From assembly GCA_002189035.1 (NCBI GenBank), contig NEEC01000023.1:682001-746000 (forward strand): 64,000 nucleotides of DNA, in the 5' to 3' direction. Shown here piece by piece: positions 1 through 64,000 of this stretch (positions are counted from its first letter, which is position 1; every line of letters begins with the position of its first letter). A program made the position numbers and the translations under genes. The notes beneath the pieces are model-generated. The model ran no database searches. It was not told the origin of the DNA and worked only from the letters and a program-made list of their open reading frames with translations. This DNA is from Utricularia gibba. Its lineage: Eukaryota > Plantae > Magnoliophyta.

Positions 1-44
1 TATTGTTTTTTTATTGCTTTATTTTATTTTATTTTCTGTTGCAG

Positions 45-101
45 GAAAATTATGCTGATGGAGCAGGGACTTTTTTGTGGTCCAAAAAGAGTTGTTTTTG
101 A
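45..101 (+). CDS. Possible terminal exon of a gene starting left of the window (ENYADGAGTFLWSKKSCF*)
   Basis: A T-rich tract and TGCAG acceptor (AG at 43-44) precede an 18-codon open frame ending in TGA at 99-101. Product not recognised. Confidence 0.3.
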   Translation, partial: ENYADGAGTFLWSKKSCF

Positions 102-2696
102 GGTACTCAGACATTACCATTTCCTGCTCTTATCCCCATGGACTGCACTCCAAGTCACATTATAATCTTACTTCATTCTTTCTATGAATCCAATCCAATG
201 GTTCCCAATCACATTGCTTGATTAATGTTTGAAAATCACTTTAATTCTATCATAAATTTAGTAAAATTTAAGAGTTACTTATGTGATTCTGATATATAAA
301 TTTACAATTTATATCTATATTTATTAAAATATGAGTATAGTTAAACGTGTCATCTACTTTAAACTCATTTTTATACATAAATATTTGAATTCAAATCTTA
401 TCGAATCATAATTTTGAAGTCATTTAGAATCACTCATGAAGTTATTTTAAGGCGGTTCCTTTCTATTAGGCATAGAATTGGTTTCATCTTCCCAGGCGAA
501 AATTGTGCCCTAACCCTAAGAGCAGCCCTAATTGCTGCTGATTGATGACGTAAGCAGCACCGGTAACAACTGACAAGTGAAAGGAAAAGAAAAACGCAGG
601 GGAGTAAAGAGCGAAGGGGGCGCGTCGTGTACCATGCACGCTCGGGGGGACGCAGGAGCGTGTCCAGTCCACCTTGTGTGAAAACGAAACAAGAAGGGGA
701 ACAATGTTGTGAGGAAAATGACCCTGCCACCCACTCCTCTTCTCTTACTCATCCATCACCCCTCCATTCCAATAGCGACTCTGTTTACCCCTCTACGAAA
801 TCACCAACAGGGACTGTGAATGCCATCCTGTTGATCTGATTTTTACATTTTTCACACCCTCTCTCCCTGGGATGATGCTGCTGTTTGTGTCAAGATGATT
901 ACTGTCATTTTCGATGTGGGATTAGTTTTTGAAGTTTTGATCATGTCAGTTGTTGAAAAAATGTCTCCTGATGATCAGCATTTACATATTCCTCAAGATC
1001 ATCCCAGATTTGTGTGCTTTTGGCTTTACATTCCGTAGGACAGCATTTTATTTTCCTTGTGGAGTGCTGTGTAATCCAATTCCCAGTTTTTCCTTTTCTT
1101 TTGTCATCCAAAAAAATAAAAAAGGAAAAGGCGTGAGTTCGTTTGGTGTTATTTTTTGTTTGCTTCTTGGGAAAAATAATGAATGATGGAATAATTCAGG
1201 TAGAAAATTGAAAGTGGGTTTCATGGTGTTGGTCCCCTACTGCCAGCATCTGATGATCTCGACGTATCAGGCTGTTAATGGCGGAAAAGAAAGAAAATGG
1301 TGATGGCAGTGGTTTCATCAGATCCCCGGGTCTCTCCGCTCGGAACCGAGTGAGTTTGATGATCATGGTGTTGACAGGGACATTGCCCCTGAATCTACCG
1401 CAAAACTACTACAACCCACGAAATATCGGTCAAAGTAGAGAGTACCCATGACTGTCACGCCACACATTTACTCTACTCCTCATCATGAAGCCCACTGTGC
1501 ACAGAATAATGCAGGTTTTTGCGACGGTTAGCCCTTTAGAGCAACTTGGAAGTGTGCTTCAGAGCAAAGCCAAGTGATGTCTGAACTTGCTCTGATATCG
1601 CACAAAAGGAAGGTCTCAACGAGCTCATTCATATGTTTGGAAGGCTTGTAGTACGATTGGTTCATGATGCAAAAAACCGAGTAGGGTAGATGTCCATTAA
1701 AACAACCAGAGTGGAGTGCACATACGTTTCTGCTTTTTTTTTCCGCGAAGGAGAGAATGAATCTTCAACCCCAACTCACAAAAAACCCTAATTTCAGTCT
1801 ATGGCATTTCACGGGTGTTGCATCAGAGTCAGAAAAAAGCCACACGCTATCCTACAGTTTTGTGTTGGAATCCAGTGTGTTAGAAAGCTGTTCCATTGCT
1901 TTTCACATCGTGACGTGTCGCATTAGCGGCAGGAGGTACAGAGAAGAAGCTTACAATTGCTTGGAAATGGAGAGGAAGGGGACAAAGTACAAGATTAGAT
2001 GTCTTAAGGGAACCCGTATGCTCCAATAGATATATTAATAAACGAAAAGGGTTTCAGACTTTCAGCAGCAGGTTTGACTACTAAGCTTAGTCACTTTTGC
2101 CTTGGAGAATACCACCAAAATACTACAGAATCCAGGCTTGGCAACCGGACAACACAGTAAGATGTAATAAGTACTTAAAGTAGTGTGGCATTAGGTTTGT
2201 GGAGCCAGGATTTTTAGGACCACTTCACATAGAAACTAATGCAGGTGCCCATCCCATGTTCCTGCAAATGAGAGGAGAGGGTTGGTTTGGTCTTACGTAG
2301 AGCAATGCCATCCTACTCCTGTGACATCAGGTTTCAGGGACTAAGTATTCACCTTTTACTTTTGAATGCCATTTTGTAAGAGGTTAAGAGAGTAGAAGAA
2401 TTGTGGATGAGCATGTAAGAAAGGGTCATTTTTGTTGGCTGATTTATCCTGTGGGGTGTTGATTTTTGAATGTTGATCCATGGATCTATCTCTCAAACAC
2501 TCCATTTCTAGGTCCCACAGCACAACTCATACCAACGACAGATCTCTTCCTCATACATACTTTCATATTCCGATATCTCCCTTCTCCTTTTCCACTTCCA
2601 AACTGCAGCTTCCCTCTTCCCCACTCTCTTTCAGAATGAACAGAAACCCATTAAACTAAAACCAACCCCCGCTTCTTCTACTCTCTTCCATCATCC

Positions 2697-3392
2697 ATGG
2701 AGAAAAAAGACAGAGAAACCCATGACTTCATGACTGTGAGCTCTTTCTCTCAACTACCCTTCATCCGGCCCTCCGCCGCGAAAGAAAAAAGCGGCGCCGG
2801 AGGTATCCGTCTCTTCGGGAAGGAATTCGGGGCCGTCGCTTCCAATGATCTATCAGATCAGTCCACTGAAAACAGCAGCAATGTTCAAGATGGCGAAGGG
2901 AGTAACAACTCTAAAACAGCTGTGAATGGAGAGAACAGCAGCAGGAAATTTGAGTGCCACTATTGCTGTAGAAACTTCCCTACTTCTCAAGCTCTTGGAG
3001 GCCATCAAAATGCGCACAAACGGGAGCGTCAGCACGCCAAACGCGCGCACCTTCAATCGGCCATGATGTCCGAAGCTGGGGGCTTTTGCAGCGTGATGAA
3101 CAACTACGGAAGAATAGGAACAACCCCAGGCTTCCCCATGCCGTATCATCATCCATGGAACAGCACCGCCACGGCTTATGGCTCCAATGCTTGGTTCTAC
3201 AACCCCCACAGCCAGAGACAGCCAATAAACGGCAGCCCATTAGCCATGTGGCGAATCCCAGCTTCTCAGAATTCAGTTACCACAGCAAGAGATGATCAAT
3301 TCAAATCAGCAATGGGAGGTCCCCAGATCCAGTTCGGGTACAAACCCAAGGTTACCAATCAAGATCACTTGAGCTTGGATCTGCATCTTTGA
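2697..3392 (+). CDS. ZFP8: Single C2H2 zinc-finger transcription factor, GIS/ZFP8 subgroup, intronless, with C-terminal EAR motif
   Basis: FECHYCCRNFPTSQALGGHQNAHKRER finger, N-terminal FSQLPFIRP and IRLFGKEF motifs, C-terminal LSLDLHL EAR motif. Confidence 0.9.
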   Translation: MEKKDRETHDFMTVSSFSQLPFIRPSAAKEKSGAGGIRLFGKEFGAVASNDLSDQSTENSSNVQDGEGSNNSKTAVNGENSSRKFECHYCCRNFPTSQALGGHQNAHKRERQHAKRAHLQSAMMSEAGGFCSVMNNYGRIGTTPGFPMPYHHPWNSTATAYGSNAWFYNPHSQRQPINGSPLAMWRIPASQNSVTTARDDQFKSAMGGPQIQFGYKPKVTNQDHLSLDLHL

Positions 3393-3824
3393 ATGATGAA
3401 TACGGTATCAATGAATCCGACGTATGAGCCTGTGGTGCGGGTTTTGTTCAGGCCACTTGCTACTGTTACTTTTCTTTCGATCGCGTTGTTGCGTCTCAGC
3501 TCAGGGGCCGCCACCCCTAAGGTGTTCTATGGATAAGTCCAAAGAAATAAGCTTGTGTCTGAATGCACTGTGTGTGGTCTGTATTTGTATCGTAATCAGA
3601 TTAACAAGATAGTTTTACGTTGTAACACCATGCTATATTTATATCAGTGGATGCAAATTGATGTTGAACAGCATAATTTGCATTTATTGAACATGATTGA
3701 GGGAGGCTCAAGGAGACAAAATTTTGATTGCAACCGTTTTCAAACTTAAATGAAGAAAAGACAAAATTTGTGTTTCTAAAAGCTTGTTTGAGGAATACAA
3801 TACATATAATGCAGATTCGGGTAA

Positions 3825-5195
3825 TCACCGTTTTCTGCGTTGGCGCCATTTGTATACTGGTCCTGTGGTTGGGTTCACAATTTCATCTGGACGAAGCTTT
3901 CTTTTCTTTCCCTTCTTCTGTTGCATTCAAGTGATAATAAGCAAGAGGGGTGGTGATGAAGGGAAATGTGAACCTTACCTGAAGTTCCCTCTGCAAGTGC
4001 ATGTCCGAGTATATTTTCTCGAGCTCTTTCACCCGCTGTTTTCTAGCTTCCAACTCGCGATATGAAGAAGCCATAGCCCTGAAATTCGTGCGTTCATGGA
4101 GGTGGATACAGTGAGGAGCAAAAAATGGAACACACTACCGCAGTAGGGGTACAGCCTAATTTTATCAAACCTTTTTACACCTTCGGATAGATTATCACTG
4201 GTTTGGTTTTCTTCACTCTGAGAAACCTTGGCTCGCAGTTCTCTGGCTTCATCCCTGGAAACAAAAACATTCACAAACCATGTGCTTGGTATAGATTCAC
4301 TGGAGTGTCGGAAAGATGACTAAATGGGCAACCACTTGCATTTCCCATCCGCAGATTATTATTTGCTAGACATTACATGTTCCTTACCACAGTGCTGATA
4401 TATGTTTACAATCCATAGTATTAAAGATGAAAGCTAAAATAATCACCTGTCCTCCGCAAAGTAAACATGCTTGTTGGGCAGCTTGTTGCCAGTACAATGA
4501 AGAACTGAGCTCAGTGATTCGATTTTCTGTAAGATTAGAGAGCAACTGATCGTCTCATGGTGACAACATCTAAAGGAATATCGAACCTGAAACTAATCAG
4601 TTGAAACCTTTTTCTCTGATTGAAGCTTTAGCATGATGTAACTGCTATCTTGAGTCTTCATCAATGCAAGCTCCTCGCTGGTGTACTTGTTTGGTTCACC
4701 CCTTCACATCGCAGAATCTGTAAATATAACGAAGAAGCAACCTTTGAAATTAAAACGTGCACCTTACTTCGGTTTATGCACACCATCAACAGTCCTTGCG
4801 TTAATCATCTTGAAATAAAACTCATCCGGGTTTCTGGATAAAGCCTTTTCCTTGAGTTTCTGTAAGTAATATCATACAAAGCACAGAATATCATACAAGC
4901 CCTCAGATGTTCAATATTCAGTCATGCAACATTCTACAAAGTACAGCAAGAAAAAACCTGCAAAGCCTGTTCTTTCTTGTGATAGGCCTTTGCTCGCTCG
5001 ACATAATCCTTGTGCTTCTCGAGCAGGCCAAACTTCCTCCTTGAAGCACTAAAATGAACAAGGAAAGTTAAAGCTGACGACAAAGCGTGCACCTACAGTG
5101 TTCACAGACTAAACAAAACTCTAAACAGCAAGTACTCACGGTTGTGCACGCTCCTTGTGAGCTTTCCTAGGAACAGCATTCCTCAAAGATGACAT
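3825..5195 (-). CDS. UTP11: U3 snoRNA-associated protein 11 (SSU processome), 7 exons
   Basis: Spliced translation [34 protein letters not shown]...RNPDEFYFKMIN...KGKKRKLRPDEIVNPTTGPVYKWRQRRKR*. GT-AG junctions are in frame. Confidence 0.95.
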
Positions 5196-5854
5196 TGTCA
5201 AGAAAATGATGCGCCTCCTGGAAGGCACCACCAAAAATATAAGAAAAACCAGAAAACAAGCAAGCATGAACTTTCTGCCTTCGTAAAATTCTGACAAATT
5301 TTGCAAGCCGAAAAAATGGTTCTGAACCAAAAACATGCACAATACTCATTCGAAGCGCGATAGCATAAGATCGAAAATTCAAATGAAAGAAGCCAAACCC
5401 GAGAGGAGTATCGTAGAAAAACTGTAAAGACTCAAAGCGTCAGCCCTTCAACGAGAAGATCAACCGCAATTCCGAGGATCACCTCCGGTCGTCGGTAGGG
5501 TTTATGAAATTTTAGGCATTCTGTTTGTTGGGCTTTCGACGGAAGGTTATTAGGCCTGGACCGCCGATTAAGTTCGTCCGCCCCATTTGACGTCATAATG
5601 ACAAGTATCGTATAAGAGGTGTTTATCATATATTTTGTGTGTTAATAATAAAAGTAATTAATAATAATGCGCGGAAAATAAACTGAAGCTCCAGCAGGTG
5701 CGTGATGCTTCTAGATCCTTCGGAACCCACAAGATAATCGCTCATACGCCGCCGACTCTCTACCGTTGTTCTTCTGCAGAAAGACATTGGGGGAATCGTT
5801 TGCTGATTTGCCTGAGACTCTTCATCCTCATCCCTTGACGGGGTCGTGTTAAAC

Positions 5855-7517
5855 ATGGCGAAGATGGGCGAGGGAGACAAGCGATGGATCGTGGAGGACC
5901 GGCCCGACGGCACAAATGTCCACAATTGGCACTGGGCGGAGACTGATTGCCTAGATTGGTCGCGGAAGTTCCTGAGCAATCTTCTTGCCGGAAAGCCCAT
6001 TCTCTCCGGGGAGGGTAATCTCTACATTAAGATTAAGAATGTGGAAAAGTTGGAGGGTGAGGCGTATGTCAATGTTCGTAAAGGAAAGATAATTCCTGGG
6101 TATGAGTTGAATTTGGCTTTATCGTACGAGGCGAAGGCGACGGATTCCGACGGTGGTGCAGTGTTATTGGTAACTGAGGGCTCGGTTGAAGTGCCGTATA
6201 TTTCCGATGAGAATGCAGGTGAGGATCCTGAAATTAGAATTACTATAAAAGATGATGGGCCAGTTGGGAGGAGGTTGAAGGAGGCGTTTGTTGTTAAAGG
6301 GAAGCCATTTGTGTTTGAGAAAATTAGGGAGTATGTAACTGCTATTGCGGAAGGAGGTCCTGCGAAGGACGATTTGCAAGTGAAGAAGGTAGTACCAGAG
6401 AAGAAATCAGCCTCTGGAACTGATGCTTCAACTAACAATCCGGGCTCGAAGGAGGTGAAGAAGAAGGAAGAGAAGAAAAAAGAGGGATTTAAGAGTATAA
6501 CAATGAGTGAAAAGTTCAGTTGCCGAGCGAGTGATCTGTACGATATTCTCCTGGATGAGAACAGGTGGAAGGGGTTTACCCAGAGCAATGCGAAGATCAG
6601 TAAAGAGGTTGGAGGAGAATTTACCATTTTCGATGGATCTGTGACAGGGAAAAATTTGGAGCTGGAAGCAGGAAAGTTGATTGTTCAGGAGTGGAGATTT
6701 GGGAGTTGGCCTGATGGCATTATTTCAAAGGTATAGCATTCACTAACTGCTTTTTCGCCATGACTGTGCATCACATTGACCTCCCCTCCATGTGCTGATA
6801 TTCAGTTGAATAATTGTTTCTTGATGTTTTTTGTGCCTTGCTCAAATGATCGGGGAAGTCTGGATTCGTATTCAGATTTCCTTTACCTAGCTGATAAATG
6901 AAGAAGCTCTATAAACTCTTGGGAATGTGATGTGACCCTCATTGCTATAAAAACAATCCTCTGTGCCAAGGATGAACTCAGTTATTGGTTCTGCGTAGTT
7001 TCTCAATATGGTTCTCTAGTTTATTTGTTTCGCTCATAGTTTCATTGAATTCAATGTAATCGTGTCTACTTGCAAACACCACCACCGAGATCTCGTATCT
7101 TTTCATAGATTTTTCACATCCACTGCTGTGTTATAGCCATGGTAGTGAGCTTGCATAGTTTCTGGTCCTTAAAAGCTCAACACCTTTCCCAGTTATCTTG
7201 TTGGTTGATGAGCACGAATGTTCATATTCGTAACTGTGAATGATCATTGATCCTACAGGTCCGGATTACTTTCGAGGAGCCTGAATCTGGAATCACACGC
7301 ATCAAGCTCACTCATACAGACATTCCCGAGGAAGACAGGTTAGTAGAATAACTTGTTGCCCATCGATTCATTGGTTTTTGGATGAGGGAGCAACGTAAGA
7401 GACGCTAACATGAAATGATCCCAGGTATGGTAATGCTTCGGTTGTTGAGAACACTGAAAGGGATGGAGAGACCATATCTTTCACAGGATCCGGGCTGTTT
7501 TCGGGTTTGGTCTTTGA
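5855..7517 (+). CDS. AHA1: Activator of Hsp90 ATPase (AHA1), 3 exons (5855-6730, ~7259-7338, ~7425-7517); 1-bp shortfall in G-run 7460-7462
   Basis: MAKMGEGDKRWIVEDRPDGTNVHNWHW N-terminus and a START-like C-domain (WRFGSWPDG). The last exon reads TERGWRDHIFHRIRAVFGFGL* if one G is restored. Confidence 0.93.
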
Positions 7518-7844
7518 AGTTGCTAGTGGGAGACGCATTGTGGGATGCTGCGTGTACGAGTTTTTTGGGGCTGGCTTATCACATCTCTGAAATCTGTTCG
7601 CTTAAACGCGTGATTGGTTAGTTGTAGTTCTTGTGCTGCTATTAGACCTTGGATTGGCACTCAGCCCCTCAAGGGACAATATTCAAAAGGCTTTGTTTCG
7701 AGGTAAAAATAAAATAAAAGGAATATAACCAATCGGTCCCTCACGTTTCACGAAATTGCTAATTATACACCTCAATTTATTGGGTATTACCTTTTTGGGC
7801 ACCCAATGTTCCATAAATACCCCAATTTGCACAGAATCGTCCCC

Positions 7845-9400
7845 GCCAAACGGAGTTTTGAATTTTCTTATCATTTCTCTCCGAGTCTCGGAAATCACGA
7901 TTATCCTCTTTCTGAATCGAAGAGGTTTTGGAGATCTGATAGTTTATCGGAAGCGGTACTGTGATCGGATCTATTAGTGGTTTCGTGCTGCTTTCCAATG
8001 GTGAGATCCAAGCCTCCTAATGATCAGACCGGATCGATGAAGGTTTGTTTAACGCTGTGGCGTTTTTTTGACTAGTATTCATCATGCACATGGTCTGAGA
8101 GATACTCGAAGCCTACTCATCACATTCATGCATTTGGTTGCGACGATTTGATCGTTGTTCATGCATTCAAATTCGAATGTGTCTCACGATTTCCTGAAAT
8201 GTTGCGGTTGTTACAAGTTTTTCTTTCTTCTATCAATTCCGATCCTTCGGATCTCTACTAGTTATTTTTTTACCTAATGAGCGATTGCTGTAGAATAATC
8301 AAGATTTTCGGTTCTAATCTCTGTATTGAGGATCTTTTTTATCATTATTCGCGCTTTCTAAATTGCTGCAAGGCGTAGTTTCTTACTATCGTTCCAATTT
8401 ACAGTTCCTAAAATCGACGTTTCTGGAGCTGTACCATACGTGTTTGATGTCTAGAATCCTAAAACAAACCGGGTGAAGTAACTCAGAGGATCGTGCTTTT
8501 TGAGGTCTGAAGTTTTATAAGGTACTGAAGCTTAGTTATCATGTCAATACTTTTATATGGATGGAACTGGAGCTTATTCTTCACATCGACGCATTTTATT
8601 GAACGGAATCTTGACATGAAGACCACGGATTTTGATCTTTGTTCTCTTTTTAATTTACGATTCGTTCCATGAACTAAGGATTTTTATCATCATTATTGTT
8701 TTTCAGTTTGTTATACAAAGGCTGAACTCCTCTTTTGAATGTTTGCATTTTTAGGTCCCTGAACTGAAGAATTCTACCACGTTAGTAGGGAAATGACCTG
8801 GTGCCTGGATTCATTCGATCTAACCGAACAACGACGCAAGGCTCGACAACACAGATCTCTGTTAACCTACTGCCTGTGGTAAGAGTCCTTCAAAATATAA
8901 ATGCGCTCTACTGCATTGATAATGCCCTCCGGGATTAATCTACACTGATTCACACACAGTTTCAGCTGAAATGTTTCCCTGAAGACTAACCTTTCGTAGA
9001 TACATGGCACGCGACACACATTTATGAGTATCCTTTTTGAGATATCCTTCGCTGATTGCCCTCGAGTGAGACTATTGACTTCACTGTAAATGCTAGCAGT
9101 AGAAGCATGGCTAAACCTATGTTGCACGGGTACCTTACCTAAACCGGCTCCCCCCACCGGCAGGTCGGTCTTTAACCGGTTTGCCCTTCCACGTGATGAT
9201 TCCATCACCCGTCTTCAATCGCAGGTTAGTAATGAATCATCATACATTAAGAAGAGTAGGATGAAAAAAACTCAGGTCCGGTTTCTCATCCAGAAATTCA
9301 TATTTATATTTTCGCACCTTCACAGTTTACACTTGAACCTAAATATGATACATAGCTCAAGAAAAAGGATATAATGTTATGAGTATGCGTTGATTAGATT
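7845..9400 (+). ncRNA. Candidate spliced transcript with only short ORFs (lncRNA or small-peptide gene)
   Basis: CATAAATA TATA-like box at ~7811, pyrimidine-rich leader, donor ATG|GTGAG at 8001 and acceptor TTTTAG at 8754. No recognisable protein downstream. Confidence 0.4.
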
Positions 9401-10259
9401 TAAAGTCACCACTTGGTTTTAAATTCGTCAGTCAGAACAAGGAAGTTTTCGAATAGGATGCTCTTTAAGAAATGGTTTAGGTAGTAAATTACCGACGAGT
9501 GCTGGTTTATGTCTTAAATCATTGTTAGGGAAACTGAAAAAGTGCTATCTTCACACTTGTATGCTTTTCGCTCAGATGTATAAGTAAATTATCTGCATTT
9601 TTTTTGTTTTACTTTTTGAAAAATATTTATTTATAATTTCTTAACAAGTAATCTTTGATTCATGTTATTTTAGCTTGTATTTTCTAGGATTATTTATACC
9701 TTTAAATATATGTATACATTGAGAATCATATTTTCTTATATATATTGTTTAGCATGTACGATATGTAAGATGGCTACCGAAAAATTTATGCTTGAGTTTC
9801 AATCAAATTATAAATTTTAGATAAATTATAAATTATAAAAAAATATTTATTTATAAATATAATGATATATTTATTTATAAAAAAATAAATATGTATTTCA
9901 ATCAAATTAAATTTCTTATTCAATTTTAGATAAATTATAAAAAAATATTTATTTATAATGATATATCTGGTAAATCAAGCGATGAATATGTAATTTTATG
10001 AGAAATATGCATTTGGTATACGTGTTTAAAAATGAAAATTTATAAATAAATTACTAAACAAAAATATTATTTGAGTTTATAGAAATTAATCTATTTTTAC
10101 CAAACATGGTTTAAAGAATAAATCTCCTTTTTCACCTACATATATTTTAAATAATTTAATATATGTATATGTTACACAATGTATATTTAATTTATTATAT
10201 GATATATGTTTATTTACATATGCATAGATAATCTATTTTAATAGACATAATTATAACCA

Positions 10260-11840
10260 GATTTTAAATTTTTAAACGATTCGCGAAAAGCCCACAACAA
10301 ACCCATAGAGCGCATGCATGTAGCCCATGTAAAAGATGAAATTGGATGCCATATTTCAAACGGCACAATGACATCCCCATGAGGAATCACATGTGAAAAT
10401 AGAGCCTTAGTAAACTCATGTTAACATGTCACCCCATAAAGAATCATATCTGGGCTTTCCATAAAATATAAAAGCCTCGCAATGACATATTTAAGCTCAT
10501 GATAATCATAAATGGGCACAGTTGGCCGACAACAAACCCATTGTTATTGCCCCAATAAGAAATTAACAGAGTTCACAAAAAACATATGAAATCTATTACC
10601 TCGGCCGGATGTTAGGCGGAGAACCGGAGTTTCTGTTCAGGCGCGCAGTTGATAAGGATGACCATAAAAAAAAAAAAAAAAAAGCTATCGGAACGTTGTA
10701 GCCGAACTAACAAAGCCCATTATTAACTTTGCTCAACTCCGACGTAGCACTTTTTTTTTTTTTTTTAAGAAGTGGCATTGGGCTCAAGTCCGACGTACCG
10801 CATTCCCTCTTTATCTTTCCACTACAAAACGTTACGCGGAAAGCAAAAGCGAGATACTGGTCGCTAAAGAGTCGCCACACAAGGATGAAATTACTAGAAA
10901 CAACCTAAATGACTTCGTAGAACAATTCATAATCACTAACCTGAGGGCAGATAACACATGATCAGCAAACTACATACTGAATTCATCATATAAACGCATG
11001 AACTATCTTTCGAAAATTCATAGTCACAAACCTAAATGCAGGTAGCATCTTGAACAAACTAGACCAAGAGAGTAGAGACTGCGGTCTGAATTGATCATGA
11101 AAACACAAGGACGCTGTTTTCAACCGAAATTCACCATTACAAAACTAAATCCACAGATCGCACCAAGGAAGAGGAACAGACCAGATCCATATACTAGTAT
11201 TTGAATCGATATCTAAAGCTCATGGAAGCGTTCGAATTAAGAAAAACGAAAACTATAATCTAGATTGCACAGACTGCATGACGAGAAGCGGATGCCGATA
11301 TAACTGGCGAATTTAATAACTCTCTAAAACATCCGTAAACCGGATACATATACCATACTATTGATCATCGGAAATCAAGGACGCGCTCCTTAAAAAAACG
11401 AAAGGCAGAATCCCAACCCTAAATCGCACAGATCGTACATACGGAAAACCAAATATCGACCGGAACAATTTAACTCATGTAACTGTTTCAAAACAAGATG
11501 CACCGATTGCATCTATACAAGGGAAACAGCGAAATGCATGCTAGTTCTGTACGACAGAATCACCAAAATCAGATCCAGAGACGACGACATTAATTTAAAA
11601 TCACTGATATTTCATAAAAAAAACTAATATACATACCGATTGACAAGGATCGGATGTGCAAATCTAGAGAAGAACGGAACCTAAGGAAGAGATGTAGTCA
11701 TGTAACTCCTAAAACATGCGCAGATCTGTTCGATTATAAGACGATTTCGCATGCTCACCGCGATCCAGAGATATTCTCCGCCCTGCACATCGATCGTATC
11801 GGAAGCATGGAGAAGAAGCTAAGAAGTTGCGAGGGAATGG
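10260..11840 (-). ncRNA. Candidate spliced transcript (lncRNA or 52-aa peptide gene), convergent with the 7845-9400 unit
   Basis: TATAAATA at 11871-11864, CT-rich exon 1, donor CG|GTGAGC at 11758, CTGAT branch-like site and CCCTCAG acceptor at 10941. Confidence 0.45.
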
Positions 11841-11863
11841 AATTTTTTTGAGTGAGGCGGTGG

Positions 11864-11871
11864 TATTTATA
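11864..11871 (-). promoter_or_regulatory. TATA box (TATAAATA) of the minus-strand spliced unit
   Basis: Exact consensus followed by a pyrimidine-rich leader and a GTGAG donor. Confidence 0.55.
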
Positions 11872-12202
11872 CGCACTTCCTCGCATATTCAGTCAACCTT
11901 TAAAAAATATTTAATTATGAATAATATTTGTTTACCATATTCTCTGATTTCGCATTTTTGTTTACACGTGTGTAAATGAATGATTCTATTTTTCCTATTT
12001 TATAATTTTTATATAAATTTTTTAAAGGTAATATTATTCTAAAATACATATATAAAATGATGCATCAAACATATTTTTAATTTTAATCATATATTTATTT
12101 AAATATAAATAGATTAAATAAAAGTTGAATTATATCATTACACAACTCTTTGTAGCGCGATTTTCTTCTGAGGCTTCATTTGCGACAGCTGAGTTTCCCG
12201 CC

Positions 12203-14996
12203 ATGGACGGAGCGCCGATGGAAACCGAAGCACTCCACCGTGAACAATCCTCTTACAATTCATTGGTAGGAGGATTTGTTTTGTTGGCCTCTATGCTGTG
12301 TTTATGCTCTGAATTTCTATTGTATCTGTGGTAGCTATGACTTTGTAGTTTCTACTTCGGGCGTTCTTTTTGTTTCTTTTCAGGATGAGAGTTTCGCGAT
12401 CGATAAAGAGATGTACAGAGGCCAACAGTTCAGTCAGATATATTTCGCGCGACTTCACCTGATGAGAACTCTACTTTACTCTCTTCTGCCAAATTGGAAG
12501 CCCCATCTGCCAGGTAAAATTCTAAAAGGGCGTTATTTTGTGGCAATCTCTATATATAATTTCTGGGTTTCTGCAAGTGATCATTTCTGTCTTTTCACAA
12601 GCATTCAAACCAAAGATGCAATTTTTGTGTGAGTGAATTACATTTTGGATATTACTAGTCTCTCCAGAGTCTTCTCTTGCGGTGTTACTTAGTCCACTGG
12701 CTAATAGTGGTGACTTGAACGGCTTTATAGATAAAACTTAGCATTAAGAGAAAATGGCGGGATTGCTTAAACAACTTGCTCTCAAAATAGAAGTAGAAGT
12801 AAAAGAAGAATAGTGACTCTTCAGGTTTTGATGGGTGTTTGAACGGTCCTTTTAACCTGGAAGTGCAAAAAGTATGTTTCTCTGTAATTGGCTTCTCAAA
12901 TTTCTTGTTTGTTGCAGTTTGCACTGTGCTTGGACTTGTAGAAGGAAAGGACTGCATTATTGTGGAACTCTCTTTAAGCACATGAAGCTCAAGCCTACAA
13001 TATTGGATGAATACTCAAAGGAGGTACCATGACTGTTTCTGATGTTTCAGATTTCCTAGCCTTTTCCTGGCCCAAGATTGCCTTCTATCTTGTGCATATC
13101 GCATTTCAGAGATCTGCAGTCCCACTTGTACAACCTCACAATTTCATACACTCGGATGATTATTTAACTTTGGAAGATGAGAGTGGAAGAGTTAAGCTCC
13201 GTGGGACTATTTTGCCGTCCAAATATGTGACAGGTATTCATCAGTGGGCCTGTGCATAAGTAGCTCCGATTTCTTTTAATGCCCATCTTAATGCTAAGAA
13301 AAAGTGCACCTGAACTTCATATTTAGTATAAACAAGGAACCCTTATGAGTACTCTTGCAGGTATAGTAGTTGCACTGCATGGAAAAGATACCGGAGAAGG
13401 AGATTTTTTGGTAGAGGATATTTTTGAAGCTGGCATACCTGATCAGATAGAGCGTCCGCTTACTCTGGGTAACTCTTCAATGTGTTTTGTGGTACTTGTC
13501 GATCCATAAGTACGGATCAAGTTATTCTTCAGTTTTATATGCTGATACGAAATGGAAATGTGGCACAGGTGAGGATAAGTTTGTCGTTTTTGTATCGGGT
13601 TTGAGGATTGGAAGCAGCTCTGTAAATCCTCTCCATCTTCAGCTTTTTGTGGACCATGTAACAGGGCATCTTGGGGATGAACAGGTTTCATTCCTCTTTA
13701 TCTGTGTTCCTCAAGACATTGCATTGTTGGTCTCTCTGATTTTCATCTTTTTCATGACGGCATCAGGAGCAAGCCATCGCTGCCAAAATTGTTCAGATTG
13801 TCATTGCTGGTAATTCCGTTGAGATTCCTCGTGTTCTCCTCGGTGGTCAGGTACTTTCAGAAACACGCTAACTCATCACTATAAGATGGTTTGTGCTGTT
13901 GTTAGTGATGCTCTTCAGTGCTGCATTGTTTTAGAATTTGGGTTCAAAGGATCATTCTGAACTATCCGAGCCCATAAAAGAGCTGGATATTGTTCTCACT
14001 CAGGTGCTAGTCATGCCTCCTGTGATGCATAAATCATTTAAGTGAAATGTTTTCACAGCATAGAGTGTTGCAGATTGTTGCAGGGGTGCCTCTGGACATA
14101 ATGCCAGGAAACAAGGACCCAGCGAATTTTTCTTTGCCACAACAGGTGCCCATTTCATTTATTTATCCACAGTGAACACAGAAAGTACTGAATTCAGCTT
14201 ATTTTTCCCCTCCAAGCCTTTGCATCGATGCCTTTTTCCTGGATCAAGAGCTTTTAACACCTTCAGATCATGCCCTAACCCTCATTCTTTCGAGCTAGAC
14301 AACGTGAGGTAAGATTATCCTTAAAAGGGAAGCATTTTCTATTCTTTTGAGCATTTTCTTGCCCTCACATATGTCTCCTTTATCAGGTTTCTCGGAACAT
14401 CTGGTCAGAACATTGATGACCTTGAGAAGTACAGCGATGCGGAAAGCAAACTTGAATTCATGGAGAGAACTTTGAAATGGAGGCATCTTGCACCAACAGC
14501 ACCGAACACTCTAGGCCTGTTATATTTAGCTGTGCATTACGAAACCTCATGGTTTCCTTTCTGACATGCATTTTGCTGCTGTCCAGGATGTTACCCTTTC
14601 ACTGATAGAGACCCTTTTTACATTGAGACGTGCCCTCATGTCTACTTCATCGGGAACCAAGACAAGTATGAGACCAGCATGATAAAGGGTATGTTTACCC
14701 TTTCACTACATGTGTATCGGTTTCGATACAAATATTCATGTTCACTCAGCAGAATAAGGTGACGGTGCAGGTTCTGAAGGGCAGGTTGTTAGACTCATCT
14801 GCATTCCTAAATTCGCAGAAACAGCAACTGCCGTTGTGGTGAGTTTCTGAAACCCGCGTATAATGCAAATAAGAAGGCCCTTTTTCTGTCCTTGTTCTCT
14901 CATCAACGTCCAAAATGCTGCTACATCATGCAGTTGAATCTTAGGAATCTTGAATGCCATGCTCTCAGTTTCGGAGCTAAGTTCGATTCATGGTGA
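12203..14996 (+). CDS. POLD2: DNA polymerase delta small subunit, multi-exon; 1-bp shortfall at GG 12964-12965
   Basis: [77 protein letters not shown] and [12 protein letters not shown] motifs across GT-AG exons. Confidence 0.95.
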
Positions 14997-15427
14997 ACAG
15001 GTACTGTACAATATATTTTGCAGTCACTTAGGAATCTTGGATGCCATACTCTCAGTTCCTTGGATCGCTGTACTGTAACACACGTTCATGGAAATCTTGG
15101 GGTAAAATGTTGTGGATATACCAGTTGCAAATTGATATGATAATGAGTTTGTGATCAATATGGGAACTCAAATCTGACCAAGATGAGCAAAATCTGTGCT
15201 ACATGTATCATCAACTGAGTCTGCCCCTTCACCAATTTTGAACCCCACCAGCTCTCAGTTTCTCGTGAATCTATCTCTACATTTTCGTTCAGTTACCAGC
15301 GTAAGATTTCCGCACCGCCGCCCCTTGAAGCCAGGGTATGACCCATGCTTTTCGATGACTCGATCGGAAGTTGCTAGGTTCGAGCCAACTGCAAGGATTC
15401 CATCCAGTGCCCAGAAGGTTAGAAGTG

Positions 15428-15777
15428 TCAACCAACTGATGGAACCTCGGGATCGTCATGAGCTGTCATCCATACGAGCGCTAATAGTGCCTTGTACGAA
15501 AGGAAAGCGATCAACCCCTTCGGCACGAATCCATCAGGGAGGTAAACGTTGGTCAGTAAGAAACCGTCTCCGGCTATCTCCTCCGGCATCGTGTCCTTCA
15601 TCATTCTCCCCATGGTATGCAAGACTCCGTTTGGCGCCTGCTTTCGCTTGTCGACGCCGTGCGTAATAATTTTTTTTTCCGGCGAGACCTTCGACGAGTT
15701 CCGGAAGCTCGCAGCGTCGGTTTTGATGATCTCTGGAGCGAAGATGTGTAGTATCCGGGTTTTAGCGACGTCTCCAT
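15428..15777 (-). CDS. VQ-motif protein (VQ17/18/25/26-like) with apparent frameshifts; C-terminus uncertain
   Basis: Restoring single bases at 15757-59 and 15701-02 gives METSLKPRILHIFAPEIIKTDAASFRELVEGLAG. RILHIFAPEIIKTD is diagnostic of this VQ subgroup. Confidence 0.7.
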
Positions 15778-16301
15778 TCTCCGCGGGGATTGGGGAGGAA
15801 TGGGGAGTGATATCGGGAAATTCACGTGACGGTCCAAGCGTGATCGTTACGATGCGCACGCGTGTCGTTGGGATTCTCCGTGCTTTTTGCTAAGTTGCGC
15901 CGAGTATTTTATTTTTTTCGATCGTTTATTTTAATATAAAATCACAACCCACAACATCAAACAATGTTTTAAAATTCGGTTAAAATGGGATTAAACTGGA
16001 TTCAATTCAAATTCATGAATAAATCGGAAAATCGAAACCGTAAAAATCCCCACACAAACAATTTTGAAGTTATATAAAATATTATTAAAATAACGAAGTA
16101 TGTTGATGGTCTACTTCATATATTTGAACGGAACAACCAACTCAAGCTACGACTCGTGGAATGAAGACTCGATAATTTATTGAAACATTACGGTACAACG
16201 AAGTATACGTATGCGGGCTGGCTCGAATGATGTGCGGAACGCAGAACAATGCTTTAAAGGTCAAAAGTTCCGATCAGATGGCGACGGTGCCTGATGTTCG
16301 G

Positions 16302-16547
16302 TCACATAGGGGTGGGTGCAGAGGACGGCGGTGGCGTAGTAGACGGTGGTGGGGGAGGGCAAAATGGGAACTTTGGGACAGGAGGAAATGTCCAAGATGG
16401 CATGGGGGGCATTCCGGGTAGGTTTGGTATCGGAGGTGGCCATGGAAATGAAGGTTGCGGGGACTCTGCATCGCAAAACCAAGCTTTGGTGTTCATCGCA
16501 AGGGTCGCAAAGACGAGCATCCACGCAACGCAGAGGCTGCTCCTCAT
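16302..16547 (-). CDS. Small secreted proline-rich protein (81 aa)
   Basis: Hydrophobic signal-like MRSSLCVAWMLVFATLAMNTKAWFC, then PSFPWPPPIPNLPGMPPMPSWTFPPVPKFPFCPPPPP. Confidence 0.65.
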   Translation of the reverse strand: MRSSLCVAWMLVFATLAMNTKAWFCDAESPQPSFPWPPPIPNLPGMPPMPSWTFPPVPKFPFCPPPPPSTTPPPSSAPTPM

Positions 16548-16995
16548 ATTCTTAATCGAAGTAAAAGTGAGCTGTGGGGTTGATGCAATGGGTGGTGTTT
16601 TCATGAAGGATTTATAGGCATGAAAGCGTTGAATCTTGGCATCAAATTAATGCAACTCTCGGGAACAAATATAGGTTGTTACCAGTTCTATCTCATTATG
16701 GGTATAGAGAGTTTATTGCCATACACATCAAGCGCCATTAATTCTACATTCTATCAAAGTTGAGAAGGAGATGGAGAGAGATATGGTGTTCTGTGTTGCT
16801 TGTTGACGGCTTCAGATCATGCCACACATCTGCTTTCTTTGGGAAGTCTTTTTTGTGTACAGAGTTTGTGGGAGCAAAGCTGATGCGGCAGTTCTCTGCT
16901 TTCAACAGATTCTTCTGAAATCAAACAATTCGCTGCTTCCTCGTTTCTAGCTGGGAGACGGAGTTGGAAATTTCAATGCGCGCCAATAAGAAGAA

Positions 16996-17782
16996 TCATG
17001 CGAATATGGTTCGGCTTCCAGTTCCAGAAGGCAGCCTGAAGCTGATGGCAGCCATTGGACGAGTCTGTGGTGCCAGTGCCTGCTTAAGATTCTCCAGCTC
17101 TCTTTCCAACTCATCCTGCCGGCACTTTATCACCTGAGGGTCAGCCATTCATCGACTAAACAATGGTTGGAAACAGAATCGGATGGTTTGGTTCGATCCT
17201 GATTCAGCCATCCAAACACCATTGATGAATATGAGAAAATCACTAACCTCTAGCTCCTCCTTACGTGCCGCCTCTTTCCTGGCTTCTGATCTCGAACTTC
17301 TTTGCACCTCAAACGTCACACCCAATCCTGCAACCTACCCACCAGCAAACAAGCAAGTTCGTCAGAGCAGGATTGCCGGACCCGCGGAGACGAAAACACA
17401 AGTTTCCGAAACCATGGATCAAAGCTCGAGTTGTACCCACCGTGAAAATGAAGCCTTCCCCAAGGAGATCGGCGGCAGCCTGAACCGCTTTCTCTTCGTT
17501 CAGGGGACGAATCTTGGTGTCGGTTGCTTGAGCATATATCTGTCGCTGTATCTTCGTGCTCAACCGATGGTTTGCCTGCCATCCCATCAATCCAGAATCT
17601 ACGATTTGGGGTTCACTTGCAGAGGAGATCGCTAGGGCTAGAAAGTAGAATACCTGGGCAAGATTTATTATCGATTGCCTGAACTTGGGGTTCGAACCTG
17701 CCTCCTTCTTGATGCGTTTTCCGATGGGTTTGCAGATCGCTTTGAGTGCCAAGGCGCCCAGCTTGAAAACCGGCAGTATCAT
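16996..17782 (-). CDS. OPA3-like mitochondrial protein, 4 exons
   Basis: MILPVFKLGALALKAICKPIGKRIKKEA..PKFR, IRPLNEEKAVQAAADLLGEGFIF and FEVQRSSRSEARKE motifs, with in-frame GT-AG introns. Confidence 0.9.
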
Positions 17783-18300
17783 CTCACCAACAACACATCC
17801 GCACGCACCCCGCGCGACGTGGTTTCTGTTCTTCCTGCCTACAGATTGCTGAGACGTGGAGAACGGAGCAACCACTCACCAATCACCATCCATCCATCAC
17901 ATGCCTTCTCCTCAGTCTCGCCCACCACTGGCATATGCTACTTTATGTCCTCTTCTTCATAAGATTTGATCCGTTCATACAACCAAAGTGTGCCACTTTA
18001 TCTTGGAGTTCTGGGTTTTGTCAAATATGCTTGGAGAGGATGTCAAGTTGACAAAAGCTTTACATTCTTGTGAAGCTGCCGCTGGCATATTGGGAATGAG
18101 CCAGACGAATAGATACACAGACAGTCAATGCGTTTTGAAGTACTTAAAGTTTACACAGACCGCAGCAATACTCAGCCTTGAGATTCAATGGCTGTCACAT
18201 CCATATAATGTTTCGGGGAAATGAAACAAACTATCTACTACTTAAAACCAGCTTTACCGACGGGCTTCAGAGCATGATGGATGAGCATGGACGCCAAGAC

Positions 18301-18879
18301 TTAGAAACCATGAATCTTTATGTTATCCTTCTTCACGATCCCAGCCTGCTCATGAGGCGGCAAGATTAGTTGCTGAAAGAGCTAAAAGCTACAGTGATGA
18401 GCCTCAGTCGTCATTACCTGAACAAGGAAGGAAGACACGTTCTTTCTCTGATCACCTTGCAGCTGAATAACCTAGGGGCGAGACGGGATCGTAAAGCATC
18501 AAACACCCATTGATGCAACGTGTTCAAAGCAAGGAATGACAGATCAGACACCAACCTGGCCTAGTTCAGGGTCTTGAACGACAGTTCCATTGCAGCAAAA
18601 CTCTTTCTTGAGATCCTTCAAGATTTTGCTGTAGCTGAACTCTTTCTTCAACCCCTGCACAGTCGTTAGGCTTTTTCGACCATTACGCTGCTGCACACGA
18701 ATATGAATGTAGTCTTTTGACCCTGCCCCAGAATCCTCAGCGTTTGCATCAGAAAAAGGATCTAGAATCGCATGAAAGAATCATGCTGTCAGTTAGGAAG
18801 ACACACAAAGGCACTCCTCAGGATTCATTGAAGAAGCCATACCATAGGTAGCGGGAACCACGACGTCAAGTTCAGACAT
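18301..18879 (-). CDS. SUI1: Translation initiation factor eIF1/SUI1, 4 coding exons plus 5'UTR intron
   Basis: HIRVQQRNGRKSLTTVQGLKKEFSYSKILKDLKKEFCCNG, VIQLQGDQRKNV, KIHGF*. Confidence 0.96.
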
Positions 18880-19990
18880 GAAAAGAATGTTAAACCCACC
18901 TTTGTCCTTAACCTTGAAATCTGAAACACACAAAAAAAAAAACGAAAATCAAGAAACCGCATAAATCTAACGGGCATCACGATGTAACAGCTGATCCAAT
19001 CTCGTTGGGGGCAAAATGAATATTAACACCTCACAAAAAACCAGGCTCCGCAGTCGCCTACTCCTACAATTTACCCTAAAACGTAAATTATGTCGAACAA
19101 CGCAATAAAATTCCAAAGAATCATCGAGAAAATCGAGGAAAGAGATTTTCGCACAGTTGATACAACACCAGAAACATGATCAAAACCCCAACCTTTTTAT
19201 GAATCTCATCAACGAAAATAACATACAATCAACGAGATTACGAGACAATACTTCTCAGCGTCCCAGAAAAAGCAAATCCCATGGACATACACAAACAAGG
19301 AATCAAATCAACAATTGAAGAACAAGTAAAGAAAAAAAAACACCTTCAGAGAGGGGAAGAGAGGACACGAGAGTCGGCGATGAGGACCGTACGTAAAATA
19401 GAAATGGGAGGAATCGGGAAATACCAGAAAGTTGGATTAATGGGCCGGTGGATTGGTGGAATTAATCCAAGAGCTTCTTTAGAAGGCCCAACAACGTGAA
19501 AATAGAATCTTATTTTCTTTTTTAAAAAATAAAGAAGAATAAGATTCATCCCCAGTGACAGGAATGTTAGAATTTTGAAAAATTTTGGATTTTGAATTTA
19601 ATAAAAAAAATAAATTTCTGAAAAATTTTAGAAAAGAATGACAGAATTTCAGATAAATTTTAGGAATATTTCATGAAATTTAAAAGGAAGACTTTGGATA
19701 GACACCTGAAATTTAAAATCACCACATTTGTGCAGATAAACACTCCCATTTTTTCTGTCTTTTTTCCATTTTTTGTCATCACTTTTAAAAGTTATTCGGA
19801 ATATTTCATTTTCGGCATTTCTTTTTTAAGTGTGTGCGAATATGGTTTAGGGTACCGACATGGCGAGAATGAATTAAATATGCCGCGGAATGTCAGCATT
19901 CCAACGCGTAGGCAGTGCACCGGGTCTGAGTCATTTCTTTGGCTCTGATACTTACTCGCATTTGCAGCACCAACCAGCAGCTGAGCCGCC

Positions 19991-20502
19991 ATGGATCTGC
20001 TGGAGCAAGCCAAGAAGTTCATCGCGCAGAAGATCTCGGACATCCCGAAGCCGGAGGCCTCGCTCAACGACGTCGATTTCAAAGGCTTCGGCCTCGACGG
20101 CATAACCCTCCTCGCCAAAGTCGCCGTCTCCAATCCTTATTCCGTCCCCATCCCCATCTGCGAGATCGCCTATGTCTTCAAGAGCGCCAACCGCCGCGTC
20201 GCCGCCGGAACCATACCCGACCCCGGATCTCTCGTGGCGAACGGCAAGACAGTGCTCGATGTCACGGTTAAGGTGCCGCACAGCGCCATCGTCAGCCTCG
20301 TTCGCGACATCGGCGCCGATTGGGACATCGATTATCTCCTGGAGCTGGGGCTCATCATCGATCTTCCCATGATTGGGAATATCACGATCCCAGTGTCCTA
20401 CCCGGCGTCATGAAGCTGCCCTCGATCACTGACTTGTTCTTCGGGAAGTCGCCGGAGGAAGTGGAGAAAGACAGAGAAGCACTGGTAACGGAGAAACAGT
20501 GA
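19991..20502 (+). CDS. LEA14: Late embryogenesis abundant protein LEA14 (LEA_2 family), intronless; 1-bp shortfall at CCC 20401-20403
   Basis: NPYSVPIPICEIAY, GTIPDPGSL, DIGADWDIDYLLELGLIIDLPMIG. The conserved tail GVMKLPSITDLF lies in the shifted frame. Confidence 0.93.
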
Positions 20503-20599
20503 GCTGACTTCGAGCCATGTTCACTAGCCTGAGACCTTTTCCCTTGTAATTCCGTTGTGTACGGGGCATAAATAAGATACAGAGAGGAAACTACTGTGC

Positions 20600-21990
20600 T
20601 TCCCTTGGTATGAAGTTGTCATTTCAGAGCTTGCTTTGCTGTCTTGAATCATCCATCAGAATCTGCGAATTTCACATTTAGCCACTTCATGACTCAGAGG
20701 TTGTTGCCTACTTTGCGTTGATAAAAGAATTAGAAGACAACTAGCCCAAGCTCAATCATCGACGTTAGGAGCGGGTCGCCACATAAGGTTACCTTGAGAT
20801 AGCTTTTTTTTGCGAGAGCCGGTCATCAGGGGATCGATTTTCTGCAAAAATGATGCGTCGTTGTTGTGTATGTCAGCGAGACTGGAGTGGAAGGAGACTA
20901 CAAAACTGTTACTAACATTTTGAATTGCGCTTCATTCGTGCTGATCATTCTTCCCTGCTGCTGCCATTCACACAGCCCAACCATCACCCATTCGTTCATC
21001 TTGAGATGTGTTCATCAGACAGCGGCTCATGCCTCTTGCCGTGGGCTTCTGCAAGAGAGTTTTTTCTCCTACGCTGAAGATGAGAAAGTTTCAGCAGCAC
21101 ATCCTGAAGAATCGCTTGCCACAGAAACCAGACTCAGAATATACCTTTCATGGTCACCTAGGCTGCGGTAAGCCTTTCCATAGTGAAGCAATGAAAACTA
21201 CACCTTTCCAGGACACATTAAGCAGACCCACAAGAGTACCATCATTATTGCAGCAACAGTCCCCAGTCCACATAATTTATTGCAACAGCTATGAAGATCG
21301 CTCTGTTATTCAGCCACCTTACATCGATTTCACTTTCACCTTCTTTCCCTTGGCAAGTATCCCACTGAACCACATTAGCAAAGCAGTCATGTTGAACAAT
21401 TGATGAGCATGGGATCAAGCTTGTAAGCCAGAGAACCGTGAAAGACAGGGTTATATTTCATAAACAATAATATGAGAATAACAACAGGGAAAAACAGAAT
21501 TCATCGCCTTTCGAAGTATTATTTATTTCCAGAATGCAACGGAGATGATCAGTCAAGGCATAGTTGTGCCCATTTCAAAACAGGGAACATCACCTGCTAT
21601 AAAAAATAGTCATGAATAATCCTACCTATAAGAAGATGAAGTGCATCTGCAAGAAATTCCCTTCACAGAATTCCAGGTCTCTTCACATGCAATGGGATAC
21701 TATTACAGAATCGACTAGGTATTTCGCTGATGTCTTCTACTTTGATTTCCAATTTCTCCAATTCATGAAACTACTGCACGTATTATCCAATAGGATACTG
21801 AACCCGAAACCTAACCTTGAAACATCAAGAGTAACCAAAATGAACTCAAAATGAAAACCCTAAGAAAAAAATTCGATACGTACTCGCCTGAGTAGAAATG
21901 CCGGAACTCTCCGATTGTTCTCACACTCTTCCTCCTCGTTGAGCTTCGGATCTTCCCCGTTTCGGAAAACGACAGGACAGTCTGCGCACC
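20600..21990 (-). other. Unexplained probable transcription unit without a recognisable ORF
   Basis: GC-rich leader-like segment ~21990-21885 followed by T-rich intron-like sequence and a TAGCAG acceptor near 21595. Only short ORFs. Confidence 0.3.
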
Positions 21991-22998
21991 GATTGCACTC
22001 TCCCCGCGTTCCCGCCAAAAAGAAAAATGTGCATTTTTCTGATATTCGTATTTTTTTTAAAGAAAATATTTATATTAATTGTTAAAAAGTGATAACTTAA
22101 ATTGATCTTCATGTGGGCAGTGGCATGACGTGGACGCCACCATACCATAAAAGAGCATGTTACATCACGTAACACACACACACATTAATCGCCATCTAAT
22201 TTACTAATAATCATAATAGCGTATTATCGTGCAATTACATTGGACAAGGATTGAACATAAGCAGACTGTGACGGCAGCAATGACTAGTTGCGCCCTAACA
22301 TGGCCACTTGACATGATTTGCTACAATCACATTGAGGGGCAATCAAAAATTTAAGATCCTTGAATCATCAAATCGACTCTAACCATGTTGTTCGTCTATC
22401 TCTTTTAGATGAATCGTCTTAGATTTCGAAACTTATGTATCAATTAATCGATTGTATAAAACAAGTTGAATGTCAATCATCGATAAAATGCAATTTACAA
22501 ATCAGTGGATACGGGTGATGAAAATTAATATATTTGATGAGTTAAATTGCTATGATTCAAGAATTTATTTATTGAAATGTTTTGAAAAATTATAAGCAAT
22601 AATGTCCTTAAATTTTATAATCACGATTTAGTAGTTTCAATTCTTTTTTTTTTACTTCGGGAAGTAAAAAAAATAAAAGAATTAATAGATTAATTGATAA
22701 TTTGTTATTGTTGCCCTTTGTAAGTACATGTGTTTGTATTATTGGCTTTCTGCATTCGACGTACAACCGAAACAGTAAAGCGGCTCACGCTGTAAGAATA
22801 GAGACCTGAACTACAACAAGCACTACGTGTGTTTTTGTGGAAGGACAGCTGTGTAAGTCTAGAGAAATGACTTGGCACACAAAGCTGCAAAGAAGAAACG
22901 TTGGACAACACTTGAGTTGCTCCGGCTGAGCTGAAGCAGGTCCCGAGGTTGCACGATCTGTGGATTCATTCTCTGTTGTAGTAACATGTGTATATATG

Positions 22999-24575
22999 CT
23001 AGCATTGGCTGCCTGGGTAGCAGACAAGGGCTCCGGCGGCTGTGGTCAGAGAGCTAACAAGTTGGGAAGGTTTGGCCCCAAGCTTGAAGCTCTGGCGTAG
23101 CTGGATGGAGCTCCAGTTCCAGACTGTACAAAGTAAGCTCCATTGAGCATTAGATCGCCATCTGATCTCCAATTCCAGTTCTTCCAATCGGCCGCGCCGC
23201 CGTCTGCTCTCCTCGTTACCTGAACGGAACCCGATCGTAAATTGGCACTACGTCATAGTAATGAATGTTGGAGAGAACAAAGAGAATGGCTTACTTCCTT
23301 GGTGAAGGGTTGAACGAGGCAAGGAATCTGTTCCCCTGGCTGAGGATGGTGGGCTCTGCACTCCCGCCGATAGCATACATTTCCCAGCGAGTGTAATCGT
23401 TGTTCACAACATGGAAGTATCCATGCCTGCACCTGAAATAAGATAAAACCAGATGTATTGCATCCTTTCCTTTCCAGCAACAGTTATTCCCCAGGGTTCT
23501 TGTTTGTTGTACCTGGGCATCCTCTGCGAGAGCTTCTCATCAAAATGGTTGAACGCTATGGTAGCTTGCATTTGCTTATCCTTGACGTAAGTGTCGCTGT
23601 GTCCCAACAGCATGACCTTGTCATGATCGGTGAAATGGTTGTTCGAGATCGTCAAGGCGGTAGACCCCATGATGGCATCGATGAGGCCGTCGGCGGATCT
23701 CGCGAGGGAGTTATGGTCCACCCAGACATGGCTGGATCCAAAGATCGAGATCGCATCCCCATCAGCGATGGTCCTCCACCCGTAGTGAGACGGCGAGCTT
23801 CTGACCATGGCATTTCCGGTCGGCACACAATCGTGGACATGCAGGCCGTGGATGATGACATGGGATATGAACTGTATGGTGATGCATGCTCCGTACGCGA
23901 TGTGCACATTTGCGCCGCGACCGTCGATTGTCTTGAAGCTGTTCATGATCAGTTCCTGCTTCAGGGTGATGACCATGTCTCGCTCGAATATGATCCACAG
24001 GGGCTCGTCCTGGATGACGGCATGACGGAGCGTCCCAGGTCGGGGCTCACCGGGTCGTCGTCGCTCGGATCCGTGACAACGTAGTACCGGCCATCGCGAC
24101 CGCCGATGGCGTTTCGACCGAAGCCGATCGCGCAATCGGCGAGCAGCTTCCTGTTGTTGTGCCAGTTGGGATCGCACCTCCAACAGTCATCGATCGGGTT
24201 CCCTGTTCCACAGGAGAAGTATCCCAGCTTCCGCCTCTGCGTGGCGTTTCTTCTAGCCCTGCGTCATCGAACACACGGGAGATTTTAAATCCTCTGTCAT
24301 GTTTTCTATCGGGTTCAATCCACAGCACTTACATTTCTAGATTCACCATCTTTGCGACTCTTTCTTGATCTTGATGGTTGGCGGATCTCTGCAACGCCTC
24401 TTGCTCGCAACCTCTGAGAAGACAGACAAATGGAAAACACAAGGTTCAGCTGTATGACATCGGATTCTATCATTCGATGAAAAGGAGCATTTCTAACACG
24501 CAGTTACCCGAATTTCGTTGCAAGAAGAAGAACAAAGAGCAAGGAGAGGTATCTAGAGGAACACCACTGCCTCAT
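22999..24575 (-). CDS. Pectate lyase (PLL family); 1-bp shortfalls at 24042-45 and 23076-79
   Basis: Signal-peptide exon, [51 protein letters not shown] and [16 protein letters not shown] motifs. Confidence 0.95.
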
Positions 24576-26246
24576 TGTTTCTGAGAGTTCAGTCTGTTCT
24601 ATTGTGCTCTACATTCCCATTCCTTGTGTGTATATATATAAAAAGAGGAGCTGGAAGAGGCTGTATGTAGAGGCGAGCGTGATAGCGAAGTCGGGAGCAA
24701 GGACAGACAAATGGGAGCGGACGAGGAAGATGCACGAGCAGCTGATGTGATTCTGTTCCCTGATTTTGTGACTACTTGCATGGAGAAGAAATATCCCTTG
24801 TATGTTTTTTTTTTCTCCATCTGATAAAAAAATATATTTTCAAGCAAAAAAATGTTTTTTTTTTTCTGGACATACGGAACTGCCACTTGGAAAAGCAAGC
24901 CATGTGTAGACAATTAATTGGTTTCGGTGGGGACACCCCGCAGCGAGTTTGTAAGTTGCAACCGTAACTGCTGCCGCCATCAATAGTTTTATGCCTTGTC
25001 GCACGTGCTACTGTCGGCCCACCACGTGGCAGACGTATATATGACGTCATCAACTGGCAATGGTTTATGAAGAGGATGCTTTGTAAATAATCAAATATCG
25101 CAGAAAATTTTTACCCTCTTATAAATTGTTTGTGCGAATTTTTATAGTCCGACATTAAATTATTGGAAAATTCATTAATTGTTTCAAATAATGATCACCA
25201 TACGCAATTTTGGAAAAGATTAGGTATGCATTAGCAATATGCCGTTCATGGGTTTCAGAAAGTGGTTTTATTTTATATAATAAAAAAACACGTTTTTGTA
25301 GACAAATAATAAAATAATGGGATATTTCATAAATGCATTCCAACGTAACGGATTTCTGTTGTTGGACAAAGCAGACTGATTCGAGGAGCCGTAGACATAC
25401 ATACCACTCACGTTGTCACGGTCCAAAAAACAACTCGCGACACAGTGCAGTGCACCCATTCGGACACGCGGTGTCCACCCCTCCCAACATTTAAATCATA
25501 GAAGTTATTACACATTACTCGAATGCCAGACGCTTGTGTTTGATTGATGCGTATAATCCCAAGCTTGAAATTTCGAGCACAGATGAATTCTATTTTTTAA
25601 TATTTCATAAATTTCAAAACCGAAGAAATTTAAAAACGCTTATCATTTTTAAAAAAGATGGAGAAATCTGCTTTTTATTTTATTACATGAATTTCTTGAA
25701 AAGTAATTATCAAGAAATAGAATTAAAAATAATCTTAATCAAAATCAAATAATACTTTTAAATAGAGCTACATTATTATTTTTAATTGTATTTAAATGCA
25801 TTTTTTGAATTATAGTAAACTATTTTTTTTAATAAAAATAATTTCAATCCAAGATTTATCAAAATTAAAACTTTGTTAAAATCACATACTATCAAGATGA
25901 CCTTTTTGTTTTAATTTTGCAGGGAATCAAATGCTCTCGGTTTTTATTGGGTTGGGCTCTTGGCTTTCGCGTAAAACCAGGTTAATATTGCCCATTATAG
26001 AGGAGTATTTAAACTATTTTTAAAATGCATAATTAAAATTTTATTTCTAGAGCGGAATTGAGTAAAAGGCGTTTCTGCTCGGTGCTGGTGTTCTCTGTTA
26101 CCATTCTGTTTTCCTGGGAAAAGATATTCAGCGGAGGAGACCGTTCTTACCGGCGACCGAGTTCGTGCCTGTGACGCTTCTATCTCAGTTTCCGATTCGC
26201 TGATTTCCGGAAAAGGCTCCGGGACTTCACAATCTGGAAAGGGAAG

Positions 26247-27285
26247 ATGCATTCCTTTGCTTACAGAGCCAACGCTCTGCTCACTTTCTCCCTCACTGTT
26301 CTCGCGCTAATGTGCGCCATGGCATCGTTCTCGGACAATTTCAATTCGCCGTCTCCCACTTCAGAAGTCCAGGTAAACTATAATTTCTGATTTTGAAATC
26401 TTGTTCATGGTTGGTTCTTTTACCCCTTTAATAACCCTAAGCAATTGCATTGTTAAGGTACTGAATTTCAATTGGTTCCAGAAAAGACCGGATGGTGACG
26501 ACGAGGTAACTCATCCGATAAACTTTTGGGATTTTTACGGTTCTTATGAGTTTATTCTGTATTTCTTCAAGCTGTGAGCCATGGACGTGCAAACTTGATT
26601 ATTAGATCATCAGACATAGCTGGGTACTTGTTGATGGCTTATTCTCTGCAGGTCAGCCTGACACTGAATGTATCAGCAAACTTGCAGTCCCTTTTCACAT
26701 GGAACACGAAACAGGTTTTTTTTTTTTTCACGTTTCGTGAAAGCCATTTCCTCATTTTGTTCTCCCAGTCTAAATTTTATCTGGGGATGAACTTGCTTGC
26801 GTAATGATAATCATGCATTAAAAACCTTTGTGCTATTTGCAGGTTTTTGTATTTTTAGCGGCTGAGTATGAAACTCATAAGAATGCCCTCAATCAGGTAT
26901 AATGAATCAGGTGTTCATTGTATCTGTGAGCTCTGCACTAGTTGGGTTTTGATTCCGTTGGAAATTGTGATGCATTTTTACAGGTGTCTTTGTGGGATGG
27001 CATTATACCTTCCAAAGAGCATGCAATATTTGCGATTCACACTAATAACAAGTATCGATTCGTGGATCAAGTCAGTGCCTCCATCCATCTCTGCTATTCT
27101 TTTAGTGCTGTAGCTATTTCTGATTTTTTTTTTTCATTCTTTTTTCGACAAATGTTTAGGGTAGTAACCTGCGCGGAAAGGGCTTCAACTTGACTTTGCA
27201 CTGGCATGTCATGCCCAAGACGGGAAAGATGTCTGCAGATAAGATAGTTATGACTGGTTTCCATCTGCCTGATGACTACAGATGA
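26247..27285 (+). CDS. SPCS3: Signal peptidase complex subunit 3 (SPC22/23), 6 exons
   Basis: [44 protein letters not shown] and [10 protein letters not shown] motifs, all in frame. Confidence 0.95.
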
Positions 27286-27677
27286 GAAGAACTTTGCGTA
27301 GAGAATTCATTGCTAGGTTGGCCGCCTTGTTTGGTGAATGGAATCAAAACTTGCACTGCATGTTACTTTCATATTTGCACTTGAGGAAATTTGTGATGAG
27401 GCATTGCAGTTAAAGGCGTTTGCATGTAGACTACCCAAAGGCGGGGAGTATCCCAAAATGCAAAGCTCTTGGTAAAATCGTTCAAATGACTGTTCAAAGG
27501 ATCAAAAGAACAGGTAATCTATTTCTTCACTGCCCGTAGAAACTGATGAATCAACAAGACAGATCACAAGCATGCATAGCGGACAACACCGGCATGCCAC
27601 ACCAGAAACAAAGGCTTGATTTCTACCTTATTTTACAAACCAACGAGACACACATGCGTAGGAACAGAGTGTTGAGG

Positions 27678-30080
27678 CTAAGAGACGCTTTTGGAGGAGC
27701 CAAACCAGAAACATTTGTCTTTCATGGCTTCTGCATGATTTCCGTATTCTTTGAATATGAACTCATCTTGCGTGGAAGCTGAAGAGGGAACTTTTCCTTC
27801 GCAGTAACACTGACTGCACAAGCTGAAGTGTGATTTAGTCTCCTTGAAGCGCAGACCGATGATGGGGTACCGACATGTAGCACAAACATGTCTGTCATGG
27901 CGGATTCTGTCGCACATCTCGAGTTTCACCAGGGTGGACAGAATGCTGAAGCCCCATTCTTCATCGTCAAACATTGTGACGAACTCGGGCGCAGTGATCA
28001 ACCTGTCATCTGTTTCTCCCCGTACTTCGAGCATTTCGCTATTCCCAGGGAGGGAGTGTAAATAGCCCTCAACAGTTTGATGTAACCTTGGGCCTCGGAT
28101 TTCTGAATCTGTGAGCTGCCTTCATTCACAGCGCGCCAAGCAAGGGAGTCGTATGCTGCTTGCTTCCTTTTCTCCACAGTGCCACCGCAGAGAGGGCGAT
28201 AACCGCAAAAAGCATGCCTAAATCTACCCTGCCCGACTCTGAATCGTCCAACACAGACAAGATCTTCTGGTTTATAGCTCTGATGGCTCCTACAAAAGTT
28301 TCAGGCTTCAAAAAAGACAGCAGCTTGCGAAGCACCTCCTCCAATGAAGCCTTGCGTATTGACTTCTCAGGTATACCACGACCCGAATAAGACACTGGCA
28401 CCTCTGTTTCCCTCATTTCCTTCTTTACAAGCTCAATATCACAGCGGTTTAGTCTAGTGACCCTCTGGAAGGCTCTGACCTCCAATGCCAGAGCCAGTAC
28501 TTGTCTCAACGAGGTTTTCTCACCAGAGGTTTTAAATCTCGATGCATCCACGGTAACAAATGCTGGCTCAACATTGCCATTCCCACTTCTCCTGGATTTT
28601 CTCCTCTGCAAATGTTTCAAGTGTGATATGGTGTCATGCAGTTCTACCCGGTTCGTCATTTTTAGAGCTTCCTTCAGAGCTTTCTTCACTTCCTCAGTTT
28701 CTCCTGCTCCTAATGATGAGACTGCCTTGTTCAGCTGTGCTCTCCAATGGTTTGGCCACACAGCCAGAACTCTAGTATACATCTCTGAGGCGCGTTGATA
28801 CCTACCCATATCCATGTACAGCCCACCCAAATTGTACAGTGCATCAGCATGCCCAGGTTTCAGATCAATGGCCTTCTGGAACTCTTTGATCGCGTTTTCG
28901 TCGTCTCCCATGGCATGCAAAGCGGAAGCCAAATCGCAGTGTGCATCTGCATAATCATTCTTCATGTAAATAGCCTCCTCTAAGGCCTTGACAGCAGCCT
29001 TGTACTCACCAACACCAAACAGAGCACTGCCCAGAAGCTTCAGAGCCCTGAAATGCGTGGGGCACAAGATGGCGGCTTCTCTGTAGTGCTCACAAGCACT
29101 CAGCACCATACCTTCACCTTCAAGTGCAATTCCCAAGTTTACATGAATCTGAGGCAGCAGATATGCCCACTGAGTACCACCGGTCTCTGCAGCATACAAA
29201 GCCTGTTGGAACTCAGCCTTGGCTTCAGTGTGCCTCCCAAGAACATATAAACAATTACCAGCTCTGAAATGTGGCTTCACGTCTGATGGATTCAACTCAC
29301 AGGCCCTCTTGAAGCACACCAAAGCTTCCTTATACAGATAATGTTCATATAACATGCGCCCCATGGCCATCTGTCCATCAAGAGCCTCTGCTCTTACTGG
29401 TGCTCGATCGGCTCTCGATCTCAAGACTCCCAATTCCTTCACAAAACTAGCATAATCAGCTCCAGACTCATCCCAAACGAACCTATTTTCTGAAGTTTCA
29501 GTAGATGGACCGAAATCCCTGGACCACCCTGGATCGGAAAAGGCATCTGAATTATCATTCTTTATCTTCCCATCCTTCATATGCTTTGTCCGCAGCCTCT
29601 TAATCAGAATCTCGAGATCATCAACAAGCTTCCATGTGTCATCAAACACAATGCCATGGTTAGGAGAAGCGGCCCACGCAGCCGTACGCTGGTCCTTGTG
29701 AGGTTCCACTGCATTTTCATCTACAATTGATGACGAGGATGCTGCCTCTTCTGATGCTCCAGATATACCAATCTTGTCTTCCAGCGGCTTAAGCTCCAAG
29801 CCGAGAGCATCAAAATCTCGGTCCACATCACCGGCTCCATCGTCATAAGTTCGAAGGAGGCCCTCAAAAGTGAGCCCCTTTTCGGCATCGATGAATCCCC
29901 GTAGGTTCGAAAAACTTCGTCAAGAATGGCGCTTATTTGCTCGTTGCTGAATTTCACCCTGGGGTTGACCGCCACCACCAGCGCGGCCATCTCCTCCCGG
30001 TTAAGGCCACCATCCCTGTTGGAATCGAATTGTTGGAAAATTCTCTTCACCTTCTCCGATCTGCTTCCACGAGTTGTCAT
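27678..30080 (-). CDS. EF-hand + TPR + C-terminal ZZ-type zinc-finger protein, intronless; three apparent 1-bp shortfalls (~29897, ~28195, ~28041)
   Basis: MTTRGSRSEKVKRIFQQFDSNRDGGLNREE EF-hand, multiple TPRs (ADAHCDLASALH, DALYNLGGLY), C-terminal CATCRYPIIG..CSQCY. Resembles At1g05150/At2g32450 from memory. Confidence 0.92.
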
Positions 30081-30852
30081 ATTGCTCTTCAACCCCCTAA
30101 TCGCTTCTAGGGCTTCAAACCAACCAATGTAGTGCAAAATCGAAGCCTTCAGGGAGTAATTGATTTGGGGATAGGAAATGAAGAAGAAAAAGCAGGGAAA
30201 TCAGGGCGGAAGATTTGAAAGCCAATTACCCCCAAATCCAATCGCAAAGCCCTTGTAGAAATATCAAAAATTGCCATTTCGTTGAAACGAAAAAAAAAAA
30301 AAACAAAAGGGTAATCAGAGAGTTCGTCGACAGGGGAAATTCGAAATGAACGCAAAGGGCTTAAATTGGAATCGAAATACCCAGATGCTCGATCCCAAAA
30401 AGACGAAGAACAACTGGAATGAAGAATATACCCCCAAAAAAGATGGAAACTTTCGAACTGGCAGGAGCAGATAGATGAGAAAATTGATGAGATGCTTCCC
30501 TGGCACACCGGAGTACCTCCAAGTTGAAGTGGGTGGTGCCGAAGCGGAAATTCCAAGGCACTGTAGGGTGTGAGGAACCAAATGAAGGCGTGGGCCACAA
30601 GGATACAACTAGGCTCACATTTATTCCACCAAGTAACACGAATCTCTATTCCTTCTTCTGCTCATTTTTTGTGTTGTGTTCTATTCAATTCCAACTGATA
30701 ACAGAAGCCTTGTAACTGCTATATTTCAATCTTCATTGATCGGCCCGGGTTTTAAAAACATCAGAAATGATCAAGACTCCAGTTTAAAATTGCTTACAAA
30801 AATTATCACAGGATGTATACATTGAGGATAAAGGACCAGAAACACATCAAAA

Positions 30853-32268
30853 TCACTCATTTTCTTTGCACTTGTGGAGTGCGTAGAACTCCAGCATTTC
30901 TTCTTCCAGAGGGTGAGTTTCACCAACAATGACCAGGCAATGCAACGGCGGGCCAAAGTCCACATCCAGAAGCTCCTTCATCTTGCCGGAAACTATCCTC
31001 TGATCCTCCGAACCTATCCGTGCGAGCCCAACACAATTGGTGTCTTCATTATACACTGCAGTAATGGACAGGCCATGAGCATTAAGGTTTTAAATCATCT
31101 GCTTTACCACTGGAACCATGCTACCTGCTTTCCTATTATTTTCTTCCACCTCTAACAGTTGTTGTATTGCAGTTTGTATTGTCATAAACCTTGGGGTTTC
31201 GTATACCTTTTTCCCTCTGAAAGTCAAATTATAAAGGAGAATGTGTAAATGTTACACAGATGCAGGAGGAGAGTGAGTTATTTTGTGATGACACTCGTGA
31301 ACTTCAATGCTTACCTGCACAATGACTCTAGCGAAGGCTCCTTCACTCGTATATCTGGTTCAGAAAAGCTGCCCAGTGAGACTTGCATCTACATGTTACT
31401 ATATGTGCATTGAACTTTACCTAAGAGGCAGAGAGTGTGCAATCCCTGAGCCCTGTTCCATTTTATCCTATCATAAAAACTATCAGGCCTCCATGATTCT
31501 GTGAAGAAGGGAATGGAAACAGCCTCCCCAAAGCGATAGAGCTGCAGGCCACACACCCCGACTGCATTCATAACTGATGCATTGTGCACCACTTTAACAT
31601 CCACTCCCAGCTTCTTCGCTCGGACGACAAGGTCAGTGTGTGTGGTAGCTCTGCAATTGATCTTGAAGTTAGAACAGACTGTTCAACAAAAACCAGCAAG
31701 CACAGAGCGTTTCAGGTGTGCAGAAAATCACTATCGTTTAAACAGTGTTTTGTTACAGTATCATGAGACTAAGATGATTTTCTTATTTGCCTATGAAATT
31801 AAGCTGAATTACCTAATCTGATCAACAAAAACAAAACACAACACATCAAAACACTAAAGTTAAACTGATTCAAGCAGAACTAAAGGCGCACCGTACCCGA
31901 AAGGATCACCAACAACCAAAAATGCCACATCGGAAGACCGGGCTTCCACGAGCATGCCATCAGATTTTTCCTCAACAAACTCCCTGTCCGCAACAACTAA
32001 TGGCTGCCCATAAAGCTTTTCCTGTAGATATTCATAAAGATCGAACCTTTATACAGAAAATAAGTTCACAAAACACAGTAAGTTGGCAATTCAGGAAACA
32101 AGAAACAGATGGAGGTACCAAAGTGGAAAGCGCATCAGGGACGAGACCAAAGGAGAGAAGAGAAGTATAAGCCTCAATGTAGACCTTGCTGCATTTCTTG
32201 ATTGCTTCAAGTCCTCTCAAAGTTATATCCTTCTCATCACCCAACCCCAATCCAATAACATACAACAT
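30853..32268 (-). CDS. DPH5: Diphthine methyl ester synthase; one extra base in run 31213-31216
   Basis: [71 protein letters not shown] and [21 protein letters not shown] motifs. Confidence 0.96.
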
Positions 32269-32464
32269 TCTCCAAAACCCTAATCCTGAGTCCAAAATCG
32301 GATTCAAGCATAAACCTCCTTCCCGAACCGAAAGGAAAAGAAAGCCTATAGAGTTGGGCTCTTCGTTTAGGGCTTCATCGCTTTATGGGCCTCAATACAT
32401 CTTCACTTCAGCGATTTGAAACCCAGAACCCGTTTCACAATCAAGTGTGCCCGCAATGTTGGAT

Positions 32465-32520
32465 TACAGCGGCCCAATGATGGATTTTGGGTGGAATACA
32501 GCGGCCCAATGTTGGATTTT
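32465..32520. repeat. Duplicated 24-bp unit TACAGCGGCCCAATG(A/T)TGGATTTT with site II (GGCCCA) in the DPH5/AP2S bidirectional promoter
   Basis: Two near-identical copies ~32 bp apart; further TGGGCY motifs at ~32353 and ~32386. Confidence 0.7.
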
Positions 32521-32649
32521 GAGCTTCGTATCTTTAGGCTTGTTCATGAGCTTGTGTTCCTTCGACTGAGCAATTTGGATTGTCGTGGAGCCATTAAGGA
32601 TTGATTCCTCCCATTGTGGAGTGAAAAGGAACAAGGATCTTCTTCGATA

Positions 32650-33709
32650 ATGGTAAACCGTCGATTATCTGTTTCTCAATTTCTTAGCTGCGCGCTTCGA
32701 TTCGTTAGCTTCAATCTGGGGTTTTTGATGCCGCAGATCAGATTCATGCTGTTGCAGAACAGGCAGGGTAAAACTCGCCTGGCGAAATACTACATTCCTC
32801 TGGAGGAATCTGAGAAGCATAAGGTTGAGTACGAGGTAAATTTTAGCTTGTTCGGCGTCCTATCAAGGTCTCATGCTTTCCCTATTTGATGGCTTGGTCG
32901 CCACTTTTGATTTGAATTTTTGTAACTGGTGCTTCCACTGCTTCAGGTTCATCGTTTGGTTGTCAATAGAGATCCCAAATTCACCAACTTCGTTGAGGTG
33001 ATATATTCATCCTTCACAGTGTGTGCTGATATTAAGATTTTTTCCTGTCTAGCAACTCATCTCTTAGAATGTGTTGCGTCTTTTGGTCACCGTATTTGAA
33101 GTGGTGTGCTCCTTGTTTTCTTATTTGCCTTACGGTTTTTCGTTGCTGTAGATTTCATCTGGACGGTGCAGATGTCTTGTTCACTAAATGAACATTCTTG
33201 TTTTGCAGTTTCGAACCCACAAAGTTATCTACCGGAGATATGCGGGTTTATTCTTCTCACTCTGTGTAGACATCACAGACAATGAGTTGGCCTATTTGGA
33301 GAGCATACACTTGTTCGTTGAGATACTCGATCACTTTTTCAGCAACGTATGTGAACTTGATCTGGTCTTCAATTTCCACAAGGTTTGCTTCTGACAAAGG
33401 CATCTCTGTTTCGTTGTCTTAATGATTTACTCCATGGAAACTCGCTTGCTCTCTGCATCAAAAGCAGTCGAATCATCTATTCCATGCTCTTCGGATTATC
33501 TAAATCTTGTGTGTTTCCTTTCCGGTCGAAGGTGTATCTGATATTAGATGAGTTCATACTTGCTGGTGAGTTACAGGAGACCAGCAAAAAGGTATTCTTT
33601 TAGTTATCCGGGATTCTTGTTCTCTGTTCCGAGTAAATGGCTGTAAAGTGCTATGTGGAATCTGTAGGCGATAATTGAGAGAATGGGAGAGCTGGAGAAG
33701 CAAGAGTAG
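32650..33709 (+). CDS. AP2S: AP-2 adaptor complex sigma subunit; first coding exon is the ATG alone
   Basis: M|[70 protein letters not shown]. Confidence 0.96.
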
Positions 33710-33914
33710 GAACATGGCATCAAACCCGATCAGGCCATCGTATCATGTAAAAAGTCGTTCACTTTTCATCTTGTTTGATAATCAAGTATTCAAAAGACCA
33801 TAGGATCCCACCTATCTGCTGTACATTGATCTGTGTCTACATCAACACTACACCTTTCATTTGCAAAACTGATGGCCGAAAACAGAAGGTGTTGGTGGTC
33901 AGGTGAACACACAG

Positions 33915-34313
33915 TTAGAAGAACCGAAAGCCCGAGTGAAACGAGGGGTGGTAATGAGCCATGATCAGCAACAGCAGCAGCACCAGAATCAGAGGCACAG
34001 CCGTGCTCCAGTCCTCTGGGGTCGTCTCCTGCAGCTCAGGCAACACCCCCATGTTGTACTGGACACATCTACGGCGGAGGGCCACCGCGCTGGACAGCAG
34101 AATCACTACCAGCGGCAGCAGAATGAGGCCGGTCTTGATTCCCGTCCTCTTACTCTCAATTCGTTCTTGGAACTCCAGGGAGGATGCCAAGTACAGCAAA
34201 GCTATCAACAGCAGGGAGAACACGAGCAGTGGCAACGGCGGCGGAGATATGGAGGCGAGGGCCTGGTCTCTCCAGCTTATGCCCGACGTTCTCCCTCCCA
34301 AGAACCACCCCAT
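33915..34313 (-). CDS. Uncharacterised small multi-pass membrane protein
   Basis: 132-aa ORF with three hydrophobic segments (PLPLLVFSLLLIALL; LILLPLVVILL; VPLILVLLLLLIM). Confidence 0.75.
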   Translation of the reverse strand: MGWFLGGRTSGISWRDQALASISPPPLPLLVFSLLLIALLYLASSLEFQERIESKRTGIKTGLILLPLVVILLSSAVALRRRCVQYNMGVLPELQETTPEDWSTAVPLILVLLLLLIMAHYHPSFHSGFRFF

Positions 34314-35280
34314 TTCTTCTTCGCGGGATGTGGAAAGAGATGCGGCGTGTGAATATAAAGGCTGACGTCTCATGGGAATAACTACTTTCTCAAATGGAAT
34401 ATTTATCCCGATGGCTCTATATTCGAATCCCGGTTCCCAGTGCAGGCGTGTCTGACCTTGAACATGACACGTGGACGCCTGGAAGTTCTCAATAGCGAGC
34501 CAAACCCAAAATTTCTCACTGGGCTTCTGCTTTACCTACGCTACGCATCCCCCCTGCGAATAGCGCAGGGTACGGTCCGGGCCGGGCCCCAATACGGGCC
34601 TGGGCACGCGGGCCATCAAAAAATTATTAACAGTTCGGTCGGTTTACTTTTTTAAAAAAAAAAAAGAATCAACATATAATTATTATTTTGATATATAAAA
34701 ATATATTAATGACTATTTAATTACACATTTGTGGGTTATTAAATTTACTCAAATTACAATGAAAAAAAACAAGGGTAAAACTCGAAAAATTGAACCCAAG
34801 ATAATGAATTAGCTTCCGTTTGATTCATTAGTCAGGACGGTTTATATTGAGGAAGAAACATGCCCACCTCAAATGTAAAAGCAGCCATTCTATTTTCTAC
34901 CATGTTTCCATGTATATATATATTTATTAATTGGAGGTGGATTAGAAGTCAAGTACCGGAGATGGGCACAGCGGATCTCCTTTGCATACAAATAGAAACT
35001 ATTTTGTGGCATGGCGCGGGAGGGCAGACAAAGAGTCCCGAAGAATAAAAACCCTAAAGGAGGGGGACTCCTCGCCTCGCCCAGGCGACACGTGGCAAGC
35101 ACAACTCCGCCTCTAAAACGAAACGAAATTACGCAAAATCTCATCCAATCCACTTCCACTACGCCCCCCCAACTCTTTCCATCTTCTTCTCTCTTCTGCA
35201 GTTTTCTCTCTCGATTTGCCGCCAGTTGAAGAATCCTGCTTCCGCTGAATCCTGAGGGAGGGAGGGGCGCTTCGAAGAGA

Positions 35281-35984
35281 ATGGAGCAGGGGGATTTGTT
35301 GTCGGCGGATGAGTTGGAAGTCGCAGGTATCCTGTTTGATCTTCGTAAATCGGTTTTGTTGTTGGAACGGGGACCCAAATTGGTCGCCTGGGGCCGAAAG
35401 AGGAAGAGATCATGCCCTGCGCCGCCGCCCGCGCAAACAATGCCACAACTACAAACCCACTGGCCTAGCCCCGATACCCCTTTGCAATTCTCGCCCAGTG
35501 ACTGCGATGCCAATCAGCCGGCTTCATCCGAGAAAAAGGTATCTTCTTGCGCTATTGATCCGTGGATTTACTTTGATGCCACAACGCGTGGCTACGTGAT
35601 TCTTTTGTCACCGTTTTCCTTTGTCAAAGAGGGGAATGCTGTGCGCTGACTCGAGTTTTCTGATAGGTGACTCCCCGTCGCCACCGCGAAAAGGGGGTGG
35701 AACCCGGCGAGGCTCAGCCGTCTTCCTCTCGGGAAGACGACGGTCAAGGCGGAGAAAACGTGGGCCGCTGTGACCGACCCGGGCTGGTTAATGGGCCTCG
35801 CGCACATTTGATTGATCTCAATGTTCCACCTTTCGAGGAATCCCTGCCGTTGGATTTCCCCGCCATGGCCATCCTCCATCAACGGGCACGATCTGCCGAG
35901 GCCAGGAGGTACAGGAAACAAGTCCTCAAGAGAAAAAAAGCCTTGCGAACTAGAGTCAGCGGTGCAGTGACACCCTCTAAATAG
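35281..35984 (+). CDS. Uncharacterised plant protein (At4g32030-like from memory), 2 exons, with DLN EAR-like motif
   Basis: ELEVAGILFDL, WGRKRKRS, SPDTPLQFSPSD, IDLNVP and RSAEARRYRK motifs; GT-AG intron ~35539-35667. Confidence 0.75.
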
Positions 35985-36224
35985 TATCTAGTTTTTTGTT
36001 TGAAATCATTCTATTCTTGTTGCCTGGTTTTGGTTGTTTTATTTGTTGTGATTCAATCCATTCAAATGAGCCCTAGGCCCCACAAACTTCAACTTGTGAA
36101 ATAGCTCTTGATCAACATCCAATAGAATTAAATTATTGGATGTATTCTAGAAAATTATTTTTTAAAAACATAAAGTTTTTTTGGTTGTTTGTTTTCGGGA
36201 GCTAACGATTACGGGGATGATGCT

Positions 36225-37845
36225 ATGCGAAGAACAAGTTCCTATCTTTGCGTTCGTGGGAGGTCCGTTTGCTTGGCTTCCAGGTGTCGGAGGGCCACGT
36301 TTCCGCCACAATGTAACCATGCCCTTGATTATGGAGTGCCGGAAATGATGTCACGGGACAGAGATTTGAAGTTCAAGGATTATGATGGTTTGTTATCCGA
36401 TGCCGTCAAGTTCAGGTCTTTGCGAGGGGGGCAATGCGTGCAAGCTCATATGATCAAAACCTTTTACCTACCCTCGCTGTTCCTCCGGCACAAGCTGATT
36501 TCGTTTTATCTGAAACTCGAGTCTCTGAATGATGCAAGGTTGGTGTTCGAGGAAATGCCTGAGAGAAATGTTGTGTCCTGGACGGCCATCATATCTGGGT
36601 ATTCTAAAAATGGGCTTCCTTTGAAGCACTCGGCCTTTTTATTCAAATGCTAAGATCAGGTATTCTGCTCTGCTCATGGCTGCAGTTTACTGCTCTGTAG
36701 ATTTGCTCTTTTGGTATGAGCTGTAACTTAAAAATGTGACAGGTATTGATCCCAATGCTTATACTTTTGCGACGGTTCTTGCGTCATGCGCGGGAGCTTC
36801 TGTTCTCGGGTTTGGAATTCAAGTTCATGGGCTTGCAGTAAAAACTCCTTTTGAGCTCCATATGTACGTTGGTTGCTCGCTCCTTGATTTGTATGCCAAA
36901 TCTGGCAGAATATATGATGCTCGACAGGTGTTTGATGCAATGCCTCTGAAAGATGTAGTTTGTTATACCTCTATTATTTCAGGCTATGCTCAATTGGGTC
37001 TTGATAGAGAAGCACTTGGGGTGTTTCGCGCGTTGCACGGACAAGGAATAACTTCAAATTATGTTACATACGCCATTGTTCTAACGACGTTATCTGGGAT
37101 TGCTTCATATGACTATGGAAGGCAAGTGCATGGCCATGCCCTTCGTTTCGAACAGTTTCATGTGATCCTTGAGAATTCTTTAATAGATATGTACTCAAAA
37201 TGCGGAAACCTCGAATCTGCTAGGAAGGTTTTTGATACCATGCCTGAAAGAACAGTTGTGTCTTGGAATACAATGCTCGCGGGCTACAGCAAACACGGTG
37301 ATGGAAAAGCACTACTTGATCTGTACAACATGATGAAGGTAGGCAGCAATGGAATTAATCCTGATAGTGTTACTCTGTTGACTGTTTTATCTGGCTGTAG
37401 CCATGGTGGGATGGAGAAAATAGGTCTTGAAGTCTTTGATGAGATGACTGCTAAGTATGAGCTTCAACTTGGAGTAGAGCATTTTGGCTGTGTCGTTGAC
37501 TTGCTGAGTCGAGCCGGCCAACTGGAGAAAGCGTTGTTGTTTATCAAAGAGATGCCTGTTGAACCAAATGCAGCTATATGGAGTTCTCTTCTGGGGGCTT
37601 GCACCGTTCACCGGAATATTTCAGTTGGTAAAGTTGCCGGAGAGAAACTTCTTGAGATAGAGCCTGATGTTGCAGGACATTACATTAATCTCTGTAACTT
37701 ATATTCTGGTGATGGAAGATGGGAGGAAGTGAAGAAAGTGAGGCGGTTGATGCAGGATAGAGGTGTACTGAAGAAGCCAGGTAGTTGTTGGATTCAGTTC
37801 GGGAGAAACTCTCATTCAAATGATGCTTCAAATCAAACAGCCTGA
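36225..37845 (+). CDS. PLS-class PPR protein (At3g13770-like) ending after E domain/PG box; intron 36660-36742; 1-bp shortfall at 36620-22
   Basis: Repeated [11 protein letters not shown] / [11 protein letters not shown] / [14 protein letters not shown] motifs, E domain (LLEIEP..NLCNLY) and [10 protein letters not shown] box. Confidence 0.9.
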
Positions 37846-38013
37846 AATGACCAAGAAGGTGCAGGCAGGCTGTCACAATATCTGATAAACAGTTGGATTG
37901 TATTTAAGTGGATACAGATTTTGCCTTAACAAACCGAAAATTACTACATAATCCAGAAATCGCAAACTGCAGGAAATAGGATAGATAAAGTGATGACAAT
38001 GTTTTTCTACGCC

Positions 38014-38650
38014 TTAGTGATGATTAACCACCTTGCAATCCAATCTTCCATTGATGCTGGTCATCTTGATCATAGACTCAAAAAATGTCTGAAAGCTTTA
38101 CTGTTCTGATGCTCAATATTACATCACCAAGGCTGTTTGTTTGTGAGCTCGACAGGGGAGTTTGGTGTGACTTTAAAATTATCTTCCGCTGAATAAGCTG
38201 ATTGAAGTAATCATTGTCAAGTTCTGTCGGTTTCAAATCTAGAAATGCGCCCGCATTCTTCTTCTGTTGTGCATTGGACAAGAACCCGTTAGACCGGCTG
38301 CAAATGATGGCTCCAGCGTGTGAACCTGTGATGAGTTGTTGAAGTTGTGCATCCTGTTTTGGAATGATAAGCAGTGGGAGAATCCTAGAGTGTGTGCCCG
38401 CCTACACACCGCAACTATTAGAATTCACATGTGAATGTGTGTTTATCTTTGTAATGTTACCATACCCAAGAGAGCCAGGGAAAGGCCTCTCTGGGAGAGG
38501 CTCTGCCGCATCGTGCTATGTTGAAAATGGGAATCAGAAGGATTATGGTTTCATCAGCTTTTGAAACTCTACCATCTTTTCTCTCCAAAGGCACTTGCCA
38601 TTTTCACTAGCGCTTCTCAGGATGCACTTTCATGACTGCTGCATCACCTG
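38014..38650 (-). pseudogene. Class III peroxidase pseudogene, PER64-like, with deletions, frameshifts and an inverted fragment
   Basis: Minus strand: WQVPLERKDGRVSKADET..MRQSLSQRGLS, LG|SHAG, KKNAGAFLD..LDNDYFNQLIQRK, SMIKMTSING..CKVVN. Plus strand 38610-38645: ALLRMHFHDCCI. Confidence 0.85.
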
Positions 38651-39291
38651 TAAGCGAGTAAGTGGGGTTGGACATTCAGTACAGGACCGTGAGCAATCGA
38701 AATCAACCACCCTGCTTGGTTAAGAAAACCTATTAAATGCAATGTATGCCCTCGAGTTATCATTGAAGTGAGTGTATTGTGATATTCAAGGAACATATGT
38801 ATAATTGAAGTTGGTGGATGGAGCAACATTGGTGAGATTCATCACTTTCACTTTCGGATGTATATCCAGGGCACTGGAACAAGGAGCAGAACGCAGAAAG
38901 GTTTCATCTTTTTTCTCAAAGCAAAGTGTAGAAGAAAGGTTTCAACTCTTCGAGCTTTGTACAAACAAACAGTGGAAGAGAAAGTACCGCAGCAACCACA
39001 GTTTTGAAGTGGTGGGGGTCCTTTTCATTGATTGCAGAATACGAGTTAGATAAATGAATGCACACTCTCGTAACTTGTCATTAATGCTATAGCAGCAGCA
39101 GCAGCATTGATCATGACTCATATCAGCTCGTTTCTTGCCATCAATGATCTCGTTAGTCTGGTGTGGTTTCGGATGGAAAAAATTCAATAAAAGGGATTGC
39201 TTTCTTCACCATTTCCTCGCAGATCATTCTCCATCATCCCCAGAGCAAAAAAAATACGTCTTTGGTTTCCCAGTAGAAGATATGAGATGAT

Positions 39292-39394
39292 CACTATGAT
39301 GTTGGCTCGGCTCACTCAAGGATCTTCAGCCTGTGTACTAATGCTTAGTAGACTCCTGTGTGGTGTTTGATTGAGCCGCGCCAATATCTCAGTG
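39292..39394 (+). ncRNA. MIR171: MIR171 precursor hairpin; mature miR171 TGATTGAGCCGCGCCAATATC at 39368-39388, star at ~39298-39318
   Basis: Exact match to the canonical miR171a-3p sequence. The 5' arm GATGTTGGCTCGGCTCACTCA pairs with it, and CACT/AGTG closes the stem. Confidence 0.96.
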
Positions 39395-40630
39395 TCAACT
39401 CTCATTTCCTCCACAACACTCGCACATCCCAGGCAAGAAACCTCTTGACTTCCTTCTTCTCCTTTTGTTCGACAGGAAGCCATACATACAGTCATGAGAT
39501 ACACCATTCTTTCGATGATACAGATCCCTGTGATTCATGGGTTTTCATGGAGTCTATTGCAGAAAAAGATGCAGTCAGACCAGGAGGCTAGCAGAATCAA
39601 ATCCAACACAGTTCCACTCGCTGAGGTGCTTTCGACTGCAATTGAATCAGCAATTCTCTGCAAATGTTGGCATCAAAGTTGAAGCTCGTGCACCTCAATC
39701 CATGCATCAGACACTACTGCGTAGTAATTATGACATGGAGGAGGATGGTCGAAGAGCAATAATTTACAAAGGCACTTGTACAAACATCACTCATGGAGGC
39801 AGCTGACGTGATGACCTTCATTGAATGTTTCCTCTCTCAGACAAAGATTCCCACCCATTCATTTCCTGTCCCATCTCTTCTTCCTCCTTTTTCAATAAAC
39901 TATCAGCTTTCATTCCCGAAAGGTTCGAATCTTTAAGCAGACAGAAATGTTGCCAATGCTCTGCCGTACTTGAAAAAATGGAACTGCTTTGAAATACAAA
40001 AGGAAAAACACTGGTACCAACACAAGACTCAAAACCTTGAAATGGACCTCCAAAATTGGTATTCCCAAATAACAAAATGGAGCACACCGATAGTATTTAA
40101 CTGAGACGGAATCAATTTTGCCATATATTGAAATAACAAGACAATTAAATATAATAGTAATTAATTATTTAAATAGTAAAAAATATATTAAATAGAAAAT
40201 ATTGAGTACTAATTTTGTTTAATATGACAAAATTTAAGAATTAAACATATCTTATACGTCAAACAGCGGAAATCAATCGGATGTAAAAGTAAAATGTTGT
40301 AATTGGGCTTTATCACTAGTGAGCTTGAAAAGGCCCATCGGCCTTTTCTCAAGGAACAAAAATCGTATTGGGCCTAAATATTTAAATGCTCTAATAACGT
40401 TAGCAATAACTGCAGTGTCCTGCGTTCCCCCCCTCCCCTTAAGTCTCCCTTCTTGGTAATTGCATTGCGAGATTCTAGTCAACTGCACATTCTTGTTACA
40501 AAGAGAAGAGAATATTGGAATTCTGCATTTTGTGATTGTTTATGAGTTTCTGTAAGTTTTCTGGGCGGTGGAGGTGACGATCACGATGATAACAAGATCG
40601 AATTTGGCGGAGCAACTAAGAGAATATCAA

Positions 40631-41768
40631 ATGCGATCCAAGAATGAATGGGCCTCCATTTCCTTTCTGTATTCCAATTTCAGCCCCACGACTTCTAGGT
40701 AACGATTTCGGATTCTGATAACTCAACATTTTGTAGATGCATGTTCATAGTTTTGTATTCCCGGAGAGTTACGTTCGTTGACTCAACATATTTTAGATGC
40801 ATGTTCATAGTTTTTGTATTCCAATTAATCTCGTGGGGGGCTTTGTTCAATTTGGGGTAGTGATTTTACATGCATGCGTCAAACCCATTTTCTAGGATTC
40901 CATTTTTCTGTACCGAGTGTTTGTGAATCAGGTGATCATTGACTTTTCATTTGCTTCAATGGTAAATTCCTGTTATGAAAACGTAGGTGCATTGACTTGT
41001 AGCTTCCCTCATCTGCAGCTATAACATCTTTTTTATCTGATGTCTAGAAAGCCTGCCAATGAAATGATCCGTAATTACTCTGAGGCTCTAACTATTTCGT
41101 TTGATTCACATGAGTTTTCTGTGGGCGGTCAATTTTGAATCACAATCCTGGTTCTGCAATCTTCTCATTGAATGTTATCACTAAATATGTATTCTACCTT
41201 TACTTCTAGATTGCTTTGCAAGTCGCAACATATTCCAATTGTTGCAGTGCTTGTTAAAAGGGGAACTCTTTATCCTATCACTCAAAAGTTTTTGCGGTCG
41301 GTTGGTTGTTCATTAGGAACCGACTATGATCACTAAAAACATGCATTGTTTCCCTTCTGGACTGCTTTGTAAGTGGCAACACATTCGTTCATGGTTTACA
41401 GGGTTGATGTTGCAGTGTCTGTTACATGGGAAACTTTCATCCTATTGCTCAAAAGTTTTCAGTGTTGCTCTTTTAGGCGTTGACTATCAGCATTAAACAT
41501 GCATTGCTTCCCTCCTGGATTGCTTTGTAAGTGGCAACATACTCGTTTTCTGGTTTGCAGGGTTGATATTGCAGTGTATGTTATATGGGAACTCGTCATC
41601 CTATCCCTCGTCGTCTTCGCTGCGGTTTCATTGTACTTCAGGCATCTGAGGCTCGCCATGTTTCTGCTATGCGCCGCAGTGGTACTGCTTGTGTGCATGA
41701 AGGTGCTGAAGCAAGTGATGCTCGCTAGGAAGAAGAAACGAAGAATGCTTCTTCCACTGTCCATGTAA
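40631..41768 (+). CDS. Small conserved transmembrane protein, 2 exons (40631-40698, 41561-41768)
   Basis: MRSKNEWASISFLYSNFSPTTS-RVDIAVYVIWELVILSLVVFAAVSLYF...RKKKRRMLLPLSM*, with two hydrophobic helices. Confidence 0.8.
40721..40822. repeat. Intronic ~40-bp direct repeat (ACTCAACAT..TAGATGCATGTTCATAGTTTTGTATTCC) x2
   Basis: Two near-identical copies visible ~61 bp apart. Confidence 0.75.
41180..41610. repeat. Three degenerate tandem copies (~151-158 bp period) of the intron end and exon-2 start
   Basis: TGCTTTG(C/T)AAGT(C/G)GCAACA at ~41212, ~41363 and ~41521, each followed by TTGCAGTG...ATCCTAT. Confidence 0.85.
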
Positions 41769-42081
41769 CAAATTAAGCCTCTGAATTTGTATATTATGAG
41801 TTTCTTCTTTGTAGGAGTCCCCATTTCTTCCCACTGAATGATTCAGACATCAAATGATAATGTAGTTATTACAGGGATGATTTGTTCTGGTCTGTGCCGG
41901 CCCAGTCAGCCATTTTTTTCTTGTCTGTTACGAGTACGGGCTTACGGGTCGGCCCATGTAGTTAAAAAGGTCAGTCCATTTCGAAAAGCATTCAACTGAA
42001 GTCCGATCAATAGGAAGGGCACTCCGAATTCCCAAATCGCCCTAACCAGTGAGCTCGTTCCATTGAAAATTCGTTCAGAAA

Positions 42082-42844
42082 ATGGGAGGACACGGCGATG
42101 GCGTTACTTACAAAGGCATGACTTTGCATCGGCCGAAGCGCTGGCATACGGTGACTGGAAAAGGACTATGCGCCGTCATGTGGTAATGATTTGGATAAAC
42201 ATGGGTCATTATGCTTCTTGGTTGATTTTTTTTAATCTGCAAGGATGAGATCTCTCAAGGTGGGAATAATTTCTTTTTCTGGGATCTTTGTTTTTGTCAG
42301 CAAGATGTTGAAAGCGATTTGCGAATAGTACAAATGCATTTTATGTCCTGTCGTACTTCCTGACTGAATGTTCGGTGTTATCAGTCTCTTTGGTTTTGTC
42401 AACGAGATATTAGAACCCAATTTATATCTTTATGTTTTTATTTTGGGATCATGGGTGTATGCAATCCTTCATCGTATTATTGTGGCTTGGATGATGAATC
42501 TTGGAGATACTAATTCAGTTGGAAATGATGGCGAGCTTGTATATGCATTGCTAGCAAAACTAAACTGCAATATGTGCTGTCGCTGGTCAAAGCCATTCGG
42601 TTATATACATTGTTACGGTTAAGTTATGTGCACATTTTATATGGCCTGTTGCCTAACCTGCGATTTTTTTAATTACCAGGTTTTGGATTCTGTATAGAGC
42701 CAAGCAAGATGGTCCTGTGCTGCTGGTACGCTATGATGCTTCTTACCTGCTTCCGGAATCAACATTTTTTCACATCTTTGTAACTTTATTTCATTCTTTT
42801 AGGGTTGGAGGCATCCTTGGGAAGGCCACGATGATCACCATTAG
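42082..42844 (+). CDS. NDUFB2: Mitochondrial complex I subunit NDUFB2 (plant AGGG subunit), 3 exons
   Basis: MGGHGDGVTYKGMTLHRPKRWHTVTGKGLCAVMW|FWILYRAKQDGPVLL|GWRHPWEGHDDHH*. Confidence 0.93.
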
Positions 42845-43459
42845 GTAAAACCATGCCCTTTTCTCGACTTACATGAATCTCCGCTGTCTGTATATAAATC
42901 CTTCATCTTTTTTCTTCAGGCCAGATGCTACCCGAAACATGTATGTTGGCCGAGCCTAAATGGAGGGAGAAACCCTTCTCTTCATCTTTCTCATTCTGGA
43001 CTTGTATTCTTATGCATAATAAAGCTAGTTGAGGTCATCCTTTTTCTCTCCAGTGACCGTGTACTGGTTTCTCCTCGTTGTCTGATACGATATGAATGTA
43101 TGATCATGTGTTACATATCCATTACCCTATAGTTCAGCAAACCTGTTTTTCCAAAATATTGGTTCCAAACCGAACCGGATCCTGGTTTCAGCAGTCGAAC
43201 CGACGTTTATGAGTCCCTTGTTGCCTTCCGGAGGGATTAGCGGGGGAGCCCTTAAACGGAACTATATCACATAACTCCTCCTCTGTTCAGGATCAGAGCT
43301 GCAACCTGAAAGTACAGCGTTTGATTGGTGTGTGAAATTGGGTGGGTGAGTTAGGAGGTGCAATTACTAAAAAGCCCCCACGTGGAGAAATATTACCCAA
43401 TCGGGGATTTTCCTTGTTCATCTTCACCTTTTTTTTTTTGTCAGTACTGAAATCGCACG

Positions 43460-45064
43460 ATGCGCCATCGCCGTCGAGCTTCTGGAGTTACAATTACGTT
43501 ATGCGTTCTTCTGGGCGCTACCCTTTGCTCCTTCCTCAACGCTTTTCCGATCACCAAGCCGCGGCGCGCTGGTGAATTTCGCCCTTCCCTCTTCTCACAA
43601 GGTGCGACCCCAAATGGGGGATCTGTGTCTTCGGCTCCAGCGCCTCCTCCATCCATAGCGTACCTTATTTCAGGATCCGTTAACGACTCGGGTCGAATTT
43701 TTAGGCTTCTTCACTCCATCTACCATCCCAAAAATCAATATTTGCTCCATTTGGATCGTTCTGCTTCCCAGACAGATAGGGAGTCTTTGGCAATCGCTGT
43801 CCAGTCGGTGCCGCTTTTCTGGGCTGTGCAGAATGTCCACGTCGTTGGAAACGCGGATAATGTCTTAGCCGGTGGACCTTCTGCGCTTTCGTCAACGCTC
43901 CACGGGGCATCTCTGTTGCTTCATGTGTCGTCTACTTGGGATTGGTTCATCAACCTCTCCGCTGATTTCTACCCGCTTGTTACTCAAGACGGTAAGCTTG
44001 CTTCTGTAACTGCCAAGTTCTATTTACATACAGACATGTGTCCGCCTGTCGTTTCATTTGACTTCTTTCCCTGTCTCTTGGAGAGCTTTAAACTTCGATG
44101 CAAACGTTTTTGGATTGGTGCCACGCATTTTCAGGAAAATTCATCATCATAGTCTGCTAGAAAAGGGATTAATACACTATAAATCTGCTCTTTAACTTGG
44201 CTTCATCATCTTCCTGTTTCCAGATCTTCTGCACATTCTGTCATATTTACCGAAAGATCTGAATTTTGTTAAGCATTCAAGTTATGTTGGCTGGAGAGAG
44301 TAAGGTTTCTCTGTTCCTTCTGTTTAGAATGGATACCGTGTAGTGCTTGAACTCCTTGTGCCATGATCTTTGCAGATCTCGGAAACTGAAAACAATAATA
44401 GTTGATCCAGCCCTTCATCGTGCAGAGAAGAGCTACACATTCTTTGCAACTGAGAAACGGCCGCTCCCAGATGCTTTTCGCTTGTTCATGGGTCAGTTTT
44501 TAATGACACTCCTCCCAATCCAGCACAGCTTAAACTGATAAACTCTCATAATTTTCTCGTACAGGTTCACCGATGGGGATCCTGAGTCGAAAGTTCATCG
44601 AATATTGTATTATGGGCACAGAGAACTTTCCAAGAACCCTGCTTATGTATCTATCCAACACAGCTTCCTCATCATCTGTCTTCTTCCCCACCGTTCTCTG
44701 CAACTCCCACAGATTCAATCGCACGACCGTCGACCACAGCCTGTATTACACATTATTCGACTCCAAGAAGCAGCCTAACCCACTAAATTCCACCATGTTT
44801 GATGATATCGTGTTGAGTGGAGCAGCTTTCGCTTCACCATTTGCTGCAGACGACCCTGTTCTTGATCTCATTGATAAAGAATTACTGCACAGGCATTCAG
44901 GGAAACCAGTGCCTGGAGGATGGTGTTTGGGTGAATCTGGTGAAAGGGAATGCGACATTTGGGGCGACTCGGAGGTGCTGATGCCGGGCCCCGGAGCTAA
45001 AAGGCTTGAGAGAAGTCTCATCGAAGTTGTATCCAGCCAAGCGGCTCAATGCTCTGACCGATGA
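43460..45064 (+). CDS. GT14 / core-2/I-branching beta-glucuronosyltransferase (GlcAT14-like), 4 exons
   Basis: N-terminal TM helix, IAYLISGS, YHPKNQYLLHLD, WDWFINLSADFYPLVTQD|DLLH, GKPVPGGWCLG and PGPGAKRL motifs. Confidence 0.92.
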
Positions 45065-45366
45065 AAGCAGCATCCTCATAGCTGTGAATTCTGATAATCC
45101 CACATCGTTTTTTTTTTTACCCCTTCTCAAGAATGTTGTCGTCATTGAATGGAGGTCCCAAATGGGCCTTGATCATTATTTGGGCCCCATTCCTCTTTGG
45201 GCCCAACAGCGACCTTTATTAAATTGGGCATTCGCAAGGTTGTGTGTATATATAATGCTTCCGTCTCCAGGCAGCGTTTCATTGGTTTTCTTTCTGATTT
45301 TGAACCGGAACAGCGATTTTGTTCTTCGGATCATATAGAAAACTATCGAATTTTGCTGTATAAAAC

Positions 45367-47962
45367 ATGAAGCGAAGTTATCAAGATTCATCATCTTCAG
45401 GTTCTTTGGAGCCTCCTCATTCCAAGTTCAAGCACAATCCAGAAGGTATTGAGAAACGTACCGTTGCTTTCCTGGTGATCTTGATGTAATCGGCGTGCTT
45501 TTCGATTTGGGTATTGCTGTAGGTCATCAAATGTTGCCTCATGGACTTCAATTTAACTGGTTTATACGAAATTCGTGAAATTTGTTGATGTCTACGTGTG
45601 TGCTTACTTTGTCTTTGCTGGTGGAGTTGGCTTTTACCTCAAAACATGTACCGAAAGTTGAGATATTTTCTGCTCTGGATATAGGGGATGATGAGAATAC
45701 TAAGATAATTGCAAGGAGAGTTGCTGATCACTACAGCGCGAGGACGAACCAGACTCTTGAAGAAAGAGAAGCAAGTCCAATTATTCACTTGAAAAAGCTC
45801 AATAACTGGGTATTTTCTTCTTACTAAACATTTTTCTAATCCCAGTGTTGTTACTACTATTTTATTTCCAGCCCCTCGCTTATCTATTGTTGCATCCACC
45901 TTGACAGATAAAAAGTGTCTTGATTCAGCTTTATGCTAAGAGCGGTGATGCCGTTGTTGATCTTGCTTGCGGAAAGGTACAATAATTATCAACATTTTGC
46001 ACTAGCGTACCGAGGCTATATTCCTCCAATGGAGACCTGGCATGTTTTCTTTTCCAGGGTGGTGATCTTATAAAATGGGACAAAGCAAGGATTGCGTATT
46101 ATGTTGGCATAGATATAGCTGAAGGCTCGGTAAGAGGCAGAGTCTTGAGGCCTTTTGCATCCTTATGGAGTTAAAGACATGCTATATTTTTTTCATATTT
46201 GTGGCATCAGATAGAAGACTGCCGGACACGATACAATGGGGATGCTGACCATAACCAGCGACGGAAGAAGTTTTCCTTCCCAGCCCGGCTTATCTGTGGA
46301 GATTGCTATGAGGTTAATGCCAACTCTGGCTCATTAAGCATTCTGACCAATATGACACTCCGGAAAAAAAAAATGACTTGTTGGTTGCAGGCCAGGCTGG
46401 ATAAAATATTGGCAGAAGATGGTCCTTTTGACATTTGTAGTTGCCAGGTGGGTTATGCTTGTGCATTTTGTGGTACAGCATTTCCTTTTTGTGTTTTTAG
46501 CAGTGATGGGGCCCTTCATTTGTGTGTGGGTGTTCTCCTCTTTAAAGCAGACTTCCAACTTACAATGAGGATATGAGCATGTGCTTTCCATTTCAAAGTA
46601 GTAAAATTGTGATATTATTTTGATTTTCTACGTTTTTTAAATTGTAACCTTAGCGTCTGTAAAATCTGCAGTTTGCCATGCACTACTCATGGTCTACAGA
46701 GGCACGTGCCAGGCGTGCTTTGGCCAATGTATCATCCTTACTTCGGCCAGGAGGCTACTTCATAGGAACAATGCCTGATGCCAATGTTATTGTCAAAAAA
46801 CTCAGAGAAGGTTCTTGCCTGTCCAAAGCTGTTTGTGCATGGCCTTCTTATTTGGATGAGATTGACGTCTACCTTATAAACTGGTTATTTATAGATTAAC
46901 ATCCTACTTTTAAATAGTTAGTTCTGGATTTGAACTGCTTGTTCTCATGACATTTCTGGCTCACAATTGCAGCTCAAGGGCTGGAATTTGGAAATAGTGT
47001 ATACTGGATACGATTTGATGAAGAATACGAGAAAAAGGTGATTATTCACACGGAACTTCTTGCAAAAAAAGATGGGTTACTTCACTTGTCCTAGTGTTAA
47101 GATTTTCTATATGCAGAAATTCAAATCTTCAACTCCTTTTGGCATCAAATACAAGTTCCACTTGGAGGTATGCAAGGGAATTTATCAAGCTGCTACAAGC
47201 AAGCACCTTAGCCGTAGCCTATCACTCCTTGGGGTTTTATCTAGAAAATTCTGATTGTTAAACCTGCAGGATGCTGTTGACTGTCCTGAGTGGATTGTAC
47301 CATTTAACGTTTTCAAGGCATTGGCGGAAGAGGTTTTCGCTAGTCATTATTCATTTATATTGATATCATCTGCGTTTCACACACGTGACAATCACCTACT
47401 GTATCCAGATTTGATGAAAAATGTATCCCAAGCTGAATGTTGGTATTTGAACTTGCAGTATGATCTGGAGTTGGTTTTTGTGAAAAACTCGCATGAATTT
47501 GTGGATGAGTTTTTGAAAAAACCAGAATTCGTTGAGCTCATGAGAAGGCTTGGCGCCCTGGGGGATGGCAAAGATGACCGCAGTAAGTTCTGCTTGCTCG
47601 GAGGAGCTAGTTTTTGATGTTTCAGTAGAGATTCTATGCTCATAACCCGTCTCAGGTACGCTTATCGCCTGATGAATGGGATGCTGTCTACTTATATTTG
47701 GCCTTCGTCTTGAGAAAGGTATCCATCTTTTTTCCACCTCTTGGGCAGAAGTCCCAGCCATGGGATTTTTCCTCAGACGCTTGCATGCTTTCTTGGTACA
47801 CATTTGGAGGATCATGGTATTGCTGTTCTTGCGTTCTTAGAGGAGTGTATGTTTTCGCAGCGAGGAAAACCAGAGCAAGGCCAGGGCGGTGGCAAGCGGA
47901 TCAGAGGGAAAATGCAGCTGTTGTCAAAGGAGGACATCATGTACCTTGATGCGAAACCCTGA
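45367..47962 (+). CDS. RNMT: mRNA cap guanine-N7 methyltransferase, multi-exon; one extra base near 47662
   Basis: [79 protein letters not shown] motifs. Confidence 0.95.
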
Positions 47963-48368
47963 AATCCCATAATTCAGTTGTGGACCTGCGACTCCGATGG
48001 TGGAGAACAAACCCATCCTACCGGTGTTTGTTCCCGGAAAAATTTCAAGGGAACATCATCCACACCGCGTTGAGGCAAACCATAGAATACACTGATGCAA
48101 CCGGCAATCTAAACCCATTGAAGCGAAGCGTGTTGTATTCTGCACCCCAGTGGCGAATCCAACTCAAATTTAAACTTCAAAGCTTGCTTTTCCTTGGAAA
48201 TGCCTTTGGTTTATTTTTTGAAGTTCGACCGCAGCAGTTCAAAATAGCAGCAGATATTCACAAGGTGTTGGAAGAAAGAAATCGTACAAACCAGAGTCAC
48301 ACATGATTTACAAAAAACAAAAAGAAAAGGAAAGAACACGTCCCACCATGTAGAGAGGAAGCACAGCT

Positions 48369-49601
48369 TCAAAAAGCCCGCTTCAGAACAATCACTGATA
48401 CCACGATGACAGCGAGACCAAATATCTTCATCGCTTCATCATAAACTGGTGAGCTCTCACGAGCATTCGGGGAGGCCTTATCGCTTGCTTTTCCTCCAAA
48501 GAAGTTCTTGAAGTAGTCAGAGAATGTGCTCATCATGCCAACCACAGCATTCCTGATCTTTTGCAACAAATCTTCGTTGGTCGTGGTTGTACTTTCGTGA
48601 GGCTGGGATGGATGATCCTTGAAAGTTGTCCCCGCTGGCTGTTTCGGTGAGGCTACACCAGATATTGAATCTGTTTCTAGACTCACACCAAGGGTGGAGA
48701 GACCTTCAATGGAGAATGACATCGATGAAATCGAAAACCTACTGTGAGATAAGATGGAACTCCATTTTTGAACGAGTCCTTACAGGCTCCCTGTGACTCC
48801 AGATATCCCCGAAACTCGTGGTTTTGTAACACCGCATTCCACACATTTGGATCAGAGGCAACTGAAGCAACAACACTCTACCAAAAGCAGGTTAGACAAA
48901 ATGCCACTATCTAATATCATGAATGACAATTAACAAAGGACAGTCAACAGACTCAAGCAGATGATTTCAAACTTTAACAACTAAATGCAATGCACCAACC
49001 GAAGTGGGGAAACAGGGCAAATACCTTGGCCTTGGGGCTTTCACTAAGAAATCTGAATGCCGTAACAGCTGGCGCAGGTAACGCAATCAACGGGTTCTCC
49101 AGATGCTGCGTATTGGAAAGGGACAGGCTAGAATAGCTCTTATTTACCACAGAGTCACTACCTTCAGATACCGACGAATGATATGCCCTGAAAGTTAAGC
49201 GCATTGTGATATATGGTTTGTTGAGTATACACAAATCAGAGCTTTGAGATTCTACTGAAAACAAATCCGGAGATCGATCAGTAAATACCTCTCGAGAGCA
49301 GCAGAAAGTTCAGAAGTGGCCTCCTCCGCTTCTTGGCGAGACGGGACACCGCCGAATACAATTCTGGGAATCGGACCCGCCAAAACCTCTTCCTCGCCAG
49401 CAAAGACCCAATCTTCCATCTCGGAACCCGACCCATCAACAGAGTTGGAAGCCACGAGCCTAACATCCTCCGTCGTAGACGCCGCGGGCGAAGCGATACC
49501 GACCGTCGCACCGCCGATGACAGTGGATGATGATCCGCCGCGAACCCACGGAGACCACCGCCGGCAACCTTCGCCGCGGCCCTCATCACTCCACCGCCCA
49601 T
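48369..49601 (-). CDS. Uncharacterised conserved plant protein (At4g25170-like from memory); frameshift near 49493
   Basis: MGGGVMRAAAKVAG, EDWVFAG, PRIVFGGVPSRQEAEEATSEL, VASVASDPNVWNAVLQN and C-terminal TM GLAVIVVSVIVLKRA. Confidence 0.8.
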
Positions 49602-50979
49602 GATTACCACGATCCGGTAAGCCGCGGATAAAGAAATGGTGGCTTATCCATCCAATCCCCCTCGGGAAGCCTACCCAAAAAAAAAAGATATCATTTACGA
49701 ACAAATGGGCCTGAAGCAATACATACAGCCCAGATATACCCGTTGCTACAATTGGGCCGCCCTTCAACAGCCCAAACGGATCCGGCTTCAATGCCACGTG
49801 TCCGAATGTTTATCTATTCCCTTACCATGACATCACCCTTCCATCATCATTCCGTTCCCTAATTCCTCATGCCATCCATCTATTACGTCACACGTTTGAG
49901 AGTGAATTATGTGGTAATTTTTATTTTTTTAAAAAAAACCAAAAAGACAGCAAAAGAGGGATTTTCCTACTGCTAGTGAATCATTTGTGTTTGTCTCGAT
50001 TACGTTACGGTCCGTTTGCTCTAGGGCTTGGCTTGGACGCGCGCGCGTGTGGATGGTGGAACATGTGGGGCCCACCACCCGCACGCGCACCTCCACGGGC
50101 CCCACCTGTTGACCTGATTTTGGGTGGCGACGACACCGCCGTCGTCCGGTCCTGGGCGGCGCGCCACACCGCCCCTTCCCGCCGCTCCTCCTCCGATTTC
50201 ACATGGGAAGGAAGTGGTGATTCGGTAGAGATAGAATTGATGCAACGTAATGAAATATCCTGAGAAAAACGAGATATATATTTATATATCGAGTTTCCTT
50301 TGGTGGTGGCAGCTGAATTGACCCCGGGAATCTTTCCCGACCGGGAAAAGCTAAAATCCCCATCTGCTGATGCAGCGTGTGCTTCATCTACGCATAGTTG
50401 CGTCTCCGAATGCTCGCCTCTGCTGCCCTCCACCCAAGCAGCTACACATATTCATATGATATGGGACGAAGGTGCTGCTGCGCCAGATGCCCCACCCACA
50501 TACGGCATCTTCCTCCTGTCAACGGGGTGGGGTGCTGGGAACAGCGCGCCCACTTTGCCGTAGCCTCACAACGCGCACCAGGCCAGGGGTTCATGTAGTT
50601 TGACTTTGGAGTTCAGGGTCCAACAGGAAGCAGTTGATTTGGTAATAATAATACCCCGTGCTGTGATCCATCCGATGGGTTACCGATGAGATGCCACTGC
50701 CGTGGAGAAGAAAACGGAAAAGAGTATATATAGGGTAAGAAAAGTCAAACGAGGAATTTCTCGATATAAATAATAATAATAAAATAATAATAGATTTTTG
50801 AGGGGGGTGTCGTTTGCTGCCGTTGTAGTATAAATTGTGGTGAAAATGAAGTGGACAGGGCGTGGTAAAGGGAGGAAAAGAGGAACAGGCTTGAAGCTGA
50901 AGCATCTGCCATTTTTTTCTTTTATTTTTTTATTTATTTATTTTTCGAATCAAACAAGCGGAGGAAGAAGGGAGACGCG

Positions 50980-52951
50980 ATGGCAGACGAGTTTCATCTG
51001 GGGAGTGGAAACTGGTGGGATACACCGACCACCAGTTCGGCAGCCACCGCCTCCTTCGATACTCCTCCTCCTCCTCCGCTGCCGCCGTTGACGCCGTCGA
51101 TTTCAACGACGCTCAATGCGATCGCTAGCTTCGGATGGGCGTCGGAGATGAAGCCCAACTCGGCCGTCGATTCCTCCTCTATGCTCCTCCGCCACAGCCA
51201 CTCTGATGCAGCTCCCGATCCCCACCTGCGGATACTGGGTTTCGCCCAACAAGCGCAGGCACAAGAATGGAACCAGGCTTCTTATTTTCTGTAATCTCAT
51301 CCTTCTAAGTTTCTTTGTTTCTTTTTTGGGTCGTTATGTGAATTGTTTCGTGTGTTTTGGTCTTATGGGTAATAGCAGAGGCGACAAACCAGAGACCGGC
51401 GATTTCCGGTCGAGCAGTTCTAACTTCAGCCAGGAACATTGGAGCGATTCCGCCCATTACCGTAGAATAATGAATCCGGGGTTTTCCAGTAGTGATTTCA
51501 GTTCTCAGTCCTCTTCGAACCAGGAAGGCTCACAGAGCCTGACCCCATACGGCGGCGGCGGCGTTTCGTTACACGAGGAGCCCCAGGCTCAGAATCCAAA
51601 CCAAAATCTGTCAATGATGACGATGATGAACAACTACGCGGCACCTGAGTGTTGGAACAGTTACTCTCCGTTGATAAGAGCAAGGCCTTCAAGGACTCAC
51701 TTGCATTTCACAAACAACACTCCCTTTTGGAATGCTTCTGCTTCTGCATCTCCTTCTTCGTCTTCCATGCCTGGACCCGATGCTGGAGACCCAGCTTTCA
51801 TTCCGGACCCCGATACACAGACCCGAATCCCTCCTCCTCCATCTTATGCGCAGAAACTCAAGGTAACACTCGCCAACTCAAATTAGGGTTTCTTCCTCTT
51901 GAAAACAAAAACTTCTTTCACTCGTCGGTGTCTACATTCAAGGGTTTCATTTGTTCTTTTTTATCAGAAAAAAACCCCCATTACAAAGAAAACCGACACG
52001 GAGCCGGCTTCCACCACCAAACGGCCTCGTCCCGAATCCTCTCCGCCTCTCAAGGTTCGGTCTCTGCAACAAGCTCGACTTAAGCTAACACTTGTCTTTC
52101 TTTGCGTACTGCCAGTTCCTTGAAAAAAATCTTGGAGCGCTGCTTATCAGTTCTTCTTGCAAAAATTTATTCAACTTGATGTTGCTTCCACTTGCAATTC
52201 AACCAGGTGAGGAAAGAGAAGGTGGGAGACAGAATAAGTGCACTTCAACAATTAGTCTCGCCTTTTGGAAAGGCAAGTAGGGAGTCTTGTAGTATGAATA
52301 TGTTATTTTCTACATTTTTTTTTCATTTCCAGCTGCTAGTAGTACTGCTACTTGGAGTAGTGGATTCCATCCATCTCATCTCATCTCATCATCTCCCTTT
52401 TTGTTTATTATTATTTTTTTTTTGTTTACTTCACCAGACTGATACGGCCTCTGTGCTCTCTGAAGCCATTGAGTACATCAAATATCTCCATGATCAAATC
52501 CGGGTACGTCTTCCCATCTGAAATACGAGCTCCGGCATGCGTCTCATCTGTCTTATAATCACTACTTTTCCCCCATTCTCGTCCCTTTTGTGTTTTTTGT
52601 TAGTCAGAGGAAAGCATTTTGTAACTGTACCTATTTCGTAACCCCAGGTCTTGACTACCCCTTACCTGAAAAATCAGACTGCAGTAGCTCCCACACATCA
52701 CCACCAGGTACTGAAAATCTCCCTTAATTTTCGAATTATGAAGTCAATCATCTGCTAATCATTAAGGCACAAGCACATTTTGCCTTTTCCAGAATAGTCT
52801 CACTATTGACAGATCAAAGGAGGAACAAGGCTGTCACTCGGATCTCAGAGCCCGAGGTCTCTGTCTGGTATCCGTGTCCAGCACCTTCCCGTTATGCCAC
52901 GAATCGTCTGTCGAATTTTGGACCCCAACCTTTGGGACTTCTTTCAGATAG
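50980..52951 (+). CDS. bHLH transcription factor (bHLH112/bHLH123-like), multi-exon
   Basis: MADEFHLGSGNWW, HFTNNTPFWNAS, KVRKEKVGDRISALQQLVSPFGK|TDTASVLSEAIEYIKYLHDQ and DLRARGLCLV..FWTPTFG motifs. Confidence 0.92.
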
Positions 52952-55071
52952 GAATCAGTTCACAGGAAACCAAAGATATTGTGTGTAGTCTAGTCAGCCC
53001 CCCTCACTGAGCCGTACACGACTTCTACTTACATGTGTATTCATGCAATAAGTAATGATGTACGAGGTTGAGCATTCGGTAACAGGATTTCCCACTCTCG
53101 ACCCTCACTAATCATACCGTGCTTGCCTTGATATCTTAACTTAGCACATAAGGGAAAGCTTTATTCAAGGAAGATGATGATGCGTAGAGAGAGAGGAGGG
53201 ATTCTCAGGTTAGTGCTTTCAGCCGAATGGTCGCATTCGGGTGCTTTCATTGGATGAGCATGCACATGAAGGGCCCTACTCCTCCAATACAAATACATAC
53301 ACAAATATCTTTACCCATTTGATTGGATGAGCGTCGCAAAAAGTTACAAAAAAAAAAAAAAGAACAGGGCTACTTTTTTGTACGACTAAACGAAAGAGTG
53401 GAAACAGAGTTACACTGTTTGTGGGAGTTTTGTTGTCGTTCATTTTTGTATGGTTTGGCTTCTGCTAAACCCCTTTTCTGTGGTCCTGAAATTTGGCCTA
53501 TAGCGCTGTTTAAGTAAAACAAGGCATGCGTCACGCATCAAAATTGAAACTGGTGAAGTTCTGCCTTGGTTTAACCATGCATCGTCACTGGGCCAATGAG
53601 CTCTTTAGTTATAGGGTAGAATCGGTGGTTCTTATTTTGAGGCCCCAAATCCGCCATCGCTCTCAAAGAAAGTCTGTTATGAGCCAAGTGTGTTTGTAGT
53701 GTATTGTGAACATGAGACTGAGATCTGTGGATACAGTTGTGAAGAGAGGTGGATCCTGCATGAGTTAACTGGAAAATGGACAGGACAGGAGATTTTTGAA
53801 GAGTAGAAAAATAAGGAGGAGGACCAGTTCATGACCTGCAGACGGGTTGTCATCCATGAGGTATTTCTACTCAAGGTGAATGTCGCAGAGGAAATCTGTG
53901 AAAAAGGCCTACACAGTCCAGCTGGGCCGACCGGTAGCCCCTGGAAATTCGAAGCATCAGTGAGTGAAACGACACATGTGCGTGCGGGCGTATGCCATTA
54001 CTCCTCAGTTCACTCACTCCCCTTGTCCCCATGGTGCATGTTCAAGGAAGTGTCGTGTGCATGGAAGACGCGGACGTGGACGCGGCCCGACAATTGTTCC
54101 CCATAGATTCATTCACCTGATTCTCTGGGAAGATGAAACCTGCCTGGCTGCTGCTGCTTAAACGCATCTTCCCTTTTCTTTCTTTCTTTTTTTTTTTCTT
54201 TTTCCGAAGGTAAAAGCAATGAATGATGTGTTACTCCTGGGGATTCGAATTTTGAATTTCACATGTGCTGAGGTGCCCCTGCAGGAGATTTTATTATTTT
54301 CCCATAAATAAAATGATATTAATCATCATCATCACAATGTCATCGGTCGAAACTAGTGGGAAGCCCAGCCGGGTAAGAGGAAAGGGCAAGAAGAGTTTAG
54401 GGTTTCTTTATTTACCCCACAGCCTCCATTGGCGCAATTCGCATCTCTTGCCCAATCCTTGGTGCGTCCGGACAAGAATGCGTGACAGTTATCTCGCGCC
54501 TTCTTTCCTATGGTTGCAAACTTCAATTGTTCCAAGTAATTTCCCAGGAGTGGTCCAGCCCGCAAGGGAGGATGTTGCATCCATTTGGACTAGTCAACTG
54601 CAATCCTTGTGCATGTCTACATGTTTTTCATGTGTGTTCTGTAGTCCCCCAGACGATAGTCTCTTTCAAGAATTGGTGGGTTTTTCATCTTTTTTTTTTG
54701 GTTCATCAGTATGTGCCGAAACATCTGATTTTGTTGAGTAGCCGGAAAGCACGTTACGTGCTTTTCTTCTGCTACCTTTTCTTCCTTGGGTGATCCGTTT
54801 AACGCATCCTGCTACGTTAAGGACTTGTTGCTCCTTCAGGATACTGGCTGATAGGCATTTGTGAGCCGTATGGGTATCTGAACCATGCTTAGAGAATTAA
54901 AGCTTCTGCTGCTGATGATTAGTAGTTTTTTTTTTTTTTCTCACGAAGCATTATTAGATCAGGTTTGGTGGCACTGCTTCCTTCACTGATCATTGTGTTC
55001 TATCTGCAGATTCAAACTTCATACATTCGCATGTGCTACTAGGAAAAGGGCTGCCAACACTCAGATGAATG

Positions 55072-56947
55072 CTATGATCTTCTCCTCTTTAAGCCCCACC
55101 ATTTCCACCGTTGTTTATCACCTTCATGCGGCCCCATTCGTCTTGCCCTTTCTCTGGCTTCTCTTAGCCGAAATCCAAAGTCTTTCTTCCATGCATCGAA
55201 CTTATGCTTGAGTGTCTGAACTTGCTCCAGAGGCTTTGGAGCAGATGGTGAATGCTTGGCCTCAACGATGGCTTGAGCTTCAAGATCAAAGAGCTGCTTG
55301 TGCTGCTCAAATTCATTAACGAGAGGAGCAACGGAATTCGAAGCAGACGCAGGAGTCTTGCTGTCTCGAAAGAGAATGTCCATGAATCTGACTGGCGAGC
55401 CACATCCTGGTGTCAAAGATCCCATAGATGTCTCTTCGGAATGAGGGGGTGACTGGGCTTCATATATGTGTTTTCGTAGTCCGTTTCCAGGATCCACAGG
55501 ATTCACTTTTGCTGTATCCAGTCTCATCTGCAAAAGCCAAAGAATTGCCTAAACCGGGTTGCAAGAGTTACAGAGGAGGGAAGTGACTTCTCCTACCTGT
55601 AGAAAATCTATCTTCTTTTGCCACATGTCCTCCATGGCCTTCATCTTGGACTCAAGATGACCAACTTGCTCCTTGAGAATTGTAATTTCCTTATCCCTTT
55701 CTCCAAGTGCTGTTTCCGCCATTAACACACGCCTTTGAAGTTCTTCAACAACCCCTGGTGCTGGAGGTGGCACATCCTGCTCCATTCACACAGAAGAAGG
55801 GTATCATTTGGGATGCTGCTTACACCCAAACCTACAATGTAATGGACATTTCTTAGGAATACTAACCTTGAACGGTGGTGCTGCTGGACTCTGTAGGCAA
55901 GCCAAAAGCTGCTGCCTTCTCACCAACCAACCACGAAGTACTGTAAAAGACAACATGGTGAGGGAAACGTTTACCCGATTCCCCAAAGCCGCTGCCTGCT
56001 ACAAGAACCTTACCAGACTGTATAAGCAGCACGGCTGCATCAGGCCGCTGATCACAATGTGACTTGCTACCATCCTCCGGCTTTCTCAAGTTTCGTCGGA
56101 TCTCCCTCCGTGCAATTTCACCGCGCACATCTGCAGAGTATTAGAAAGGATTTCTTCGGTCAAATAAAGGGGTGGACAGAAAGATTTAGCCTGTGATCAC
56201 CCTTACATGATTGCAATGTTGTTACTACTTCCTTCAGGTCATGAAATTCGCAATGTGCGTGAGGGGGAACTCGTCTTTCATCACTCTGTAAAACACCATC
56301 GGAAAGTTTTTGAAACACCGTGGATACGGACAGATCGAGACACAGAGATGATACTAGAAACAAAACAAGACTCCAACCCACTGTGCACAAACCATTAGAC
56401 CACAAACTGAACACTAAATAATGATGCAGATGATGCAAAAACATATGAAACTGGGCGATATTCGTGGCGTAATCTAGAGAAAAGAATCATGAATGTTTAA
56501 TTGTCGACAAAACAACATAGTGAATAGAGATCCAAGGAAAGATGAACGGATTACCAAAGGCCGGCAATATCCATTTTCATGTCTGGAGTCGCCGCCACCC
56601 GTAGCATCACAATCTGTTACTACTACAACTTCCTTCGGAGAAGCATTGGCTTCCTCCTGTGATTCCCCTGTCTCAATTTCCTTAGCCTGAAAACGGAAGA
56701 TACCTTTCTCCCACCCATTGCTCAAATCAGAACCTAATGGCCTCTGAGGAATGTCCGAATTTGCGGGAATGCAGCGCTTGGCAGACGACGGCGGCCGAGC
56801 CCGAGAATTAGGTTTGGGGCGCGCAGGAAGAGATGGGGGGTCGCAATTCTCGGGGTTTTCGAGCAACTTGTCCTTCCGCTGAAGAGACTCCAGCATTTCC
56901 TCCAAGGAACTACGAACGACAGGATTCGCGGAAACCGCAAACATCAT
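55072..56947 (-). CDS. Motor-less (headless) class VIII myosin-like protein: N-terminal extension + IQ motifs + coiled-coil tail, 6 exons, ~430 aa
   Basis: RSSLEEMLESL..PSLPARP..SRARPP N-terminus, IQ motifs LQSYVRGEIARR and IQSVLRGWLVRR, tail ELQRRVLMAE, MEDMWQKK, LKHKFDAWKKDFGFRLRE, KWWG. No motor-domain sequence in between. Confidence 0.85.
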
Positions 56948-57524
56948 GTCCAGATTCACCAGTTCGCGTCAACGAAATCCCACACCACTTTAAACTGGAA
57001 AAGGCAACAGAAATAGAGAACGGGAACCCCACATGAATGGATTAATGAGCGCTCCCAAAAGGAGCAAAATAAAGAAACTGAGAGCAGCGAAGTGGGGGAG
57101 GAGCATGCCCGCCACCTAAAAGCACAATCTTTGTCGCGTAACACAAGGAAGCAGTGGGGACAGCAACAGCAAACTCAGATCAATCGGACAGCGAAGTGAC
57201 TAAATAAAGAGCAACGAAATCAGTCGCCGTGCTTCAAGAACTTGCTCTTTTCATCATCCATGGCGGCAGCCGGCCGATAAACCCAGAGAAATCGAAAACG
57301 GAACACGTTGGCAGATTTGCGACCGAAGCTGTCCCAGAAAACAGTTTCTAACAAAATTATCCTCTTAATTATTCAGAAATTACGATTTTCTTAGCACGCT
57401 ACCCGTCCACACACGTCACAGGGTAGTTTGGGAAATCCAGCCCGGCTCCACGCTATCTATCAAAAAATTTCTAAGGAATTAAATTGAAAATCAAAAGTTT
57501 TTGGATTCGACTCAATTTTTAGAA

Positions 57525-57560
57525 AAAAAAATTAAAAATTAAAAATTAAAAATTAAAATT
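57525..57560. repeat. (AAAAATT)n short tandem repeat, about 4-5 units
   Basis: Read directly from the sequence. Confidence 0.7.
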
Positions 57561-58000
57561 TCTAAATTCAAAATTCAATTAAATAAAAAAAATGAATTTA
57601 ATTTATTTTTAAAGTAGAAGATTTTAGGACAAGGTCACGAGGGTCAGGTTGGCCGCCGTCCACACTTGTCCGTATTCAAAATTCGAACGCCCACGTGATT
57701 TCATTATCTATTTATTTATCAAATTTGACATAAATAACATGATTTAATAATCAGAAATAAAATTTACGGTATTTCCAATGGATTTAATCTGCTTCTAATT
57801 TTTAAATTGTTTAATTAAAATATAATTCACAATTTTAAAATTGAGAATGCGAAAAGATCCGTTTTTTAAAATCCCATGCTCTCTCCCTGGAGTCGTCAGG
57901 CACAGCCACACCAGCGATGTGGACGGGACGGGAGTGTTGTCTTTTGAGATGATCTTCGTCATCATCATTAGCACGAATGCACCTTGGGCTCCCCATCCCT

Positions 58001-60521
58001 TCACCTGCCTCGTGGGTTTACGAGTTGAGTGAAGACGGCGCTAGTGTCTGCATCTTCACCGAGTAAAGCAGCGTGTCGTTGCTGGGTTTCTTCTTCTTCG
58101 ACTAAACTCACGCCGCTGTTCTCATAAAGGGGGACTCCCATGATGTGATTCGTACTGTCATCGAACTCGTCCCTGTCCTTGAGGGCGGATGATGTCTCCT
58201 CCAGCTGCAGAGCATACTCCAGGTTCCACAGAACGTCTCCCATGGAAGGCCGATCGACGCTCTGATCCGCTAGACATTTCTTAGCCGTCTCCCCGAACTT
58301 CCTCAGAGAAGCTATATTCACTTTGCCGATAAGATTTCTGTCCATGATGTGCTCCAGCATTCCCTTTTTCTCCCAGCTCATTGCCCATTCCGCAATGTTC
58401 ACTTGATCTCTAGGGAGCACAGGGTTCAGAGCAGGCCTCGTGCAGACGACTTCCATCAGGACGACTCCGAATGAGTAGACGTCCGACTTCTCCGTCAGCT
58501 GCTGCCGCCGGAAATACTCGGGATCGAGATAGCCAAAGCTGCCCTTCACAGCAGTGCTTACGTGTGTCTGATCGAGGGACGGCCCTGTCTTCGACAGGCC
58601 GAAATCGGCGACCTTTGCGACAAAGTTTTCGTCCAGGAGGATGTTGGTGGTCTTTACATCACGATGGATGATGCTTTGAGGTCCTCCGGTGTGGAGATAA
58701 TGGAGCCCCGCGCGGCACCAATGCAAATCTCAAGGCGCTGCTTCCACGACAGTGGAGGGAGATCAGTGCCGTACAGATGGCTCCGAAGAGGGCCATTGGC
58801 CATGTACTCGTACACCAGTATCATCTCCAACCGCTCATCGCAATATCCGATGAGCGAAACGAGGTGGCGATGGCGAAGCTTCGACAGCATTTCTATCTCG
58901 GTTCGGAACTCTGCAAGTCCTTGTTCTGACCTTGGATTGCCTCTCTTGACGGCAACCTTCGTGCCACCTTCGATGGTTCCTTTATATACCCTTCCAAAAC
59001 CACCAACGCCAAGAAGCAAGCTTTCGTCGAACTTGTTGGTCGCATCCATTATCTCTTGGAATGTGAAGAAACGACCGAAGCTGGAGGGAGGAGCTGAGGA
59101 GTTGCAGCTCGGGGTGCCGCCCTTCTGTGGAGTGGTTGACATTTTTGTGACAGTGGAGGAGTTCCCATAGAAGGGAAGAGGAAGCCATGAATCCCGATGG
59201 GGCTCCTTAGACCTTCTAACCACTAAGCAAAGGCAACAGAATCCTGCCATCACTAACGCTGTGACAAGAGCCACAAAGGCAACAAGTATGCCCCTACTAG
59301 CGGCCTTGTGTGGCGACTGGAGAATAGCCTCCACAGCCTGAGATCCACTCAAGCTTCTAGCTCCATTGCTGATCTTCATGATCTCCAAACCATTCATGAT
59401 TGCATTGATCGAATCGCTGTTCGTATCCGGCCCAATGCTCACAGTTAGCGCATTTGAGCCAGCTGCAACTTTGGAGACAAAATCTCTGTAATATGGTGTG
59501 TCAAAATTCCCAGCAACATTCGACAAATCCAAGCTCCCAATGGCGATGTCAGTGTTGATGTAAACGTTGAATATCAGATCATTCAGCGATTTGCTCACAA
59601 TGTCACAAAAATGGACTCTCAACAAGTACAAGTAGCCTGGTTCAACAGGCAAGATCCAAGTGATGTTGAAGTTCACATTCACAACATCAGCATCCCCCAT
59701 GGTTTCTGCCGTGGCGTAAATGTAGTTTGGAGCTACTTCAGCTGAAACAGAACCGTATTTTATATCTGACGGATCGACGGAGACATTCACAGCAGCAGTG
59801 TTCATATGTAGATACTTGCCATCATTCTCCCATCTCCTTCCCAAAGTATCATTCTGAGGAGTGATCAAAGGACCCCCATATTCAAACGGTACACAGTCTC
59901 GAGTGCAAGGCTAGAGATTCCATGAAAAGAACCAAATGGAAACACTGTGATTGCCTGGTCAGGAATCAAGCTATTTGGAACAGATACAACTTCAATGGCA
60001 TTAACAAAAGCAGGTGAATTTTCCCCTGGAATGAACACAATAGACAAGGTATTGGAAGTCACGTTGATTGCATACTCCTTAAAAAGGTAAGAATCATTGT
60101 AACTCTGAAAACTGAAGTCGCGCAGAAGCACAAATTTCCCAGCAATAACGCTGATCGAAGAAGAAGACAGATTGTGGCCAGGGATGAGGTAGAAATGAAG
60201 GCGAATCCAATGCCGACCTTGCTGCTGAATATGGAATCTATAGGAAGTTGTGCTTGTAAAAATCCTTGCAGACTCAAGGATAGAATGTGGGGCTGTTGCG
60301 TTAGAAGTAACAGCCATAGAATTCCCTTGGGTCTTCATAGAAAACAAGGATTGGGCTGAATCTGGAGTGTAAATCTGACCAAGAAATGTCACATTTCGTG
60401 AAGATCCACAAGCAAGCAAATAGTTATCAGCAGGAACGAACGCAGCAAAGGATATATTACATTTCAGATAACCAGCGAACAATACGACTACAAGAGCAGG
60501 CGCCCACTTCCCTATTTTCAT
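58001..60521 (-). CDS. THE1: CrRLK1L receptor-like kinase (malectin-like ectodomain), THESEUS1-like, intronless; 1-bp shortfalls at 59873-77 and 58706-09
   Basis: FVPADNYLLACGSS, ETVYRLNMG-GPLITPQNDTLGRRW, NAIMNGLEIMKISN, TM helix, GVGGFGRVYKG, AVKRGNPRSEQGLAEFRTEIEMLSKLRHRHL, HRDVKTTNILL, DFGLSK, HVSTAVKGSFGYLDPEY. Confidence 0.93.
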
Positions 60522-61082
60522 AGCTGCTGGCTCAATCGAGAAAATGAATGACAAGAAAACCCAAAAACATGAGCGCCAAGAAGAGCCCACTACTTCCCAG
60601 ATACAGCTCCCGCTACAGATTGATGCTAAATGCCAGAAACTAAGAAATAACTCCCAGATCTACATTACGGCAATGCTGTTTCGGAGTCATTATACAACTG
60701 CTAACGTATAGCAGCACAGCTCATCGCTGTTCAGAAAAAGGATCGAGCTTTGTAGCAAAAGAAAGCCAGCAATAAAGACCCAAGCGATGAGGTGCATTTG
60801 AGCGCCACTACGTGACACCAACACTAGTATAGATGACCGGAAAACGCGTTTCCGCCATTGAGCAAACTCGTACGGCCGCAAAACCAAACATTTATGATGC
60901 AAACTAAAACCAAACTACCCCACGATCGTGATTAGCTGTCAAAATGCTCAGCAACTGGGAAAGTGAAGTTTGAAGACAAAACAAACAAAAAGAACACTTC
61001 ACTAAAAAAAAAACTGAAACTTCAATCTCCAGAAAGCTAGAGACTTAAATAAAAAAAAAGTCATATCTACCGTTTACAATCA

Positions 61083-61154
61083 GCGTTTGTAGTCCAACGG
61101 TTAGGATAATTGCCTTCCAAGCAATAGACCCGGGTTCGACTCCCGGCAAACGCA
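61083..61154 (+). tRNA. tRNA-Gly(TCC)
   Basis: Acceptor stem GCGTTTG/CAAACGC, A box TAGTCCAACGG, anticodon TCC at 61116-61118, B box GGTTCGACTCC, upstream CAA and downstream T4 terminator. Confidence 0.97.
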
Positions 61155-61345
61155 TGTTTTGGTTCCTTTTGCTTTTCACGACCCGAGGGACTTGTCCGTG
61201 GCCCGCCGATCCATTTGGCCGCTTTGCTTGCAACTTTTGAATTACTATCAAACGGTGTGTTTGTAGCTTAGCCACGCGATTCAAAAATTTAAAATTAAAT
61301 ATTAGCAGACAAAAGAACAGTTTGGCACCCAAAGAATCGGGTTAT

Positions 61346-62420
61346 TTACAAAACACCCCCTCCAACAGCCCACGCTTCAACCCCAAGACTTGGGCAATTA
61401 GTAATACTGCCCCATAAGGCATCATACGACCCGGCGTAACCATGGGGCAACCCGCCTAACCTCTGATCGCACCAGGCATCGTCTGGGAACCCTGAGATCC
61501 CAACCCCACCTTGATGCTCTGCAGCCATTTCTGAAACTAAAGCGCCCATCGATGACTCATCCAAGTAGCTGCTTCCGGATCCGGATCCGAATCCGAATCG
61601 GTGGTTAAGATGATTCATCTGCAACTTCTCTTCCTCCATGTAGAAGTTCTTGAAAGAGTCCGATGGCCCGTTTCCGCCCATCTGCGGGAGGGAATCGGCA
61701 CCGTCGTCGTACTTGCAGGGTGACGCTAATGCGGTTTCGAAATCGGAAACCGTCTCCTGCTTTCGGGCTGCGGAGTTCTTCTCGTAGATTCTACACAGCA
61801 CCCAATCATCCAACTGCAGACAACGATTAATTATCGTAAGTACACGGTTTGATTCAATTCAATTCGAACTGCGTTTGTCTGGGATCCCTGAATTCTCACC
61901 CTGGCGCTCCCATGCTTCCTCGCCAGATCCGACAATCTGTACTCATGCATGATCCAGTTCGTCTTTACGCCTTTAGGCGCTTTCCCGGTGTAAAAAACCA
62001 GAGCTTTCTTGATCCCAACTTTTCTCCCTTCCATTGTAACCACCTTATCGGTGCCTGTCGCCTTCCAGTAGCCGGATCCAGCTACTCTATTAGGCCGCGA
62101 ACCATTCGGATATTTCCTGTCTCTGGGACTGAAAAAGTACCATTCCTTCTCTCCAAACAAAGCCTTATCTGCAAAAGAAGAGAATTAGAACCAGAAAACC
62201 AGAACAAAAACTACCTTCAATCTGTTCCAGTACAACTAACCTGGGAGATCCCACGGATTGAACTTATACAAATCGATTTCTCCAATTATCTGTAGGGAAA
62301 AATGATGCCCAGAAACCTTCCGGCACAAGTACTGGACCAAAAGCTCCTCATCCGTGGGGTAAAACCGGAACCCCGGGGCAAATGAAGCTTCGATCGTGGA
62401 TCAGATTCTCTTGCAACCAT
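61346..62420 (-). CDS. NAC transcription factor, ANAC019/055/072 (RD26) subgroup, 3 exons; 1-bp shortfall at ~62375-78
   Basis: [23 protein letters not shown] (after restoring one base), [51 protein letters not shown]. Confidence 0.94.
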
Positions 62421-63093
62421 GTTCCTCTTATTCTTCACTCCTCAGGCAAGTTTACACCACTCCCAGGTTCCCCCTTCTCTTCCAGCGAAGAGGAGGAGAT
62501 GGGGAATATATATATAGAGAGGAGAAGGGTGAGAAAAGTGAATAGAGGATAAGAATGGCGGCCACTTTCGGGGAAAACATTGATCATGAAATAAACGACA
62601 CATAGTCTGCACTCTTCCTTTTTCTTTGGCGGTGGCGCAGCTGGTCTTATCGCAATTCCAAGGGAGCCCCTTGACGGCAGCTGGAGTCAAAAGGCGGACG
62701 TCGCGTGCGTGGATTTTGTTTACATATTAAAAATAGTTTTTTAACAGAACATAATTTAAAACTGCTAGAATTATTTTTAACAAAATCCATTCTCAAATAA
62801 TTTACACCTTTCAGCGGAATTTACAAATATAGTATTTATTACAAAAAATTCAATTTATGAATGAGATATGATTACGAATGAAAGTTATAAATATATTTAA
62901 TAATTTAAATTGATAAAAAAAAATACAAACGATATGCAATGATAAAAAAGATTGATGAATTAATTAATTTTAAACTTTTTTATTGATAATAAAATTACTG
63001 CAATCACATTTGCACCGAGCGACTCATGACTCTACCCACCTGATTTTAGGCGAAAGTGGATAAAGTTTTGAGGAGACGCGCCCAGGAAAATAC

Positions 63094-63317
63094 CACGTGG
63101 GGAATATGCATATGAAACGTGGGAGTTCAAAGGACACGTGGAGAAGATTTGTCAAAAGCTAGAGTTTTGTCGTGTAGCGGAGCAGCTCCAATTTTCAAAA
63201 ATCCGAAATATATTTTTTCCAGAAAAAAAATCTTGTTTTTTTAAGCCTTAGCTTTCCTTCCTGGAAGAGAGACACGTGGAAAGGATTTGTCAAAAGCTAG
63301 CAGTTTTGTCGTGTAGC
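63094..63317. promoter_or_regulatory. G-box/ABRE cluster with a duplicated ~45-bp module upstream of the RD26-like NAC
   Basis: CACGTG at 63094, 63135 and 63273. Module ACACGTGG..GATTTGTCAAAAGCTAG..GTTTTGTCGTGTAGC occurs at 63134-63178 and 63272-63317. Confidence 0.7.
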
Positions 63318-63389
63318 CAGACGAAATTCTAATTTAAGATCCAAATATTATTTATTTTATTTTTAGTTTTTAGAATAATATTTTTGCCC

Positions 63390-64000
63390 GAACCCAGGTC
63401 CTGAGAAATCGGGCGGCGGCGGCGGCTTCCAAGCTTCAGGAGTAACCGCGTATCTCCCGGCCGAGAGTTTCGTGTACGTTTCTTTTCACTAAACGATAGC
63501 TTTTGGATTATTCTCTGCTGTCCTTATCGAATTCTATGTGCCTCCCTCTCTTTTGTTTTGTCTTATTTTTCGACCGAAGTAATGGATGTGCTATTGCTAC
63601 TCTACTCTTCTCCTTAAATGGAATTGCTTGCTATTGGGATTTTTTTCCTTGTTTGAAATCGGTACTGGAACCTTTGTTTCTTCAATGGAATAGACTGAAA
63701 GATATACACTTGCAGAGCAAAGCGGTGTAGGGACTCATCGGACGAGAATTTTGAACCCTAAAGTCAGATTCTTTCTTAAAATGTTTGTCATATAGGGATC
63801 AGAAGGGTCAAGGAGCCCAGGAAAGAATTTGCTGTGACGCTTGAGGGATGGTATGCGGTTTCGATTTTTCAAGTATTTGGATCAAGTCCAGTGCATGTGT
63901 TAAAGTCTGTTCCTTTTATTTTTTTTTTTTTTTGTTGAATTCATGGTTAGCGGAATCAGTTTACCTTGAGGAAAATTCTGTGCTGTGAACAAGAAGACTT
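63390..64000 (+). other. Probable 5' end (leader exons/introns) of the next gene, extending beyond the window
   Basis: GC-rich leader with a (CGG)5 run, T-rich intron-like sequence, TTGCAG acceptor ~63715 and GTATG donor ~63851. No product recognised. Confidence 0.35.

What the first reader, a model, noticed from the sequence alone, without database searches (positions are those of the whole stretch)
55072..56947. Cleanly spliced 'headless' class VIII myosin: N-terminal extension joined directly to IQ motifs and tail
Seen: exon 1 (56947-56555) encodes the myosin VIII-B/ATM2-type N-terminus (SSLEEMLESL, PSLPARP, SRARPP) and ends at a phase-0 GT donor. After one ~270-bp intron, exon 2 (from 56285, phase-0 acceptor) starts just before the IQ region. 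Exons 3-6 give IQ motifs, a coiled coil and the conserved KWWG tail, with no stop or frameshift. Known: class VIII myosins carry an SH3-like domain and a ~700-aa actin-activated ATPase between these parts, spread over many exons, and expressing myosin tails alone acts dominant-negatively in plants. The headless derivative I recall (Arabidopsis HDK) is class XI. Inference: an exon-precise deletion produced a ~430-aa calmodulin-binding, cargo- or dimer-competent but motor-less protein. It could be a natural inhibitor or scaffold for myosin VIII at plasmodesmata or the cell plate. I cannot tell from here whether similar short models exist in other species.
Basis: partly seen in the sequence, partly recalled or inferred. 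Interest (0 to 1): 0.8.

Follow-up and report, generated by a model that had tools for sequence, protein, structure and literature searches.

The report
Expressed motor-less class VIII myosin gene
This plant (probably the bladderwort Utricularia gibba) has an actively transcribed, correctly spliced gene for a class VIII myosin that has lost its whole motor but keeps both ends; similar unstudied genes occur in many flowering plants and may naturally regulate the full-length motor.

Summary
On the minus strand, six GT..AG exons (56947-55072) give a 432-aa open frame. RNA contigs from three studies show all five introns removed exactly as predicted. One 1791-nt contig spans the whole mRNA, including the exon1-exon2 joint.

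The protein is the single-exon N-terminal MyTH8 extension joined directly to two IQ motifs, a coiled coil and the WW-motif tail. About 707 residues (SH3-like domain plus motor) are missing, and no motor remnant lies anywhere in the window.

Several results argue against decay:
- 26 of 29 family-invariant tail positions are kept.
- Non-synonymous divergence (pN about 0.3) is far below synonymous divergence (pS about 0.7).
- The tail evolves no faster than its Genlisea sister.
- The three RNA variants that could be placed in codons are all synonymous.

It is not unique. About 70 motor-less class VIII proteins were found in asterids and monocots. Genomic loci in Salvia, Abeliophyllum and Sesamum were checked and carry no motor exons. 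One asterid-wide clade contains only headless members. The bladderwort gene lies outside that clade, inside the Lamiales myosin-2/VIII-B group.

No paper in the searched library describes natural headless class VIII myosins. This scan already noted another headless class VIII myosin on another piece of the same genome. Function as a regulator or tether is inferred, and translation is unproven.

The parts
56948..57321 (-). 5' UTR (374 nt) with upstream ATGs opening three distinct uORFs (13, 7 and 38 codons) that all stop before the main ATG
   Evidence: The RNA contigs of runs X1 and X2 end at 57321. uORFs were listed.
56555..56947 (-). Exon 1, 131 codons: the whole N-terminal MyTH8 extension (SSLEEMLESL, PPSLPARPKPNSRARPP). 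It ends at the native phase-0 donor.
   Evidence: In the full-length Striga gene, exon 1 is aa 1-131. MyTH8 is encoded by a single exon according to PMC3850447.
56286..56554 (-). Intron 1 (269 bp, GT..AG). It sits where about 15 exons encoding the SH3-like domain and motor lie in full-length genes. It holds no motor remnant and is retained in a minority of RNA contigs.
   Evidence: The joint 56285|56555 was seen in runs X1, X2 and X5. Intron-retaining contigs cover 56257-56584. tblastn with P0002 finds nothing here.
56207..56285 (-). Exon 2 (79 nt): a degenerate remnant of IQ1 and the first half of the second IQ motif. It is 26 codons long against 43-44 in relatives.
56014..56130 (-). Exon 3 (117 nt): completes IQ motif LQSYVRGEIAR (aa 155-165) and starts IQ motif IQSVLRGWLVR (aa 194-204)
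   Evidence: joints
55867..55940 (-). Exon 4 (74 nt): the end of the last IQ motif plus a linker
55597..55776 (-). Exon 5 (60 codons): the coiled-coil segment. 12 of 15 a/d positions are hydrophobic. One exact heptad (7 aa) is deleted relative to relatives.
55072..55527 (-). Exon 6 (151 codons plus stop): the class VIII C-terminal tail with the conserved helices and the WW motif (RWKWWG)
   Evidence: the WW motif is described in PMC3850447
54954..55071 (-). 3' UTR (about 118 nt)
   Evidence: The RNA contig of run X2 ends at 54954

Best explanation
This is a real, independently transcribed gene for a 432-aa headless class VIII myosin of subtype B. The single-exon MyTH8 N-terminal extension is spliced straight onto the neck (two IQ motifs), the coiled coil and the WW-motif tail. 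The exons for the SH3-like domain and the whole ATPase/actin-binding motor (about 707 residues) are gone from the DNA.

Shown: the gene structure, the splicing, the transcription, the absence of motor DNA, and sequence constraint on the retained parts.

Inferred: the protein is made, binds calmodulin-type light chains through its IQ motifs, and dimerises through its coiled coil. Having no motor, it would act as a natural competitor or regulator of full-length myosin VIII. It could form one-headed or non-motile heterodimers, and it could occupy tail- and MyTH8-binding sites at the plasma membrane, plasmodesmata or cell plate. Experimentally over-expressed myosin VIII tails act in this way.
For: - **Structure and frame:**
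- **Transcription and splicing:** all five introns are removed at the predicted sites in four RNA runs from three studies. One 1791-nt full-length contig matches with no mismatch.
- **No motor DNA:** the N- and C-terminal parts align to a full-length Striga myosin VIII with aa 132-838 missing, and there are no motor hits anywhere in the 64-kb window.
- **Subtype:** the tree places it in the Lamiales myosin-2/VIII-B clade (96/91), sister to a Genlisea tail (100/99).
- **Constraint:**
  - It keeps 26/29 of the tail columns that are at least 90% conserved but only 20% of the variable ones.
  - pN is 0.30-0.44 against pS of 0.64-0.76, giving rough omega of 0.14-0.34.
  - It is not faster than the Genlisea sister (chi-square 0.2-0.8).
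  - A neutrally drifting copy would keep its frame open in only 8% of simulations at 0.05 substitutions per site and 1.3% at 0.1.
  - The three RNA variants listed by position in the coding sequence are all synonymous, while intron 1 has 7 differences in 309 nt.
- **Motifs:** two strict IQ matches, and a coiled coil with an exact one-heptad deletion.
- **Family context:** the same architecture recurs in about 70 proteins. These include a headless-only asterid clade and verified compact loci in Salvia (2.7 kb), Sesamum (2.0 kb) and Abeliophyllum.
- **Mechanistic precedent:** expressed class VIII tails inhibit myosin-dependent processes, by cargo sequestration and/or non-functional heterodimers (PMC4199776).
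Against: - No protein-level evidence exists.
- The 374-nt 5'UTR has three uORFs that could limit translation.
- The first IQ motif has degenerated, and exon 2 has lost about 18 codons.
- The branch is long and the amino-acid composition is unusual. Synonymous sites are saturated, so omega values are rough.
- No orthologue with a known headless state was recovered in close relatives. The Genlisea sister is cut by a contig end.
- The best-studied natural headless plant myosin, HDK (class XI), shows no discernible phenotype (PMC3850447).
- A dominant-negative action at native expression level is not established for any plant myosin.
Confidence: 0.6

Rival explanations
1. Motor-independent scaffold or tether. 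The protein does not act on full-length myosin VIII at all. It has kept, or specialised in, a job that needs only MyTH8, the IQ motifs and the tail, for example anchoring a partner at the plasma membrane or plasmodesmata, or buffering calmodulin.
For: Both non-motor ends are retained and constrained. The same N-terminus-plus-tail combination is kept in every headless lineage found, including an old asterid-wide clade. The one-heptad deletion and the loss of IQ1 could mean divergence away from pairing with the full-length protein.
Against: No partner of the MyTH8 domain is known from this work. The coiled coil that mediates dimerisation is still conserved. Sequence data cannot separate this reading from the regulator reading.
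Confidence: 0.2
2. Transcribed relic. This is a duplicate that lost its motor and is still spliced and open by chance or recent origin, with no protein function. The RNA is either noise or acts only at the transcript level.
For: The branch is long and the composition odd. IQ1 is degenerate, exon 2 is shortened and the leader is rich in uORFs. Intron-1-retaining RNA is present. The neighbouring receptor-kinase gene is itself broken. The genome is known to be deletion-prone (background knowledge). The maize short O1 transcript gave no detectable protein (PMC3935558).
Against: The lineage is at least as old as the Utricularia-Genlisea split, yet the frame and all ten splice sites are intact. Survival of the frame under neutrality is 1.3% or less at 0.1 substitutions per site. 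Conservation follows the family profile. pN is far below pS. The rate equals that of the Genlisea sister.
Confidence: 0.15
3. Assembly artefact. The motor exons exist in the real genome but were collapsed out of the assembly between 56285 and 56555.
For: None found.
Against: Independent RNA data sets contain the spliced junction. They also contain unspliced contigs that cross the whole 269-bp intron identically to the assembly. One of these comes from a divergent strain with 7 SNPs. Full-length mRNA contigs contain no motor sequence.
Confidence: 0.01

Closest known systems
Full-length class VIII myosins, subtype B (Arabidopsis ATM2/myosin-2 type; nearest here: Striga asiatica GER54508.1, Sesamum and Handroanthus myosin-2)
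   Same: It shares the single-exon MyTH8 N-terminal extension, IQ motifs, coiled coil and C-terminal WW motif. Intron positions match in the retained part. It is placed inside the Lamiales VIII-B clade.
   Different: It lacks the SH3-like domain and the entire motor (about aa 132-838 of the Striga protein). It has two IQ motifs instead of three or four, and one heptad fewer in the coiled coil.
Headless class XI myosins: Arabidopsis HDK/Myo11E2 and Poales Myo11E4 (PMC3850447)
   Same: Both are natural, separately transcribed genes derived from a myosin by loss of the motor exons, with intron positions of the tail retained.
   Different: The class is different (XI, with a DIL cargo domain). Those forms lack the original N-terminus, and HDK also lacks the IQ motifs. 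Here the original first exon is kept and joined in frame to the neck. PMC3850447 lists only these two headless types, both class XI.
Uncharacterised database models of motor-less class VIII proteins ('myosin-2-like', 'myosin-1-like', 'hypothetical protein'), e.g. Salvia divinorum P0061, Abeliophyllum P0133, Sesamum indicum P0218, Apium P0044, Cornus P0124, Musa, Zingiber, Dioscorea
   Same: They share the MyTH8-IQ-coiled coil-WW architecture and are colinear end to end with the window's protein. The loci checked contain no motor exons.
   Different: Identity is only 24-38%. The window's gene is excluded from the old asterid headless clade (AU p = 0.007). Common origin with the other Lamiales headless genes is neither shown nor rejected (p = 0.09-0.28). 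No neighbouring genes are shared.
Headless myosin X (Hdl-Myo10) of vertebrate brain (PMC6345916)
   Same: It is a naturally expressed motor-less form of a myosin that keeps neck and tail.
   Different: It is an animal protein and an alternative transcript of the full-length gene rather than a separate gene. The tail domains are unrelated.
Experimental myosin VIII tail constructs used for dominant-negative inhibition (PMC4199776)
   Same: They have the same retained part (neck, dimerisation and tail, about 40 kDa). This is the model for how the natural protein could act.
   Different: They are artificial, over-expressed and lack the MyTH8 N-terminus.

Membership tests
Class VIII myosin (Myo8) | Myosin motor domain (Pfam PF00063), on which myosin classes are defined | tested here: not met
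   No Pfam hit on the exons tested. tblastn with the full-length Striga protein finds no motor segment anywhere in the window.
Class VIII myosin (Myo8) | N-terminal SH3-like domain (PF25369) | tested here: not met
   Absent. The alignment jumps from aa 122-131 to aa 838 of P0002.
Class VIII myosin (Myo8) | N-terminal MyTH8 extension encoded by one exon | tested here: met
   Exon 1 aligns to aa 3-122 of P0002 and carries the SSLEEML and PP.LPARP motifs. The Striga exon 1 is aa 1-131. The definition comes from PMC3850447.
Class VIII myosin (Myo8) | Three to four IQ motifs | tested here: inconclusive
   Two strict IQ matches at aa 155 and 194; IQ1 is degenerate. Calmodulin binding was not tested.
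Class VIII myosin (Myo8) | Coiled coil followed by a tail ending in the WW motif | tested here: met
   The tail hits class VIII tails (best E = 3.6e-25; best full-length hit 4.5e-23). It ends in RWKWWG. The heptad pattern is 12/15.
Class VIII myosin, subtype B (myosin-2/ATM2 type) | Phylogenetic placement of the tail with subtype B sequences | tested here: met
   It sits inside a clade with Striga, Sesamum and Handroanthus myosin-2 and potato VIII-B (96/91 and 96/94 support). No subtype A reference was included.
Natural headless myosin derivatives (HDK/Myo11E2, Myo11E4 type) | A separate gene with its own transcript, derived from a myosin, with the motor exons absent from the DNA | tested here: met
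Natural headless myosin derivatives (HDK/Myo11E2, Myo11E4 type) | Class XI origin with DIL cargo-binding domain | tested here: not met
   The tail is class VIII.
Asterid-wide headless class VIII clade (Cornus, Nyssa, Sesamum indicum, Coffea, Ericales) | Membership of that clade in the tail tree | tested here: not met
   The free tree places it elsewhere. The AU test rejects the union (p = 0.007).
Functional dominant-negative or regulatory myosin tail | Protein is made, dimerises with or competes against full-length myosin VIII, and binds calmodulin | not testable with these tools
   Only RNA and sequence evidence is available.

The most novel reading that the evidence does not exclude
Headless class VIII myosins (MyTH8-IQ-coiled coil-WW tail) are an overlooked, recurrently evolved class of natural myosin VIII regulators or tethers, and in asterids an anciently conserved one. 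The join of exon 1 to the first IQ exon keeps the reading frame in full-length genes too. Each headless gene may therefore be a hard-wired copy of an exon-skipping isoform, fixed after duplication. The bladderwort gene would be one expressed, constrained member of a Lentibulariaceae lineage.
Probability: 0.35. Interest if true: 0.7.

Novelty: new variant of a known kind. Interest (0 to 1): 0.55.

Why it matters
Class VIII myosins work at plasmodesmata, the cell plate and the plasma membrane. They are usually studied by over-expressing their tails as dominant-negative inhibitors. A natural, expressed and constrained gene that encodes such a tail plus the uncharacterised MyTH8 N-terminus suggests plants may use this trick themselves.

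The same architecture appears in many asterids and monocots, including an old headless-only clade. None were found in rosids among the proteins recovered here, which would include Arabidopsis, though no targeted search was made. That could explain why it has not been described. It offers a direct handle on two open points: what the MyTH8 domain and the class VIII tail bind, and whether motor-less partners tune motor activity. It is also a clean example of domain loss producing a new gene type in a genome known for DNA loss.

Tried and rejected
- **Own protein in the databases.** It was never returned. The spliced protein has no reference, so only exon pieces, relatives or a mixed alignment could be used as queries. 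No close Utricularia orthologue was obtained.
- **Pfam on exons 1 and 6:** no family. On exon 5 there were only sub-threshold coiled-coil hits.
- **Synteny.** ORFs from the Striga, Sesamum, Handroanthus, Abeliophyllum, Salvia and Genlisea loci hit nothing in the window except the myosin exons. The position gives no orthology evidence.
- **'TLQSYVRGEIARRE' as a shared derived mark** of the Salvia and bladderwort headless genes: rejected, because full-length Striga has nearly the same motif.
- **Single origin of all headless genes:** rejected for this gene against the asterid clade. A single core-Lamiales origin is not rejected but also not shown.
- **dN/dS:** only rough, because synonymous sites are saturated.
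- **Earlier notes of this scan, by sequence and by relatives:** blank. The other headless copy noted in this genome could not be fetched for comparison.
- **Coffea protein P0276:** has no locus on record.
- **Structure prediction:** not run. The spliced protein cannot be passed by reference, and the tail alone was judged uninformative.

Full report
**1. What is in the sequence**

Reading the minus strand of 54500-57600 and assembling the six proposed exons gives 1299 nt in frame, a 432-aa protein. The exons are 56947-56555, 56285-56207, 56130-56014, 55940-55867, 55776-55597 and 55527-55072. Every intron has GT..AG ends. Exon 1 is 131 codons and ends in phase 0. Intron 1 is 269 bp, and exon 2 starts in phase 0.

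**2. Is it transcribed and spliced that way?**

Eleven RNA runs were listed for the stretch, nine of them from one organism and holding it. Four runs from three studies were laid on 54400-57700.
- All five joints lie exactly at the predicted exon ends: 55527|55597, 55775|55866, 55940|56014, 56130|56207 and 56285|56555.
- Run X2 holds one 1791-nt contig that covers 54954-57321 with all five introns removed and no mismatch.
- This gives an mRNA with a 374-nt 5'UTR and a 3'UTR of about 118 nt.
- Depth is zero outside 54954-57321, so the transcription unit stands alone.
- Lower-depth contigs cross the unspliced intron 1 (56257-56584). They are identical to the assembly in X1 and carry 7 SNPs in a divergent strain (X5). 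This rules out a collapsed assembly at this spot.

**3. What the protein is**

- Exon 6 alone finds 121 proteins in the 1.84-billion-protein library. All those examined further are class VIII myosins or fragments of them.
- The best full-length hit is a Striga asiatica myosin (P0002, 1169 aa).
- Local BLAST of the spliced protein aligns aa 2-142 to P0002 aa 3-122, and aa 126-431 to P0002 aa 838-1169.
- In the Striga gene, exon 1 encodes aa 1-131 and the first IQ exon encodes aa 839-881.
- The literature says the N-terminal 'MyTH8' extension of class VIII myosins is always a single exon, and that the tail ends in a WW motif (PMC3850447).
- So the window's gene is MyTH8 plus neck, coiled coil and WW tail. 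The SH3-like domain and the motor (about 707 residues) are missing.
- tblastn with P0002 finds no motor piece anywhere in the 64-kb window.
- Exon 1 ends at the native donor ('GY' plus four residues, as in 'GYFIEK' of relatives).
- Exon 2 is only 26 codons, against 43-44 in Striga and Abeliophyllum. The first IQ motif is degenerate.
- Two strict IQ matches remain (LQSYVRGEIAR at aa 155, IQSVLRGWLVR at aa 194).
- The coiled-coil segment has hydrophobic residues at 12 of 15 a/d positions. It lacks exactly one heptad compared with all relatives.

**4. Constraint or decay?**

Five results point to constraint.
- Across 136 family tails, the protein keeps 26 of 29 columns that are at least 90% conserved. 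It keeps 59% of the 70-90% columns, 44% of the 50-70% columns and 20% of the variable columns. Its many changes therefore avoid the positions the family protects.
- On exons 5-6, non-synonymous differences to six Lamiales homologues are 0.30-0.44 per site. Synonymous differences are 0.64-0.76, which is saturated. Rough omega is 0.14-0.34.
- The partial Genlisea aurea protein EPS62979.1 (P0001) is its sister with 100/99 support. It shares lineage-specific motifs (SMGSLTPGCG, RWKWWGLK.RR). Much of the long branch is therefore common to Lentibulariaceae. Tajima's relative-rate counts show no excess on the bladderwort side (21-25 against 18-21 unique changes, chi-square 0.2-0.8).
- Simulated neutral drift leaves the frame open in 8% of runs at 0.05 substitutions per site and in 1.3% at 0.1. 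The lineage is far more diverged than that.
- The three RNA variants listed by position in the coding sequence are all synonymous (K372, D271, E263). Intron 1 shows 7 differences in 309 nt.

Caveats:
- Omega is only rough because synonymous sites are saturated.
- The end branch is long (1.2 changes per column) and the composition unusual.
- The 5'UTR has uORFs of 13, 7 and 38 codons.
- There is no protein evidence.

**5. It is not alone**

Many proteins of 350-560 aa are colinear with this one from the first to the last residue and have only IQ Pfam hits. About 70 such N-terminus-plus-tail proteins without motor were counted. They come from asterids and monocots.
- Asterids: Salvia (two types), Abeliophyllum, Sesamum indicum, Apium, Daucus, Heracleum, Ilex, Cornus, Nyssa, Camellia, Actinidia, Rhododendron, Diospyros, Bertholletia and Coffea.
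- Monocots: Musa, Ensete, Zingiber, Canna, Dioscorea, Typha, Iris and Ananas.

Three genomic loci were checked.
- The Salvia divinorum gene spans 2.7 kb.
- The Sesamum indicum gene spans 2.0 kb.
- The Abeliophyllum gene spans 5.1 kb.

None has motor exons in the gene or within 10 kb. Only Abeliophyllum has a weak possible relic of the last motor exon inside its first intron (tblastn E = 0.01). Complete transcripts also exist (P0107).

**6. One origin or several?**

A careful tree of 57 tails shows two patterns.
- One is a headless-only clade with 100/100 support. It contains Cornales, Ericales, Heracleum, Sesamum indicum and Coffea, and is sister to a motor-bearing Tetracentron sequence.
- The other is the ordinary asterid VIII-B clade. 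Here headless lineages are nested among motor-bearing sequences of the same order: Ilex beside Ilex, Camellia beside Sarracenia, an Apiaceae group, Abeliophyllum, two Salvia groups and the bladderwort gene.

The tree needs at least 6 changes of state on well-supported branches.

AU test results:
- The bladderwort gene does not join the old headless clade (p = 0.007).
- A common origin with the Salvia-type headless genes is not rejected (p = 0.24-0.28).
- With Abeliophyllum added it is borderline (p = 0.09).

Two biases should be noted. The length window of the word-based search hides full-length proteins. However, partial motor-bearing models are common in the ordinary clade and absent from the headless-only one. 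Gene conversion between headless and full-length copies could also mimic repeated origins.

**7. Position in the genome**

Full-length VIII-B genes of Sesamum angustifolium and Handroanthus are followed by a chlorophyll a/b-binding protein gene. So is the headless gene of Abeliophyllum. The window has no such neighbour and shares no flanking gene with any fetched locus. Whether the bladderwort gene sits at the ancestral place or is a moved duplicate remains open.

**8. How it probably works**

Over-expressed class VIII tails inhibit myosin-dependent processes. The accepted explanations are cargo sequestration and non-functional heterodimers (PMC4199776). The natural protein keeps the dimerisation and tail parts, the light-chain sites and the MyTH8 domain.

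The most likely reading is a motor-less competitor or regulator of full-length myosin VIII (confidence about 0.6 for the whole statement). A motor-independent tether is the main alternative. A functionless transcribed relic is less likely (about 0.15).

Earlier notes of this scan say full-length class VIII genes exist elsewhere in this genome. I did not check them.

**9. Known or new?**

- The broad survey of plant myosins lists two natural headless types, both class XI (PMC3850447).
- The maize survey adds a short class XI transcript (PMC3935558).
- Six full-text searches found no paper on natural headless class VIII myosins, and none on Utricularia myosins.
- The library lacks most subscription journals, so this is not proof of absence.
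- The database models carry only generic names.
- This scan has already noted a headless class VIII myosin on another piece of the same genome, with a similar follow-up reading. That DNA could not be fetched here.

**10. Organism**

An earlier follow-up suggested Utricularia gibba. The 100/99 sister relation to Genlisea aurea, the Lamiales placement and the very compact genes fit this. The identity was not otherwise verified.

Noticed in passing
window 58001-60590 (minus strand): The neighbouring malectin-like receptor kinase (THESEUS1/CrRLK1L type) is split over three overlapping ORFs in different frames. One break falls in the conserved YRLN.GG stretch near 59868 and one in the kinase domain near 58654-58726. 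It is either a pseudogene with two frameshifts or two indel errors in the assembly.
   Followed up: partly
window 56948-57321 (minus strand): The 374-nt 5'UTR of the headless myosin mRNA carries five upstream ATGs forming uORFs of 13, 7 and 38 codons. This could throttle translation of the main ORF.
   Followed up: partly
window 56257-56584: A minority of RNA contigs retain intron 1. Read through, this gives a 161-aa product consisting of MyTH8 only, or is simply pre-mRNA.
   Followed up: no
L002 (Abeliophyllum distichum CM091612.1) 10001-15085: The headless gene here lies next to a chlorophyll a/b-binding protein gene, like the full-length VIII-B genes of Sesamum (L005) and Handroanthus (L006). 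Its 1.5-kb first intron has a weak tblastn match (E = 0.01, 11401-11463) to the last motor exon, a possible relic. It looks like an in-place loss of the motor exons.
   Followed up: partly
Proteins P0124, P0090, P0261, P0218, P0276, P0265, P0083, P0130, P0233, P0239-P0241, P0249; locus L007: An asterid-wide clade of class VIII tails contains only motor-less members (100/100 support). It is sister to a motor-bearing Tetracentron sequence. The Sesamum indicum member is a 2-kb gene between unrelated genes. This suggests a headless lineage about as old as the asterids.
   Followed up: partly
Proteins P0061/P0142/P0145 versus P0209/P0210/P0242/P0173: Salvia species carry two quite different headless class VIII genes that are about 34% identical. 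The second type has also lost the middle of the tail.
   Followed up: no
L001 (Genlisea aurea KE532416.1) 70-818: The sister of the window's tail is cut by the contig end after 219 residues, so its head state is unknown. It lies beside a Sec23/Sec24-type gene that has no counterpart in the window.
   Followed up: partly
Protein P0050 (orchid transcript) versus P0087/P0208 (Platanthera full-length): A motor-less orchid transcript is 87% identical in the tail and 74-78% in the N-terminus to full-length Platanthera myosin VIII. It is joined exactly at the native exon borders. It could be an exon-skipping isoform of a full-length gene or a recent headless duplicate.
   Followed up: no
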